From a virus, in the IMG/VR virus record IMGVR_UViG_3300034062_004313, positions 64,001 to 128,000 of that record: a DNA stretch of 64,000 nucleotides; one strand, given 5' to 3'. Every line of letters starts with the position of its first letter. Position 1 is the stretch's first letter. Shown here one piece after another: positions 1-64,000 of the stretch. The position numbers and the translations under genes were made by a program. The notes below the pieces were generated by a model. The model was not told where the DNA came from. It did not search any database and saw only the letters and a list, made by a program, of their open reading frames with translations.

Positions 1-190
1 CAATTTCTTTTTCATTTTTCCAAGCAGGATGAATATCATTCAAATTACCTTCTAACAATTCATTTCTTTGAGAACGAAGTTCCTGCTGAAACTTTTCAGC
101 CCTACGAGTTTGTGAAATACTTAATTGATTTGCTTTACAGCTAAATACTTTTGTACCGAAATTTTGATAAATTTTTGATGGAATTTGCAT
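1..190 (-). CDS. hypothetical protein, truncated by window start
   Basis: ATG at 190 (MQIPSKIYQNFG...), open to position 1, just downstream of ORF 196..1080. Confidence 0.6.
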   Translation of the reverse strand, partial: MQIPSKIYQNFGTKVFSCKANQLSISQTRRAEKFQQELRSQRNELLEGNLNDIHPAWKNEKEI

Positions 191-195
191 AAAAT

Positions 196-1080
196 TTAAT
201 TTAATTTATTTAAAACTTTGTTAATTGTTTCTAAAGATACACTCCAACGATGACTACTTGTTACATCTTTAGCTCCACATCCTAATACAACATCAGCTTT
301 AGAATGCTCTGCTACAATCTTTGCAGATTTCCAAAAATCATTAAAAAATACATGTCCATCAATAATTGTTGCTCCATTTGCTATGATTATTTCATATTTG
401 CTGTTGTCAAGCATTATCTTGTCATCTTCATAAACAGGTTCGAACCACAAGTCTAACACTCCTGCTTCTGTTAATTTTTCAATGTAATATTCATTAGGAT
501 TATTTATCATTATTTCAGCAAATGATTTGTCCTTATTCCAATTTACATTTACATTTACTATATTTTCACAAGCAATTCTGTATTGAGTCTTAACTAACTT
601 ATAACCAATAATTTTTTTCATGTTTATTTCTTTTAATACGTATTTTTTGAATTGTTCCATTGTGATTTTAACATATTCTTTATCTATATTTTTACTATGA
701 GAATGATATCTTTTATCTGAATCATAAGCATTATCTGGATAAGATATGAAATAATCACTATGGTCTTTTGTCCAATTCTTAATAATTTCTAAATTTTCTT
801 CTGTTTCAGGACATACATACCATTTTTCAGGTAATACATATCCATTTACACATTCATTCCAATGTTCTAATGTGATTATAGTAGGATTATTATTAAATCT
901 CATTATATCATAATCTGAATTAGTACCACCCCATTTAGTATTTCCGTCATATCCATAATAATATAAATAATCACAACCTCTCCAAAGTGAATCATATTCA
1001 TCAGATAACCACTCTATATATTTTTTCCATAAAGGATTTTCTTCATTTTGTTGTATTACAAAGTATTTAGGTAGTTCCAT
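196..1080 (-). CDS. hypothetical protein with repeated LPEKW-type modules
   Basis: 294-aa ORF; modules LPKYF.../LPEKW...ITMEQFKKYVL resemble ORF 2690..3838. Confidence 0.75.
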   Translation of the reverse strand: MELPKYFVIQQNEENPLWKKYIEWLSDEYDSLWRGCDYLYYYGYDGNTKWGGTNSDYDIMRFNNNPTIITLEHWNECVNGYVLPEKWYVCPETEENLEIIKNWTKDHSDYFISYPDNAYDSDKRYHSHSKNIDKEYVKITMEQFKKYVLKEINMKKIIGYKLVKTQYRIACENIVNVNVNWNKDKSFAEIMINNPNEYYIEKLTEAGVLDLWFEPVYEDDKIMLDNSKYEIIIANGATIIDGHVFFNDFWKSAKIVAEHSKADVVLGCGAKDVTSSHRWSVSLETINKVLNKLN

Positions 1081-1357
1081 AATTTAAATTTAATTGTATG
1101 CTTTTAATTTGTTTATTTAACTGAACCATTTTCCATCTACGTACTGATATTTGAAGCTTATTAATATAATTATATAATCCATCAAAATCTTTCGATTGTC
1201 CTACGTAATACCAAGTGTTCTTAATAAGTTTTCTATATGGTTCTTTAATATAATTTGCTAAAGCATATTCCTTTGGTAATGGAAAGGTAGCTCTATAATG
1301 AGATAATTTACCATTATCGTAAAGAATTGTCTGAATACATTTTGTTTGTACTGTCAT
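1067..1357 (-). CDS. hypothetical protein
   Basis: 96-aa ORF overlapping neighbours in the minus-strand array. Confidence 0.6.
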   Translation of the reverse strand: MTVQTKCIQTILYDNGKLSHYRATFPLPKEYALANYIKEPYRKLIKNTWYYVGQSKDFDGLYNYINKLQISVRRWKMVQLNKQIKSIQLNLNYGTT

Positions 1358-1776
1358 AACTTTTTGTGGATTAAAATAATTTCACATTTTTGTTTAAGTT
1401 CTCTTAACAAATCAACTTCCATATCTAATAAAGGAAGTATAGTGTGATTTGTAATATACAAATAGATGTAAATATGCTTGGCTTTTCGAATACGAATGTC
1501 ATATACACCAGATGTTTTTAAATAATCTTTATATTTCTTATTTAAATAATCTTTTATATAGTGATTAAAATACCACTCTTCTTCATTAAACCATTTTAAA
1601 AATTTATCTTTCCATTCTTCAATATATTCTTCATATGTATCACATTTAGACTTTCTAAACATAAATGGTATATAAAAGAATATCATTGAGAATTTTAACG
1701 GTTCGTATTTCTGCTTTATACATAATATAATGTTAAATGTTATGTATAAAATCAATATTATTTTTAAAAATGTCAT
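1354..1776 (-). CDS. hypothetical protein with N-terminal hydrophobic segment
   Basis: 140-aa ORF; ATGA overlap with next gene. Confidence 0.6.
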   Translation of the reverse strand: MTFLKIILILYITFNIILCIKQKYEPLKFSMIFFYIPFMFRKSKCDTYEEYIEEWKDKFLKWFNEEEWYFNHYIKDYLNKKYKDYLKTSGVYDIRIRKAKHIYIYLYITNHTILPLLDMEVDLLRELKQKCEIILIHKKL

Positions 1777-1864
1777 AAAATAGTTTTAGTGGAAATGTAA
1801 AGAGAGTAGGATATTTCACCTACTCTCCAATTTAATTATTTTGAAAGCATAGCTTCCAATTCTT

Positions 1865-2224
1865 TCATAGCCATTCTTTTAATATACTAATACGTTTGTT
1901 AATAAGTTCAATTACTTCATCTTTTGATTCTGCATAATATGGAGCTTTAAACCAAAAAGGTATCTGCGGATTGTCTATATTTCCCTGACTATCACAAACT
2001 TTAAAGTCATTTATTAAATCTTGTATAGTATAATTTTTTTCAAAACCTTCCATCATTTTACAAACTCCAAAATCAGCATTATGAACTCGTAGTATCTCTT
2101 TAATATCAAAAAGATTCTCTTCAAATTTAATAAGTTTTAAAACTTTCAAATACTTATTAATTGTTATTTTAGCAAATTTCTTATACTTCTTTCTTGTGAA
2201 GTATAAATTAATTTTCGAGTACAT
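1865..2224 (-). CDS. hypothetical protein
   Basis: 119-aa ORF; stop/start overlap with 2224..2610. Confidence 0.65.
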   Translation of the reverse strand: MYSKINLYFTRKKYKKFAKITINKYLKVLKLIKFEENLFDIKEILRVHNADFGVCKMMEGFEKNYTIQDLINDFKVCDSQGNIDNPQIPFWFKAPYYAESKDEVIELINKRISILKEWL

Positions 2225-2610
2225 TATATACGAGATTTTAAAGTTAATAATTCTTTTTGAATACGTTTGGTATCAGATTCTGTTAAAGGAATATCATTAC
2301 CTGTAGTTACTGCTGTTAATTTAGCAGTTCCTTTTTCTGTTTTAAATCCAGATTTTAACTGATTTTCTAAACGGTTGATTACTTTAACTCTACGTTGAAT
2401 TGTTCTCTTATCTTTAGGATAGTTAATTACTGCTTGAACCTTAACATCACTCTTAACTCTTTTGCTTTCTTCAAGCTTATTAAGCCAATTAACTGTTTCT
2501 TGCAATCGTGTAGATTGTGCAGATGAACCGCCTGTTTGAGCTTTTCGAGCTTGGTTACGTGTTAAACCACCCCTTGCATCTCTAATTTTTTGCCTATTGC
2601 TATGTGCCAT
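2224..2610 (-). CDS. basic hypothetical protein
   Basis: 128-aa Arg/Lys-rich ORF with A-rich upstream initiation region. Confidence 0.7.
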   Translation of the reverse strand: MAHSNRQKIRDARGGLTRNQARKAQTGGSSAQSTRLQETVNWLNKLEESKRVKSDVKVQAVINYPKDKRTIQRRVKVINRLENQLKSGFKTEKGTAKLTAVTTGNDIPLTESDTKRIQKELLTLKSRI

Positions 2611-2689
2611 TTTATTTGTTTTACGTCCATTGTAATATTACAACTTCTTTCGTTAAAAATGGGTGGAGTATATACTCCACCTTTATCTT

Positions 2690-3838
2690 TCAATATGAAA
2701 TTACTTCTGTTATGTAATCAATATAATTATCAGCACTGAATATTATAAACTTACCCTTTTGTTCAAATGTGCTATAAAGAGAATGTGGTCCATCTTTTTG
2801 AAATCCACCAACATTTATAAAATGTGGAGTTTTAAAGAAAACAATATTAAATTCTTCATTCATATCTATATCCTTTGAAGAATTACAATGTGAACCTGTA
2901 TACTTTATTTTAACTACACTTCCTGTTTTTAATTTATCATAATCAATAATAGATTTATTATATTCTTCAATTTCTTCGGGAGTAGCAAGTCTAAAACAAT
3001 TAGAATAATTGATGTAACCAATTATACAAAAACCATCATTTAACTTTAAATATTTTTCATCTTGTTCTATTTTATACACTTGTCCTACAATAGGTGAACA
3101 CATATTCGGTTTTTTAATGCAATATAGATAATCACCTATTTTAAATTTAAAATTATTTCTCTCTCCAAATATCTCATCTAAAAGAATACATTGGTCTTTA
3201 TTTGCTACTTCATATCCAGCATCAAGTTCTTGTTGAGTGAATGTAATGTTCTGAAATACATCTACTCTACTTAAATATTCTGCTACCTTCTTCTTCCATC
3301 CACAACTATTACTTATACTTGCATGGATACGAATAACATCTTGTATAGGAACTGTTAATTTTTGCATTGTTTCTTTTTTTAATGTTAAATATTTATTTCT
3401 GAATTGTTTTATTGAAATTTCTTTATATCCCGGTTGTATTTTATTGTAACAATAATCTTCTGTATGACTAACAGGGGGAAAATGAGCATATAAACCTAAA
3501 TCTTCATTCCAATTTCCACTATTATTTCCTATTAATTCTATTATGTAATCTGCTACTTCTTGAAGATGTATAACACACAATTTTTCAGGAAATACTTCTA
3601 TACCACAATATTCAAGGAATATATCTTTATCCCATGTTTCAAATATAGTTCTATTATAATCTGATTTCATATAAGTAAATGATAATAATTTATCACGTTC
3701 ATTATAATTATTTACTAAATACTCCCGATTTGTTTTATTTATATCTTTATATTCTTCTTCAAATCCATTTTCAAGAAGAACATCTCTAATTTCATTATAT
3801 TGCTCCTTAGAGCATTTCATAGCGATTGGTTTTATCAT
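2690..3838 (-). CDS. modular hypothetical protein
   Basis: 382-aa ORF; FPEKL...ISIKQFRNKYL module and FRLATPEEI motif. Confidence 0.8.
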   Translation of the reverse strand: MIKPIAMKCSKEQYNEIRDVLLENGFEEEYKDINKTNREYLVNNYNERDKLLSFTYMKSDYNRTIFETWDKDIFLEYCGIEVFPEKLCVIHLQEVADYIIELIGNNSGNWNEDLGLYAHFPPVSHTEDYCYNKIQPGYKEISIKQFRNKYLTLKKETMQKLTVPIQDVIRIHASISNSCGWKKKVAEYLSRVDVFQNITFTQQELDAGYEVANKDQCILLDEIFGERNNFKFKIGDYLYCIKKPNMCSPIVGQVYKIEQDEKYLKLNDGFCIIGYINYSNCFRLATPEEIEEYNKSIIDYDKLKTGSVVKIKYTGSHCNSSKDIDMNEEFNIVFFKTPHFINVGGFQKDGPHSLYSTFEQKGKFIIFSADNYIDYITEVISY

Positions 3839-4110
3839 CTTATTTGTACTTTTGGTATGTCATTAATATCTTTACAAATTATAGGCTCTGCAAATTCTCT
3901 TTTAATTTGATAACCTATTTCTCTGAAAAGTGGTATAAATTCTGTCATAGCACATGTTGTTGCCATTTCTAAAGAATTATACCCTAATGTTCTATGACCT
4001 GCATTGTAATAGTAATCACTAAAATTTAAATCAGCAATATCTAAAAGATATACAATAGGGTGATATGTTTTTCTATCTTCAAGATATATTATTTTAAATA
4101 ATGCTTTCAT
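3835..4110 (-). CDS. hypothetical protein
   Basis: 91-aa ORF with ATGA overlaps on both sides. Confidence 0.65.
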   Translation of the reverse strand: MKALFKIIYLEDRKTYHPIVYLLDIADLNFSDYYYNAGHRTLGYNSLEMATTCAMTEFIPLFREIGYQIKREFAEPIICKDINDIPKVQIR

Positions 4111-4454
4111 AATTGTTTTGTGTTTTCTATTTCAAATACGGATTCAAGAAACCATTCTTTATTAAGACTATCGGGAAGTGTTATTATATATCCCTTTTCA
4201 ACATCTTCTGATTCTTCTGGTTCTTTATAGAACATTGTGAATTCAATTTCACATGGGTCATCACCATTATCAAGAAGATTTAAGAAGTCTACTATACGTT
4301 CTTCAGGAATAAATACTTTCTTTCTTAATGATAAGAGTAATTCATCTACAGTTGGACCCACTTTATCATATTTCTTAGATTTTTCCCAATCTTTTTTAAT
4401 CTTTTTTGGATTAGTTTCATCTAAGTATTTCTCTAATTCTTCAAACATGTTCAT
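4107..4454 (-). CDS. hypothetical protein
   Basis: 115-aa acidic ORF in tightly packed array. Confidence 0.65.
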   Translation of the reverse strand: MNMFEELEKYLDETNPKKIKKDWEKSKKYDKVGPTVDELLLSLRKKVFIPEERIVDFLNLLDNGDDPCEIEFTMFYKEPEESEDVEKGYIITLPDSLNKEWFLESVFEIENTKQL

Positions 4455-4656
4455 TTAAATCAAGTTTAACTTTTTCCATTAGTAATATGATTTCTTTCAT
4501 TTCATCTATTGTAATATCAAAGAAATTTTCATCTTCATAATTAAATATAACTCCAATTGGAGTTTTCTCTATATCTCCTAATATTACATCTTTAGATTTA
4601 GAATAAACATAATAACGCTCAAGAAAGTCATTATAATAAAAAGGTTTTAATTCCAT
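4441..4656 (-). CDS. hypothetical protein
   Basis: 71-aa ORF in array. Confidence 0.6.
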   Translation of the reverse strand: MELKPFYYNDFLERYYVYSKSKDVILGDIEKTPIGVIFNYEDENFFDITIDEMKEIILLMEKVKLDLNEHV

Positions 4657-4668
4657 AATAATATTGTT

Positions 4669-4953
4669 TCATAATGGTAAAACTTTAATTTTATCCCATT
4701 CATCAATGATAACTGGTCTTAGTAAAGGGTGCAATGCTCTCATATATTTTAAATGAGGAGGTGTTATTAATTCTTCTGGAGTTGGTTGAGTTTCCCACCT
4801 TTTAATTTCTTCTAAAGAAGCAGGTGTTATGTTCTCTTTTACCATACGTTTAAGTGTATGATATCCAGTACATTGTTTATCTTCTGATAAACGAGGTTCG
4901 TAAAGCCCATCACAATATTTGTGACAGAATTCATTAAATGTTTTCGGTTTCAT
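4669..4953 (-). CDS. hypothetical protein
   Basis: 94-aa ORF in array. Confidence 0.6.
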   Translation of the reverse strand: MKPKTFNEFCHKYCDGLYEPRLSEDKQCTGYHTLKRMVKENITPASLEEIKRWETQPTPEELITPPHLKYMRALHPLLRPVIIDEWDKIKVLPL

Positions 4954-5239
4954 TGTAATGTTTTGAGATTTTTAATACATTTATGAAACATTCCATAGCT
5001 TCTATGTTATTTTGATTAAAATTTTCATAGGATTTAATAACTTGTTGTTTGTCATTTATTAAAACCAAGTCACTAATATTTTCCCCTTTAACTACAAAAA
5101 CCATGTGATTTTCAAGCTTTGGTAAATTAACTTTTTGTTGATTCTCCAAAATCATTTTGAAATAAGGGTCAACATACCACATAGTCACTCCATTATTAAA
5201 ATCTGGTTTTGTATTTTCGAAATCTATAAGTTTCCACAT
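4934..5239 (-). CDS. hypothetical protein
   Basis: 101-aa ORF in array. Confidence 0.65.
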   Translation of the reverse strand: MWKLIDFENTKPDFNNGVTMWYVDPYFKMILENQQKVNLPKLENHMVFVVKGENISDLVLINDKQQVIKSYENFNQNNIEAMECFINVLKISKHYNETENI

Positions 5240-5415
5240 AACGTAGTTTTATGAAAGAACAGGTACTAAGTCATAAGACTGTTCCCCGTTCCACCAATGA
5301 TTTAAAATAATATTAATAATACGGTTATCATACCTATTAAAACCTTTACAACATCTTGTTCTGTAAAGACTTTTAATAATTTTCCTGTCGGTGATACAAA
5401 ATAGGTCATAAATAA

Positions 5416-5727
5416 TTATTTATAAATAAATAAAAACATCCATGCTCCTAATAGTAATAACCAAGGAGATAATATAGTTATAATTGATTTTTCATACTTA
5501 TTTCTATATTCATCTTTAATATCAGTAATATAACTATGTACAAAACAATGTACAAAAAACGCTATACCAGTATATTGATACCAAGTTAATTTTGGAAAAT
5601 CAGGAAATATTGGTAATATATACCAATCTGCAATAATAGTTGTTACATAACCCCATGAAAATGCTCCGTATATTACAAATACGAAAACAATAAAAGCTGC
5701 CGCTATAAATTTTAATAAGTCTTTCAT
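5416..5727 (-). CDS. membrane protein
   Basis: about three hydrophobic segments; ATG at 5727 (MKDLLKF) after an AT-rich initiation region preferred over GTG at 5772. Confidence 0.7.
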   Translation of the reverse strand: MKDLLKFIAAAFIVFVFVIYGAFSWGYVTTIIADWYILPIFPDFPKLTWYQYTGIAFFVHCFVHSYITDIKDEYRNKYEKSIITILSPWLLLLGAWMFLFIYK

Positions 5728-5784
5728 AAAAATTAATTGAAGGTGGAAAATATGCCACGTTTTTAGTACCACAAAACAGTGCTT

Positions 5785-5820
5785 AAAAGTGTAACCTTTT
5801 GGTGGGTTGGTTACTACCCC
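5785..5820 (-). repeat. pseudoknot-like RNA motif, copy 1
   Basis: minus strand GGGGTAGTAACCAACCCACCAAAAGGTTACACTTTT; second copy at 16394..16429 with compensatory changes. Confidence 0.55.
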
Positions 5821-5832
5821 AAGAATTAATAG

Positions 5833-5904
5833 CTATTTCTTTTTTAAAGCATTTTTAATTTGCTCTAAAGTATAGCATCTTATACCATTAATCCAGAAAT
5901 ACAT
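5833..5904 (-). CDS. 23-aa small ORF (MYFWINGIRCYTLEQIKNALKKK)
   Basis: translated by hand; A-rich upstream region. Confidence 0.45.
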   Translation of the reverse strand: MYFWINGIRCYTLEQIKNALKKK

Positions 5905-6252
5905 ATGTTTTATTTTATTGTACCCAAACGGAAGTCATATTTGGCTCAATATCACAAGCAAGCTTTCTGAAATATTCAAGATTAAACTTACCATTAGGAT
6001 AAGTGTTCTTTGCAGTTTGTTGCACTTGCACTTTTCGTAGAAGGGAATGCTTATTATTAGCATTGCCATAGATAAATAGTGTTACCATAACATTTGTTTT
6101 ATTGATGAAAAATTATTTAAATAACCAAATAAAAGGAATATGACGCAAATTATACACACTAAAAGAATCAGATTTTCTAGCTTTCCAAATATATCCTATA
6201 ATATCTATAACTGTTAAAAGGATAATAATTAAACCAATTGATATGTTCATAA

Positions 6253-6453
6253 TTATTTAATTAAAATAGGACACCACATGGGAATTTGAATTTTACTTTC
6301 TTCATGCCACTCTACAGCACCTTGTATTTTTTTATTTTCTTTGGTACATATCCAATCATCCATTCTATCCCAACCATCTGTACTATATCGATTAGCTGTT
6401 TCAAAATATGGACATTGTTTGCATGATTTAACTTCTATTGATATTTTAGCCAT
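6253..6453 (-). CDS. small Cys-rich hypothetical protein
   Basis: CxxCPYF...WIC...IPxWCP pattern. Confidence 0.7.
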   Translation of the reverse strand: MAKISIEVKSCKQCPYFETANRYSTDGWDRMDDWICTKENKKIQGAVEWHEESKIQIPMWCPILIK

Positions 6454-6463
6454 AAAATTGATT

Positions 6464-6928
6464 TTATTGATTAATTAATTTATGGTCTTCATAATAACCA
6501 TTACCACTAAGTATTCTTTCGAAGAGTTCTTTATTAGGTTCTGGTAGTTGTATAAGGGTGATATATTCTTCAGTACCTTCAGGTTTTGTTTTAATCTCCA
6601 TATTTGAGAGTACACTCTTGTATTCCCAAATTAATGCTTCAATAGGACTTAGATTTTCAGGTTTACCTATTTGCCATACAATTTCTCTATGAAGATTTTC
6701 CATGAAATGTTGTAATCTATCAGGTAGACATATATTCATAATTTCGAACATGTCATTAGCAACATAGATTAATGTATCATTGGTTGCTAATTCATAATCC
6801 CATCCACAACGTATAGCCCATATTCTTTTTAAACCTTCAAAGAAATTTACATCATTAGGTCTTTTATACCATCCCTTACAGTACAGAACTATATGTCCTT
6901 GTATTGGTTCCAATAATATTGGTTTCAT
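6464..6928 (-). CDS. hypothetical protein
   Basis: 154-aa ORF. Confidence 0.7.
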   Translation of the reverse strand: MKPILLEPIQGHIVLYCKGWYKRPNDVNFFEGLKRIWAIRCGWDYELATNDTLIYVANDMFEIMNICLPDRLQHFMENLHREIVWQIGKPENLSPIEALIWEYKSVLSNMEIKTKPEGTEEYITLIQLPEPNKELFERILSGNGYYEDHKLINQ

Positions 6929-6936
6929 AAAAATTT

Positions 6937-7305
6937 TTAAAGATTTTGCTCAATCCAATTCTCTCTTACTGTATAATGACAATCGGGTTTACTTTGTCCA
7001 TGTATCCATGCCTGTGTCATAAGATTATGTACTTCTTTTTTAGTATACATTTTATCAGAAGATTTATTCAATTCTTCAACAATATGTTCCTTAGCTTTAT
7101 TAAGATAATATGCTCTTTCATGATATTCAAATATACCATCATCCTTTGGATAAGCAGCATAAACAGTATTACCAAAACATTCTGCTCTAAAGTAACCATG
7201 TCTAAGTCTTAAATAACCAACTTCCATATCATTAAGAAATACATCGTATTGTTCAGGACAGGCTCCACATGTTTGAACTAGTTCTAATTCATTTGTTGTT
7301 ATCAT
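6937..7305 (-). CDS. hypothetical phage protein
   Basis: TCGACPEQYD...VGYLRLRHG motif; C-terminal module shared with 7315..8022. Confidence 0.75.
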   Translation of the reverse strand: MITTNELELVQTCGACPEQYDVFLNDMEVGYLRLRHGYFRAECFGNTVYAAYPKDDGIFEYHERAYYLNKAKEHIVEELNKSSDKMYTKKEVHNLMTQAWIHGQSKPDCHYTVRENWIEQNL

Positions 7306-7314
7306 AAAATTGTT

Positions 7315-8022
7315 TTAAAGATTCTCTTTACAAAACTCAATTACTTCATATTCAGGAGTATATCCTTTCGATTGCATAGCATTACGAATAAGATTTATTA
7401 CTTCTTCTCTTGTCCAACTATCTTTAATTGGTCTTATAGTAATGGTATTATCCTTAGCTACTTTAAGTATGTGATAAATATCTTTATGCGCCCAATATCT
7501 TATCCATATTTTACCTATAGGTGGAGTTATATCAAAATTTCTTTCTCCTGTTTGTTCACAATACCAATGCTCTTCAAAAGTTTTTTCTTCATATTCAACC
7601 ATCACTTCTTTTATTATATTACTTTTATTATATTCAGTAATATATTTTTCAATGAATGATTTAGATGGTTGTGGTAAATGGTCATAATGTGGACTATTCA
7701 TTTGCATTGGATGAATATTCAGAATATCTGTTGTAGCTATTACTTTTTTAGCTAATCCACTTAATCTTCTTGATTCTGATATTCTGTTGTTAGAATTAAA
7801 TAGTTCAAAAGAACCATCTGTCCAACACATAATATAAGGTAATATTTCACCATCTTTTATTGGTTCATCACTAAGGAAATAAAGATGTTGATGAGTCCAT
7901 GAACCATCAGGAACTTTTTCTTTCCAAATAGGTCGGTCTCCTATATAAAACAGCCTCGAACCTTTTGCAATAACTCCTTCTTTTTCTGTAGGTAAAAGAA
8001 TAACCTTTGTTTGTTTTAACAT
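7315..8022 (-). CDS. hypothetical phage protein
   Basis: 235-aa ORF; QHLYFLSDE...KVIATTD...WTREEV motifs. Confidence 0.75.
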   Translation of the reverse strand: MLKQTKVILLPTEKEGVIAKGSRLFYIGDRPIWKEKVPDGSWTHQHLYFLSDEPIKDGEILPYIMCWTDGSFELFNSNNRISESRRLSGLAKKVIATTDILNIHPMQMNSPHYDHLPQPSKSFIEKYITEYNKSNIIKEVMVEYEEKTFEEHWYCEQTGERNFDITPPIGKIWIRYWAHKDIYHILKVAKDNTITIRPIKDSWTREEVINLIRNAMQSKGYTPEYEVIEFCKENL

Positions 8023-8049
8023 AACATAGTTTTTAGTTTTAACAATATT

Positions 8050-8520
8050 GAAGATTTATCAAATCTCCTGCACAATGTTGTCAGAGGTGAATCCTTGATG
8101 TAAAAGGAGAACTGCTACTTAAAGCTTCATTCACAATTACCACATAACAACTACTTATTTATATTGCTACAAATAAGGCATATTTCTTATAGCTGATTAG
8201 ATTTATCATTATTCATGGCCACATGGGTAGCGTGGTAGGTAGGTATCCCTGTATTCAGTCAGATATTATTCCCCCTTGTTGTCTAATACTTCATATCGCG
8301 TTTAGCTTATGCTGCCACTCTAAACTTTCGTTTAGCCCTTTCGGGACATTCTGTACTTAGATTATATACTCCAATCATCCTCCGGTCCTAACAGTTATAT
8401 CTAGTATAACATACATTAGCGGGATAGTATTTTCCAGAATGCTTTATATTCTCTACCAAATAACTTGCAAGATAGAACTACGAATTTGCAACTTCTGTTA
8501 TTTGTATTTATTTGGTATGA
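8050..8520 (-). ncRNA. candidate large structured non-coding RNA
   Basis: ORF-free, relatively GC-rich gap; adjacent GAAA tetraloop hairpins on the minus strand at 8320-8345; stems 8347-53/8435-41 and 8454-63/8508-17. Confidence 0.5.
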
Positions 8521-8775
8521 ATTAATTAATTAAATGAGGACCATCTGTTATAGTTCTGGTTCCTCCTTCTGATATCATACTTATAGCCTCCCTTAAACTT
8601 TGGGCTATAACTGTACAAGTGATTTGTTCACCATTTGTACTAATAACTTGCGCTGTGTATTTCATAAAATAGATTAAAAAGATAGAAGGTGCTCACTCAT
8701 TGAGCTTTCCCTTCCACCAAATTATTTAATTATTCCAATGTGATATTTACAACAAAAATATAAAAAGATTTATCA

Positions 8776-8994
8776 TTAGTAATCATTTGCAGACCAAGCA
8801 TAATCAGACCATTCGTCTCCGCTTGTTCCTTGTGGTTTTAATGAAGGAGATTCGATGTTTGTTTTTCTTTTCTTAACTTGTACTTTATACTTACTTGCTT
8901 CCTTGCTATGACAAATCATAAATTTACCATTATTCTTATCAGCAAAATTTCTTGCTTTTTGTTCATTATGAAATCTGATTGTTACTGTTCCCAT
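8776..8994 (-). CDS. hypothetical protein
   Basis: ORF from ATG (MGTVTIRF). Confidence 0.55.
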   Translation of the reverse strand: MGTVTIRFHNEQKARNFADKNNGKFMICHSKEASKYKVQVKKRKTNIESPSLKPQGTSGDEWSDYAWSANDY

Positions 8995-9050
8995 ATTATA
9001 AATGTTTAAGAACAAGTACTAAGTATTACTACCGTTCCCTGTTCTACCAA

Positions 9051-9287
9051 TTATTTACATCCAAAATCTTCTGCATCATATTCAGCTTCTAAATCATCCA
9101 TATCATCATTAAACAAATTAGCCATATCTCCAGCTAATTCAATATTATGTGAGCATGATTTAGGAAGTCTTTTTGTTTGAAGAATAATCATTTTGAGCGT
9201 ATTTCTTAAATGTTCTATAGACATTTCATCTATGTCAATAGATTTACCATTTTTCATTGTCCAATATACTGTCATAATGTTACCCAT
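9051..9287 (-). CDS. hypothetical protein
   Basis: WTMKNG..I.IDEMS.EHLRNTL motif. Confidence 0.65.
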   Translation of the reverse strand: MGNIMTVYWTMKNGKSIDIDEMSIEHLRNTLKMIILQTKRLPKSCSHNIELAGDMANLFNDDMDDLEAEYDAEDFGCK

Positions 9288-9712
9288 TTATGTTGTTCAT
9301 TCTCATATTCTTTAATCTCACTTATCCATTCACCATATACAGTATCAGGTTCCCAAACCACTTTATCACCCAATAATTCTTTTAACCATACCATAGGTAC
9401 AGCTACAGAGATTTGGTCTAATGCTATCTCATATATATCCACATTAAACACTTTATTAACAGCAGTGGAGTTTGAACTCCATTCACCACCATGACCCGGA
9501 CGATGTTTTACATTATGTGTAAGAAAACCAAATGTATGAACTGGTATTCCTTCAGGATGTTCATATTTTGTTAATCTATAAATACCACCATCTTCATCTT
9601 TAGTAATAGTTTCTTTATTATCCAACCATTTAGGATTTAAAGAATTATTACCATCACCAGAATACAAATATATATTCCAATGTTGATTAAAATAACAGAA
9701 TTTTATTTGCAT
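9272..9712 (-). CDS. hypothetical protein
   Basis: 146-aa ORF. Confidence 0.7.
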   Translation of the reverse strand: MQIKFCYFNQHWNIYLYSGDGNNSLNPKWLDNKETITKDEDGGIYRLTKYEHPEGIPVHTFGFLTHNVKHRPGHGGEWSSNSTAVNKVFNVDIYEIALDQISVAVPMVWLKELLGDKVVWEPDTVYGEWISEIKEYENEQHKWVTL

Positions 9713-9725
9713 ATGAATTATTTAA

Positions 9726-9962
9726 TTATTCTAAAATATTTTTCCAACAAGTTTCTCTCCAATCAGGCCAAGTTTCTTCACATTCAGGTTGATGGTCTTC
9801 TAATGTAGAACCAAAAAAACCATTTTTCCAAGCATTGCTGACTAATTTATCAGCTTCACTTTGTTTTTGAACGTGATAAACTTGCCATACCAGTCCACCT
9901 TCATGATTTCGTATCATTAAGGTTTTTGGATAAATGTTATCATTTGTTATGTCTGTGTACAT
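9726..9962 (-). CDS. hypothetical protein
   Basis: 78-aa ORF in array. Confidence 0.65.
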   Translation of the reverse strand: MYTDITNDNIYPKTLMIRNHEGGLVWQVYHVQKQSEADKLVSNAWKNGFFGSTLEDHQPECEETWPDWRETCWKNILE

Positions 9963-9972
9963 AAAATAAGTT

Positions 9973-10326
9973 TTAAAGTGATTGTGATTTTTTCTTGTAA
10001 CATTTCATAGCATAGTTATAAAACTCAATATCCGAATCAGCAACAACTAAACCACAAAATCTTCTACCATTACTCCATCTAAAGAATGTGCAGGGTTTAT
10101 CAAAGCATATACATGAATATATACCATCTCCTAATTTATCAGATAACCAACGTTCATCTATTTCTTCAGGGGTTAATTCTGATTTCAATAAAGAAAATAT
10201 GTCATATCCATTCTTTTCTTCTAATTCACCATGAAGATAACACCATGATGCTCTTACAACATCTTCGTATTTAGCACCACGATATTCACCATCAATATTT
10301 TCTGGTATTATTGTTAATGTTCTCAT
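9973..10326 (-). CDS. hypothetical protein
   Basis: 117-aa ORF with ATGA overlap. Confidence 0.65.
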   Translation of the reverse strand: MRTLTIIPENIDGEYRGAKYEDVVRASWCYLHGELEEKNGYDIFSLLKSELTPEEIDERWLSDKLGDGIYSCICFDKPCTFFRWSNGRRFCGLVVADSDIEFYNYAMKCYKKKSQSL

Positions 10327-10538
10327 AATTTTTTAGCTTTTCTTTTTGCATTACGCTCATTAATAGCCCACACTTCAACACCATCAATTTTGAATTTCTT
10401 TAAACCATTAGGTATAATATCCTTTGGTTGTGGTTCAGGTGCTGGGCGATGTTTTGGTTTTTCTCCTGCAAACACTTGTTCAGCACCAAACATAGCAGAC
10501 ATCATATATAATCCTAAGAGTGATTTCATTGATTTCAT
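10323..10538 (-). CDS. hypothetical protein
   Basis: 71-aa ORF; IPNGLKKF...VWAINERNAKRK motif. Confidence 0.65.
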   Translation of the reverse strand: MKSMKSLLGLYMMSAMFGAEQVFAGEKPKHRPAPEPQPKDIIPNGLKKFKIDGVEVWAINERNAKRKAKKL

Positions 10539-10597
10539 AAAATTAGTTTAAGAGCTTAGGTTCAAGGTATTTCTACCTCTCCCCTAAACTCAAGATT

Positions 10598-11263
10598 TTA
10601 AATAATATTAATATCATACATTCTTTGAAAGCCTGTAGGCATTATCATACGATAAGCTCCATTTGTTTCAATTACATCTCCAACACAGGTTGACCTTATA
10701 CCAAGAGCTTCATATTCAAGACTAAAGTCATTTTGTGCTTTTTTGAAAGCATCATCTAAAGAATTAGCATATACATTAGCCACTTCTTTGAACCGAATAT
10801 CTAATTGACAAAATGTATTTAATTCTGAATTTGCAGGATGATATACACGATACTTTTGAAGTGATGTTATAGGTTCTTTTTCATCATACACTCTTTCATC
10901 TTCATAATTATCCATTTCTTCATCTAACATGTCCTGAAATAAATCATCTAAGCTTTCATCTACATCATCATAATATTCACTTAACATATTCCCTTCAATG
11001 CACATTTCCACTTCATCAAGAATAAAGTCAATGAAATGATATGTAAAAGAACTATCTTTAAGCTCTTTAAGAAAGTTGTAATGTTTCTGGAATTTCTCAA
11101 CATCTTCTTCATGTGTACTTGAATTAAAGCACATGTTCTGAATTGTCACCTGTACTGAAACCAACAAATGACTAATAGCTCCATTTGCTTCTCTATAAGC
11201 AGAAATAATAGGAATAAGCTTATTAAGAGTGTTCTTAATAGCTTGTAATGTTTCTTTTTTCAT
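10598..11263 (-). CDS. protein with possible C-terminal YodL-like domain
   Basis: RSTCVGDVI resembles the YodL RS(L/M)SVGDV motif; acidic central linker. Confidence 0.55.
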   Translation of the reverse strand: MKKETLQAIKNTLNKLIPIISAYREANGAISHLLVSVQVTIQNMCFNSSTHEEDVEKFQKHYNFLKELKDSSFTYHFIDFILDEVEMCIEGNMLSEYYDDVDESLDDLFQDMLDEEMDNYEDERVYDEKEPITSLQKYRVYHPANSELNTFCQLDIRFKEVANVYANSLDDAFKKAQNDFSLEYEALGIRSTCVGDVIETNGAYRMIMPTGFQRMYDINII

Positions 11264-11295
11264 AAGTTTTATTTGAGTTTAATAAAAGATTATAT

Positions 11296-11326
11296 TTGGA
11301 ATATTGAGTTTATTTATGTATATTTG
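11296..11326 (+). promoter_or_regulatory. Bacteroidota primary sigma promoter
   Basis: TTTG...TATATTTG matching the -33 TTTG / -7 TAnnTTTG consensus, upstream of 11344. Confidence 0.65.
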
Positions 11327-11343
11327 TATAAATTAAACTCAAT

Positions 11344-11949
11344 ATGATATATTTTATAGGAAACAAAGAACAAGATATAGTTAAGATAGGAAAAACTAAA
11401 AATGTTGAAAATAGACTTTGGGAAATAAATACTCACTGTCCTTATAAATGTGAGTTATTCTTAACTATAGATGGAAAAGAAGCTATTGAAAAAACAATAC
11501 ATGAAATGTTTAATCAATTTAAAATGAACGGTGAATGGTTTCAATTTTCAACTGAAATTCAAGATTTTATAAATAATCCAAAAGAAATAGTATTAAATCC
11601 TTTGTTTAAAGATTTTAATATAAATACTTCATATTATAATAATGAAGACTTAAAAATCGTTGAAGATTTATACAAATTGAAAAAATCCAATATTGAAATC
11701 TCTGAAATAACAGGATTAACTATACATCAAGTTAGAAGAATTATAAGAAATAATCAACTTGCTAGAAAATATAGAGAATATAAAGGAACAACTATTGTTA
11801 GTTCAGAACAAGACTTTCAAAGAAATAAGCGTAAAAAGTATAGAACTCTTTATAAAAAAGGGATAATTACTAAAGAAGTATTATTAGAAGAACTTGCAAA
11901 ATATCCAACTAAACGTAATTGTCCCAAAAATACAATTGAATATACCTAA
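11344..11949 (+). CDS. GIY-YIG superfamily nuclease (T5orf172/MUG113-like) with C-terminal HTH; probable homing endonuclease
   Basis: IYFI...VKIGKT..VENRL...E...H..F......GEWF; HTH-like SNIEISEITGLTIHQVRRI. Confidence 0.8.
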   Translation: MIYFIGNKEQDIVKIGKTKNVENRLWEINTHCPYKCELFLTIDGKEAIEKTIHEMFNQFKMNGEWFQFSTEIQDFINNPKEIVLNPLFKDFNINTSYYNNEDLKIVEDLYKLKKSNIEISEITGLTIHQVRRIIRNNQLARKYREYKGTTIVSSEQDFQRNKRKKYRTLYKKGIITKEVLLEELAKYPTKRNCPKNTIEYT

Positions 11950-11954
11950 ACCTA

Positions 11955-12037
11955 ATAAATAGAGAGTAATGTCAAGCAATGAACAAAAGTTCGGCAACGC
12001 TTTTCATAAGTATAAACTAACATTACTCTCTATTTAT
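11955..12037. repeat. 18-bp perfect inverted repeat between convergent genes
   Basis: ATAAATAGAGAGTAATGT (11955-72) / ACATTACTCTCTATTTAT (12020-37). Confidence 0.8.
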
Positions 12038-12066
12038 CAGACCTAATCCTATTACGGATTATGCAC

Positions 12067-12402
12067 TCAATCTTTAAAATAATCTTTTACTAAATCTCTA
12101 CCTGAATAATCTTGTCTTGAACAAGCATCATCTAAAATGTCATTTGGGCAATTTTCACAAAGCTTAGAAACAAGCTCCATATTCTTGTTACACAAATCTG
12201 ACCACAATACATACAAGTTTGTTCCCTTTAAAGAAGGAACCTGTTCCAACTTAATAGCAATTGGAATACTGTATTTTAAGTTTTCAGGAGAGAACAATTC
12301 CATAAGAAATGTCATTGCAACTGGATTTCCTTTTGCATAATTCATAATCATACCAATCATAATAATAATTTTTGAGTTTGACATCATTAATGTTTCGTCC
12401 AA
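12067..12402 (-). CDS. hypothetical phage protein (true start probably downstream)
   Basis: GNP.A..FL...GT.LYVLWSDLC motif. Confidence 0.6.
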   Translation of the reverse strand: MDETLMMSNSKIIIMIGMIMNYAKGNPVAMTFLMELFSPENLKYSIPIAIKLEQVPSLKGTNLYVLWSDLCNKNMELVSKLCENCPNDILDDACSRQDYSGRDLVKDYFKD

Positions 12403-12557
12403 GTCTGGTCACAAACTGATTTTATACTCTTCTTGGCTGAGTTTATAGTCTTGTCTAATGGAACATTAAAGACTTAAACAAGGCTGCTAATCCATCAATA
12501 ATATATGCATTACTGTCATAGTTATTAATATAGCACTTACAGCACCTTGTTGATTAA

Positions 12558-12794
12558 CTAAAGACCTAAATAATCCAATTGTTCTTGAGTAACTCCTGTT
12601 GCTTTAGCATATTCAGCTAAAGTTATTTCTTCACAAGAAATGATAGGACATGTCTCTACAATAGGAAATTCATCTTCTGCAATTGGGTCATAATACCAAT
12701 CTATATTAACATCAATAGATGTTAAATTAGGTGTAGTAGAATAATGAATAAAAGGCATTCCATGCTCTTCATGTATATATTTAAAGAATTGCAT
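12558..12794 (-). CDS. hypothetical protein
   Basis: ORF from ATG (MQFFKY). Confidence 0.55.
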   Translation of the reverse strand: MQFFKYIHEEHGMPFIHYSTTPNLTSIDVNIDWYYDPIAEDEFPIVETCPIISCEEITLAEYAKATGVTQEQLDYLGL

Positions 12795-13343
12795 AATAAG
12801 TGTGATGCTGATTAGACAACATCGATTTATTAACAAATTAATAAAATTCTCTAACCTTATTACAGGAATTACAGAGAATACCATTACGGATGTGGAATGA
12901 CAACTATTGCCAATCCCACTCTTGCAGTCCTTCTAAGGTGGTTACACCAATAGAAGTAATAATCAAAGCAGTATGTTTCATGCTTTTATTATTTAGTAAT
13001 GAAGAAATCTCCCTGTTAACGTACAGAGAATAAAACGTTATTTACCTTTGAAGTCTTCATCAAAACTACTATCAAATAAACATCCTAATGCAACACATAT
13101 TACTATTGTTCCCAACACACAATAAGCAGGATGTTGAGCCACTTCTCTGAAGCTGCCACCAAATAATCATGCAATAGCAGGAACAATCGAATACAAGAAA
13201 CAGTAGCATATAACGTATACCACTGTAAGAACCATAAAACGGATTAACTTTTCCATAACAGATAAATATTTAAAGAATGAATAAACATAGAAAAGCATAT
13301 ACACAAGTCCTTGACAGGAGAGTGTATATGCCCTGTGAATAAA

Positions 13344-13733
13344 TTACAACGGAAACTTAAACTTAAACCAACCAAAGGACTTAGCTCTAATAAAACATTG
13401 AGCTATACTAATATGTTCACAAGATTCATCTCTGAAACCTGTAATATGATTATCAACACCTTGTTCAGGTTTTATAGTAGTATAACCAACTTTTCGAACA
13501 TATCCACCACCATGTTTCTGTTCTACAATAAATGTAGTACCAACAGGAGATGTGAGAATATTAAAGAGATTCTTACTCTGAAAAGAATAAGTGTGGTCTT
13601 TAACATAATCAGAATTACTTAAAGAACGCTCTTCAATAGGACAATTATAATCTACATGAATAGAATAATACTTATCAATAACCTTATTGGCTTGATTAGC
13701 ACTAAGCTGAATACAGGAAATGAACTTTTCCAT
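13344..13733 (-). CDS. hypothetical protein
   Basis: ORF from ATG (MEKFISC). Confidence 0.6.
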   Translation of the reverse strand: MEKFISCIQLSANQANKVIDKYYSIHVDYNCPIEERSLSNSDYVKDHTYSFQSKNLFNILTSPVGTTFIVEQKHGGGYVRKVGYTTIKPEQGVDNHITGFRDESCEHISIAQCFIRAKSFGWFKFKFPL

Positions 13734-13921
13734 TTTAAATATTTTATTGTTTTCTGTTTCGATGCTCAATTACATCATCATCAGCAAAGAGAATACTCTT
13801 TGGACAGATTAGCATATACTGCGGTTTCAACATGGGAATATGATGTCAAAATGATATTGTTTTGATATCAAATGAGTGATTCTATACCCTATTTGTACTC
13901 ATGTCAGTGCAAATTTGTACT

Positions 13922-13937
13922 TGTTTCACGTGGAACA
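13922..13937. promoter_or_regulatory. parS site (ParB-binding centromere-like sequence)
   Basis: TGTTTCACGTGGAACA matches the bacterial parS consensus TGTTNCACGTGAAACA on the other strand; intergenic. Confidence 0.75.
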
Positions 13938-14023
13938 TTATATAATATCTACATGTATTAATACACTATTTATTAGATATTATCTAATTCAATTTAAAAT
14001 ATGCCGAGAAAATACAAAACCAA

Positions 14024-14068
14024 TTTGATATTATTCAACAATTGTTCATATTATTGAATAATATCAAA
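14024..14068. repeat. 15-bp inverted repeat
   Basis: TTTGATATTATTCAA / TTGAATAATATCAAA. Confidence 0.7.
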
Positions 14069-14104
14069 ATTAAGCTCTTTTTATGGGTGGATTTGGGCTG
14101 ATTT

Positions 14105-14134
14105 AAAAAAGGACAGGGATAAATATCCCCGTCC
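14105..14134 (-). terminator. intrinsic terminator after 14158..14670
   Basis: GGACGGGGAT...ATCCCTGTCC stem followed by T6 on the minus strand. Confidence 0.6.
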
Positions 14135-14157
14135 GTTATTCTTCAATCATCATCCCA

Positions 14158-14670
14158 TTAAGGAGTCGGAACTGCATTCTCCTGCAATTCAGCAGTGGCA
14201 GTCACTTTCTTTTCCTTCTTTTCAGGAGTTACACCAGCCAAAGCTTGTGTCAAAGCAGTGATACCGGCAAGGTATTGGTCAGCCCTTTGCTTTTGAAGGT
14301 TACGTCCACGGCCTTTAAATGGGACATTTGTCAGCCACACATTAGGTGAGCGTGTCATTTTGCCAGCAGAATCGAACTGTGGTTTTGCCACATCGAACTT
14401 CATAGCACCTTCATACTTGCCTGTGGCATCATCATAACCCTTCAGGAATTCTTCAAATTCATCTTCACTGATGCGTACTTCTGTACTTTTTACCGGAATC
14501 CTTACGCCTGTAGGAGAAATATAATTCTCACTTGTAGCTTCCACCTCTTCACTGAGGATAAGAATTACGGTGTCTGCATTTACACCTGATTGAGTGTCAA
14601 TAGTTTCCACTTCAATTGTGGTCTTCCTCATACGGGACAAACCTGCTAATAGCTCATGTTTAATAGCCAT
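14158..14670 (-). CDS. hypothetical protein
   Basis: 170-aa ORF with visibly higher GC than neighbours. Confidence 0.75.
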   Translation of the reverse strand: MAIKHELLAGLSRMRKTTIEVETIDTQSGVNADTVILILSEEVEATSENYISPTGVRIPVKSTEVRISEDEFEEFLKGYDDATGKYEGAMKFDVAKPQFDSAGKMTRSPNVWLTNVPFKGRGRNLQKQRADQYLAGITALTQALAGVTPEKKEKKVTATAELQENAVPTP

Positions 14671-14807
14671 AATGTTTACTTTTTGTTTAATTAATAAAAA
14701 ATCTATGTATCATCTAATATGTAGCCTTGCTTGTTTGGTTTAAAAAAATAACACAAACCCGCAAAGAGCTTGTGTTATTTGTAAGTGAATACATTAGTGT
14801 TGTAGTA

Positions 14808-15215
14808 TTATCTGTTTTCTAAATTGGCTTCAATTTCTTTTTTAAACTCAACTTTATCCAATTCCATCTGAATCCTGTCTTCTGGAGTTATTACACCATC
14901 AAATATATCTGGATATTTACGGCAGATTCTTTGAGCAACCTTCCCATCAATCATCATTTTTAACCATTTCTGGTAATTGGATTCAAAACCAAGAATGATG
15001 TAAACATACCCTTTGATATCCTTTCTGAATGGGTCAGGTCTGTTATAATGGTCATCAAGATTGAGATAATTCATTTTAACATCATAATTCTTGAGCCTTA
15101 TTTCAACTCCTTGAACATAGCAGTCAGAAACTTCATCAAAGAAGAATACATTATCAATTACTTCTTTGTTCTGGAATATGAGCTTCATAAACTCATTTAA
15201 TGCATAACTAGTCAT
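14808..15215 (-). CDS. hypothetical protein
   Basis: 135-aa ORF. Confidence 0.7.
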   Translation of the reverse strand: MTSYALNEFMKLIFQNKEVIDNVFFFDEVSDCYVQGVEIRLKNYDVKMNYLNLDDHYNRPDPFRKDIKGYVYIILGFESNYQKWLKMMIDGKVAQRICRKYPDIFDGVITPEDRIQMELDKVEFKKEIEANLENR

Positions 15216-15250
15216 AATATAACAAGGATAGTAAGATATCAGCTTTTATT

Positions 15251-15550
15251 TTATAACCAACGATAATATTGAGTGTTCCCATTCATTCCAAAGTACTGAT
15301 TATCAGTAGTGTGTTCAGCTTTTACACCAAATGCAATCCAAGTTCTGTAATAGTCATCATCAGACATATTAAGAGACTTCTTTACACTGATATCAAATCC
15401 CATAAGCTTATTTATCATGGTTTGATAGTTAAACTCTGAAACATATACTTCTTTTGGAAAATTAGGATGATGTTCAGTATTAACATCAATAGTCAATTTG
15501 ATACATTCCTTTTTAGGTTCAAAATACTTGCTTTCTGTTGTGTACAGCAT
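15251..15550 (-). CDS. hypothetical protein
   Basis: 99-aa ORF. Confidence 0.65.
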   Translation of the reverse strand: MLYTTESKYFEPKKECIKLTIDVNTEHHPNFPKEVYVSEFNYQTMINKLMGFDISVKKSLNMSDDDYYRTWIAFGVKAEHTTDNQYFGMNGNTQYYRWL

Positions 15551-15603
15551 AAAAGATAATTTGTGGGAGAGAGTTCATCACCCTCTCCCGATTAGAAAAT
15601 GGG

Positions 15604-16299
15604 TTACTTAACAGCATAAGGATTAAAATCACCAAATACTTCCTTGTACTTTGCATCAGAAAGAATACCATGAGCTTTACGAGCTTCATTCTTGAGAGCA
15701 TTCTCTGCAACACCAAGAATCTGTAAACTCCTGCGTGAAATGGCTACAACCTTCACATGTTCAGCAAGCCAAACAGTACCATCCCAATTCTTCTTAGCCT
15801 GATAAGCATCAATCATACACTTATCAAGACTCAGTTCAATTGCCTTTGTTTGTTCACCACCAGCAGTTTCACAATCCAAATCCAACTCTGTAGCACTAAC
15901 CAAATCACTCTGAGCAATCTCAAGAGGAATCTTGATAGTATCCACAGTGACAGAGAACTTCTCGGATATTTTCTTCCCCTGAACATTCATCCTTATCTGG
16001 TAAGTGCTATCAATGGTGATAGGTTCGAACAGCTTGAAGATGATGTTCACCTTCTTTTCACCATCAGGCTTTGTGTTATGCAACTCTCCCACCTTAGCAA
16101 AATCACCAGCAAGCACAGCTTCTGCAAGCTCCTTAGTGTGAGCAGCCTTGTCCTTACCAAGTTCATAGACTTCTTGGTCATAGAACCAACCCTTGTAGGA
16201 ACGACCAAATGTTCCGTTATCATGGTCAATGCTAGACTTAGCACTTACATTTTCCAGAGCAGTCTGGAAGCTTTTCAAATTCAAAAGACTCGTTTTCAT
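15604..16299 (-). CDS. hypothetical protein
   Basis: 231-aa ORF with higher GC codon usage. Confidence 0.75.
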   Translation of the reverse strand: MKTSLLNLKSFQTALENVSAKSSIDHDNGTFGRSYKGWFYDQEVYELGKDKAAHTKELAEAVLAGDFAKVGELHNTKPDGEKKVNIIFKLFEPITIDSTYQIRMNVQGKKISEKFSVTVDTIKIPLEIAQSDLVSATELDLDCETAGGEQTKAIELSLDKCMIDAYQAKKNWDGTVWLAEHVKVVAISRRSLQILGVAENALKNEARKAHGILSDAKYKEVFGDFNPYAVK

Positions 16300-16393
16300 A
16301 AAATTGATTGAAGAATGATTCCCTTATTCTTTATTCTCTACTTGGGATTGAAAGAGATAACAGCATTTCTTTAGTCCTTAGAATAGCTGTCCT

Positions 16394-16429
16394 AAAACTG
16401 TCACCTTTTGGCAGGTTGATGACTACCTC
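16394..16429 (-). repeat. pseudoknot-like RNA motif, copy 2
   Basis: minus strand GAGGTAGTCATCAACCTGCCAAAAGGTGACAGTTTT. Confidence 0.55.
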
Positions 16430-16441
16430 TAATTAAGAAGA

Positions 16442-16666
16442 TTAATGTAATTTCAACTGTTTTGCAGAGAAATATACCCCTTCTTGTTTAACAACATCCC
16501 AATAAATGAGATGATTTAGACAATTAGTAGTCCAAATTTGGGTATTGAACTGACCGTAGTCAGATACTCCACCTCTTTCATGGAGTATTTTAGAATCATT
16601 ACTAACTCTTGCAGATTTAACTGCATTACCTGTCAATGTTCCAAAGAACGTTGTTCTAATTGTCAT
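16442..16666 (-). CDS. hypothetical protein, first gene of the leftward block
   Basis: 74-aa ORF. Confidence 0.6.
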   Translation of the reverse strand: MTIRTTFFGTLTGNAVKSARVSNDSKILHERGGVSDYGQFNTQIWTTNCLNHLIYWDVVKQEGVYFSAKQLKLH

Positions 16667-16933
16667 AATATGTCGTTGCCTGAATAGACAGGTTCAACTG
16701 ACCCTTATTGTGATGGATATAAACATATTATTTTGACTTTTCTTTGTAATACAATTTTTACATTATTAATAGAATGAACATAGGGGTAGACCCGGTTTCA
16801 CTTTCTTAACAAGGCATCATTTATCTTACTGTTCTCCAGCTTCACACATAAAACTGATAGGGGGTGTACACACACTTCTTATGTATTCCTATATGTTAAC
16901 ACCTTCTTAAAAAAATTATAAAAAATAGAAAAA

Positions 16934-16965
16934 TTTGGAGTTATTAACTTTTTAAGTTATTTTTG
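16934..16965 (+). promoter_or_regulatory. Bacteroidota sigma promoter starting the rightward block
   Basis: TTTG-N20-TATTTTTG ending 4 nt before the ATG at 16970. Confidence 0.65.
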
Positions 16966-16969
16966 TCCC

Positions 16970-17587
16970 ATGTCTCAATTAAATGCCAACACTCCTTATA
17001 TATATTGTTATATAAGGAAAGAAATTACGGGATTAGAGAATGATATGGAGGGGTATATCTTTGGAGTGAAGTCTCAATTGAATTATCCTCTCCTTTTTCA
17101 TTTTCAGTCTTCTATAGGAGCTATATTTTGGAATATTCCTATAAGTGGTTTTGTGCATAATTTGGAATATGAAGATTTGGATTTATCTATTCTCGAAACT
17201 TGGGATTGCCAAAGTAATGCTATATCTGTTTTATGTTTTAAGTTTCTTCAGCATAAGAGAGTGGATGTATTTTGTAGAGATGGTATATGGAGGAGTGGAA
17301 TTTATCACTTCACTATAGATGATTACGAAACGGATGTTAATGAAATAAATGTGGGTTATTCTCAAGATATGGATAGTAAGTGTTTTCACTTTATAGAACT
17401 TGATAATGGAAGATTTTGTGTGCATCCTAATAATATATTACGTTGGCATAATGCTGATTTTATTCATCCCTACGATAAAGAAAACCCTCCAAAAATAAAG
17501 TTGAATAATCCCAGAGTTAGTTCTGAAGATGTAGATTTATCATTTGCTAAAAGTGCTTATTATTTAAAATATGAAAGAACCAAATAG
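16970..17587 (+). CDS. hypothetical phage protein
   Basis: GAIFWNIPISGF...WDC...YHFTID...HFIELDNG.F...PNN. Confidence 0.75.
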   Translation: MSQLNANTPYIYCYIRKEITGLENDMEGYIFGVKSQLNYPLLFHFQSSIGAIFWNIPISGFVHNLEYEDLDLSILETWDCQSNAISVLCFKFLQHKRVDVFCRDGIWRSGIYHFTIDDYETDVNEINVGYSQDMDSKCFHFIELDNGRFCVHPNNILRWHNADFIHPYDKENPPKIKLNNPRVSSEDVDLSFAKSAYYLKYERTK

Positions 17588-19319
17588 AGTACGTAAGAAT
17601 CCTATACAATATAATATACAGTTAGATGAAGAGCAAAAGGCTGGTAAAGCTATAATTCTTCAATATCCTATTACATTAATTACTGGTCAGGCTGGATGTT
17701 TAGGATTAGACACAGAAGTATTAATGTATAATGGAACTTTTAAAAAAGTTCAAGATATTGTTGTAGGTGACCAATTAATGGGACCAGATTCTAAGCCTAG
17801 AAATGTATTATCTTTATGTAGAGGCATAGACCAAATGTATTGGATTAGACAAAATAGAGGAATTGATTATAGAGTTAATAGTAATCATATACTATCATTA
17901 ATAAGAGTTCAAACTGCAAAATATCCAAGAATTGCAGTTGATGGTGTAAGAAAACAAGATTTTTCAAGACCTCCTATTCATCCTAAAAAGGAAACAGTTA
18001 CAAATATAGAAGTTAATAGATATTTTGATTTGGGTTCTAAAAAACAATATATGGGATATATTTCAAATTGTCTTTTCTTTGAAGAAAAGAATTTATCAAT
18101 TGACCCATATTATTTAGGACTTTGGTTAGGAGATGGAAGTAAAAATTGTATAAGAGAAATTACAGCAGCAGATTCTGAAATAATAAATTATTTAATTGAC
18201 AAAGGAGCAAGAGCTAAATTAAATAGTAAATATGCATGGTTATTACCAATAAATTTAGAAACAGTTGAGTCTTTTAAAGATTTATTTTCAATTACAAATT
18301 CTTCAAAATTACCTGAAAAATTTATACCTAATGATTATTTGTTTAACTCAAAAGAAAATAGATTAAAATTGTTAGCTGGTTTATTAGATAGTGATGGACA
18401 TTATATAAAAGATGGAAAATATTATGAAATAATAGTAAAAAATAAAAGATTAGCAGATAATATAACATTTCTATGTAGAAGTCTTGGTTATAAAACTAAT
18501 CAAAGAGACAAGAAAGCTAGTATGAAAAGAGATGATGGTACTATATATAAATGTATTGTTCAAAGAATATCTATAATGACAGAAGATATTATACCTGTTA
18601 TTATAGATAGAAAAAAGAATGAAATTGGTTCTGATTTTAAAAATAGAAAATACACAGGATTCAAAATAGAAAAAGATATTATTGATAATTACTATGGGTT
18701 TACACTTGATGAAGATAATCTTTTTTTATTAAAGGACTTAACCGTTACTCATAATTCAGGTAAAAGTTTAGTTGCTCTACAGACTGGATTGGATTTTGTT
18801 AATAGTAAGATGGGTAAGATGGTATTAACACGTTCTTTAGTAGAGGTTGGAGATGAATCAATGGGTTATTTACCCGGAGATGCTAAAGAAAAGTTAAGTC
18901 CTTATTTAGAAGCAGCAATGGAGAATCTTGAGAAATGTATGTCAAGACAAGAGATTTTAAAGCTTGTTAATGATAATAGGATTGTTGCTGGTCCTGTAAA
19001 CTTCATGAGAGGTAAGACTGTAGAGGATGTGCTTATTGTAGAAGAGGGACAAAATCTTACTATAGGACAGATGTTAGCAGTTTTAACAAGAACTGGTAAG
19101 GAGGGTAAGATTATTATTACTGGTGACTTGGCTCAAAAGGATAGAAGAAAGGAAAGAAGTTATGGAGCATTGGACTTAGCAATTGATTTAGCTAAGGACT
19201 TACCTGAATATATAGGATGGGTAAAACTTAATGGTCAGCATAGACATGATGTGGTTAGTAAGATAAATGACTTAATTTATTCTGATAAATATAAAAATAG
19301 GGTATTCCCTGAAAACTAA
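17571..19319 (+). CDS. phoH: PhoH-family ATPase interrupted by an intein
   Basis: Walker A GQAG/SGKS; MGYLPGD..EK..PY, FMRGKT, IVEEGQN, IITGDLAQKD, RH motifs. Confidence 0.9.
   Translation: MKEPNRVRKNPIQYNIQLDEEQKAGKAIILQYPITLITGQAGCLGLDTEVLMYNGTFKKVQDIVVGDQLMGPDSKPRNVLSLCRGIDQMYWIRQNRGIDYRVNSNHILSLIRVQTAKYPRIAVDGVRKQDFSRPPIHPKKETVTNIEVNRYFDLGSKKQYMGYISNCLFFEEKNLSIDPYYLGLWLGDGSKNCIREITAADSEIINYLIDKGARAKLNSKYAWLLPINLETVESFKDLFSITNSSKLPEKFIPNDYLFNSKENRLKLLAGLLDSDGHYIKDGKYYEIIVKNKRLADNITFLCRSLGYKTNQRDKKASMKRDDGTIYKCIVQRISIMTEDIIPVIIDRKKNEIGSDFKNRKYTGFKIEKDIIDNYYGFTLDEDNLFLLKDLTVTHNSGKSLVALQTGLDFVNSKMGKMVLTRSLVEVGDESMGYLPGDAKEKLSPYLEAAMENLEKCMSRQEILKLVNDNRIVAGPVNFMRGKTVEDVLIVEEGQNLTIGQMLAVLTRTGKEGKIIITGDLAQKDRRKERSYGALDLAIDLAKDLPEYIGWVKLNGQHRHDVVSKINDLIYSDKYKNRVFPEN
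17697..18755 (+). mobile_element. intein with LAGLIDADG homing endonuclease (353 aa)
   Basis: starts CLGLDTEVLM, ends VTHN before Ser; YYLGLWLGDG and LLAGLLDSDG motifs. Confidence 0.92.
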
Positions 19320-19540
19320 TGGAAAATAAAAGCTTAGTAGATAAAATGAAACCCTTACAGATATTATATAATCTGGATAAGGCTGGTGTAAATGTGGAGA
19401 ACTTACATATCAGTACATTTACTAAACCTTTAGAAGAATCTGTAGAACAATGGTTGGGTAGAATATTTGATAATAATAAAGAAGTATTTGGAGAATACAC
19501 AAAAGAAGATTTTATAAATAATGCATTATATGGACGGTAG
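19319..19540 (+). CDS. hypothetical protein
   Basis: 73-aa ORF coupled to phoH. Confidence 0.6.
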   Translation: MENKSLVDKMKPLQILYNLDKAGVNVENLHISTFTKPLEESVEQWLGRIFDNNKEVFGEYTKEDFINNALYGR

Positions 19541-19844
19541 AACATTTATTGACAATTTAGAAGATATCCCTTTAAGGGATGATATTAAAAGTATGTCTTT
19601 AAAAAGTCAGAAAAATCTTGAAAATTGGATTGATACTTTAACAAATTCTATATTTCCAAAAGAATGTATAGATACCCCAATGTTAAAATTTAAAGATGTA
19701 AATGATGGAGATGGTTTCAAGATAGAATATATTAATCCAAGAACTCAAGAAAAACAAGAAATTTTAGATAGAGAGAGAGGTATATTTTCTTATACAGAAT
19801 ATTTAACTGAAAATCAGAATAATAAACCTATATTTGCACAATAA
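19521..19844 (+). CDS. hypothetical protein
   Basis: 107-aa ORF. Confidence 0.6.
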   Translation: MHYMDGRTFIDNLEDIPLRDDIKSMSLKSQKNLENWIDTLTNSIFPKECIDTPMLKFKDVNDGDGFKIEYINPRTQEKQEILDRERGIFSYTEYLTENQNNKPIFAQ

Positions 19845-19899
19845 AGTTAATCGCTTTATCAAGCATAATCAGGTTTATTATGGAAAATAAAAGAAAAAT

Positions 19900-20439
19900 A
19901 TGGAAAAACTTATAGCAACGATATATTGTCTTGATAAAGAAGATACTATAACTTATGGAGAACTTATGAAAGATAAACTTGGAAAAGATATTGTTATTCC
20001 AAAAAGATTAGCAAGTTTAAAACTTCGTAAAAATAAATTAATTCAAGAAGATTATATGCATAAAGATTATATAGCTGGAATTGACCCATACTTAGATGAT
20101 AATAGTGTTCATTTTTATCAAAGGGAAGGAGATATGGATAATCTTCCTGAATCTACTATTACATATTCCAATACATCTCCAGAAGAATTAACAGAAATAT
20201 TTATGAAACAACCTATTCAGTTACAACAATATGTAACTATAGAAGAGGCTATAAAGAAGTTAACAGAAGAATTATCACAGGATGAAGAACATTATATAGC
20301 TTGGAAAGCTGCTATTGCTATGTCTTTTAAAGATGAAGTGTATAGATTAAGACCTGTTACTAATAGATGGAATAGTGACATTGTTCATAAAATTGCTAAT
20401 AAAGCAGCAGATAACTTTTTAAAACAATTAATAGGATGA
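19900..20439 (+). CDS. hypothetical protein
   Basis: 179-aa ORF; YIAWKAAIAMSFKDE...IANKAADNFL motif. Confidence 0.7.
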   Translation: MEKLIATIYCLDKEDTITYGELMKDKLGKDIVIPKRLASLKLRKNKLIQEDYMHKDYIAGIDPYLDDNSVHFYQREGDMDNLPESTITYSNTSPEELTEIFMKQPIQLQQYVTIEEAIKKLTEELSQDEEHYIAWKAAIAMSFKDEVYRLRPVTNRWNSDIVHKIANKAADNFLKQLIG

Positions 20440-20696
20440 ATACCAAAGATTTAATATTATATAATGATAATCTTCTACCTAGTCAAAAAATAGAATTTCT
20501 TATATCTGGTAAAATACCAAAAATGGCAGATTATATGGAAGTAGCAGAAAGGGTTTATTATCATGTAAATCCTGAAACTAAAATGGATGTTCCTAATTCT
20601 GCTTATATTACTACAGAAAAATGGTATCATGAATGGTGTAGAGATACTGAAACTGATTTGGATTTATTTAAATGGATACTTAAAAATAAAAAATAA
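20436..20696 (+). CDS. hypothetical protein
   Basis: 86-aa ORF with ATGA overlap. Confidence 0.6.
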   Translation: MNTKDLILYNDNLLPSQKIEFLISGKIPKMADYMEVAERVYYHVNPETKMDVPNSAYITTEKWYHEWCRDTETDLDLFKWILKNKK

Positions 20697-20699
20697 ACA

Positions 20700-21227
20700 A
20701 TGAAAACAAAAATTTTTGAAGCTTTAGGACAAGCTTCTATGTGTTGGTCTGAAATTCCAAACGGAGTATTTGATTCTTCTAAAGTATTAGAAGTAGGTAA
20801 TGAACTACTAAAAAGTGTTTATACTACAGAAGGAGTACAAGAAATAATAAATGATTTAGATGGTTCTGAAATAGAACTTATTAATGATAAGTGGCATAGT
20901 TTCAAAGAACTTTATGAATTCAGGAAGATGTATAATGCTGCTTTGTTCAATGAATGGGCTAATCATACTTGGGTTAGAAAAATACAAGGGGATACTGTAA
21001 CAGGTATAAAATTTAGTGTCCATAAGTCATGGAAGCATTATGATGGAGAACTTTGTTTTGGTGGAGGATGGTTTATAGTTAGTGCTATGTTACCTACAGG
21101 ATTGATTTCCAATCATTATGAAGCTAAAGATTGGGATATGTTTAAGATTCCTGAAGTTGAGAAAGCTCTTTTCGAGTATGATGGACATACAGGACAAGAT
21201 GTATTGAATCGTTTAAAACAATTATAA
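20700..21227 (+). CDS. WDGH-like domain phage protein
   Basis: HSF.ELY..R...VHKSW.H.DG...GWFIV...LPTG.ISNHY...YDGHT. Confidence 0.7.
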   Translation: MKTKIFEALGQASMCWSEIPNGVFDSSKVLEVGNELLKSVYTTEGVQEIINDLDGSEIELINDKWHSFKELYEFRKMYNAALFNEWANHTWVRKIQGDTVTGIKFSVHKSWKHYDGELCFGGGWFIVSAMLPTGLISNHYEAKDWDMFKIPEVEKALFEYDGHTGQDVLNRLKQL

Positions 21228-21427
21228 TGATAATAACAATAGATAGAAATAATGAAGAAAGGCAATGTCCTATCATAACAATTGATACTAGAAAGTGTTA
21301 TTCCGAATATGCTGTTAGAAATTGTCTTGAATTAGCATTAGAATTAGAGGGTTACTCTGAACAGGATATTGATAGAGTATTTAATTTACAAAGAGATTTA
21401 GTTTGTAAACAAGAAGACTTAACTTAA
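21227..21427 (+). CDS. hypothetical protein
   Basis: 66-aa coupled ORF. Confidence 0.55.
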   Translation: MIITIDRNNEERQCPIITIDTRKCYSEYAVRNCLELALELEGYSEQDIDRVFNLQRDLVCKQEDLT

Positions 21428-21437
21428 AATTATAAAT

Positions 21438-21650
21438 ATGAAAAATAAAGAATTGTACGGATATATTTTTTCCTATAATTGTTTTACAGATAGATGGATG
21501 GCAACAAATAGAGATAATTATTTTAAGCTCTGGAATGAAGGTTTAAAAGAAGAGGTTCTTGAAAGTAGAAGTATAAATTCTCTTCAGGAGTTGATTATTA
21601 AGGGTAAAGGAGATTTAAGAACAATTTTAAAATTAAAGGAGGCTATATGA
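21438..21650 (+). CDS. hypothetical protein
   Basis: 70-aa ORF. Confidence 0.6.
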   Translation: MKNKELYGYIFSYNCFTDRWMATNRDNYFKLWNEGLKEEVLESRSINSLQELIIKGKGDLRTILKLKEAI

Positions 21651-22042
21651 CATATTTTGAAAACTTCTTTAGATTTCCAAGTGTGGAAGCTGATATGGAA
21701 AACGAATGGGTAAAGAAAGCAAGTGCTGAAAGCATGAGTAAAGAACAAGAATTTAATGTAGATTATGTTATTTCCATGACTGAAATTAGTTCAGATAATG
21801 AAGTGATGTCTATATCAGAAGGATGGTATCCTAATGAATATAGCTTTAATGATGTAAAACAAACACATAAATTTCCATGTACAAGGGTGAACTTTTCAAT
21901 TGAAGGAGACTTTCTTGTTAACTGGCCTTTAAAAGAATTTAAAGTTAAGTGGCAAAAATTTCAAGATAGTCTTCCACAATTAGAAGTGATAGAGTTAAAT
22001 GAAGAAGAAGCAAAAGATTTAATTAACAAATACAAAAAATAA
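21647..22042 (+). CDS. hypothetical protein
   Basis: 131-aa coupled ORF. Confidence 0.7.
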   Translation: MTYFENFFRFPSVEADMENEWVKKASAESMSKEQEFNVDYVISMTEISSDNEVMSISEGWYPNEYSFNDVKQTHKFPCTRVNFSIEGDFLVNWPLKEFKVKWQKFQDSLPQLEVIELNEEEAKDLINKYKK

Positions 22043-22314
22043 TGAAAAATCAACTTAATGGAGCTACCATTCAAAAGCAACAACAAGAATATGCTACAAA
22101 GAAAGAGATGTTAGCAGAAGTGGAAAGATATGAACTTGCTGCTAGAAAGTTTAAAGCAGAGTATGAAATGATGGAATATGCTATGAAAGCACATGAACTA
22201 AAGCCTACCTATAGAGAATTTGCACAAAAAATTATGCAAGAAGCTCAGGAAGCAATGGCTAAAATGCAGGAGAATCCAGATATTACTGTTGAGGAGGAAC
22301 AACAAGATGCTTAA
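22042..22314 (+). CDS. coiled-coil hypothetical protein
   Basis: 90-aa helical ORF. Confidence 0.65.
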   Translation: MKNQLNGATIQKQQQEYATKKEMLAEVERYELAARKFKAEYEMMEYAMKAHELKPTYREFAQKIMQEAQEAMAKMQENPDITVEEEQQDA

Positions 22315-22687
22315 AGGAAATGGAAAGATGTATAATGATAAGTATAATGCTCCAGATACATATACAGATATGGATGGGCAAAGTAAAAACTTCACTCACA
22401 TCAATTACAGTAAAAAATCAAAAATGTCTTTCCAAATGAAAGAAGAGCAAGATTTACAAGAGCTTTTAAAAGCAGACAAATTACGTATACAAGAAGAAAT
22501 ATTAAATCTTCCAGCAAGCATGTTTCCTATGGAATTTCAGGACTTTATTATAAGAGATATTCCAAATGAAAAGATTATATGGAATGAATCTATGATAAGA
22601 GATGAAGGTACACCTTTTACAACACTCCTTTCTTTAAAAACACTAACTTCTAATAGGTTAGAACACTATGGTCCAAAAGCATACTAA
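22307..22687 (+). CDS. hypothetical protein
   Basis: ATG at 22307 (MLKGNG) overlapping the previous stop. Confidence 0.65.
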   Translation: MLKGNGKMYNDKYNAPDTYTDMDGQSKNFTHINYSKKSKMSFQMKEEQDLQELLKADKLRIQEEILNLPASMFPMEFQDFIIRDIPNEKIIWNESMIRDEGTPFTTLLSLKTLTSNRLEHYGPKAY

Positions 22688-22734
22688 AAATAATTTTGGA
22701 AATTTAAACTTTTTTCGTTATTTTATATAAAACC

Positions 22735-23121
22735 ATGTACTTAATAATTCAAGAGCAAAAACCACATGTACTCAAAGACAAATATTCTGTCTTAAAGGTT
22801 TATCTATATTTACAAATGCTGAAAAAAGGACATGCTCCTTTGGATAATGATATTGACATACTATGTGAATTATTCTTTGCTGGAGGTTATTGTGGTATAA
22901 AGGAAAAGAAATGGTTTTATAAAACAGTGATAGACAAGAAGTTACGTAATTCTGAACAGAGTATAAGTAATAAACTAACCGAATTCTTTGAAAAGAAGGG
23001 ATATATATTTAGGACTGATAGAAATTGTGTAGAGCTTAATTACGATTTCTTCCCAAAAGAAGGGATAGTAGGAGATGTAGAAGGAATTGGTTTATCTTTA
23101 AAGGTGGCACATGCAAGCTGA
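22735..23121 (+). CDS. hypothetical protein, possibly winged-helix DNA-binding
   Basis: 128-aa ORF after a promoter-like TTTG element. Confidence 0.6.
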   Translation: MYLIIQEQKPHVLKDKYSVLKVYLYLQMLKKGHAPLDNDIDILCELFFAGGYCGIKEKKWFYKTVIDKKLRNSEQSISNKLTEFFEKKGYIFRTDRNCVELNYDFFPKEGIVGDVEGIGLSLKVAHAS

Positions 23122-23515
23122 TATAAAAACAATCTGTAAGAAATTATCAAAAGAAAAGAATATAGATTACAATCTATTAAAGGCTGTGGGTGATACAGTA
23201 TTTAAAGAAACTAAAAAAGTTCTTAATAATCCTCCCAATCTTATTATTAACTTAAAAGGTTTAGGAAGGTGGTATTTAAGAAAGCAACAGATGGAAAGGA
23301 AAATAGAATACCTTGAAGATTACTATAAGTATGAATCTGGTGTTCTACCTGAACCATTGGGTAAGTATTGGGAAAATAAAGAAGTAAAGGAAAAGCTTGA
23401 AGCCTTACTACCTGTTTATGAGAAATATTTAAATAGAAAACAAGAAGTAAGAGATTTAAGAGTGGAACTTGGATTTACAAAAATCATAGAATTAACAGAT
23501 GATGAAGAGGATTAA
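23111..23515 (+). CDS. IHF/HU-like DNA-binding protein
   Basis: I.KKLSKE..I...L...V.D.VF......L.......INLKGLGRW pattern; upstream of terminase. Confidence 0.6.
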   Translation: MQADIKTICKKLSKEKNIDYNLLKAVGDTVFKETKKVLNNPPNLIINLKGLGRWYLRKQQMERKIEYLEDYYKYESGVLPEPLGKYWENKEVKEKLEALLPVYEKYLNRKQEVRDLRVELGFTKIIELTDDEED

Positions 23516-23864
23516 ACACTATATAAAACTGCTTTGTTCAAGAAAGTATTGGACTTGGAGTAATTTTAAAGGAGTTGTACAAGCCTATTTTCGTAAGACT
23601 AAATATGAATATATGGGATATAAAGTTCCGAAGCATATTCATGAACAATATATGTGGAGAGAGATTAAAGCTAAGAAGTGTATAGATAATATAACATGCT
23701 TAAACTGTGATTGTTACATTAAAGAAAGAATCCTTGAAGATAGAGGATGCTCTATAATGGAAGGTAAGGGAAACCTTGTAGGTAAACAAGAACCTTGTTA
23801 TCCAGATTTAATGAAAAGAGAAGTATGGAACAATTATAAAACTAATAATAAAATAAAAATATGA
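23499..23864 (+). CDS. Cys-rich hypothetical protein
   Basis: C....TC..CDC...C...CYP.LM...W motif. Confidence 0.7.
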   Translation: MMKRIKHYIKLLCSRKYWTWSNFKGVVQAYFRKTKYEYMGYKVPKHIHEQYMWREIKAKKCIDNITCLNCDCYIKERILEDRGCSIMEGKGNLVGKQEPCYPDLMKREVWNNYKTNNKIKI

Positions 23865-24154
23865 TATTAAACTTACCAACCAAAATAGATTTTGGTCAAA
23901 TGAAATTTGGTAGCTCTTATAGTAGAGATTACATAATTAAAAACACTACAAATCAAGGGATTAATATTACTGATTTTTCTAAAAGCTGTAGTTGTGTACA
24001 AGCTTCTTTAAAAGTGAGTCACCTATCTCCAAATGAATCCACTACTATAAATGTCACTGTAACTCCGGGTTCTACAGGATTATTCAGTAGAAGTATGGCA
24101 TTTAAAATAAATGGGCAATCATATACAGTAACATTAACAGGACATGCAAGTTAA
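23861..24154 (+). CDS. DUF1573-like Ig-fold protein
   Basis: DFG...IKN....I.I....SCSC......L.P.E...I.VT pattern. Confidence 0.7.
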   Translation: MILNLPTKIDFGQMKFGSSYSRDYIIKNTTNQGINITDFSKSCSCVQASLKVSHLSPNESTTINVTVTPGSTGLFSRSMAFKINGQSYTVTLTGHAS

Positions 24155-24917
24155 ATTTATAGAGAGTACCCATCAATATTTAAGTGATAAAGGAGAGCTT
24201 ACATCTGTTTCAAAATTCGTAAAAGGTTTTGAAGTTGAGAAAGATTGGAAAAAGATTGCTGAAAAGAATGTAAGGAACCTAAAGAAATATAAAGGTATAA
24301 TAAAAACTGTAGACCAAGTTCTTAAAGAATGGGAAAATAAAAGAAATCTTGGAAGTGCTGCTGGTACAATATTACATGAAATAAAAGAGAAGCAAAGAAT
24401 AGAATCATGCTCTAATATTAAACATTCTGGATTTAAAGGAGAAGATGGTGGAAAGGTGAGCTTTGATTTATCTTTATTAGAAGATGGTTATATTTATCCT
24501 GAACTTATGTTATATGATTTTGATTATATGGTTTGTGGTCAAAGTGATGAAGTAGAAATTCTTGATAGAAAGATTAATATCATAGACTATAAATCAGATA
24601 AGAGTATAGATTTTAAAGCCTATCAAACAGAATGGACAGAACCTGAATATCTATTACCACCTTTAAATCACTTACAAAATTGTAATGGTAACCTATATGC
24701 TCTAAAGATGTCCTTATATATGTATATGGCATGGAAACAATGCAGAGGAAAGTTTAAACCCGGCAAGATAATACTCAAATGGTGTCCTATAGAACGTGAT
24801 GAAGATGGTATACCTATATTATATGATGGAATACCAAAAATAATAAAAGAACAGGATATAGAACTTCCATATATGAAACAGGAAGTGTTAAAAATGCTAG
24901 AATGCTACCAAAAATAA
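24144..24917 (+). CDS. PD-(D/E)xK (Cas4-like) nuclease
   Basis: GTILHE...PE...CGQSD...IIDYKS...Y.LKMSLY. Confidence 0.8.
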   Translation: MQVKFIESTHQYLSDKGELTSVSKFVKGFEVEKDWKKIAEKNVRNLKKYKGIIKTVDQVLKEWENKRNLGSAAGTILHEIKEKQRIESCSNIKHSGFKGEDGGKVSFDLSLLEDGYIYPELMLYDFDYMVCGQSDEVEILDRKINIIDYKSDKSIDFKAYQTEWTEPEYLLPPLNHLQNCNGNLYALKMSLYMYMAWKQCRGKFKPGKIILKWCPIERDEDGIPILYDGIPKIIKEQDIELPYMKQEVLKMLECYQK

Positions 24918-25423
24918 TTGATTATGATACGGATACTAAGCAAATACAATTAACCGAAAATGCTTATGTCATTCCTGAATTAAGAAATCTTATAGATAAA
25001 TATCCAGATAATTATGTACCATATGTTACATACGTATATTTAATGTGTGGATATAATAGCCCTTATATTAATTTACCAGATTCTGAAAGACAGGAGCAGG
25101 TAATATTTGATGTTCAAGAATTATTCACAGACTTTGACCCCTTCGAACCATTATTAGAAAAGGCGGTGGAAAAACTGAGTGACTTATATAAAAGTCCAAT
25201 TATGAAATTAGCTGAAGAGCTTGGTAATGAAGTGGATAGATTCAGAAAGATTCTAAAAACTGAAGCTATTGTAACTGGACCAGAAGGTAATTTCAGAGAA
25301 AGAATGGCTCTCTTAGAGAAAATTGATAAGATATCAAGTTCTTATGCAAAGGTAAAAGAACAAGCAAAAAAAGAAATGGATGATGATGGTATACGTGGTG
25401 ACCATGAAATAGGTATGTACTAA
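24902..25423 (+). CDS. putative terminase small subunit
   Basis: helical 173-aa protein directly upstream of TerL; positional inference only. Confidence 0.45.
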   Translation: MLPKIIDYDTDTKQIQLTENAYVIPELRNLIDKYPDNYVPYVTYVYLMCGYNSPYINLPDSERQEQVIFDVQELFTDFDPFEPLLEKAVEKLSDLYKSPIMKLAEELGNEVDRFRKILKTEAIVTGPEGNFRERMALLEKIDKISSSYAKVKEQAKKEMDDDGIRGDHEIGMY

Positions 25424-27723
25424 TGTTTTTTAAATTCCCCTTAAAAATACCAAGATGGAAATCTTCTACTAATGAGTGGGATTACCAAATTTTTGATAAT
25501 AAACAATCCTTTATAGATTATATGTGGAAGCAATTTAAACTTCCCGGAGAATATAATTTAAGAGAAGATATTAACTTAAAGATACAAGAAGAGGGTATTA
25601 AATATACCAAAACTGCTAATCCAGAAACATTTCAAGGTGGTCGTTACCACAATTATGTCAAGGGTAGCATACATTATAAGAATTGGCACACTGCTCAAAA
25701 AGAGAAGGTTTTATGTGGAGTGATATATGATGACTTTTATATCCCCCCTTATTATCATTGGTATCTAAACTTTTGCCCATTCTTTGATGACATAAAAATG
25801 TTATATAGATTTGGAGATGTGTGGGATACAGATTTATGGTATTTCCACTATCTCACTTTATGTCTATTACTAGGTAAGAATGTTTATGGTGTTAAGGGTA
25901 GACAGAAAGGATTTTCCTTGAAACATATGGCATTTCTATATTGGGGATATTGTTGGTTTGGAGGTGGTGTATATACTGTAGGAGCATATGATGAGAGTCT
26001 TGTTGATAAATCTTGGATATTCTTAGAGAGATATAGAAATCACATAAATAAATACACTCCTTGGAAAAGAGGACCAATTAAACCTAAATCCTTAGAATGG
26101 GAAGAACTTATTGAAACCAAGAAGGGTGGAACAGTTGGAGGTGGAGCAAAACTCTCTGGAGTTACATTCAAACAAAGTCCTACAAAAGATGTAGGGGGTG
26201 TTCAAACAATATTCAATTATGAAGAACCCGGAGTTAGCCCTACAATAACCCAAACATACTCTTTTATAAAACCTGCTATGAAAAAGGGGTCTGTAAAGAC
26301 TGGTATATTTGTAGCATGTGGTTCTGTAGGTAATCTTGAACAAGCAGAAGGATTAAGACAGATGGTATATAATCCTGCTTCTTATGATGGTCTTCCTGTT
26401 AAAAATATATGGGATGAAGATGCTGGACCAGATGACACTTGTGCCATATTTATATCAGAAGCATATTCTATGCTTGGTGAAGATTATCACTTTGATGATT
26501 ATGGTAAAGTGGTTGGTGGTTCTGGTAGACCATTCATTGATAATGCTGGTAATTCAGATATTAAATTATCATTAGAATGGATTGCTGAAAATGATAAACT
26601 TCTTCAAGTCTCTAAAAAGAGTGAAGAAGAAAAGCAAATTGATAGGTCTCAGAAATGTACAAGCTTAAAGCAAGCATTTGCTGAAAGAAAAATATCCTAC
26701 TTTCCTGTTGCCAAATTAAAAAGGAGACAAGAACAATTAAAAATATTAGAGAGTGAAGGAAAGTTAAAGCATCGTAAAGGGTTATTATATATTGATAATG
26801 ACGGTGTTATAAAACTTGATGAAAAGGATAAAGGAGAAGAACATGGTTATCCTATTAATCCAGCTTGGGAAGATAAAAGAGGATGTGTTACAATAATTCA
26901 TGATTGTGAACCAAATCCTGCTAAATATAGATATTTTGTTGGAGTGGATACAGTGGAAGCAGATGAAACAACTACATCTGATTCTATACAAACAGTTGAT
27001 GTATTTGAAGGACAAACCACTGTTAAGGATGAACATGGTAGAATATTAAGAATAGAAGGTGATAGACTTGTTGCTACTTATAGAGGTAGATTTAATCCTG
27101 TAGATGGTGGAAATGAACAAGCATGGCTCTTAATAAAAAAGTATAATGGTTACTGCTATCAAGAAAGGAGTAAGCCAAACTTTCAATCTTACATGAAGAG
27201 AAATGGTTGGGCTGAACAATATTTAGCTAAGGAATCAGAAGTGCAAATATTCAAAGATGTAAACTTCTATAAAGAAAAGCCTGATAGTGGATTATATGGA
27301 TTTACTATCACTTTAAATAATCAAATATGGGAAACCTTTAAGAAGATAGGAAGTGAATATCTTCATTCTGAATATGATAGGCAAACTATAACAACTGAAG
27401 AAGGGGATGAGAAATCAATAAAAATATATACAGGTATAGATAGAATTGAAGACTATTGGTTATTGGAAGAATTTATTCAATATGCAGAAGATAAATCTGG
27501 AAGACCTAAAAAGAATACAGATAGGTTAATTTCATTCTTTGCAGCTTTGATACTTTCGAAGGTGTTCCAAAATAGTCACAACTCTATAAGAATAGAACAT
27601 AGTCAAAAAGATGTACCTAAAAAGGTATATTCTCCGAAACCTGTAAATATGCTTGGTGGTGTGAGTAAAAAAACGTATAATAATACTAAAGGGGTCAGAA
27701 AAAGACCTATATCAATGATATAA
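25423..27723 (+). CDS. terL: terminase large subunit
   Basis: KGRQKGFS Walker A, YEEPG Walker B, GVD nuclease motif, C-terminal DRL; followed by portal. Confidence 0.9.
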   Translation: MFFKFPLKIPRWKSSTNEWDYQIFDNKQSFIDYMWKQFKLPGEYNLREDINLKIQEEGIKYTKTANPETFQGGRYHNYVKGSIHYKNWHTAQKEKVLCGVIYDDFYIPPYYHWYLNFCPFFDDIKMLYRFGDVWDTDLWYFHYLTLCLLLGKNVYGVKGRQKGFSLKHMAFLYWGYCWFGGGVYTVGAYDESLVDKSWIFLERYRNHINKYTPWKRGPIKPKSLEWEELIETKKGGTVGGGAKLSGVTFKQSPTKDVGGVQTIFNYEEPGVSPTITQTYSFIKPAMKKGSVKTGIFVACGSVGNLEQAEGLRQMVYNPASYDGLPVKNIWDEDAGPDDTCAIFISEAYSMLGEDYHFDDYGKVVGGSGRPFIDNAGNSDIKLSLEWIAENDKLLQVSKKSEEEKQIDRSQKCTSLKQAFAERKISYFPVAKLKRRQEQLKILESEGKLKHRKGLLYIDNDGVIKLDEKDKGEEHGYPINPAWEDKRGCVTIIHDCEPNPAKYRYFVGVDTVEADETTTSDSIQTVDVFEGQTTVKDEHGRILRIEGDRLVATYRGRFNPVDGGNEQAWLLIKKYNGYCYQERSKPNFQSYMKRNGWAEQYLAKESEVQIFKDVNFYKEKPDSGLYGFTITLNNQIWETFKKIGSEYLHSEYDRQTITTEEGDEKSIKIYTGIDRIEDYWLLEEFIQYAEDKSGRPKKNTDRLISFFAALILSKVFQNSHNSIRIEHSQKDVPKKVYSPKPVNMLGGVSKKTYNNTKGVRKRPISMI

Positions 27724-30500
27724 TGGCGCAAACTAAAATGATATGGAGCAGTGATTTGTATAAAGGATTTAAAACAAATTCTGCCCAACAACTAAAAATA
27801 GACGACCTTCTTCCTTTTAATTTCTTAGTGGAAAAAGAAAAAGGACCGGATTGGATAAGAGCTGTAGCAGATTTCTATGAAACTGCTGGATGGGTTAATG
27901 TAGAAAAGAAAGCTTACGGTATTCAAAGAAATTTTGATTTACGTTATTCAAAGCTGAATCCATCCGATTATATTGTTGGGCCATCTCACTATGATTATTA
28001 CTTAGCTGCTGGACTTGATGTTGCTATTGGAGAAACTTCTCCTATACAACAATTCTATCCATTAGTAGATAATATTGTAGACTTACTAAGAGGAGAATAT
28101 GTTAAGAGAGATAATAGTATGTTAATTGAAGTGATAGACCCATATTCTCAAAATGAACTATTTGAAAAGAAAGAGAAAGAATTTGAAGGAGTGATGATGA
28201 GTTATTTAGAAAAACAGATACAACTCAATCTTCAAAAATCAGGACTTGCTCCATCTCAAGACCAAAACTTAAATCAACAATACGAACAGAGTTATCAAGA
28301 TGCTATGAGACAACTTACAGAAGTTGAAATGGCATCTAAAAAATATAGAACCACAGGACAAAAGTGGGCTGAAAAGGTTTTAAAGGTACATGACCAAAGA
28401 TATAATTTACACGAATTAGAACCAGATGGTTTTGAAAGCTCTCTAATATCAGATAGATGTTTTTATCATATTGACTTATTAGAAGATGATTTTAAATTAG
28501 AACTTATAAATGTTAAGTGGTGTGATTATCACAAGGGACCAAATGTTAAATATGTTTCAGAAGGAGACTACTTTCTTTGGTTTGAATTTATGAGCAGTGG
28601 CCAAATTATAGATAAGTTTGGTACAAGAATGGAAGAAAAGGATATAGATAAGCTAAAAGAAGTTTATTTAAAAACCTCAAATCTTGTTGTACCCGATGGT
28701 CAAAGAGCTATACAAGGTGCTTATTATGACCATAGTAAACCTTGGAGTGAAGCTACAGATTTGAATCCTAATATGAACAATGCTTTATTAGGTAAAGAAC
28801 TTGCTTACTCCTACATGCGTTCTCCAAACTTTGACCACAATGAAGATGTGGATATACTAAATCCTGTTTGGGGAAGAAGAGTGACAGGTAAGCCACAAAT
28901 GTTTAGAGTGATGAGACTCTATTGGAAGAGTATGAGAAAGATTGGTTGGCTTACTAAAATAGATAGGTCAGGAGTTATGTCATATAATGATTGGGTAGAT
29001 GAACATTTTGTAGTGACAGAAGAACCTAAATATGACCACACTTTAATAAAAGAAAAGAAGAAGGATAATTTATTATATGGAGAACATATTGATTGGACAT
29101 GGGTTCCTCAATGGAGACATGTGATTAAAATTTCTCCAAATCAAAAGCATACATTCTGGATGAATTGGAATGAAACATTTGAAACCATATATATTGATGG
29201 AGCACCTGTTAAGTTTCAATTTAAAGGAGATAAAAGTCCATATGGATGTTTACCACCTGTTGAAGGTGCTGAATTTAGCTGGATGAATACTGGACCAGTT
29301 TCTTTAGTAGATAGACTTAAACCAAAGCAAATACTTTATAATATTTGCATGAATAAAGTACCTAAAAAGATATTGGAAGATTTTGGATTAAAACTCGGTG
29401 TACATAATTCTCTTGTTACAAATGGTTCTACATCTGTTCAATCTGAAGTTGACCCACTTATGGAATTTGAAGAAAGACTTAGAGAATCTCCAATATTTAA
29501 TTATAGTACAGATATGGATACATTGAGAGCTATAGGACAACCTCCTAGACCTGAATTGTATAACATGTCCACTGTACAAGATGCTCAAGCATATTTACAA
29601 TTGGCAACATTTGTTAAAGAGAGTGCTGGTGAAGATGTTGGTATAACAAGACAACGTACAGCTAAGATGCAAGCTTCTGAAACTGCTACAGGAATACAAC
29701 AAGCAATAAATTATTCTGAAACTCAAACAGAGAAATATTTTGAGAATTACAGTAATTTAATGACAAGAGTGAGACAGCGTATGTTAGATGCTGCTCAATT
29801 TTATAGCACATTTGTTCCTTCTTCAAGAGATATATATCTTAATGAATATGAAGAGAATGTATTTCTTGAAATGGATGGGATGCAAAATCTGCTTCCACAA
29901 TATTTAATAAAGGTGACTTCCAGACCAAATGTTAAGGAAGCCTTGAAACAAATTAAACAATTCCTATTCGAAGAAAATACTCTTCCTATAAAACCTTCTG
30001 ATAAGATACAAGCTTTCTTTAATAATAGTCAGGCAAGAATAATAGAACTTTTCAAAGAAGGTGAAGCAGAACAAGTTCTTAGAGAAGATAAACAAAGAGA
30101 ATTTGAACAATCTATGCAACAAGAAAAACTTGCTCAACAAGAAAGATTAGAACAAGATAAGAGAGAAAGAGAAGATAATAATAAAGAACTTGATAGAGAG
30201 AGCAATGAATATATTGCTTCTATAAGAGCATTGGGTGGAGTTCAAACTGATGCTAATGTAGACGGTACATTAGATGCTGCTCAAAATATGCAAATATTAA
30301 TGAAGCAAAAAGAGATGCAAAATAAAGCAATGCAACTTATAGATGAAAGACAATCCAAACGTCAAGAAGCTATAGAGACTAATCTACTTGAAAGAGAGAA
30401 GATTGCTGGTAAACTTGAAGAGACAAGAATGAAAACTGAAGCTCAGAAGTTTGTTGCAAAAGAAAACAAACAAAAGCATGAAGTAAAGAAAAGGAAATAG
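27723..30500 (+). CDS. portal protein
   Basis: 925 aa; LRGEY.KR, GITRQR, ETATG..QA...S..QTE motifs; coiled-coil C-terminus; synteny. Confidence 0.85.
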   Translation: MAQTKMIWSSDLYKGFKTNSAQQLKIDDLLPFNFLVEKEKGPDWIRAVADFYETAGWVNVEKKAYGIQRNFDLRYSKLNPSDYIVGPSHYDYYLAAGLDVAIGETSPIQQFYPLVDNIVDLLRGEYVKRDNSMLIEVIDPYSQNELFEKKEKEFEGVMMSYLEKQIQLNLQKSGLAPSQDQNLNQQYEQSYQDAMRQLTEVEMASKKYRTTGQKWAEKVLKVHDQRYNLHELEPDGFESSLISDRCFYHIDLLEDDFKLELINVKWCDYHKGPNVKYVSEGDYFLWFEFMSSGQIIDKFGTRMEEKDIDKLKEVYLKTSNLVVPDGQRAIQGAYYDHSKPWSEATDLNPNMNNALLGKELAYSYMRSPNFDHNEDVDILNPVWGRRVTGKPQMFRVMRLYWKSMRKIGWLTKIDRSGVMSYNDWVDEHFVVTEEPKYDHTLIKEKKKDNLLYGEHIDWTWVPQWRHVIKISPNQKHTFWMNWNETFETIYIDGAPVKFQFKGDKSPYGCLPPVEGAEFSWMNTGPVSLVDRLKPKQILYNICMNKVPKKILEDFGLKLGVHNSLVTNGSTSVQSEVDPLMEFEERLRESPIFNYSTDMDTLRAIGQPPRPELYNMSTVQDAQAYLQLATFVKESAGEDVGITRQRTAKMQASETATGIQQAINYSETQTEKYFENYSNLMTRVRQRMLDAAQFYSTFVPSSRDIYLNEYEENVFLEMDGMQNLLPQYLIKVTSRPNVKEALKQIKQFLFEENTLPIKPSDKIQAFFNNSQARIIELFKEGEAEQVLREDKQREFEQSMQQEKLAQQERLEQDKREREDNNKELDRESNEYIASIRALGGVQTDANVDGTLDAAQNMQILMKQKEMQNKAMQLIDERQSKRQEAIETNLLEREKIAGKLEETRMKTEAQKFVAKENKQKHEVKKRK

Positions 30501-30581
30501 TTATATTATCAAATTGAAATTTAACAATTTGGAAAAATAATTTAAAAAGTGTATTATATATTATAAAACAAAACCAATATT

Positions 30582-31727
30582 ATGCAAACAGAAAAAGCTG
30601 CATATGATGATTTCTTCGGATTGAATGATATTCCTACCGAAGATGTGATTATTCAGAAAGACAATAATTTTAGCACTACAGGAAATGGAGATTTTGATAT
30701 TCTAAATCCATTAGAAAAAAAAGAAGAAGTTATTGTAGAAAAGAAAGAACAGAATCAAGAAGAAGTTGATATTCTTGAAAGTGATAAAAAAGAAGAAAAA
30801 GAACAAGAAGATATTACAAATATTGTAAACTTCTTTCAAGAAAGGGTTAAGAAGGGAATATTTTCGAATCTTGTTGATGAAGAAGGAAATGATGTAACGC
30901 TATCTAAAGTTGAAGATATTGATAGTTTCTTAGAAGCAAACTTTAATTACAGAGTAGAAAAGGAAAAAGAAACTCTTGAAACAACTTGGTACGAAACAAA
31001 AAGTCCAGCATGGAAAGCAGTTGCTCAATATGCTGATTACGTTCAAGACCCAACACAACTTATTCCATTCCTTCAAGGTGTTAATAACATAATGAACATT
31101 TCTGAAGTGGATGAAACCACAATAGAAGGAGCAGAAAGCATTGTAAGATTTAAAATGCAAGCTTCTGGAGATGATGAAGAAACTATAGAAGAACAGATTA
31201 AGATTCTTAAAGATTCAGATAAAATTGTTGATATAGCAAAAAGATATAAACCTGCATTAGTTCAGAGTGAAACTCAAAGACTCTCACAAATGCAAGAAAA
31301 AGCTAAAAAGGACCAAGACCAATATATTGAATCCGTTAGAGCCTATGAAAAGTTAGCTATAGAAAATATTGAAAAGCCTTTATTTGGAGAGAAATTAAAT
31401 CAAGAAGAGAAAGCAATTATATATGATATGATTGCTATCCCAAATCAAGAACTAGGTGGATACGCTATATTTTCAGCAATAGATGATTTGTATGAAAAGC
31501 AAGACATGGAAACCCTTAGAGAAATAGCTCTTCTAATAGCAAATAAACAAAAATTCTACACTTATGCTTCAAAAGCTGCAACAGTTAAAACAGCAGCAGA
31601 TTTGCAAAGAAAGCTTAGAGTACAATTAGAAAGTGATAAAAAAAGTTCATCGAAAGATGACCCTGAAATAACAAATGTAAAAGCCCCTACATATAAACAA
31701 CAAGGCAAGCCGAGATTCGGATTTTAA
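30582..31727 (+). CDS. acidic helical protein between portal and capsid (putative scaffold)
   Basis: position and composition. Confidence 0.55.
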   Translation: MQTEKAAYDDFFGLNDIPTEDVIIQKDNNFSTTGNGDFDILNPLEKKEEVIVEKKEQNQEEVDILESDKKEEKEQEDITNIVNFFQERVKKGIFSNLVDEEGNDVTLSKVEDIDSFLEANFNYRVEKEKETLETTWYETKSPAWKAVAQYADYVQDPTQLIPFLQGVNNIMNISEVDETTIEGAESIVRFKMQASGDDEETIEEQIKILKDSDKIVDIAKRYKPALVQSETQRLSQMQEKAKKDQDQYIESVRAYEKLAIENIEKPLFGEKLNQEEKAIIYDMIAIPNQELGGYAIFSAIDDLYEKQDMETLREIALLIANKQKFYTYASKAATVKTAADLQRKLRVQLESDKKSSSKDDPEITNVKAPTYKQQGKPRFGF

Positions 31728-31740
31728 AAATTGAAATAAA

Positions 31741-33444
31741 ATGATAAACAACAAAGTAGGACTTGGGAGTTTAGGTCATCCCGGTATTTTTATCGGTCAG
31801 ACACGAGTGAAGGGTTTGACAAATCACCTAGATATCCCTTATGTAACAGCACTCGAAGGTGCTCAAACCGACAAATTAGACTTTGGTGTGCTTGATTTGT
31901 GGGCACTTAAACAAAGAACTGATTCCCCACTTCTATCTTTAGCAGTGGAAAACGCTCAGATTATCTATACTGATGCGGATTATTACACATTCGAACTTCC
32001 AAGTGCAGCAGAAGGAGTTACAAGACTTATTTCTGGTGGATTGGATAGAGACAAATTTGGTATGGATGGAGAAGAAATTCCATTCATTGTATCAAGGAGA
32101 GATTTATCTCCGGGTGCTATGTTCAAATTTGACTTAACTTCTCCTGTAATGTTCAAAGTGGTAAATAGAATTCCTGAACAAGTAGGTGAACATTATAGAG
32201 TGTGGGCAAGTCTTGTTACAAATGCTCAAGTTCCATATGTAACTAAAGCGGAATTTATTCCTCAAAGGCAAATTATAAAACTTGCTGATACAAGAGGATT
32301 GGATTTCTCTGCTCATGAATCAACTTGGGGTGTATCAGGTGTTCCTTCATTAATGAAGTTTAAGAACTACTTGACAAATGTAAAACTTCAACAAGCTTAT
32401 AGAGTTACTGAAGGTGCTGTAGAAATGTTAAATCACGAAACAAGATTTGACTCTGCACAACTTAAAGGAATGGAGAACATGCTTTTGAAATTCTACTCTG
32501 TAAGAGGTATTGCTGATAACAAAGTGATTAATATGAATACTGCTGCTCCTCAAGATAGAGAGCGTTATATGCAGCAAATTCAAGATTCAAGAGTTAAAGG
32601 ATTGGGTCATAGTGCTATGGTTTCTTTCTTAGATAACGTAGCTATTAATCTTATGCTTCAACAAAATAACAATCTTGGTATATGGGGTCCAGCAGCTAAT
32701 AGTTTAGTAGATGGATATGACAGTACAAGATTGGCTCCGGGTGTATGGTTCCAATTAGACCAAGCTGGTTACAAAACTACTTATGACATTGGTACTTTTG
32801 ACTTAAATGTTCTTGGAGATGCTATTAAGGACTACGAATTTGGAAAGGTTGAAATGAGAGAATCTGTTTCTACTAATGTATATGTAATTAGAACTGGTAG
32901 AGGTGGACAAGAGATTATATTTGATGCTTTCTTAAAAGCTGGATTCGATATTCCTGCTCAAGTTCAAAATACTGACCACGGATTCCTAAGAGGTGATGCA
33001 AATAATCTTGTACATAGAGCAGCAAGAATAGTAGAGTTCCAATTGAAAACTATTGGTATACTAAGAGTAGAATGGGAACCCGGTTTTGACCCTGTAACAG
33101 CAGATGAAATTGTAAACCCAATCTTAGCAAGTGGTTACAGACTTTCTTCTTACACTATGTTGATTGAAGATTATAACACTTCAGGTGATAATATTGCAAT
33201 CATTAGAAAGAAAAGCAATAGTAAAATCTCTATGAGAGTTACTAATGGTACTGCTTGTCACCCTATATTCAGTGGTTCTACAAGTATAGCTGGACAAAAT
33301 GTTATGTATCATAATGCTGATGATGATTTGAATGGTTACAAAGTTAAGTTTAGTGGTACTGCTGACACTATGATAGTGAAAGACCCTACAAAACTTTTGA
33401 AGTTAGTTCCGAACAACCCTAAATTAGGTCGCGCAAATTTATGA
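31741..33444 (+). CDS. major capsid protein
   Basis: 567 aa; crAss-like synteny; TGRGG motif and C-terminal VKDPTK. Confidence 0.8.
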   Translation: MINNKVGLGSLGHPGIFIGQTRVKGLTNHLDIPYVTALEGAQTDKLDFGVLDLWALKQRTDSPLLSLAVENAQIIYTDADYYTFELPSAAEGVTRLISGGLDRDKFGMDGEEIPFIVSRRDLSPGAMFKFDLTSPVMFKVVNRIPEQVGEHYRVWASLVTNAQVPYVTKAEFIPQRQIIKLADTRGLDFSAHESTWGVSGVPSLMKFKNYLTNVKLQQAYRVTEGAVEMLNHETRFDSAQLKGMENMLLKFYSVRGIADNKVINMNTAAPQDRERYMQQIQDSRVKGLGHSAMVSFLDNVAINLMLQQNNNLGIWGPAANSLVDGYDSTRLAPGVWFQLDQAGYKTTYDIGTFDLNVLGDAIKDYEFGKVEMRESVSTNVYVIRTGRGGQEIIFDAFLKAGFDIPAQVQNTDHGFLRGDANNLVHRAARIVEFQLKTIGILRVEWEPGFDPVTADEIVNPILASGYRLSSYTMLIEDYNTSGDNIAIIRKKSNSKISMRVTNGTACHPIFSGSTSIAGQNVMYHNADDDLNGYKVKFSGTADTMIVKDPTKLLKLVPNNPKLGRANL

Positions 33445-33590
33445 TTTCTTTAATTCGGATTCTTTGGTACTTTAAAAGAATTCAATAAAATACAAAGGAG
33501 AGCCGTAACTCTCCAATGGTCTCAAAGAAGAACCTCCTCGTGGTGAGACTGGATAATCAACTAATTCTTCAATAATATAAAACCAAATAT

Positions 33591-34583
33591 ATGAACGTAA
33601 GATTTCAAATCAAATCAACTTCTCCAAAAGCGGAGAAAGAAGGAAAGGAGATATTAAATTTCTCTGGTGAAGCTCAAAATTACAGAAGAAAAGCAACGAG
33701 AGTTTCGGAAGCTGTAGGTTATAAACCTGATGGTTCACCAAAAATTAAATTCAAAACAGGACTTGACCCTGAAAGAGTTAAATTCTATTGGTGGTTTAAA
33801 GAAGAAGAAAGAGAAGAAGTTAAGAAGCAATTGGAAGAATCTCTACCTGACATAGAAATGAGATTTCATGGAAAGGAAGTTATTCATGATGAAAATAAGT
33901 CGTTTTGGAAAGACCAAAAAGAATTTTATCAAATTGCTCTAACATTAGATACTGCAAATTTGTTCTTTGATACTAAAAATCCAGACCATGCAGTTTTATA
34001 TTTTAGCATAATTGGTGGTGCATTTATTGACACTATTGCTCCTACAAAGGATTTAGCAATTGAAAAAAGGATTCCTCACTATATAGTTCTTGAAAAAGAT
34101 GCAACTGATGAAGAATTCGTAGATGTTAATGAAAAACTAAAAGCTTCCGCTAACTTGTATAAGCTTATGGAAGAAGGAAGTGAAGATGCTTTATTTATAT
34201 TGTGTTGGACTGCTCTTTATAATACGAAAGGATTTGGTAGCATTTTAAAAAGTATGCCAAAGAGTGATAAAGCCACTTATCTGAACATGTTTATCGAAGG
34301 TGAACTTGTAGATAAGAAAAAGAAAACATGTGCTAAGATATTTAATCAATATGTTGATAGATGGTCAAGTCCTCAATTAAGAGAAAAGTTGTATGCAGAA
34401 GCTTATATTAAAGCTGGAGAACAATATGCTCTTGTTGTTACAAATGATAAAAAGTATGAAACTACATGGGGTACATCTTTAGGAAATACTATTGATGAAG
34501 CCGTAGAAAAAATAACACAGAAAAAGTTCGCAAAAGACTTAGACCAACTTATGACAGAAGTTGAGAAAAAATGGGTAGCATGA
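33591..34583 (+). CDS. conserved structural-module protein after the capsid gene
   Basis: synteny; FKTGLD...SFW motifs. Confidence 0.6.
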   Translation: MNVRFQIKSTSPKAEKEGKEILNFSGEAQNYRRKATRVSEAVGYKPDGSPKIKFKTGLDPERVKFYWWFKEEEREEVKKQLEESLPDIEMRFHGKEVIHDENKSFWKDQKEFYQIALTLDTANLFFDTKNPDHAVLYFSIIGGAFIDTIAPTKDLAIEKRIPHYIVLEKDATDEEFVDVNEKLKASANLYKLMEEGSEDALFILCWTALYNTKGFGSILKSMPKSDKATYLNMFIEGELVDKKKKTCAKIFNQYVDRWSSPQLREKLYAEAYIKAGEQYALVVTNDKKYETTWGTSLGNTIDEAVEKITQKKFAKDLDQLMTEVEKKWVA

Positions 34584-35233
34584 CAATAGCAGATTTCTCT
34601 TTAAAGATAGACCTAAGATTAAATAAAGGAGCTTCAAATGATTATGATGCTATATGGTCTGATGTAAAAGAAGAAGCTGCAAATAAAGGAGTGACGGATT
34701 TTGTAAGAAGACAAGTAAAAGGTAAGAATCAAACACAGGAAGGTGACGAAGAAACAACAGCTAAAGTGGATGATTTACAAGTGTTACTTAAACCCGAAGT
34801 TCTTAAAGTTACTAAAAAGAATGGATTCTTTGAAACAGAAAAACTCCCACAGGATTATTTATATTATAAACGTCTCACTCCAAATGTTAAAAAAGGGGAA
34901 TGTGATTCCTTAGATATAAAATCATATTTTTCAGAAGAAGCAAATGTAGATGATTTAAGACATGTTCCATCTTTTGATTTTGAAGAAACATTTCACACTT
35001 TAGCAGGTAACAAATTTAAGATATATTTTGATGACTTTGACGTTTTAAAAGCGTCTTTAATTTATTATAGAAAGCCTAAAAAGCTAAACTTCAAAAAACT
35101 TAATGACATATTAGAATTTAAAGATGATATATGTGAAATGATAGTGGATGAAACAGTAAAGATAATAGCTTCCGATATTGAAAGCATAAATCAAAAGAAT
35201 TTAGCTCAAGAACGAGTACAAATACAAGAATAA
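34571..35233 (+). CDS. putative tail ring / head-tail connector protein
   Basis: DDLQVL, LP.DY.YY, YYRKP motifs; synteny. Confidence 0.6.
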   Translation: MGSMTIADFSLKIDLRLNKGASNDYDAIWSDVKEEAANKGVTDFVRRQVKGKNQTQEGDEETTAKVDDLQVLLKPEVLKVTKKNGFFETEKLPQDYLYYKRLTPNVKKGECDSLDIKSYFSEEANVDDLRHVPSFDFEETFHTLAGNKFKIYFDDFDVLKASLIYYRKPKKLNFKKLNDILEFKDDICEMIVDETVKIIASDIESINQKNLAQERVQIQE

Positions 35234-35261
35234 ATTAGTTAACAAGTAAACAAACAAACAA

Positions 35262-37457
35262 ATGGAAAATTTTTCATTCCACGTTCCCTTCTACGTTGTA
35301 AACGGAGGAATTGCTACAAGCGGTCATTCTGCTGATTTAACTCCCGGTAAAGTGGGACTATTTGATAGGCAAACATTTAGTGTTGCTACATCAAGTGGTA
35401 ATGGTAAGGAGTTTTTTCTTGCTCAAGGTAGAATTGGTGGACTTGATTGGTATGGTAACAAAGTAAAAGAGAGTCACAAATCTCCATTCTTCATGGGTAA
35501 GGATGTAGTAGATATGTATAAAGTGACCCCTAAGAGAATCCAAAATGAAGAGTGGGTTCTTGGATATAATGGTGCTGCTTCTTCTAAAGGATTGGTTTAT
35601 GAAAAAGATAAACCTGTAAGATTCAAGTTTGAATTTAATGGAGAACCTGCTTATAGATTCTTTGGAGGTCCTAAAACTTATGTAGTTTCACACACACCTG
35701 ATAAAGATTGTTCGACTCTTTGTGATGGAGGTTGTGATGATTTAACATCTGACCCTAAAGCAGAAACTATGAAATTGATTGATAAAATCAATAATCATAC
35801 AGAACTTAGTAAATTTGGAGTTACAGCAAAACTTAAAGCAAGTGATTATATTGCTGCTACTGCTAACATGGAAAAGTTCAGATTGAACGTATGTGATGCT
35901 GGTGATAGTGTAGCTCTTCAACAAGTACAATCTCAATATCCTGCACTTAATGTAGTAAGAGTTGCAAGAACAGGAAATACATCAACTTATGAAGTGTGTG
36001 TAGTTTCTACTGAAGGAGATGATACTCCTGCTGCATTCACTCAAAGTGCTTCTGTAAGCATGGCAGTATGTGGAAGTTGTAGTTCATTAACAGGTTCAGT
36101 TGATGCTCCTGCTCAAGATTGGTATCTTATTGAAAGACCATTAGCTGGTACTGAAAGTTTGATAGATGATAATGCTAAACTTGCATATGCTCAAACTGTA
36201 GCTGCTACTTATTTTGGTAAGAGTTTTAATTCAACTAATGATATTAATGCTACTACTGAAACTATTACTAAAACCGCACATGGGTTTTCTATAGGTCAAG
36301 CTGTTGTATTTTCAGGAACTGCTCCTACAGGATTAACTAATGGTATTACATACTATATAATTACTGCTGGATTTACTGTTAATGCATTTAGAGTAGCTTT
36401 AACAAGAGAGGGGTCTGCTGTAAATTTAACTGCTGCTGTTGGTACAGGTGTTGTAACTCCTGCTCCTGTACAATTCTTAGCTAATACTGGTGCAACTGCT
36501 CTTATTAAAGTACCTGTTCCTTATGGTACAACTGTTACTGCATTGCTTTCTGACGTAGTTACATTCTCTCATACTCAAGAAGCTATGTGTGAATTTACTG
36601 CTCCAAGTTCAATTGCTTGGGTTGCTGCTGGTACTGGTATAAGGTCTACAAGAACTATGAAAATTAGTGGTATAGTAAGACCCGATTGTAATGCAAATGG
36701 AGATAGAATTGCTGATATTACAGATATAGTTTCTGGTGTTAAAGGTGTATATGGCACTCCTATAAAAATTGCTGGTACAGCTTGTGCTGATGATTATACT
36801 GTTACTCAATATAGTGATGACTGCTTGGAAGAAGGATGCCTTACATCTAATGTAACATTCACTTATGCTGAACTTCCTGCTTTTGAAGGTAGAAGTTGGG
36901 AACTTGTTCCTGCAAGTAATGTTGCTGGAGAAGGAGCTAAATACGGTATAGTTGTTACTGCTGGATATTTGGATATTCAATTTGGTAACTGTAGCTTTGA
37001 CCCAACTGATTACTATGAAGTAATGCCTGTTAAAATGGAAATTAGTTTGCTTACAGAAGATGGTACTGCTTGTGATTTTAGCACATTACCAACTATCACT
37101 CAAACTAGGTATGGTCAAATTTCAAGAGCTTCCGGTGAATATGTTATTAGAGAAGCAACTTCTAAACTTGATGCTTATCAAAAAGATACTGACCAATTCA
37201 GCCTTAATCCAAGGATGAGAGAAGCTTTCGACATGAACATTTTACAACAAGTTGAAAGAAGTGCATTCTACAATCTGTATTATGTTACTTACTACGCTTC
37301 ATATGGTAAAACAAATAGAAAGGGTGAACAAGAGAAATTTACAACAATCTTTGCTGTAAAAGAAACTGACCCAATTGCTGCTACTTTAGAATCTCAAATT
37401 TTGAGCGTTCTTACAGCTAAATCTGCTGATAAAGTAACATTAAGAGTAATTGATTAA
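35262..37457 (+). CDS. abundant virion protein (auxiliary capsid protein candidate)
   Basis: 731 aa, beta-rich, followed by a strong terminator. Confidence 0.55.
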   Translation: MENFSFHVPFYVVNGGIATSGHSADLTPGKVGLFDRQTFSVATSSGNGKEFFLAQGRIGGLDWYGNKVKESHKSPFFMGKDVVDMYKVTPKRIQNEEWVLGYNGAASSKGLVYEKDKPVRFKFEFNGEPAYRFFGGPKTYVVSHTPDKDCSTLCDGGCDDLTSDPKAETMKLIDKINNHTELSKFGVTAKLKASDYIAATANMEKFRLNVCDAGDSVALQQVQSQYPALNVVRVARTGNTSTYEVCVVSTEGDDTPAAFTQSASVSMAVCGSCSSLTGSVDAPAQDWYLIERPLAGTESLIDDNAKLAYAQTVAATYFGKSFNSTNDINATTETITKTAHGFSIGQAVVFSGTAPTGLTNGITYYIITAGFTVNAFRVALTREGSAVNLTAAVGTGVVTPAPVQFLANTGATALIKVPVPYGTTVTALLSDVVTFSHTQEAMCEFTAPSSIAWVAAGTGIRSTRTMKISGIVRPDCNANGDRIADITDIVSGVKGVYGTPIKIAGTACADDYTVTQYSDDCLEEGCLTSNVTFTYAELPAFEGRSWELVPASNVAGEGAKYGIVVTAGYLDIQFGNCSFDPTDYYEVMPVKMEISLLTEDGTACDFSTLPTITQTRYGQISRASGEYVIREATSKLDAYQKDTDQFSLNPRMREAFDMNILQQVERSAFYNLYYVTYYASYGKTNRKGEQEKFTTIFAVKETDPIAATLESQILSVLTAKSADKVTLRVID

Positions 37458-37474
37458 TAACCCTTAATAATAAT

Positions 37475-37511
37475 AAAAGGTGGTAGGCAGTAAAAGTCTG
37501 CCACCTTTTTT
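37475..37511 (+). terminator. intrinsic terminator
   Basis: AAAAGGTGGTAGGC-AGTAAAA-GTCTGCCACC-T6. Confidence 0.85.
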
Positions 37512-37554
37512 CATAATAACTTTTTTAGTATAAATAAATAGAATATATTATACT

Positions 37555-38079
37555 GTGAATCCAGAATATGTTATAGAAATTACAAAAGACTTTAATCCTA
37601 AGATTATAGAGATTAAGGATTTTTCTATTTATCCAAGTGAACCTGAAAATCTTTTATTGGAAATTTTATCACCAACTAAGAACAAATGGGTAACTTATAA
37701 TATAGTAAAGAATAAAGGTTTTATAGCAAATTCTGTAAATCTTAAACTTAGTTCTACATTACAAAATCTTCCTGATGGTGTATATGAGATAAAGATTTCT
37801 CAAAAGCCAAATTTTGCTACTCATAATCTATTTTATTACTTTCATACTAAAACTCTTGAAAGTACTTATTATAAGAATCTTAATGAATTATATTCAGAAA
37901 GGTGTGAAATAACAAAAAGAGAATTTGAAGAGAATAGATATAAACTCCTTATGATAGATATGGATATTGCAGCTATAAAATATATGACTGAAATAAATCA
38001 TGATAAGGATAAGGCTAAAGAAATTTATGAAAAAGTAAAAGAAGATTTGAAAAGTTATGAAAAATCCTGTGGATGTTAA
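37555..38079 (+). CDS. virion protein (tail hub candidate)
   Basis: LPDGVYEI motif; ends in CGC. Confidence 0.55.
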   Translation: MNPEYVIEITKDFNPKIIEIKDFSIYPSEPENLLLEILSPTKNKWVTYNIVKNKGFIANSVNLKLSSTLQNLPDGVYEIKISQKPNFATHNLFYYFHTKTLESTYYKNLNELYSERCEITKREFEENRYKLLMIDMDIAAIKYMTEINHDKDKAKEIYEKVKEDLKSYEKSCGC

Positions 38080-38227
38080 ATCAAAATATGCTGAATGGTT
38101 CTATCTAAATGCCTTAGAAAATTTATATTTTGTTAAGACAGGAATAGATAAGAAGGATTTAACAAAAAGAATTGATGATTTTTTAAAATTTAAGCTTAAT
38201 AAATATAATGATTCCTGTACAACTTGA
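38057..38227 (+). CDS. 56-aa small ORF (MKNPVDVKSKYAEWFY...)
   Basis: translated by hand; bridges the gap, overlapping both neighbours. Confidence 0.45.
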   Translation: MKNPVDVKSKYAEWFYLNALENLYFVKTGIDKKDLTKRIDDFLKFKLNKYNDSCTT

Positions 38228-39467
38228 AGATAATCCAAACTGCATACACACTCCTGCATCATGTGTAGAGTGGACATATGGTTCTATTCCTTACTTAGGA
38301 ATATGCAATGGAGATATGTTACCTAAAATAATTTGGGAGATTGTAAATAAATTACAAGAAATTGCTGGAGCAGATTTATCTTCATTCGATATAGATACAC
38401 TTTTAGATATTTGTAACCAAAAAGCTCCATTAGAAAAGAATCTAACGTCTATATTAGAATTACTAAAAAATAATCAAGTTTGTTTAAAGAATTATATAGA
38501 TACTTTAAATGAAACTCTTCAAGAATTATCGCAAGCTCAATCTATTAATGTAAATTTAAAATGTTTAGCTGATTTTGATAACTTTGGTAACCAATTAAGT
38601 GTAACAAGAGAAACTTTAGACCAATTAGTAATTGATAAACTTTGTAATCATGAAACAAGGATTACAACAGTGGAAGGAAAGGTTACTTCTTTACAGAGTC
38701 AGATTAATGATATATCAGTTAATCCTATTGTTTCAGAACCTGAATTTGCTACATGTGTAGATGCTACTGTAAAACCTACATCTGGACAAGTTGTATCTAT
38801 TGCTACAGAAGTTTGTGACATAAGAACAAAACTTGGTCCAAATACAACAACTTCTAATCTAACTACTGGAAGTTTTGGAAATAAAGGAAGTTATTGGAAT
38901 ACTTCATTGTTAAATGCTGCATTTGGAGCAACTTCTGGATGGATACCATCTCCTTTGAATGAAGTGGAGTATCAAAGAAACATGTATATAATTCTTGCTA
39001 ACTTTCAAACAAGGATTAATGAAATAGAAACAAATTGTTGTGCTCCTACATGTGATAAGATTATGATTGGATTTAGTGTAGTGGTAGAAGATGCTGAAAC
39101 TGGAGATTATGTAGTTAGGTTTAGACCTTCTGATGGAACAAGTCTATTTGGTTTTGTAAGCACAGGTTCTCAAATAACATTTACAGGTACTCTTTTAATT
39201 GGTGGTATTACGGCTACGGCAGGACCATTCCCTATAGATATAAATGAAACAGATTGGGATGATAATGTTTATAATCTTTCTTCTTTCGATTTAAGTAAAC
39301 CTATAACTGTTAATCTTACACCTATTATGATTAAGAATGGTTTAACATGTCAAAAATGTATTTCTCAAGTAATTAGTTTAAATATGGGTTGTGCAGTATG
39401 TGAATTAACAGCAAGTGGTGATAAAGGTGATGCTGGAACAATAACAATAACTTATCAATACGAATAA
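38208..39467 (+). CDS. Cys-rich tail fibre/hub-like protein
   Basis: coiled coil plus beta-rich C-terminus. Confidence 0.6.
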   Translation: MIPVQLEDNPNCIHTPASCVEWTYGSIPYLGICNGDMLPKIIWEIVNKLQEIAGADLSSFDIDTLLDICNQKAPLEKNLTSILELLKNNQVCLKNYIDTLNETLQELSQAQSINVNLKCLADFDNFGNQLSVTRETLDQLVIDKLCNHETRITTVEGKVTSLQSQINDISVNPIVSEPEFATCVDATVKPTSGQVVSIATEVCDIRTKLGPNTTTSNLTTGSFGNKGSYWNTSLLNAAFGATSGWIPSPLNEVEYQRNMYIILANFQTRINEIETNCCAPTCDKIMIGFSVVVEDAETGDYVVRFRPSDGTSLFGFVSTGSQITFTGTLLIGGITATAGPFPIDINETDWDDNVYNLSSFDLSKPITVNLTPIMIKNGLTCQKCISQVISLNMGCAVCELTASGDKGDAGTITITYQYE

Positions 39468-39468
39468 T

Positions 39469-39969
39469 ATGCCAATAGCAACAATAACACTTAATGCAGG
39501 TGAAACATTTTGGGTTCCAAAAACAGCAACATTACTTTCTGTAGATGCTACAGATGGACTTGTTTTACAAGGAAGTGATTGCATTAGCACTACTGTTCCT
39601 GCAAGGATATGTATGACTTTCACATGGATAACTGATGAAGATGATAATACTGAACATCCTTGGGATAATGGTACTTTACTGAAAAGTATTAATAATGGAA
39701 CTACTACATATCTATTTACTGCTGCAACATCTGCTAAGTCTGGAACATTAGGAAGTCTACAAACAGCATTCCCATATCAATCTTTAATAGAGTTTGTAGA
39801 TTATGATGAACAAGCTCACGAAACTAAAAGAATTGGACATGTATTAAAAGTGAGTGTTCCAGCATCTTTCATAGAATTGTATTTAGAATTTACAGTTCCT
39901 CATACAAGTAGTACAACAACATCATTATTTGCAAAAGGAGTTATAGTAGATTGTGAACCAATCGTTTAA
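39469..39969 (+). CDS. virion protein (fibre-associated candidate)
   Basis: 166 aa, Thr-rich. Confidence 0.55.
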   Translation: MPIATITLNAGETFWVPKTATLLSVDATDGLVLQGSDCISTTVPARICMTFTWITDEDDNTEHPWDNGTLLKSINNGTTTYLFTAATSAKSGTLGSLQTAFPYQSLIEFVDYDEQAHETKRIGHVLKVSVPASFIELYLEFTVPHTSSTTTSLFAKGVIVDCEPIV

Positions 39970-39987
39970 AAATTAAAATAAAAAATT

Positions 39988-41133
39988 ATGGCTTGTAGTC
40001 CTTATAATCCTTGTCACACACCAACTTGTGACACATGTAATACAGTAAATCCTTGTTATGACAATTGTGGTTGTTTAAATCCAACTACATTTGATTGTAT
40101 AACAAATTTCAAAAAAGCATATAACAATATCCCTTTAGAAATAAATGCTACAGGGCAAGATATGCTTGATAATCTTGATGAAACAGTAGCTGAAATAGAA
40201 AGTAATCTATATAAAGTAAAGGTGGATGATAGTGATACTTGTCCTGATACACTCTTAGATAAGATTACAGCAGGTAGCAATATTACAGTATCTGTAGCAG
40301 GAAGTGGATGTAATAGAAAACTTACTATAACAGCAGGGAATGGTATAACAACTGCTCCTGATATATATGCTAAAGTTTCATCTAATGACACTACATCTGA
40401 TTATCTTGGTAATAAATTTGTAGATGGTACATATGTTAAGAAATCTGTAAATAGTCCCGGTGGAAATGAAACAATTGATTTTGACATTACAATAGCTGAT
40501 TTAATCTCTACTGATAGTGGAAACCAATTAGGACAAGGAGTAGATGGTAAATTAAAAACTTTGTTCTCTGCACCTGATGGTTCTGAAACTAAAATTAACC
40601 CTGTTGCAAATTCTGGAATTACCCTAACTGGTACAGGTACTAATGGTGACCCTTATCTTATAGGAACTAATGGAGCATTATTTGCTGTTCAACCATATAC
40701 AGATGGTGTATGGAGAACATTAACCTTTAACAATGGTAGCAATGCTAATGTGACACTTAATTCTCAATCTGTTAAATATCGTATGAGATACGATGGTTCT
40801 GTAGAGTTTAAAGGAAGCTTAAATTATAGTGTAACATTCAATGTAGCAAGTACTAATAAGATAGCTATAACAGCAGCTAACATCACTACAGGAGGCTCAA
40901 CAAACCTTCCTTCAACAGCCTTTGATAGGGTTGCTAATCTAAGACATTATATGACGTTCAGTAGCCCTAATACAATAAGTGCTACACCAAAATTAACAGG
41001 TTATAATGTAAACATATTAGCTGCTGCTTTAAATAGTCCAGCACCAATTCAAATAGAATTTATGAATGACACTGCTGAAACTAAAAATATAGTAGTAACA
41101 ATGGATGGAGCAATATATCATCCTAATATTTAA
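39988..41133 (+). CDS. Cys-rich N-terminus fibre-like protein
   Basis: repeated KV...DT..D.L..K...G..I modules. Confidence 0.6.
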   Translation: MACSPYNPCHTPTCDTCNTVNPCYDNCGCLNPTTFDCITNFKKAYNNIPLEINATGQDMLDNLDETVAEIESNLYKVKVDDSDTCPDTLLDKITAGSNITVSVAGSGCNRKLTITAGNGITTAPDIYAKVSSNDTTSDYLGNKFVDGTYVKKSVNSPGGNETIDFDITIADLISTDSGNQLGQGVDGKLKTLFSAPDGSETKINPVANSGITLTGTGTNGDPYLIGTNGALFAVQPYTDGVWRTLTFNNGSNANVTLNSQSVKYRMRYDGSVEFKGSLNYSVTFNVASTNKIAITAANITTGGSTNLPSTAFDRVANLRHYMTFSSPNTISATPKLTGYNVNILAAALNSPAPIQIEFMNDTAETKNIVVTMDGAIYHPNI

Positions 41134-41183
41134 GAATTTAGAAAGAACGTAGCTTTTTTTGGTTTTTGCTGCATATGTTTTTC

Positions 41184-41206
41184 GGAGCCGTTCTCGGCTC
41201 TTTTTT
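41184..41206 (+). terminator. intrinsic terminator
   Basis: GAGCCG-TTCT-CGGCTC-T6. Confidence 0.8.
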
Positions 41207-41241
41207 CTTTTTATTAACATTTTAAATTGTAATTTTGTATT

Positions 41242-41496
41242 ATGATAATAACAGATAACATATTCTATTTAGATAATGGAGTAGAAAGACAAATAAATGT
41301 ATTTAACGAAAGTGACCCACACTATAGATGTTTTGAATCAGATGGACAGAAACAAATAATCTTTGGAAGAAGTTCATTTGTAAAAACTGAAAATGGAGAA
41401 GTAGATTTCTTCTCTTTAAGCAAAGAAGAAAAAGATAAATTCTGTAATAACACTAATTTTATAAAAACTTATAAAAAATATGATATACATAGGTAA
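41242..41496 (+). CDS. hypothetical protein
   Basis: 84-aa ORF 4 nt after TAATTTTG. Confidence 0.6.
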   Translation: MIITDNIFYLDNGVERQINVFNESDPHYRCFESDGQKQIIFGRSSFVKTENGEVDFFSLSKEEKDKFCNNTNFIKTYKKYDIHR

Positions 41497-41543
41497 AGAA
41501 TTAAGATGTTGGAAACACGTTAACAATGAATTAACACAACATA

Positions 41544-41575
41544 TTTGATTATATAAAATTATTACACTATATTAC
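41544..41575 (+). promoter_or_regulatory. probable promoter of tRNA operon 1
   Basis: TTTG-N20-TATATTAC (degenerate -7 element). Confidence 0.5.
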
Positions 41576-41584
41576 AATATAATT

Positions 41585-41665
41585 ATGAAATACGTAGTAA
41601 CACATACAACATGTCCACAGTGGTTTACACCGACAATATCGGGAGGGGCTTTGTATGTATACTAA
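41585..41665 (+). CDS. attenuator leader peptide 1 (MKYVVTHTTCPQWFTPTISGGALYVY)
   Basis: codons 6-17 are only Thr/His/Cys/Pro/Gln/Trp/Phe, the tRNAs of operon 1; 3' end pairs with the terminator arm. Confidence 0.88.
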   Translation: MKYVVTHTTCPQWFTPTISGGALYVY

Positions 41666-41687
41666 GAAATAGCTGTGTAGTAACATC

Positions 41688-41715
41688 AACCCTCTGAGAA
41701 ATCGGAGGGTTTTTT
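41688..41715 (+). terminator. attenuator terminator 1
   Basis: AACCCTCTGA-GAAA-TCGGAGGGTT plus T tract just before tRNA-Pro; 41678-97 can instead pair with 41639-64. Confidence 0.9.
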
Positions 41716-41719
41716 ATTT

Positions 41720-41813
41720 CTAGTTGTGGACGAGAGGTTTATGTCATTAGTCTTGGAAACTAATATCTGCACACAGATGGTGTGGGTCAAGGGTTCGACT
41801 CCCTTCAACTAGA
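41720..41813 (+). tRNA. tRNA-Pro(UGG) with long variable arm
   Basis: acceptor CTAGTTG/CAACTAG, A73; anticodon arm TTAGT-CTTGGAA-ACTAA; T loop TTCGACT. Confidence 0.8.
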
Positions 41814-41823
41814 CTTTTAATTT

Positions 41824-41896
41824 GCCTTACGAAGCTTTTATGGATGAAGTGTACTCTTGTAAAGTACGGAACTGGACTCGATTTCCAGCTAAGGCT
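41824..41896 (+). tRNA. tRNA-Thr(UGU)
   Basis: GCCTTA/TAAGGC acceptor; GTACT-CTTGTAA-AGTAC. Confidence 0.8.
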
Positions 41897-41902
41897 CAAA
41901 TT

Positions 41903-41975
41903 GGAGAAGAAGCTAACTTGGTAGAAGCGTTAGACTGAAAATCTAAAGGAGTTGGTCCGAAACCAACCTTCTCCG
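41903..41975 (+). tRNA. tRNA-Phe(GAA)
   Basis: GGAGAAG/CTTCTCC; TTAGA-CTGAAAA-TCTAA. Confidence 0.85.
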
Positions 41976-41977
41976 CT

Positions 41978-42052
41978 AAATACTTAATGAAACAATAAAG
42001 GAACAAAGGGGTCCGGGTAGAAATACGTTAGCGCCCATTGATTTAAGTATTT
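41978..42052 (+). ncRNA. unknown ~75-nt structured RNA within tRNA operon 1
   Basis: closing stem AAATACTTAA/TTAAGTATTT; GC-rich core with GTA-GAAA-TAC tetraloop. Confidence 0.45.
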
Positions 42053-42057
42053 TTTAT

Positions 42058-42129
42058 TCCTATGTGGTGTAATGTAACATCCACGCCTTTGAAGCGTTGA
42101 GATTGGTGGTTCAAGTCCATCTATAGGAA
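42058..42129 (+). tRNA. tRNA-Gln(UUG)
   Basis: TCCTATG/TATAGGA; ACGC-CTTTGAA-GCGT; T arm GGTGG-TTCAAGT-CCATC. Confidence 0.82.
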
Positions 42130-42131
42130 CT

Positions 42132-42206
42132 GTCTAAGTGTTCTGACTGGATTCAGATGAATGACTGTGAATTATTCAAAAAGGGTTCGAATCCCACTTA
42201 GACCCA
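42132..42206 (+). tRNA. tRNA-His(GUG)
   Basis: GTCTAAG/CTTAGAC; AATGA-CTGTGAA-TTATT; C discriminator; T-stem register imperfect. Confidence 0.78.
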
Positions 42207-42210
42207 ATAT

Positions 42211-42283
42211 ATAGGTACTCATGGCTGGCGTGATAAACAATCTCCAAAATTGTGATTTGTTGAATCGTTCTCAACTACCTATG
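42211..42283 (+). tRNA. tRNA-Trp(CCA), divergent
   Basis: ATAGGTA/TACCTAT, G73; ACAAT-CTCCAAA-ATTGT; atypical T loop ATCGTTC. Confidence 0.7.
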
Positions 42284-42339
42284 CTTTATAGGTCTATATA
42301 CCTATATTTATAGATTATAGGTTTTAAAGGCTATAATTT

Positions 42340-42415
42340 GTCCAGATACCTAATATTGATTTTGGGATAGGTCTGCAACACCTATTAAATATCGGTTTGA
42401 TTCCGATTCTGGACT
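42340..42415 (+). tRNA. tRNA-Cys(GCA)
   Basis: GTCCAGA/TCTGGAC, U73; TAGGT-CTGCAAC-ACCTA. Confidence 0.82.
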
Positions 42416-42429
42416 CTATTAAAAATAAA

Positions 42430-42461
42430 TTTTTTTATTTGAAAAAGATTTCGTATATTTG
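42430..42461 (+). promoter_or_regulatory. promoter of tRNA operon 2
   Basis: -7 element TATATTTG (42454-61) in the same TTTCGTATATTTGC context as the operon 3 promoter. Confidence 0.7.
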
Positions 42462-42486
42462 CTGTATAAATAATAAACATTCAACA

Positions 42487-42567
42487 ATGCAACTTATAAA
42501 TATGATAGTGGATAACGGTATTGGAGCAAACGAGAAGTTTGGCTTCAGGTATTCTATTGTCGTATAA
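42487..42567 (+). CDS. attenuator leader peptide 2 (MQLINMIVDNGIGANEKFGFRYSIVV)
   Basis: codons 4-17 are only Ile/Asn/Met/Val/Asp/Gly/Ala/Glu/Lys, the tRNAs of operon 2. Confidence 0.88.
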   Translation: MQLINMIVDNGIGANEKFGFRYSIVV

Positions 42568-42588
42568 TTACTTACTAACCCGATAAAG

Positions 42589-42619
42589 AATCCTGAGGCC
42601 CATCGCTTCGGGATTTTTT
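42589..42619 (+). terminator. attenuator terminator 2
   Basis: AATCCTGAGGC-CCATC-GCTTCGGGATT plus T tract; 42581-600 can instead pair with 42541-62. Confidence 0.9.
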
Positions 42620-42623
42620 GTTT

Positions 42624-42698
42624 AATCTCGTAGCAAAATGTGGCTTTGCTTCAGCCTTTTAAGCTGACTAAAAATGGGTTCGACTCCCATCGGGATTA
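42624..42698 (+). tRNA. tRNA-Lys(UUU)
   Basis: AATCTCG/CGGGATT; TCAGC-CTTTTAA-GCTGA. Confidence 0.88.
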
Positions 42699-42704
42699 CT
42701 AAAT

Positions 42705-42777
42705 GGCTCTTTAGCTCAGTGGTAGAGCTTCGTTTTTACATGACGAGAAAGCACTTGTCCGATTCAAGTAAGAGCTA
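42705..42777 (+). tRNA. tRNA-Val(UAC)
   Basis: GGCTCTT/AAGAGCT; canonical D arm; TCGTT-TTTACAT-GACGA. Confidence 0.82.
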
Positions 42778-42778
42778 C

Positions 42779-43108
42779 ATGAAATATATATTAGGAATAC
42801 TGTTCTTATTAATTATAGGAACAGCAACAAAAACAGGAATTGCAAGTTATTATCATAACAAGTTTCAAGGAAGGAAAACTGCTAGTGGTGAATTATATGA
42901 TAAACATAAATTAACAGCAGCTTCTAATCAATATAAACTTGGTGATAGTGTAAGAGTAACAAATACTAAGAATGGTAAAAGTGTAAATGTTACAGTAAAT
43001 GACCGTATGGCTAATAATGGAAGACTAATTGATTTAAGTAGAAGTGCTGCTGATAGTCTTGGTTTTATTAAGGATGGTTTAGTTGTAGTTAAAGTTAGTA
43101 TATTATAA
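42779..43108 (+). CDS. rlpA: RlpA-like double-psi beta-barrel protein (lytic transglycosylase family)
   Basis: hydrophobic N-terminus; GIASYY...GRKTASGE.YD...LTAA...VRVTN..NGKSV.V.VNDR...R.IDLS..AA..LG; start moved to ATG 42779 because the longer ORF overlaps tRNAs. Confidence 0.85.
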   Translation: MKYILGILFLLIIGTATKTGIASYYHNKFQGRKTASGELYDKHKLTAASNQYKLGDSVRVTNTKNGKSVNVTVNDRMANNGRLIDLSRSAADSLGFIKDGLVVVKVSIL

Positions 43109-43113
43109 ATATC

Positions 43114-43187
43114 TGTTTTGTAGCTCAGTGGCCTAGAGCGTGAAGCTGTTAACTTCAGGGTCGTGGGTTCGAATCCCATCAGGACAG
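43114..43187 (+). tRNA. tRNA-Asn(GUU)
   Basis: TGTTTTG/CAGGACA, G73; TGAAG-CTGTTAA-CTTCA. Confidence 0.92.
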
Positions 43188-43192
43188 CATAT

Positions 43193-43277
43193 TGTGGGAT
43201 GGTGTAATTGGTAACACGCAAGGCTCATAACCTTGAGACAGAAAATGCTAGCAAGGGTTCGAATCCCTTTCCCGCAA
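43193..43277 (+). tRNA. tRNA-Met(CAU) with extended variable region
   Basis: TGTGGGA/TCCCGCA; CAAGG-CTCATAA-CCTTG. Confidence 0.82.
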
Positions 43278-43282
43278 CACAA

Positions 43283-43355
43283 GCAGTATAGGCAGATTGG
43301 CTTATGCACCTCACTTCCAATGAGGACATGGTGGGTTCGATTCCTACATGCTGCA
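43283..43355 (+). tRNA. tRNA-Gly(UCC)
   Basis: GCAGTAT/ATGCTGC; CCTCA-CTTCCAA-TGAGG. Confidence 0.88.
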
Positions 43356-43402
43356 CAAAAATTATATTATGAAAAATTCTTTAAAAGAAGGTGAAGAGAT
43401 AT

Positions 43403-43475
43403 ACTCTCATCTTCTAGTTGGTCAGGATAACACACTTTCAATGTGTTGACACGGGTTCAAGCCCCGTTGGGAGTG
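43403..43475 (+). tRNA. tRNA-Glu(UUC)
   Basis: ACTCTCA/TGGGAGT; ACACA-CTTTCAA-TGTGT. Confidence 0.88.
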
Positions 43476-43485
43476 CTTTAAAAAT

Positions 43486-43559
43486 GGTAGATGGGTCTGC
43501 TGGATGAAGATGTCGGTCTGTCGAACCGAAGATGATGGGTTTGAATCCCATATCTACCG
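43486..43559 (+). tRNA. tRNA-Asp(GUC)
   Basis: GGTAGAT/ATCTACC, G73; TCGGT-CTGTCGA-ACCGA. Confidence 0.85.
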
Positions 43560-43564
43560 CATTA

Positions 43565-43639
43565 GGACTTGTAGCCAAGTTGGTAAAGGCCCTTGACTCA
43601 TAATCAAGAGATGCAATGGTTCGAGACCATTCAAGTCCA
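43565..43639 (+). tRNA. tRNA with CAU anticodon, probably Ile2 (lysidine); Met not excluded
   Basis: GGACTTG/CAAGTCC Ile-like acceptor; CTTGA-CTCATAA-TCAAG; leader 2 has two ATA codons. Confidence 0.75.
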
Positions 43640-43644
43640 CATAT

Positions 43645-43716
43645 AGGAATATAGTAGAAGGGTTATCACAATTGACTGATACTCAATTAATATAGGTTCG
43701 AATCCTATTGTTCCTA
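43645..43716 (+). tRNA. tRNA-Ile(GAU)
   Basis: AGGAATA/TGTTCCT; ATTGA-CTGATAC-TCAAT. Confidence 0.85.
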
Positions 43717-43721
43717 CATTT

Positions 43722-43794
43722 GGGGATAAAGCTCTAGCGGATGAGCATCTGCCTTGCACGTAGAAGGTTACGATTTCGAGTGTCGTTATCTCCA
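43722..43794 (+). tRNA. tRNA-Ala(UGC)
   Basis: GGGGATA/TATCTCC with G3:U70; TCTGC-CTTGCAC-GTAGA. Confidence 0.88.
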
Positions 43795-43818
43795 CATAGG
43801 GGTTCGGAAAATAATTAG

Positions 43819-43854
43819 CTACATCTCTTTATTAATAAGGGTTGTAGCTTTTTT
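43819..43854 (+). terminator. terminator ending tRNA operon 2
   Basis: AGCTACA.CTCTT...AAGGG.TGTAGCT plus T tract. Confidence 0.75.
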
Positions 43855-43930
43855 ATTGTCTCAAATATTGTAATAATTTGCGACATAATTTATTTTTTGT
43901 CAGGTTATAACCTTTCTTTATCTTTGTTTT

Positions 43931-44098
43931 ATGAATTGGCATATACTACCTGTAAATGATATAGAATATCATGAAGAATCTACCACTTGTAAGTGTGAAC
44001 CACAAGTAGAATTTATAGAAGGAGATATGCTAATTATACAAAACTCTTTTGATGGTAGAGAAGGAGTTGAATGGGTAAATGAAATTTTAAATAAATAA
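43931..44098 (+). CDS. 55-aa hypothetical protein (MNWHILPVNDIEYHEESTTCKCEPQ...SFDGRE...)
   Basis: translated by hand; H..H..CxC pattern; TATCTTTG element 4 nt upstream. Confidence 0.65.
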   Translation: MNWHILPVNDIEYHEESTTCKCEPQVEFIEGDMLIIQNSFDGREGVEWVNEILNK

Positions 44099-44130
44099 TT
44101 TGGAAAATTCAAAATAATTTCGTATATTTG
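44099..44130 (+). promoter_or_regulatory. promoter of tRNA operon 3
   Basis: TTTG-N20-TATATTTG, full Bacteroidota consensus. Confidence 0.8.
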
Positions 44131-44134
44131 CTTT

Positions 44135-44203
44135 ATGAAAACATTATCACTATATAGTTCCTCAAGTTATCTCTTATTAAGAGACAGGGATTGTATTGTG
44201 TAA
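44135..44203 (+). CDS. attenuator leader peptide 3 (MKTLSLYSSSSYLLLRDRDCIV)
   Basis: codons 4-15 are only Leu/Ser/Tyr, the tRNAs of operon 3. Confidence 0.88.
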   Translation: MKTLSLYSSSSYLLLRDRDCIV

Positions 44204-44231
44204 ATAGCTATAAGCTTTTAGCTCCCCTAAC

Positions 44232-44263
44232 AATCCCTTGTCTTTCCAGATGAGGGATTTTTT
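44232..44263 (+). terminator. attenuator terminator 3
   Basis: AATCCCTTGTCT-TTCC-AGATGAGGGATT plus T tract; 44230-43 can instead pair with 44182-94. Confidence 0.9.
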
Positions 44264-44266
44264 ATT

Positions 44267-44339
44267 GGCTCTATGACGTAATCGGCAACCGTCTTGGCTT
44301 TAGACCCCAAGTTTTCCAGTTCGAATCTGGATAGAGCTA
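44267..44339 (+). tRNA. tRNA-Leu(UAG) lacking a long variable arm
   Basis: GGCTCTA/TAGAGCT, A73; TTGG(C)-TTTAGAC-(C)CCAA. Confidence 0.75.
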
Positions 44340-44394
44340 CAAATTAGCAGCCCTCTATGGATAATTCTATTGACGAATAGAATATGGGCAAAAT

Positions 44395-44477
44395 ATTCCT
44401 GTGGTGAAATGGTGAGACACGGCAGACTTAAAATCTGCTACGGAGAAACGTTGCTGGTTCGAATCCAGTCAGGAATA
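44395..44477 (+). tRNA. tRNA-Leu(UAA)
   Basis: ATTCCTG/CAGGAAT; GCAGA-CTTAAAA-TCTGC; variable arm present. Confidence 0.9.
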
Positions 44478-44480
44478 CTT

Positions 44481-44565
44481 AGCAGAATGTCAGAGTGGTT
44501 TATTGTGATAGTCTTGAAAACTATTGGGTGTAAAAGCTCCTTGGGTTCGAATCCCAATTTTGCTG
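44481..44565 (+). tRNA. tRNA-Ser(UGA)
   Basis: AGCAGAA/TTTTGCT, G73; ATAGT-CTTGAAA-ACTAT; variable arm. Confidence 0.88.
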
Positions 44566-44569
44566 CAAT

Positions 44570-44658
44570 AGAAGATTGTGTGAGTGGCTTAAACAACCAG
44601 TTTGCTAAACTGGCGAGGGATTAAAACACCTCCATTGGTTCAAATCCAATATCTTCTG
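44570..44658 (+). tRNA. tRNA-Ser(GCU)
   Basis: AGAAGAT/ATCTTCT, G73; CCAGT-TTGCTAA-ACTGG; variable arm. Confidence 0.9.
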
Positions 44659-44663
44659 CATAT

Positions 44664-44756
44664 TGTGTTGTAACGGCAGTAGACTGTAAATCTACTCTGC
44701 ATAACAAATTGTCGTACTGGTCTCGCAGTAAGAAGGTTCGAATCCTTTCAACACAA
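44664..44756 (+). tRNA. tRNA-Tyr(GUA) without a D arm, with enlarged variable region
   Basis: TGTGTTG/CAACACA, A73; GTAGA-CTGTAAA-TCTAC; canonical T arm; only 8 nt between acceptor and anticodon stems. Confidence 0.7.
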
Positions 44757-44782
44757 CATTAACTTATTATTAACTATAGACA

Positions 44783-44814
44783 TTTGACTATATAAAGTAA
44801 ATAGTCTATTTTTG
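44783..44814 (+). promoter_or_regulatory. Bacteroidota sigma promoter for a small RNA
   Basis: TTTG-N20-TATTTTTG with a GACTAT/ATAGTC inverted repeat. Confidence 0.7.
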
Positions 44815-44818
44815 TATT

Positions 44819-44956
44819 GTACAAATTCCCAACCGTCATAGGAGATTTGTATTTAATTAACAATAACTATATATTCGATTGATGTAACTTTGTTCTTAGG
44901 AACGCAACTTGACGGTTGGGACCCCTTGTACTTAATTGTATGAGGGGATTTTTTTT
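44819..44956 (+). ncRNA. candidate ~140-nt small RNA with its own promoter and terminator
   Basis: 12-bp stem TCCCAACCGTCA (44827-38) / TGACGGTTGGGA (44910-21); terminator CCCCTTGTAC...GTATGAGGGG-A-T8. Confidence 0.6.
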
Positions 44957-45054
44957 GCAGACATCCGAGGTTTTTCTTTCCTTCTTTTACGTCCTCCACA
45001 AAAATAAAAGAGTGTCATTAAGATAGTATAGTATATTACACTTGGTATATTATA

Positions 45055-45290
45055 TGATAGGATGTAGAAAAATCAGCAATGTCTAAGGTGACAACTGGAC
45101 CTGAACGAAATTATCAGCAAAAACTACATTCCTCCGTGAAAAATAAAATCATCTTATAGCTGATAATTATTTGTAGATGATTGGCAGGACATGGGAATCT
45201 TAGGTTGACAATATGTTTATAGGAGTATGTGTTAACTATAAATACATTATCCCAACAGGGGAAGACCTTGTTCAGGATAGACCCCCTTAT
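45055..45290 (+). ncRNA. candidate multi-stem structured RNA
   Basis: no credible ORF; stems 45109-18/45159-68, 45100-06/45270-76, 45147-54/45175-82, 45060-67/45124-32. Confidence 0.4.
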
Positions 45291-45316
45291 GTAAATTAAC
45301 AATAAAATGTAAAACT

Positions 45317-45622
45317 ATGAAAAACCACAAAATGACATCATATCAATTCATGATGTTAATGCAAGAATTACCAAATCCAATGTATTATGCTAGAAATGGA
45401 GCTAATGTAGGATTTAGAGTAAAAGTAGGATATTTAAAGAAGTCCATTGATAATACTCCTACAATATTAATAAATCCTAATTCTCAACCTATGAAGATGG
45501 CAGAAGTTGAACAGGTAGAATTTGAATTAGTTCCGAACAATACTATTTGGTATTGGCAACCTGTAGAACCAATTACTATAATAACATTAGATAAGAAAGA
45601 GTACATTAAAAATTGGGAATAA
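45317..45622 (+). CDS. hypothetical protein
   Basis: 101-aa ORF. Confidence 0.65.
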   Translation: MKNHKMTSYQFMMLMQELPNPMYYARNGANVGFRVKVGYLKKSIDNTPTILINPNSQPMKMAEVEQVEFELVPNNTIWYWQPVEPITIITLDKKEYIKNWE

Positions 45623-45930
45623 TGAATATAATAAAATGGTATAAAAGAGTATTTAGAATTCTTACTATAGAAGAATGTAAAGAATTAGGATTAGTACATT
45701 CTCATAATATATATGGTGATAGTATTAATCATTTAAATTGTAGAAGTATTTGGAAAGATGAAAAGGATAGAACATATAGGTGTGAAAGTTTAATACCTAC
45801 TATAGGAGTACTAGATTTATGGATTTTAAAAATGAAAAATCAAGATAAAGTACAACCAATAACTCAAGAAGAATATAATAAAATAAGAGATGAAGAATTT
45901 GAAAGGCTCAAGACTTTATATTCGCCTTAA
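45613..45930 (+). CDS. hypothetical protein
   Basis: NIYGD.INHLNCRSIW motif. Confidence 0.65.
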   Translation: MGIMNIIKWYKRVFRILTIEECKELGLVHSHNIYGDSINHLNCRSIWKDEKDRTYRCESLIPTIGVLDLWILKMKNQDKVQPITQEEYNKIRDEEFERLKTLYSP

Positions 45931-45967
45931 CAAATAATAGTGTAATTTTGGCTTCTAAATAAAAATC

Positions 45968-46288
45968 ATGAAAGTATTAACAGAAGGACATTATTATGAA
46001 CTAGAACATTTTGAAAAAGATGAATCGGGTAGTTCAGAAAGTTTACAATTTATCGAAAAGGTTCCAAAAGGTGAAGGGAAAGTACAAGATTTAGTAACAG
46101 TAAATAATGGAACTACAAATGAAGAAGTTCTTAAAGTTCTAATAAATAGAATGAACTATTTACAAGCAAAATTTCCATGTAGAGAAAATGCTATTGTAAT
46201 TACAAAACTTGAAGAAAGTCTAATGTGGTTAGAAAAAAGAACTGTTGATAGAATAGCTAGAAATGTAGAAGGTAAACAATTAAAATAA
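45968..46288 (+). CDS. Tad1-like anti-defence sponge protein
   Basis: NGTTNEEVL.VLI.R...LQ..FPCRENA..ITKLEE.LMWL..R..DR..RNVEG resembles the recalled Tad1 C-terminal signature. Confidence 0.7.
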   Translation: MKVLTEGHYYELEHFEKDESGSSESLQFIEKVPKGEGKVQDLVTVNNGTTNEEVLKVLINRMNYLQAKFPCRENAIVITKLEESLMWLEKRTVDRIARNVEGKQLK

Positions 46289-46296
46289 AATAAACT

Positions 46297-46512
46297 ATGA
46301 AAAAACAATTATTTACGTATGCTGTATTATTCCATCAGCATGAAGAGAAAGAGGGAAAATTGGAATACAAAGAAACACTTATTCTTGTAGAACCAAAAGT
46401 GATTTTAGCAAAGAATAGTAATGAAGTAGCATTCAAAGCTACAAGAGACGTACCAGAACAATATGCAGGATTTTCAGAAAATGTAGAAATTATAGTACGC
46501 CCTTTTAAATAG
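46297..46512 (+). CDS. small hypothetical protein ending IIVRPFK
   Basis: 71-aa ORF; possible frameshift extension. Confidence 0.7.
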   Translation: MKKQLFTYAVLFHQHEEKEGKLEYKETLILVEPKVILAKNSNEVAFKATRDVPEQYAGFSENVEIIVRPFK

Positions 46513-46711
46513 CTCCCCCTTAATGTGGGATAGTGGGAGCAAAGGAGTATGGGAACAATTAGTAGACCCACCTAAATATAAAAGTACTTTCCAAAATTAT
46601 ATGGGTACAACTACAAATTTAGTAGGACAAGCAATAAACACTTTGACAACAGGAACATCAATATCATATAACATGGCAGATGCAATGTCATTCACAAATT
46701 AAAATCAAATT

Positions 46712-46876
46712 ATGAAAACACTAACAAATCTATTTACAAGCAACCCATCTTACATGAAATGGGGTAATGAAAGAATTGCAAAAAGAACAGGGCTGAAACC
46801 AAAAACAGTAGAGAAATTCAAAAAGAATCCCTTGTATAAGATAATGAAAACCCAATATCTTAACGAGATTAATTAG
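46712..46876 (+). CDS. 54-aa basic HTH-like protein (MKTLTNLFTSNPSYMKWGNERIAKRTG...)
   Basis: translated by hand; resembles the N-terminus of 47019..48335 (NP..L..G..K..LA.RLG). Confidence 0.55.
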   Translation: MKTLTNLFTSNPSYMKWGNERIAKRTGLKPKTVEKFKKNPLYKIMKTQYLNEIN

Positions 46877-46926
46877 GAAATGTCGCAAAAAAGGCGTATA
46901 TTGTTATGATATGCGCTTTTTTATTT

Positions 46927-46998
46927 GGCTCCTTAGTTAAATGGATATAACCGCAGAATTCTAATCTGCATTTGGGAGTTCGATTCTCTCAGGGGCTA
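46927..46998 (+). tRNA. tRNA-Arg(UCU)
   Basis: GGCTCCT/AGGGGCT; GCAGA-ATTCTAA-TCTGC. Confidence 0.88.
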
Positions 46999-47018
46999 CG
47001 AAATCTTAAAAATAAATT

Positions 47019-48335
47019 ATGATTATAACACAAACAATGCAAAAGTTTATTGACAATCCGAAGATGTTAGAGAGTGGATATTGCTCAAAAGCAAAATTAG
47101 CTCAAAGACTTGGAACAACAATAGACGATATTACAGAATCAAGGTTTAAAGTGAAACAAATGATGTCTTCATTAGACCATGCTCAAGAGTTCTTTAAAGA
47201 ATTAAAATCAGAAATTGTTAATGAACATACTACAAGAGTAGATAATGAAAAGGGTACTATAACATCGGATGTAGAAACTACATTTGAACCCAAGAATGAT
47301 ATTGAATTAGCTGAATTACATAAGATTGATTTAACAAAATACAAAATAAGTACATATTGGTCTAAACTAAAGAGCAATGGTAAATTCACTTCATCTGTAT
47401 TAGCTACATTAAGAAATATTGATAAGGATATTCCTAAACAAAAAGAATCATTAATAGAAGAAATAGATGAATATTTTGGTAGTAAAAAAGCTATTGAAAA
47501 TTATAGATTCTTCACAAGAGAAATTGATAAGGATAGAAAAACTGCTAAAAATACAGATGGTCAACTATTAGAAATATCCATTCCTGATTTACACATTGGT
47601 AAAATGTCTCATAGAGAAGAAACAGGGGAAGATTATGATTTAAAAATTGCATCTGCAAGATATAAGAATGCTATAACTCAACTATTAAAAACAGCCAATT
47701 TAGATAATGTATCTGATATATTACTACCCATTGGTAATGACTTGTTCAATGTAGATAATCAGTTCTCAACTACTACAGGTGGTACACCACAGGATTGTGA
47801 TAGTAGGTTCCACAAGATGGTAGGAGCAGCAAAAGAACTCCTTATAAATACAATAACAGGGTTAAGTGCATTTGCAAGAGTACATGTTCTTATAGTACCA
47901 GGCAATCATGATGAAGTTACAACATTTATGTTAGGTGAAATATTAGAAGCATGGTTTCATAATGATAGTAACATAACTGTAAATAATACAGCAAAACTTA
48001 GAAAATACTTCCAATTTGGAAAGAATTCTTTCCTTTATACTCATGGAGACAAAGAAAAACATGGGGATTTAGGATTGATATTTGCTACAGAAGAACCTAG
48101 ACTTTGGGCTGATACTAAATACAGATTTGTAAAACTTGGTCATCTTCACAAGCAAAAGAAAATAGAATATATAACAACAGACACACTTCAAGGGTTCCAA
48201 ATAGAAATACTTCCATCACTAAGTTCTGCTGATAAGTGGCATTATGGAAAAGGTTTCTTAGGAGCAAAGCAAGCAAAAGCCTATCTCTATGATAAAGAAC
48301 TTGGGGAAATTGCACAGTATACACACACTGTTTAA
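47019..48335 (+). CDS. calcineurin-like metallophosphoesterase with N-terminal extension
   Basis: PDLH, GND, PGNHD, THGD, GHLH motifs. Confidence 0.85.
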   Translation: MIITQTMQKFIDNPKMLESGYCSKAKLAQRLGTTIDDITESRFKVKQMMSSLDHAQEFFKELKSEIVNEHTTRVDNEKGTITSDVETTFEPKNDIELAELHKIDLTKYKISTYWSKLKSNGKFTSSVLATLRNIDKDIPKQKESLIEEIDEYFGSKKAIENYRFFTREIDKDRKTAKNTDGQLLEISIPDLHIGKMSHREETGEDYDLKIASARYKNAITQLLKTANLDNVSDILLPIGNDLFNVDNQFSTTTGGTPQDCDSRFHKMVGAAKELLINTITGLSAFARVHVLIVPGNHDEVTTFMLGEILEAWFHNDSNITVNNTAKLRKYFQFGKNSFLYTHGDKEKHGDLGLIFATEEPRLWADTKYRFVKLGHLHKQKKIEYITTDTLQGFQIEILPSLSSADKWHYGKGFLGAKQAKAYLYDKELGEIAQYTHTV

Positions 48336-48340
48336 TAAAG

Positions 48341-48361
48341 AGTCCCGTAAAGGGACTTTTT
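48341..48361 (+). terminator. intrinsic terminator
   Basis: AGTCCC-GTAAA-GGGACT plus T tract. Confidence 0.75.
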
Positions 48362-48405
48362 AATTTAAAAGATTATTTGTAACTTATAAAATTTTTTAGT
48401 ATATT

Positions 48406-48942
48406 ATGGTGAGAACTGGTATAATATCAAGTCCAAAAGGACCACGTTTTGTTAAGACAGAATACATGTATCAAATATTCTCTGATGACCTTTATAACAC
48501 ATTTATAAAAGATTATCCAGAATATAAGAACATTAGTAAAGATGAATTTAAGAGAATATGGATAAATATATTAGCTCCAGAAATAAGAAAGGAATCTATA
48601 AAAAATCCATTGGGTTTAAAGCTTCCATTTTATAATGGAGAATTAAAACTTCAATGGCTTCCATATAGAATGAAAGCTCCTGAGAGAAAGCATAAAAAGG
48701 AAACAGGTGAAGATATTCCTATAATATACTTAAATACTCAAAACAAGATAGGAAAGGTAAAATGGGAAAGAAGAAATGCTGTAAGATATAATAGGTGGTT
48801 ACAATTCTACGCATTTGAACCACATAGAGAAATGGAAAAAATGGCTAAAAAAAGAATAGATGAATCAAATGACATAAGAGTTTCCAGAGTGACATTAGGA
48901 GGAGCAAAATATGGTCTTGCACCTTTAAATAAGAAAATATGA
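48406..48942 (+). CDS. IHF/HU-like tail-module protein
   Basis: GLKLPF..GEL motif; synteny before tail ring genes. Confidence 0.5.
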   Translation: MVRTGIISSPKGPRFVKTEYMYQIFSDDLYNTFIKDYPEYKNISKDEFKRIWINILAPEIRKESIKNPLGLKLPFYNGELKLQWLPYRMKAPERKHKKETGEDIPIIYLNTQNKIGKVKWERRNAVRYNRWLQFYAFEPHREMEKMAKKRIDESNDIRVSRVTLGGAKYGLAPLNKKI

Positions 48943-49613
48943 TTACTAAAAGACAAGCTATATTACAACTTCGAAAGAAGATACAAGAACAACATGCAGA
49001 TACAGGGTACACTAATCAGTTCCTGTATCTTTCTATTTTAGAACAAGCCAAATGGATTGTAAAGAGAGAGATACGTTCTGGAAGAGTATATAAAAATATG
49101 GACTTATTTAAACCTTTAAAATGTAAGAGAGTTGTAGAAAGTTCTATTATAGAGAATAGTTGCCCAATAAAAATACCATGTAACATTTGGAGAACAGATA
49201 AAAAACTTCCCGATACTTGGCAAGATGATTATGGACCAGTTATTAAATATGCAATGTCTGTAGATGACAGCACAAGATGGCATCTTATATCTAAGGAAGA
49301 ATGGATTAATAAACAGTCTTCTCCATATTTCAAACTTGACAAGACTAAGTACATGATATATTCTGATGGATACCTTTGGTTTCCAAGAGAAAATCCAAAA
49401 AGGATAAATATATATGGATATTGGATAGATGACCCCTTATTATATTCAGAATGTGGAGATAAACCACAATGTATTAAATATCTGGACACTCCCTTATATA
49501 TACCAGATTGGACGGAGGCAGAGATAATAAATAAAGCATTTGAGATACTTATAAAGGGTACAAAACAAATTCCTTTAGATGAAGACATAAATAAATCAGA
49601 AAATCGTAAATAA
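48939..49613 (+). CDS. putative tail ring protein
   Basis: synteny; DGYLW motif. Confidence 0.55.
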   Translation: MITKRQAILQLRKKIQEQHADTGYTNQFLYLSILEQAKWIVKREIRSGRVYKNMDLFKPLKCKRVVESSIIENSCPIKIPCNIWRTDKKLPDTWQDDYGPVIKYAMSVDDSTRWHLISKEEWINKQSSPYFKLDKTKYMIYSDGYLWFPRENPKRINIYGYWIDDPLLYSECGDKPQCIKYLDTPLYIPDWTEAEIINKAFEILIKGTKQIPLDEDINKSENRK

Positions 49614-50461
49614 TGAACAATAAAATTATAGATTATATACCATATTCTGAATTGATGTCTCTTGTAAAACAAGAGATTAAATCATATGATAGTCAAGGAT
49701 ATATAAATGATGGAGACCTTATTCCAACGGTGATGTATTGCAATGAAAAGCTTGGAATACATATACATGAAGTTAAACAGGCTATAATTGAAATAAAGAA
49801 CAATAAAGGAGATTTACCTAAAGATTTCCATAAAGTGTTTTACATGGCTGCTTTATCTATGACTAATACTACAGTAACAAATTGGACAAATCCTTGGGAC
49901 AATAGTAAAGACAGAACAGTAACCTATGATGCAGATTTTAAAAGAGGATGTATAGGATGTGAAGATAATGTTACAGTGATATATAAGAAATCAGGAGTTG
50001 ACATAACACAATCTTATTATAATTGGCAAGATTTAAAATTAAGCAATGGTCAATATGCTTATATAGGATGTCCAAATATTAATAGTAAGTCGAAGAATCA
50101 AGTGGATATTGATATAGAGAATGGAGAGATTACAACAGGATTTAGAACTGGAGAAATATATATGATGTATGTAGCAAATATGCTAAGTGAAGAAGGTGAG
50201 ATACTTATCCCTTTCCATCCACTTATAACTCCTTGGTATGTATGGAGTTGTGTAGACCAAGTTATTAAATCCATGATATTTGATACAGATGAAGATTTGA
50301 ATAAGTTAAAAATGCAAAGAGAATTAGCACAGGATGAAAAGGATAAATCATGGATAACATCTTATAATTTTGCAAATACAAAAGAGTTTATGGCTTGGCA
50401 ACAAGACCAAAAGAAGCAACAACTTTCTTGGTGGAAGAGATGGTTTAGAATTATTCAATAA
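49613..50461 (+). CDS. tail tubular / ring protein
   Basis: GDLP.DF...TGF.TG.IY..Y......EG...IP; directly upstream of the stabilisation protein. Confidence 0.65.
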   Translation: MNNKIIDYIPYSELMSLVKQEIKSYDSQGYINDGDLIPTVMYCNEKLGIHIHEVKQAIIEIKNNKGDLPKDFHKVFYMAALSMTNTTVTNWTNPWDNSKDRTVTYDADFKRGCIGCEDNVTVIYKKSGVDITQSYYNWQDLKLSNGQYAYIGCPNINSKSKNQVDIDIENGEITTGFRTGEIYMMYVANMLSEEGEILIPFHPLITPWYVWSCVDQVIKSMIFDTDEDLNKLKMQRELAQDEKDKSWITSYNFANTKEFMAWQQDQKKQQLSWWKRWFRIIQ

Positions 50462-53400
50462 TGGAGTTACAAAATTTACGAAATCAAGATGTAAAGGTTA
50501 CATCAAGTGCTAAGATGATAAAAGACTTGAACGAAAGTTATTTCGGACAAGATGTTTATTATCAAGCAAGAAATATGTGTACCATATCTCATGATGGTAA
50601 TAGAGGAACTATTCAAACTGAACCTGCAAACAAGTTCTTATTTGAAGCTCCATATAAAATTATAAATATAACACCCTTACCAGAAGAGAATCAATATCTT
50701 GTATTTAGTACTGATAATACAAATTCAGAGATAGGGATATATAATGGTGTTTATTCAAAGATTACAGATAATAAATGTCTTAATTTTAACTATAATTTTC
50801 CTATAAAAGCTGTTGTAAAAAAGGATTTTAATAAGGATGTTGTTATTACCTTTACAGATAAATATAATCCTGTAAGAAGAGCTACATTAAAAGAGTTAAA
50901 AACATTAACAAGTTGTGATGATATTCTTCTTTGGAAGAAAATTACAATTCCAAGTATAAATATAGATAAGGGTAATTTCGGAAACCTTCCAAATGGAGCT
51001 TATTCTGTACTATTAAATTATACTATAGATAAAAAAAAATATAGTGATTATTATCTTTGTAAGGATAAAATTCATTTATTTAATAAAGTTGATAATAGTA
51101 GTTCTTTAGAAATTGAAATAGGTAACCTTGATAAAGAATTTATAGAATATGAACTTATATTAATATCAAATCCAAATGGTGTAAAAACTGCTTATAGACA
51201 AGGATATTACAGTACAAATCAAAATAAAATTATAATATCTGATTTAGGTGTAGAACAAATACAACTTTCTGATTTAGTTATAAAGAATAGAACTTGGCAA
51301 AAAGCAGGTATAATAAGTTCGAATAGTAACTATCTTATATTAGCAGATTTAGTGCAAAGGAAGGAATTGAATTATCAATTAAAAGCTATGAATATCAAAG
51401 CTGAATATGTTGTAACTCAAGTTCCATACGATTATTATAAAAATGAAGGAAAGGATTTTGGATATTATAGAGATGAAAGGTATTCATTTGATATAGAAGG
51501 ATTATATAATACTGGAGAAACAACAGCTTCATATCATATAGCTGGCCCAAAACCCAAACCTTGGGACATATCTCAAGCATCTGGTTCTGATGTATTTGAA
51601 TATGAAGATTCATTTAAAGAATGTGATAAACCTGATGTAGTATATAACTATCAAGTGTATAATACAGCAGGTGATATGATACCTGTTCAAGAAGAGTTTA
51701 AGTGTAATAGAAGAGTTATAGGATATGGAGATATGGGTTTTTGGCAATCTACAGAACGTCTTAATGAAAATAAAGAACTTTTCGGAGAAGATGCTGGTAA
51801 AAATCAAAGACATTTTATGTTTCCAAATGAAGAGAAGGTTCCAAGATTCTCAATTATAAATGGTAGAACATATATTAATATATTGGGTATTAGATTTAAA
51901 AATATCCCTTCTTTTGAAGACTCTGATATAATAGGATATAGAATATTAAGAAGAGATAGAGAAGGAAACAGAAGCGTTATAGCAAGAGGAATGCTTCATA
52001 ACACAAGAAGTTATTTTGATAATCAAAATCAACAAGAAGTTTATTATTCTAACTACCCTTTCAATGACCTATCTCCTGACACATATCATTCAGAGACTCA
52101 AACAGTATTCAAGAATAAAAGAGAGTCTAAATTTAAAGCACCTACTAAATATTATAAAGACAAGTTCAACTTCTACACTCCACACGCTTATTTCTTTGAG
52201 AAATATCGTATGGGACCAGAATTTAGAATTGAGAGTGAAGAATATGGACAAGTTAATGGTAAGTTTGAAAAAGTATATAATCATCCGAGAGCAATATTAT
52301 TAAATCAAACAGCATTCTGGATAGCTTCCGCTGTAGGATTTATAGAGAGTACATTAGTATTATTAGGAAGTAGTAATTTAGAGACAAGTAATAATGCAAA
52401 CTTAGGAATAGGTGGTGGAATACAAGCAGATGCTAAGACAATATATAATATAAAAACATTTGATGACTTATTAAGAGTAGACCCTATAGCATTAGGTATT
52501 GAAATTGCTTCACAAATAACAAACCCTATAGGGCAAGCTAAGTTAATTCCTATAATTAGAAATATACTAACCTTATTAGCAAGTGCTGCTATAAAGCTTC
52601 CATATTCATTATTAAAAGGGATTGAAACTGCTGATATATTAATAGAGAGTATAGAAAAGTTTAGTAGACCAATAGATTATGCATATCAATATAATAGTTC
52701 TGTTTTATATAATCAACAAGCAAAGATACAAGATGGTAATAAAAGAAGATATGCTATAGATACACCGTTCTATTTATCTTCTGCTCTTCATACTGTAAAT
52801 GACAAGATATATAATAATGCATTCAGAGAGAATAGTGTATTCATAGAATTTAATAAAGAACTTAAAGACCCATCTAAAAAAGATGATAGTAGAAATACAA
52901 TAAGTGGTTTTAATCTTTGTGATAAGGATATTAAATCATTTCAAGCTCAAAGTTCTTCATATTATACAACTTCTAGGATATTTAATCCAAATCAATATGG
53001 ACAAATTGGTTCAGCATTACCCATCTTAATTTCTGAAGTTATTTCTAATTATGAAGAAACTCCTGTATTATTTGGTGGAGATTGTGTTATAGCTCGTTTT
53101 CAAATCCAGAAGAGACATAAGTTCTTTTCTCAAGATTTAGCAGCTAATACCTTTCCAGATAAAACAGAGTATGATTATAGACTTTATAGGAATATAGCAT
53201 ATCCAAGATTTTGGATAGACACTACTAAATTTAGCTTTGCTGGTATATTAACAAGAAATATTGTAAATGAATCTACATTTACAAGAACTACTACATCAAA
53301 GTATAATCTTGATTGTAGAGACACAGGAGGAAATCCATATGTTGTAGATAATGCTTATTTCTACACTTCTGCAAATGGAGTAATGGATTTCTTTTGTGAA

Positions 53401-54984
53401 GTGGATTATAACATATCATTCAGAGAAGATACTCAATATCCTCATTATTCAGAAGATAATACAAATATATCATTAATATTCAGAGCAGATAACTTAAAAT
53501 ATCCAGAAGAATTTAAACTCAATAGAGCCTTTAAAGATTTATATAGTAAAGAATATTTCAATCAACAATTAAGACTTGATTTTTCAGAAGATGCCTCTTT
53601 CCCTGTAAATCAAGAAAATAGTGTAATATATTCACTCCCTTCTTTTAACTTGCAAAGTATAGATAATTGGAGATACTTTCTTCCAAATAACTTCTTTTCA
53701 TTCAGAGAAAGTGATTTTGGTATATTAACAGGAATACATAAACTTGACCAAGATAGGCTCATATTCTTAATGTCCAGAAGTTCTCCATATATTTCTATGG
53801 GAAGAGACTTCTTAGAATTAGAACAGAGTGGTAGAAAGATTACAATAGGAGATGGTGGACTTTTTGCTCAAGACCCAAGAGAAATTATGCCCACTGATAA
53901 TAACTATGGTTCTACAAAATCTCCATATGCATTCTCAAATACCCATATGGGTAGATATTATGTATCAGCAGACCAAGGAAGAATATTCTCATTCACAGAA
54001 GGTATAGATGATATAACAAGACAAGGACTTGACCAATGGACTAATTTTTACATGCCATTCCAATTAAAGGTGTGGTTTCCAAATTATACACTTGGAGAAA
54101 ATCCTTTAATATCATATGGATATTACACAATATTTGATAGTTCTTTAGGAATTGTATATGTTACAAAAAGAGATTTTGTTCCAAAACATGAATATAAAGA
54201 TAAAATAACATGCGTAGATAACAAGTTTTATTTTGATGGATTGGAAATAGATTTACACTCAATATATTTTAAAGACATATCATGGACTCTATCATACTCA
54301 CCCGAAGAAAAAGGATTTGTTTCCTATCATGATTGGCATCCTGATTATGTAGTGCAAACTGATAATCACTTCTTAACAGTGAAAGATAATACAGTGTGGG
54401 AACATAATAATAGAACTGATTTATTTTGTAACTATTACGATAAAGATTATCCATATGAAATAGAACCTATATTCAAATCTAATGAAACAGAGATTATTAA
54501 TTCAATAGAATATAAAGGAGAACATTATAAATATAAACCTAATCAGATTGATAAATTTCATGTTCTAAATGAAAACTTTGATACACTTATTGTAAGCAAT
54601 TCTGAACAGATATCCCCGATGTTATATTTGAAACTACAGAACTCATTGAAGGATAGAGTATTATATCAAGACGGTGTAAGAAAAGGAGAAGGTTATGAAA
54701 TTCTATTTACTAAAGAACAGCAGGAATATAGAATAAATCAATTTTGGGACTCTGTAAAAGACAGAGGAGAATTTACAAATGCAGAATATCACTTGTGGCA
54801 TAATGATGAAAGTGGGTATAAAAAGGTGATAAATCCTGTAGCTGTGGATTTGAATAAACCCATTATACAAAGAAAGAAATTCAGACATGATTGGGTGAAA
54901 TTCTTCTTTGCAAAATCTGTTGTAGGGGCTGTAAAGCATATAACAAAACTGTTCAAAATTAAAAAAACAATTTCCATACGATGA
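50461..54984 (+). CDS. tail stabilisation (muzzle) protein
   Basis: 1507 aa; GYYRDE.YSF, FGGD, SWTLSY.....FVSYHDW.P motifs. Confidence 0.75.
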   Translation: MELQNLRNQDVKVTSSAKMIKDLNESYFGQDVYYQARNMCTISHDGNRGTIQTEPANKFLFEAPYKIINITPLPEENQYLVFSTDNTNSEIGIYNGVYSKITDNKCLNFNYNFPIKAVVKKDFNKDVVITFTDKYNPVRRATLKELKTLTSCDDILLWKKITIPSINIDKGNFGNLPNGAYSVLLNYTIDKKKYSDYYLCKDKIHLFNKVDNSSSLEIEIGNLDKEFIEYELILISNPNGVKTAYRQGYYSTNQNKIIISDLGVEQIQLSDLVIKNRTWQKAGIISSNSNYLILADLVQRKELNYQLKAMNIKAEYVVTQVPYDYYKNEGKDFGYYRDERYSFDIEGLYNTGETTASYHIAGPKPKPWDISQASGSDVFEYEDSFKECDKPDVVYNYQVYNTAGDMIPVQEEFKCNRRVIGYGDMGFWQSTERLNENKELFGEDAGKNQRHFMFPNEEKVPRFSIINGRTYINILGIRFKNIPSFEDSDIIGYRILRRDREGNRSVIARGMLHNTRSYFDNQNQQEVYYSNYPFNDLSPDTYHSETQTVFKNKRESKFKAPTKYYKDKFNFYTPHAYFFEKYRMGPEFRIESEEYGQVNGKFEKVYNHPRAILLNQTAFWIASAVGFIESTLVLLGSSNLETSNNANLGIGGGIQADAKTIYNIKTFDDLLRVDPIALGIEIASQITNPIGQAKLIPIIRNILTLLASAAIKLPYSLLKGIETADILIESIEKFSRPIDYAYQYNSSVLYNQQAKIQDGNKRRYAIDTPFYLSSALHTVNDKIYNNAFRENSVFIEFNKELKDPSKKDDSRNTISGFNLCDKDIKSFQAQSSSYYTTSRIFNPNQYGQIGSALPILISEVISNYEETPVLFGGDCVIARFQIQKRHKFFSQDLAANTFPDKTEYDYRLYRNIAYPRFWIDTTKFSFAGILTRNIVNESTFTRTTTSKYNLDCRDTGGNPYVVDNAYFYTSANGVMDFFCEVDYNISFREDTQYPHYSEDNTNISLIFRADNLKYPEEFKLNRAFKDLYSKEYFNQQLRLDFSEDASFPVNQENSVIYSLPSFNLQSIDNWRYFLPNNFFSFRESDFGILTGIHKLDQDRLIFLMSRSSPYISMGRDFLELEQSGRKITIGDGGLFAQDPREIMPTDNNYGSTKSPYAFSNTHMGRYYVSADQGRIFSFTEGIDDITRQGLDQWTNFYMPFQLKVWFPNYTLGENPLISYGYYTIFDSSLGIVYVTKRDFVPKHEYKDKITCVDNKFYFDGLEIDLHSIYFKDISWTLSYSPEEKGFVSYHDWHPDYVVQTDNHFLTVKDNTVWEHNNRTDLFCNYYDKDYPYEIEPIFKSNETEIINSIEYKGEHYKYKPNQIDKFHVLNENFDTLIVSNSEQISPMLYLKLQNSLKDRVLYQDGVRKGEGYEILFTKEQQEYRINQFWDSVKDRGEFTNAEYHLWHNDESGYKKVINPVAVDLNKPIIQRKKFRHDWVKFFFAKSVVGAVKHITKLFKIKKTISIR

Positions 54985-56156
54985 AATACGGACAATCTAA
55001 ATGGTGCTACAAATGTGGCGGTGCTAAAATGAATATCGGAGGAGAATCTAAAGACCAGCCTATAAATAATACTTCTACAACTCCTGATAAATTTTTATCA
55101 GCAATACGAAATAGAGAAGGTATATATGGTACAAAAGAAGGAGGTTCTTTTCTTAGAACATGGATGGATACAGATGATGGTAAACAGATATTTAAACAAA
55201 TGGGTGTAACTCCTGTATATGGTCCTGCTAATAGTATATTAGGTTGGGGAAAAGGTGATTTCTTTTTAACAAATCCAGATGATAACTCAAGAGCAAATGT
55301 AAATAAAGCGGATTTGGATATGATAAATAATCCAAAAGAGTTAAAAAAATATCTTTTAATGAGAGGTTTTAAACCTGTTAATTCAGAAGGAGAACTTTCT
55401 ATATTTAAAAAAGGAGGAGGATTTGGTTCTGTAAAACAATATAGAAATCTTGACCAACTTCCATTCTTTCAAGGGGGAGGACAATTACCTATAATGCAAA
55501 AGGCTGGGTATAGTCCATATTACACAGGACAACAATATAATGATATACCTTTACCACAAGAGGAAGTAGATAAACAAAGAAGAGCTTTAGAAATGAAATC
55601 AGATTGGGAAACATTCAATCCTAATATGGTTTATGAAAATAGAAATGGTTTAGGAAATGTACAAAGTCCTCAAGCAGACTCTGATTATCAAGTTCAACAA
55701 TCTTTTGATAAATCCACTCAAAATTTATTAGGCAAGGGCAGAAGATTTGATGATAATGCAAATTTAAAAAATCGTAGATTTAATGCTATGGGAATTGGAA
55801 ACATGATTAATTATGGAATAGCAGGTTTTGCTGGAATGGCAGATAGAAATATGCAACAACAATATGTTAGCAGAATGCAAAATAATCCTTTAAGTGGAAT
55901 ACTTCCTTTCAATGACATGCGTTCTGATAATGTAGAATATGGGTATAACACAATGCAAAAAGGTGGAATTGCAAATGCTGTTTATATAGGAGAAAATCCA
56001 TTTTTAGATTTATTTAAAAACGGAGGAATGATAAAAAGGAAAGATGGAAGCTATTCTAAAAGAGGTCTTTGGGATAATATTCGTGCTAACAAAGGAAGTG
56101 GTAAAAAACCTACTAAAGAAATGATAGAACAAGAAAGAAAAATTAAAAACAAATAA
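54981..56156 (+). CDS. virion cargo / ejection protein candidate
   Basis: low complexity; repeated [MF]xxGG motifs. Confidence 0.6.
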   Translation: MKYGQSKWCYKCGGAKMNIGGESKDQPINNTSTTPDKFLSAIRNREGIYGTKEGGSFLRTWMDTDDGKQIFKQMGVTPVYGPANSILGWGKGDFFLTNPDDNSRANVNKADLDMINNPKELKKYLLMRGFKPVNSEGELSIFKKGGGFGSVKQYRNLDQLPFFQGGGQLPIMQKAGYSPYYTGQQYNDIPLPQEEVDKQRRALEMKSDWETFNPNMVYENRNGLGNVQSPQADSDYQVQQSFDKSTQNLLGKGRRFDDNANLKNRRFNAMGIGNMINYGIAGFAGMADRNMQQQYVSRMQNNPLSGILPFNDMRSDNVEYGYNTMQKGGIANAVYIGENPFLDLFKNGGMIKRKDGSYSKRGLWDNIRANKGSGKKPTKEMIEQERKIKNK

Positions 56157-56157
56157 T

Positions 56158-56418
56158 ATGTATTTTTATCAACAAGGTGGAATGGTTCCCGAAGAAGCCA
56201 TGATGGAACAAGAAGAACAAGGTAATCCAGAAGAACAGATTGCAATGCAAATAATGGAAGCTTTCCAACAATTAAGTCCAGAAATGCAAATGCAACTTAT
56301 GGAAGCAATGGCTCAAATGGTACAACAAGGGCAACAACAAGAAGCCCCAATGCAACAAGAAAGTATTCCTATGCAAAAATATGGTGGAAAGAAAAAAGGT
56401 GGTAATCCCTATAAGTAA
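56158..56418 (+). CDS. small Gln/Met-rich virion protein candidate
   Basis: YQQGG ... KYGG ... GGNPYK. Confidence 0.6.
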   Translation: MYFYQQGGMVPEEAMMEQEEQGNPEEQIAMQIMEAFQQLSPEMQMQLMEAMAQMVQQGQQQEAPMQQESIPMQKYGGKKKGGNPYK

Positions 56419-56423
56419 TTAAT

Positions 56424-59400
56424 ATGGCAAGAAGAAACTCTGGAACAAGATTTATATTTGGTATAGATACTAAACCTATGAAGTTTAAAGGATTCAAATC
56501 ATCTGGAAATCCTTTCAGAGGAGCTATACTTATGCAAGAAGGTGGTATTAAATCTGATACTATATCTTGTTCTAATTGTGGATGGAGTTGGAAAAAGTCC
56601 GAAGGTGGTAATGATGCTACTACATGTCATAAATGTGGTAATGTTAATTCTATGCAAGATGGTGGAAGTAAAAAACCTTCTTTAGAAGAAGTTTGGAAAC
56701 TTTCTCAAAATGCTACACCTATTATTCCTAAACCTGCCCCTGCTAAACCTTTCAAACAAGTTAAAATAGGTCCAACTACTCAGGATAAAACAGATGCTTT
56801 AAGATTGCAAATGGAAGAAGAAGAAAAACAAAGAAGTATCCAAGCTGCTATAGAATCTGCAAGAAATAATAAAATTGGTACTGCTCCTATTAGAACTTCT
56901 TACGAACAAGCTCAAATTGATAAACAAGTAAAAGCTGCACAAGAAAAAGCACTTGATGGTAATTTTAATTATAAAAAAGGAGATGATGGATTTTATGTAC
57001 CAAATTACGGAAGTACAGGTGCTAAATTTGCAGCAGTTTCTGAAAAAGCTTCAGACAGATTATTAGAACCTGCTTTTTATGCTGGTAATATTGCAGGAGC
57101 ACCTTCTTTATTAAGACACACTCCACAATTTCTTAATTTAATGGGACGAGAATTAGGAAGAGTAGGAAATAAAATTGGTAGAGTTATTGATAATGTTAAT
57201 TTACCTTCTATAAATACCTTACAAGTAGATGTAGGTAGAACTTTATTAAATAATAAGTCTTGGAAAGATAAAATGTTAAAAGGTATAGATGAAGGAAATC
57301 AATGGTCAAAAGAATGGTTTTCACATCCTATAACTAAAGAAAGATATAATAATTTTTTATATAGAGGAAATCCTTATTTAACAGAAAAAGCAGCTTTAGA
57401 AAATTCTAACATTGGAGACGTATTTGGTAATATAGATGTTTCTAAACATGATTATATAAAAGGTATTAATTTAGATAAATCTTTTGCTGCTAAAAATCAT
57501 GCTACTGTAGCAAGAAATAATTATGATAAATTATTAGAAGAAGGTAAATTAACAAAAGGTGTAACAGAATTACTTGACCCAAGTAGAAATACTTTGGGTA
57601 GATATAGTTATTCACCAAATGATGCTAAACTTGATATACTTCATCCAAGTTTTTTAACTAAAGGTTTTAAACCTAAAGAGACAACAATACATGAAAATAT
57701 ACATATGTTAACAAGAGGTGATAAGGCTATGTTACCAGAATCTAAAAAATTATTAAAATCTCCTTTTAAACACGTTGATGATAAATACGATAAATATTTA
57801 ACGGAACCTACAGAAATACATGCAAGAATAGGAGAAATAAGAAGTAATTTTAATTTAACTCCAGATGCAGTAATTTATGACGAATTAGTAGATGATATAA
57901 TAAAACAAGGATTAAAAGGTAAAACTTCTGTAGATAAACAATTTTTTAAGCTTATAAAAGATAAAGAAGCATTTAAAAATGTTTTACAAAATGTTCCTGT
58001 AACAACTGGGGTAATATTAGGAGCAGGAGCATTACAACAAAAACAAAAAGGTGGACCTATAGTAGACCCAATGGGACAATATAATCATCCCGGAAAGGAA
58101 ACTATTATTCCAACACAAGATGGTAGAATAACAATGAAAAATATTCCATATCCTATAATAGGAATTGATGAAACTGGACAAACTCAATTTATGCGCCCGA
58201 ATGGAGAATATCAATTCAGAGGAAAGAGAGTTCATGAAATTCCTTTAATGCAACAAGGTGGGTCAATAGTTGACTTCCTAGTATCTCAAGGAAAAGACCA
58301 CAGAATGTCAGCAAGAAAAAAGATTGCTGAAGATATAGGAATTCAAAACTATTCTGGTACTGCTGAACAAAACTTAAAAATGCTTTTAGCACTTAGAGGA
58401 AATCAAAATACACAATCCACAAATAAAAATACAAAAGTAGTAAATCTGAATATTCCTGAATATTTTGGAGGAGCACCTAAGACAACAGTAATTAATCCTA
58501 AAGGTAAAGGAGTACTATTAAATGTTCCACAAAATCTTATTTATAATGAACCTAAAAAAGAAACAGTAAAAGAGAAAAAAATAGTACAATTTCCAAAACA
58601 AAGATTTATACAATCACCGTCTTCAAATATTATTGCTGATTCTCCTGAATCAAGGAAAATGAATATTATGAAACAGGATAGTAAAGATTTAGGAATAAAT
58701 GATTTTGCAAAAAAGTATAAACAATTAATTAAAGCATCAGAACCAGGATTACTTAATTTAGGAGTAAATTATATAGCAAGGCAGTATCAAAAAATGTTTG
58801 GTGATGATGAAAAAGCTATTTCGAGAATAGAACAACCTAAAAATAATATAAAAATAGATACTACTAATAATCAAAATAACATTAAAAATGTAATTCCTTT
58901 TATTCCACCAATTATTACAGGAGACACTCTTTGGGATTCAAAAGAAAGAGGTACTTATCATATTCCAGAAGTAATTGATTTAAATAGAGTAAAGTTAGGA
59001 GCAAGAAATAGAGGAGAAAATACTCCTGTAGAATCAGATGGATTTATATTTGGTGCTTTTGGAAGACCGGGTTCGGATGAATCTAAAGGATATACTAAAG
59101 TAAGAAATTTAGATAATGATGTATTTGATGATAAAGTATACATAGGGATAGATGATAATGGTGACTTTAAATTAGATTATGGTAAAAATATTAGAGGTAA
59201 AAAACTTAAAGGATATCAAGTAAACCTAGATACGGTTAAGTCTTTTGCATGGGAAGGAAATAATGTTAAACAACAAAGAGACAATGGTAATGCAGGTTCT
59301 AATGTACCTATATATACTAGACCTGATGGAACAGAAGGAACAGTTAATTTATTAATGCCTAGGAATAATAAAAATAGAGAAGATGTTTTTAGTACTATTT

Positions 59401-60491
59401 CTGGAGGTAGAGTTGTTGTTAGTACACCAGATTTGAAAAGACAATTTATGTTATCAGGTTCTGTTAGAACTATTAGTGAACAATTAGAAAAGTTTAAAAA
59501 AGATAACAATGTAGACCATGTACTTTTAACACATGTTGATAATGGTTCTTATTCAAGAGGGTATAGAAATAGTAGCGGACTTATAAGTAACTATGGATGG
59601 AGTGAACATGATGCTCGTAATAATACAGGTGGAGCAGGATTTTATTTAAAAGGAAAGGGATATCAAAAAGGAGGATTAATTAATCCTTATAAAATGAAAC
59701 AAGGTGGACTTTCTATGCAAGATGCTTATAAGTTCTTATTTGATGATGAAGAAGAAACTACAGATGTAGAAAATATAACAGCACCTTCAGATAAAGAACT
59801 TGAAGAGCAATACGCATTAGGGGAAAAAAATGCGGCAAAGAAATATGGAAGACAATTAAGAGCCATGAAGAATAATCAAGCTGCTATGCAATTGATTAAT
59901 GATAATGGAGAACTTAGTTTTGATAATTATATTTCTCCAAAACAAGGTTCAAATCCATATAAATCACAATCTTCATCTACAAGCAATTTAAAAGGAACAA
60001 CATTAGAAAGAGCAAAACAAGCTGTAGATTATTTACAAACACAACATGGATTACCAAAACACGTAGCAGCAGGTATAGCTGGAAATGCTGTTCAAGAATC
60101 AAGCTTTAGCGACTCTGTAATATCAGGAAATAGAAAAGGTGATAATGGACAATCATTCGGATTATTTCAGTGGTATAAAGATAGAAATAAAGGATTCTTT
60201 AATTGGGCTAAACAAAACAATAAAAATCCTTATGATTATAAAACTCAATTAGACTATGGTGTAATTGAAGCAAAGCAAAGAGGTGATTTACAACATGTTT
60301 TAAATACAACAAATGCTGCTCAAGCTGCAAATGTTTGGAGAGATAGATTTGAAAAACCTGCTGTAAAGGATGGAAACAGAGCTTACTTTGCAAATGAATT
60401 AATGAAGTATAAAGTTGGTGGTGAATATGATGTAGACACACAGACACTATTAGAATTGAGAAGACAAGGATATAAATATAAAATCATTTAA
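56424..60491 (+). CDS. multidomain virion cargo protein: Zn ribbon, zincin-like HExxH, C-terminal phage tail lysozyme
   Basis: CSNC..CHKC; HENIH..EIHAR; AAGIAGNAVQES..GD.G.SFGLFQW..QLDY..FEKP. Confidence 0.75.
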   Translation: MARRNSGTRFIFGIDTKPMKFKGFKSSGNPFRGAILMQEGGIKSDTISCSNCGWSWKKSEGGNDATTCHKCGNVNSMQDGGSKKPSLEEVWKLSQNATPIIPKPAPAKPFKQVKIGPTTQDKTDALRLQMEEEEKQRSIQAAIESARNNKIGTAPIRTSYEQAQIDKQVKAAQEKALDGNFNYKKGDDGFYVPNYGSTGAKFAAVSEKASDRLLEPAFYAGNIAGAPSLLRHTPQFLNLMGRELGRVGNKIGRVIDNVNLPSINTLQVDVGRTLLNNKSWKDKMLKGIDEGNQWSKEWFSHPITKERYNNFLYRGNPYLTEKAALENSNIGDVFGNIDVSKHDYIKGINLDKSFAAKNHATVARNNYDKLLEEGKLTKGVTELLDPSRNTLGRYSYSPNDAKLDILHPSFLTKGFKPKETTIHENIHMLTRGDKAMLPESKKLLKSPFKHVDDKYDKYLTEPTEIHARIGEIRSNFNLTPDAVIYDELVDDIIKQGLKGKTSVDKQFFKLIKDKEAFKNVLQNVPVTTGVILGAGALQQKQKGGPIVDPMGQYNHPGKETIIPTQDGRITMKNIPYPIIGIDETGQTQFMRPNGEYQFRGKRVHEIPLMQQGGSIVDFLVSQGKDHRMSARKKIAEDIGIQNYSGTAEQNLKMLLALRGNQNTQSTNKNTKVVNLNIPEYFGGAPKTTVINPKGKGVLLNVPQNLIYNEPKKETVKEKKIVQFPKQRFIQSPSSNIIADSPESRKMNIMKQDSKDLGINDFAKKYKQLIKASEPGLLNLGVNYIARQYQKMFGDDEKAISRIEQPKNNIKIDTTNNQNNIKNVIPFIPPIITGDTLWDSKERGTYHIPEVIDLNRVKLGARNRGENTPVESDGFIFGAFGRPGSDESKGYTKVRNLDNDVFDDKVYIGIDDNGDFKLDYGKNIRGKKLKGYQVNLDTVKSFAWEGNNVKQQRDNGNAGSNVPIYTRPDGTEGTVNLLMPRNNKNREDVFSTISGGRVVVSTPDLKRQFMLSGSVRTISEQLEKFKKDNNVDHVLLTHVDNGSYSRGYRNSSGLISNYGWSEHDARNNTGGAGFYLKGKGYQKGGLINPYKMKQGGLSMQDAYKFLFDDEEETTDVENITAPSDKELEEQYALGEKNAAKKYGRQLRAMKNNQAAMQLINDNGELSFDNYISPKQGSNPYKSQSSSTSNLKGTTLERAKQAVDYLQTQHGLPKHVAAGIAGNAVQESSFSDSVISGNRKGDNGQSFGLFQWYKDRNKGFFNWAKQNNKNPYDYKTQLDYGVIEAKQRGDLQHVLNTTNAAQAANVWRDRFEKPAVKDGNRAYFANELMKYKVGGEYDVDTQTLLELRRQGYKYKII

Positions 60492-60492
60492 A

Positions 60493-62280
60493 ATGACAAG
60501 AATACAAATAGAAGGAATGAACTCTGTATATGAAGAACCAAAGATTTCTTCTACTATAAAAGAAAATCCCTACGCTGCAAATACGGAATTAGAAGGAAAG
60601 GGTAAAGGAAGAAAAGGTGAAGTTGTACTTCGTCCTGATGGTGTTGCTTTACATGATGTTGTAGGTAAGAGACACTATGCAGGTGGAGTAGAAACATGGC
60701 TTCCTGAAGGTTCTTTCGTATTCTCTGATTTTAAAGATTTGGCTTTCACTCAAAGAGACCATAAACTCTTCGAACTTAAAGAAGGTGGAACATATAGAAA
60801 AGGTGATAATACACCTGCTGAAGTGTTACGTAGAAATATAGATGTAAAACACTATAACAAAATGTCTAACACCTTAGAAGAAAAACATAAAGATGGTATA
60901 TCAAAAAATACAGCAGCATTAATGCTTGAAAAGTATCAAGAAAAACTTGGGCAAATAGCTTTACTTCAAGAGAGTAAGAAAGGATTTCCAGAAGGAGAAC
61001 CTGCATTCTCACAAGGTACAGCACCTGTATATGAAGGAGATTTAAAAGAAGATATTATGGAACAGAAACAATATATGAGAAGTGGTGGACAAGTTCTTCC
61101 TAAATATCAAGGTGGAGCAACTGTTCCTACATGGGGATATCAAAAACCAACTTCAAATGAAAAAAGATTAGAAGGTATTAATGGAAATTATATACAAGGA
61201 TTTCATGGAGAGAAAGTATGGGTTCCTTTTAATAAAACATCTGTTCCACAACAAACTCAAACAAGTTCAAATCAAACTACAGTTAATACTCAAAGACCAT
61301 TAAGTGGAGCAGCTCAAGATGAAGTAACAGGATTTGGAAGTAATCCACAATCTCCTACTAACCCTTATAAAGTTGAAACTCCTTCTTGGTGGCCGAAAGA
61401 GTCTTCTTCAAATTGTCCACCTAATCATTATTGGAATAGTGTAACAGGAAAATGCACACCAAATTCTGTAAAAAAAGAAGAACAAATAATTCCTTCAAAA
61501 GTGGAAGAAGGAATAAGTTCCCCTATAGAAATGCCTTGGCAATTCACACCTTGGCAGAAATATTCTATGGGACTTGGATTTAAGAACTATGCAGGAATAA
61601 ATAGACTTATGCCTATGCGTAGTCAAATAAATTCTCCCTTAGTAGAACTTGAACGTATGGTAGAACCAAGTTATCTTGGAGAACTTGCAGCAGGATTTAG
61701 AGGAAATCAAGTAATGAATCCATATTTAGCAGGAGTTAATAATGCTCAAATGTATGGACAAATGTTAAATGCTGATAGACAATCAAATGCTCAAAATATA
61801 AATCAAAATGTTCAAATAGGTAATCAACAAAACCTTATAAATAATCAAATTCAAAGACAAGATTTACAAACAAATATAGGAGCAGACCAACAATATTATA
61901 ATCAAGTACAACAATCTAAAGGAAACTTTGATAACATGCGTTCAACTGTAAGAGAACAAAATAGAGCAGAACTTATGGGTAATGTTCAAGGAAATGAACA
62001 ATTAGCTATGGCTATGGCAAGACTCGGTAAAGATAGACCATTCGATTACAATTTCAAAACAGGTCAAATATACCATACTGGAAGAGGAGATATAATGAGC
62101 GCAAATACCCAAACTGGACAAGATACAGTTGAAGTGATAGCAGAATCATTAATTAAAAAAGGAATGGCTATAGATAAAGCATATCAAACTGCAATAGGAA
62201 TTGCTAAAATAAAAAGCTTTAATTCTATTATTCCTCAATTTAAGCAAAAAACGGGTGGCTATAATCCCTATAGAAAATAA
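60493..62280 (+). CDS. virion cargo protein candidate
   Basis: ELEG..GE.V...G.RH..GGV...LP.GSFVFSD N-terminal domain; Gln/Asn-rich C-terminus. Confidence 0.65.
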   Translation: MTRIQIEGMNSVYEEPKISSTIKENPYAANTELEGKGKGRKGEVVLRPDGVALHDVVGKRHYAGGVETWLPEGSFVFSDFKDLAFTQRDHKLFELKEGGTYRKGDNTPAEVLRRNIDVKHYNKMSNTLEEKHKDGISKNTAALMLEKYQEKLGQIALLQESKKGFPEGEPAFSQGTAPVYEGDLKEDIMEQKQYMRSGGQVLPKYQGGATVPTWGYQKPTSNEKRLEGINGNYIQGFHGEKVWVPFNKTSVPQQTQTSSNQTTVNTQRPLSGAAQDEVTGFGSNPQSPTNPYKVETPSWWPKESSSNCPPNHYWNSVTGKCTPNSVKKEEQIIPSKVEEGISSPIEMPWQFTPWQKYSMGLGFKNYAGINRLMPMRSQINSPLVELERMVEPSYLGELAAGFRGNQVMNPYLAGVNNAQMYGQMLNADRQSNAQNINQNVQIGNQQNLINNQIQRQDLQTNIGADQQYYNQVQQSKGNFDNMRSTVREQNRAELMGNVQGNEQLAMAMARLGKDRPFDYNFKTGQIYHTGRGDIMSANTQTGQDTVEVIAESLIKKGMAIDKAYQTAIGIAKIKSFNSIIPQFKQKTGGYNPYRK

Positions 62281-62329
62281 TTTTAAAAATTATTACAAAA
62301 ACAATTAACATTAAATTAAATTTGCAAGA

Positions 62330-64000
62330 ATGACTGCATCATATTTACAGAATAACGACTATACAGCAATACAAATGAGGAGACCATATGTTCTCCAAAA
62401 TAATGATGTTGCTCAAACTGTAGCAACAATGAAGGGTGCTTGGGATGATGGTGCAAGAAGAGTAAAAGCTCAATATGAAAATGTTGCAGGATTACAATTA
62501 ATAACAGATGAAAATAAAAAGGTGACATCTGAATTTTTAAAGTCTTCAAGAGAGCAATTAAAAAAATTATCAACTCAAGATTTAGGAGATAGAAGTGTTC
62601 AAAATAATGGTATATCTATGATAAATCAATTTTTTGACCCTAATAATGGAAACTATCAAAATGTATTACAAGAATCAAATGTAGTAGGAATTTTAAATTC
62701 AGAAGATAGTAAAGCGGAGTCTTTTAGAACAAAGGATAATGGAATTGGATATAATATAAAATCTCATGAAAATATAAAATATCAAAAGTCAATATTATCA
62801 AAATTAAATAATAGTACAGCTTGGAAATCCGTAGCAAATGAGCTACAGTCTTATGTCCCTTATACGGATATTTCAAAAGAAATGATTCAAATAAAAAAAG
62901 CTGTAACAGAAAGAATAAAACAAGAATCATCTTTAGAAGGAGGAGATTGGTATATAAAAACTATAACAAGAGAAGGTATACCAGAACATGTCTTAAAAAA
63001 TGCAATAGAAGAAATGGGTTCTCCAGCTTTAAAAGCTCAATTAAGAGAAGAAGGAAGAAATACATTCTATAAAAAATTACTTTCTGACCATAATTCAGTT
63101 GATAATTATTATAGTCAATTAGGTAACTCTTTTTTTGACCAACAAGTTTCTGATATATCTGTTCAAAAAGCATTAGCTGAAAGAGAATTAGCACTACTAG
63201 ATAAAACAGACCCCAATTATAAAAATGCTTCCGATTACTACAATCAAACAATAAGTACAATAGACCAAACTAAAACAAATGTAGAACTGCAAAGAGAAAA
63301 ATATTTATCTACTCTTTCTGGACTTGGAAATATACAGAATGTATCATTATCCTTACAAAAATTGGACTTATTAAATGAACAAATGGGTATAAATTCATTA
63401 GCTAAAAACTTAGCATATGAAAATATAACACAGAATGAATTAAGTTCCAATCCTGCTAAGATAGCATTTGAAAACATGCAACAAGCAAGAATGAGACTTC
63501 AATTTGATATGACAAAGTTTGATGAAGAAAAAGAACAATTTAGAATGAAGTATGAGCAAGAAGAAAGAAAAATAGCTGCTGAAAATGAAACAGGTACTTC
63601 TGAAATGGGTTCTATATTTGGAGGAGGTGTTTATAACCAACCTGTTGCTTCTACTATGACTCCTAATGACTTGGAAAAAATAGGAAAGGAAGCAATAGAT
63701 GGAGCATTCTCAAATCTTAATAATGATGCAGAATTAACAGCATCTTTCTTAACTTCTGTATTAGGAGATAATGGTTCATTCTATTCAATACTTCAAAATA
63801 ATGTAAAGAATCAAGTTCCAATAAAAGAGTTATCTGGAGTTGAAGCAATGGGAATAACAGATAAACTGTCTGAATTTGTAAAACATTATGTAGCAGACCA
63901 AGATTTAAAATTTGGAGTTTTAAATATTCCAAAAGGAACTGATAAAGAAAGAATAAAGGTGTTATTATCAAACTTTACACCTTCTCAAATAAATCAATTT
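62330..64000 (+). CDS. large helical virion cargo protein, truncated by window end
   Basis: ATG at 62330 (MTASYLQNND...); absent from the ORF track, consistent with no stop inside the window. Confidence 0.7.
   Translation, partial: MTASYLQNNDYTAIQMRRPYVLQNNDVAQTVATMKGAWDDGARRVKAQYENVAGLQLITDENKKVTSEFLKSSREQLKKLSTQDLGDRSVQNNGISMINQFFDPNNGNYQNVLQESNVVGILNSEDSKAESFRTKDNGIGYNIKSHENIKYQKSILSKLNNSTAWKSVANELQSYVPYTDISKEMIQIKKAVTERIKQESSLEGGDWYIKTITREGIPEHVLKNAIEEMGSPALKAQLREEGRNTFYKKLLSDHNSVDNYYSQLGNSFFDQQVSDISVQKALAERELALLDKTDPNYKNASDYYNQTISTIDQTKTNVELQREKYLSTLSGLGNIQNVSLSLQKLDLLNEQMGINSLAKNLAYENITQNELSSNPAKIAFENMQQARMRLQFDMTKFDEEKEQFRMKYEQEERKIAAENETGTSEMGSIFGGGVYNQPVASTMTPNDLEKIGKEAIDGAFSNLNNDAELTASFLTSVLGDNGSFYSILQNNVKNQVPIKELSGVEAMGITDKLSEFVKHYVADQDLKFGVLNIPKGTDKERIKVLLSNFTPSQINQF

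Follow-up and report, generated by a model that had tools for sequence, protein, structure and literature searches.

Canonical class II tRNA-Tyr(GUA) genes, which are described by the Rfam tRNA model RF00005 and of which the 83-nt gene of the crAss-like phage cr126_1 is an example, combine a 7-bp acceptor stem and the discriminator A73 with a CUGUAAA anticodon loop, a T arm, a stem that begins right after position 44, and the motif U-A-G-U-G-G, and they take up positions in phage tRNA arrays. Departures from this plan are of several kinds. In D-armless mitochondrial tRNAs, such as the metazoan mt-tRNA-Ser(AGY) and those of nematodes (PMC7609411, PMC4013460), a short unpaired loop joins the acceptor stem to the anticodon stem in place of the D hairpin, there is no long variable arm, and the factors that serve these tRNAs are adapted mitochondrial ones. 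Sequence mining has also brought to light natural nonstandard tRNAs, including the allo-tRNAs and other noncanonical cloverleaves with 8/4 or 9/3 acceptor/T branches (PMC5389517), in which helix lengths are altered within a nested cloverleaf. Phage-encoded tRNA-Tyr genes have further been linked to defense: Septu and the PtuAB of retron-Eco7 cut the variable arm of Escherichia coli tRNA-Tyr, the tRNA-Tyr of phage T5 resists cutting through a distinct variable loop, and in phage T6 an amplified tRNA-Tyr gene provides escape (PMC13096335, PMC11555353).

Here, we describe a D-hairpin-less tRNA-Tyr gene, which we call TyrX, at positions 44664-44756 (+) of the window, that is, of the whole 64,000-nt stretch of DNA analyzed, corresponding to bases 64001-128000 of an IMG/VR virus record that is complete at 155,874 bp and has ~30% GC. 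TyrX shares with canonical tRNA-Tyr all of the features listed above, and differs from it in that the D hairpin is missing: the loop of the variable arm appears to contain the 5' half of the D arm, which would form a pseudoknot by pairing across the anticodon arm. The lack of a D hairpin is also what TyrX has in common with the mitochondrial type, but in TyrX a 5-bp equivalent of the D stem seems to be rebuilt, the GG of the D loop and a normal T loop are kept, and the RNA must work with ordinary bacterial machinery; the strand at the D-arm site is not an unpaired replacement but is paired in 100% of the family, with compensatory changes. Like the allo-tRNAs, TyrX is a natural nonstandard tRNA candidate obtained from sequence mining, but what is altered is strand topology rather than helix length, and a pseudoknot is needed. 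The variable arm of TyrX, like those of the T5 and T6 tRNA-Tyr, is phage encoded and unlike that of the host; the coliphage genes, however, are ordinary cloverleaves for which a resistance or dosage effect was demonstrated experimentally (PMC13096335, PMC11555353), whereas resistance of TyrX is something we infer. No description of a tRNA of this kind was found in a review of noncanonical tRNAs or in the full-text literature searched, the coverage of which excludes most subscription journals.

An initial sequence-only reading of the window had proposed that the acceptor, anticodon, and T arms of this gene are intact and that only TAACGGCA stands where the D arm should be. Both proposals agree with the sequence (Table 1). 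The window gene has a 7-bp acceptor stem with a discriminator, a 5-bp anticodon stem with the GUA anticodon in a 7-nt loop carrying U33 and a purine at position 37, and a canonical T arm whose loop follows GTTCRANYC, and the 8 nt of TAACGGCA (44671-78) are all that occupies the D-arm site. From position 9 to position 26, the span of the D-arm hairpin, there are 5 nt, compared with 15 in the Rfam model, and the partner strand is found 33 nt downstream. The same reading described a variable region of ~36 nt with a CTGC/GCAG stem around TGTCGT, followed by ACTGG; the region indeed measures 36 nt (44696-44731), with the stem at 44697-700 and 44725-28 and TGTCGT at 44710-15. Class II tRNA-Tyr identity is reflected in the invariant GUA, in A73 in at least 90% of sequences, and in a covarying 4-bp helix (helix b) after position 44. 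Upstream, a gap of 4 nt separates TyrX from tRNA-Ser(GCU), and many other spacers in the array are 2-5 nt.

Table 1. Positions in the window of the elements of TyrX, of the control region upstream of its sub-operon, of the three leaders, and of tRNA-like genes missed by ARAGORN
Feature	Position	Strand	Remarks
Acceptor stem 5' strand, TGTGTTG	44664-44670	+	7/7 pairs with CAACACA 44749-55; all seven covary in the family
U8-A9 equivalents, TA	44671-44672	+	Invariant in 47 homologs; unconstrained by the variable-region search pattern
Helix a 5' strand, ACGGC	44673-44677	+	Pairs with 44711-15; 100% of family cells paired
Position-26-like purine, A	44678	+	Covaries with 44696; pairing with 44710 unreliable
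Anticodon arm, GTAGA / CTGTAAA / TCTAC	44679-44695	+	Anticodon GUA at 44686-88
Position-44-like nucleotide, T	44696	+	Covariation with 44678
Helix b 5' strand, CTGC (variable-arm stem)	44697-44700	+	Pairs with 44725-28; 99.5% of cells paired
A-rich linker, ATAACAAATT	44701-44710	+	Family consensus UUAACAAAU conserved
Helix a 3' strand, GTCGT	44711-44715	+	Compensatory changes with 44673-77
D-loop-like segment, ACTGGTCTC	44716-44724	+	A14-like A, then G18/G19-like GG at 44719-20; A-N-U-G-G conserved
Helix b 3' strand, GCAG	44725-44728	+	Covariation; RNAalifold
Connector U-A-R (TAA) before the T stem	44729-44731	+	UAG or UAA in the family; partly forced by the variable-region pattern
T arm, GAAGG / TTCGAAT / CCTTT	44732-44748	+	Canonical T loop; stem covaries
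Acceptor 3' strand, CAACACA, and discriminator A (44756)	44749-44756	+	No encoded CCA
Upstream control region of the Leu-Leu-Ser-Ser-TyrX sub-operon	44099-44266	+	Putative function, sequence-based
Bacteroidota-type promoter-like TTTG..TATATTTG	44099-130	+	Motif
Leader ORF, 22 codons	44135-44203	+	Codons 4-15 are LSLYSSSSYLLL at 44144-79
Alternative, mutually exclusive hairpins (predicted)	44182-94 / 44230-43	+	Sequence
Terminator (predicted), T run	near 44262	+	Sequence
Leaders of the three sub-operons	about 41586-41666, 42487-42567, 44135-44203		Central runs THTTCPQWFTPT, INMIVDNGIGANEK, LSLYSSSSYLLL
Thr(UGU) tRNA-like, ARAGORN-missed	41824-41896		Clean cloverleaf minimum-energy fold, T loop CUCGAUU
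His(GUG) tRNA-like, ARAGORN-missed	42132-42204		27.5 Rfam bits
Trp(CCA)-like RNA, ARAGORN-missed	42213-42281		Weak acceptor stem, T loop AUCGUUC

Standard gene finders pass over the locus. TyrX was called neither by ARAGORN in the window nor by Rfam scans of 64 kb and 5.7 kb. In a local 401-nt search, the RF00005 model aligned to exactly 44664-44756 with 34.6 bits (cut-off 29), deleting the D arm and inserting 33 nt in the variable region; the gene is absent from the wider scans because their filters drop the match. For the copy in phage crAss001 the same model gives 28.2 bits, against the cut-off of 29. No Rfam intron or ribozyme family matches the TyrX locus.

Conventional homology searches offered little. 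Following a 438-aa neighboring protein led to 21 loci at 32-37% identity, of which the 16 scanned contained one tRNA gene and no array; an exact 23-mer from the locus had zero matches among viral contigs, a 24-kb megablast against GenBank phages gave no match, and the matches of an 801-nt blastn were limited to the adjoining Leu and Ser tRNAs. Because no close relatives of the phage were present in the collections searched, the architecture itself was used as the query. A pattern of the form TAACNNCA...GACTGTAAATC was dropped, as it retrieved mostly ordinary tRNA-Tyr genes with a D arm ending in GGTAACCCCA. A Tyr anticodon loop and a T loop separated by an over-long gap identified 19 viral contigs, 16 of which carry the whole layout. 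A pattern restricted to the variable region, and hence blind to the anticodon, matched 84 viral contigs, with a full gene in 81 and 47 distinct sequences, and every member found in this way has the anticodon GUA. A complementary pattern placed no constraint on the variable region and fixed just the two loops, anticodon and T, together with the 5' strand. Its matches were for the most part the loci already identified, with the addition of 10 new variants in which the fold is kept. In total, TyrX comprises 56 distinct sequences from 90 loci, on contigs of up to 640 kb and with a flanking GC content of 22-55%; its variable region spans 33-38 nt, versus about 13 in canonical tRNA-Tyr. Conservation has to be read with the search patterns in mind: AAAU, G49, GUA, UGG, GUAR, and GTTC are columns forced by the variable-region pattern, and TAAC..C are those forced by the complementary one. 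The AAAU of the linker, partly forced in this sense, is mostly retained in the members that came from the complementary pattern, where it was free.

The sequence-only reading also proposed that ACGGCA, the strand at the D-arm site, pairs with TGTCGT in the variable region. In shuffles of the variable region of the window sequence alone, a complement to ACGGCA of at least 6 bp arises in 2% of cases, and at that chance rate the window by itself is only suggestive of pairing; it is covariation among homologs that makes the pairing solid. In alignment A1, the 47 distinct sequences to which our pair counts refer, the five core pairs of this helix (helix a, ACNNC/GNNGU) are paired in 100% of cells. 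Compensatory changes occur at both variable positions: columns 12/51 hold GC in 29 sequences and AU in 18, and columns 13/50 hold six pair types (GU, UG, CG, GC, AU, UA) with no unpaired cell. At these two positions, the additional members contribute the further combinations AA/UU and GC/GC. The CTGC/GCAG stem covaries too, with UA 31 and CG 16 at one pair and GC 35, CG 10, and AU 1 at another, and RNAalifold independently predicts it. Helices a and b together are paired in 99.8% of cells as compared with 85.3% in shuffles (0/500 reach the observed value) and contain 62 doubly changed cells versus 19.7 (0/500), although these shuffle counts overstate independence, given that TyrX sequences are related. 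Pairing drops to 22-65% when the partners of the two helices are slid. Taken over the structure as a whole, the share of paired cells is 96.8%, as opposed to 69.3% for shuffles. A mutual-information scan that uses no structure places pairs of helices a and b among its top pairs, beside those of the standard stems. None of the homologs had a normal D arm without conserved pairing. At the level of the family alignment, we consider the long-range pairing between the D-site strand and the variable arm to be confirmed and, because helices a and b cross, the fold to be a pseudoknot.

Not every detail of the proposed pairing survives. Helix a had been drawn with 6 bp, and the five pairs just described stand, but the sixth, A44678-T44710, is unpaired in 19/47 sequences and was rejected. 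In its place, the columns of 44678 and 44696 covary in the mutual-information scan (A.C 32, G.U 12, A-U 9) in the manner of a 26-44 pair, here A44678-T44696. The suggestion that a D-loop-like GG follows the partner strand gains from the 10 additional members, which keep it even though their pattern did not demand GG. Covariation of the Levitt type, between the N after A14 and the purine of the connector, was not seen by inspection, nor is it among the top mutual-information pairs.

These constraints point to a particular fold. The 5' strand of helix a joins the position-26 purine and the anticodon stem without a linker and so must replace the 3' strand of the D stem. The ACGGC strand would then be the topological 3' strand of that stem (positions 21-25), stacked on the anticodon stem; its GNNGU partner, within the ~24-nt loop of the 4-bp variable-arm stem, would be the 5' strand (positions 10-13); and the A-N-U-G-G after the partner would supply the equivalents of A14 and of G18-G19, that is, the 5' half of the D loop. 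In effect, segment 10-20, the 5' half of the D arm, would have been moved behind the anticodon arm, pairing back as a pseudoknot. Conservation suggests that the GG contacts the T loop, itself unchanged, and that the L shape is kept. Functionally, TyrX may be excised from a tightly packed polycistronic tRNA precursor. The phage genome encodes no TyrRS and no CCA-adding enzyme and the gene has no CCA, so that host enzymes would have to serve it: CCA would be added by the host, and host TyrRS would recognize A73, G34-U35, and a variable stem at its normal site, yielding a charged tRNA predicted to read UAU and UAC.

The phage genomes themselves provide further context for TyrX. In all 81 of the 81 fetched loci it lies within a tRNA array on the same strand, and in none of them (0/81) is it called by ARAGORN. 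No other Tyr(GUA) gene is present in 71 of the 81; the remaining ten arrays hold both TyrX and a canonical tRNA-Tyr, often adjoining, and this retention of the canonical gene means that TyrX may have a role beyond redundant decoding. Canonical phage tRNA-Tyr genes adjoining TyrX have the same U-A-G-U-G-G motif in their D loops. For the window phage, ARAGORN predicts 19 tRNAs, not one of them a tRNA-Tyr; all are encoded on the (+) strand, within 41720-46999. In crAss001, a cultured Bacteroides phage (MH675552.1), TyrX lies at 4141-4235 between tRNA-Lys and tRNA-Phe, unannotated within a 170-nt gap (L214 1501-1595), and the genome is without a canonical Tyr gene; the related Kolpuevirus cr126_1 has its ordinary tRNA-Tyr in the same slot (L215 715-797). 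The TyrX site is unannotated in 31 of 31 matching GenBank phage records. A scan of 185,579 prokaryote genomes (one per species) yielded just three true copies. Each is on a MAG contig, in a dense tRNA array, and two of these contigs are identical but binned to different phyla. TyrX is thus essentially absent from cellular genomes and restricted to phages. A conserved, covarying, Tyr-specific RNA confined to phages fills the Tyr slot of their tRNA arrays.

Two further observations concern the composition of TyrX arrays. In L205 (14081-14450; IMGVR_UViG_3300021387_000463, 412,753 bp) the order is Tyr - TyrX - Tyr, and the first canonical Tyr gene and TyrX have identical acceptor stems and T arms that differ by one base, a pattern suggestive of local duplication or of gene conversion between them. 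Suppressor-type tRNAs (CUA, UCA, or UUA) are present in the arrays of L037, L039, L032, L158, L185, L100, L159, and L204, which suggests stop-codon recoding in those phages.

In the window, the surroundings of TyrX also speak to its identity. Bacteroidota-type promoter motifs number 11 in the window versus 3.95 expected. Three tRNA sub-operons can be delineated at 41544-44266, each with a promoter motif, a leader ORF of 22-26 codons, predicted alternative hairpins, and a predicted terminator, and they look like cases of leader-peptide attenuation of tRNA genes. Each central run of codons in a leader specifies exactly the amino acids of the tRNAs behind it, once the uncalled Thr, His, and Trp tRNA-like genes are counted. 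Tyr codons in the third leader had been cited in the sequence-only reading as an argument that TyrX is functional, and they are there: all 12 codons of the central run are for Leu, Ser, or Tyr, and the operon that follows is Leu, Leu, Ser, Ser, TyrX. In mononucleotide shuffles, a Leu/Ser/Tyr run of 12 codons was the longest run in 1 of 200. Nineteen amino acids are represented in the three leader runs taken together, and a separate tRNA-Arg at 46927 brings the set to 20; it is complete only if TyrX counts as Tyr. A codon-matched leader is suggestive, though not proof, that the phage treats TyrX as its tyrosine tRNA. Among all the loci, a clear codon-matched leader upstream of a TyrX cluster was found in the window only; a 14-aa peptide precedes the crAss001-type cluster, but with nearly every amino acid represented in those arrays it does not lend itself to interpretation.

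Other features of the array region were recorded. The 95-nt tRNA-Pro(UGG) and one 86-nt tRNA-Met(CAU) (41720-41814 and 43193-43278) have variable regions unusually long for class I. A Bacteroidota-type promoter motif at 44783-44814 directly follows TyrX. After it, with no tRNA in between, comes a strong hairpin that resembles a terminator and has a T run (~44918-44956). Downstream of the array, a 106-aa ORF at 45968-46288 (+) gave a sub-threshold match to the Pfam Acb2/Tad1 hairpin domain (E 4e-5, 24.2 bits vs 27) and is a possible anti-CBASS/Thoeris sponge.

We estimate at roughly 0.7 the probability that 44664-44756 is a working member of a phage-specific, non-cloverleaf class of tRNA-Tyr, a reading that draws on the sequence and its homologs and has to be weighed against several others. 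One could suppose that there is no pseudoknot and that a local hairpin forms instead, ACUG/CAGU (44716-19 with 44726-29), which is present in both the minimum-energy and the centroid fold of the window sequence. On the family alignment this hairpin was rejected: 84% of its cells are paired, the same as in shuffles (500/500 reach this value), with no compensatory change and with 11 to 17 sequences unpaired at each of two pairs, and it would exclude helix b, which is paired nearly throughout and covaries, so that we regard it as highly improbable. Still less credence can be given to a decaying tRNA-Tyr pseudogene with a deleted D arm and chance complementarity in its variable region. The failure of ARAGORN and of the whole-window Rfam scans would fit such a gene, as would the 2% rate of complements of at least 6 bp in shuffles of the single sequence, but a decaying gene would not be expected to recur as 56 distinct homologs, on contigs of 22-55% GC and up to 640 kb, with all helices intact, changes that are compensatory, and a fixed place in tRNA arrays.

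It is also conceivable that the product of the gene is a precursor and that the mature molecule is an ordinary or a two-piece tRNA, formed by removal of the ~33-nt insert or by cleavage of the loop. The insert is long, and other lineages do have intervening sequences and tRNA genes that are permuted or split. Removing the insert, though, would not restore a D arm, as just 8 nt precede the anticodon stem, and no Rfam intron or ribozyme matches; moreover, both the conserved GG and the strand that covaries as the helix a partner are within the insert, which is therefore under selection as a component of the folded RNA. We consider this explanation very unlikely. More weight, although we still think it unlikely, goes to the idea that TyrX is a conserved tRNA-like decoy or sponge for a host factor, for example, a defense nuclease directed at tRNA-Tyr, and delivers no tyrosine to the ribosome. 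Ten arrays do retain a canonical tRNA-Tyr beside TyrX, the D/variable core that is touched by the ribosome and by modification enzymes is radically altered, and a decoy role for phage tRNA-Tyr against Septu has been raised (PMC13096335). Against a decoy, TyrX is the sole Tyr gene in most arrays, in the window genome, and in crAss001, in sets that are otherwise near complete; it conserves A73, a 7-nt anticodon loop with G34-U35-A36-A37, the T loop, and the GG, none of which would be required of a decoy for a variable-arm nuclease; and Tyr codons stand in the leader before the operon in the window. To return to TyrX as a working tRNA, the remodeled D/variable core could sustain phage translation against nucleases that cut the variable arm of tRNA-Tyr, and a family confined to Tyr and remodeled exactly in the region that is cut fits, speculatively, with selection by defense nucleases. 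The full scenario, in which TyrX is matured, charged with Tyr by host TyrRS, and used by the ribosome as encoded, has spread through nuclease escape, and has its supply here set by the Tyr codons of the leader, is possible, and we put it forward tentatively.

The cloverleaf has been treated as universal for bacterial and phage tRNAs, and the TyrX class shows that the L shape can probably be reached by another strand topology; if it is matured, charged, and used by the ribosome as encoded, TyrX would be the first non-cloverleaf, pseudoknotted elongator tRNA to work with the standard bacterial translation machinery. Because TyrX is invisible to ARAGORN and unannotated in GenBank, the tRNA repertoires of phages are under-counted, and without it both crAss001 and the window phage would seem to have no tRNA-Tyr. 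The window adds to the family a 156-kb, ~30% GC phage lineage with Bacteroidota-type promoters, together with the leader-peptide argument. Since crAss001 is cultured, it is a natural test case for the structure and for its recognition by the synthetase, EF-Tu, and the ribosome. Finally, a family limited to Tyr, set beside the tRNA-Tyr target of Septu and the retron, offers a counter-defense hypothesis for gut and environmental phages.
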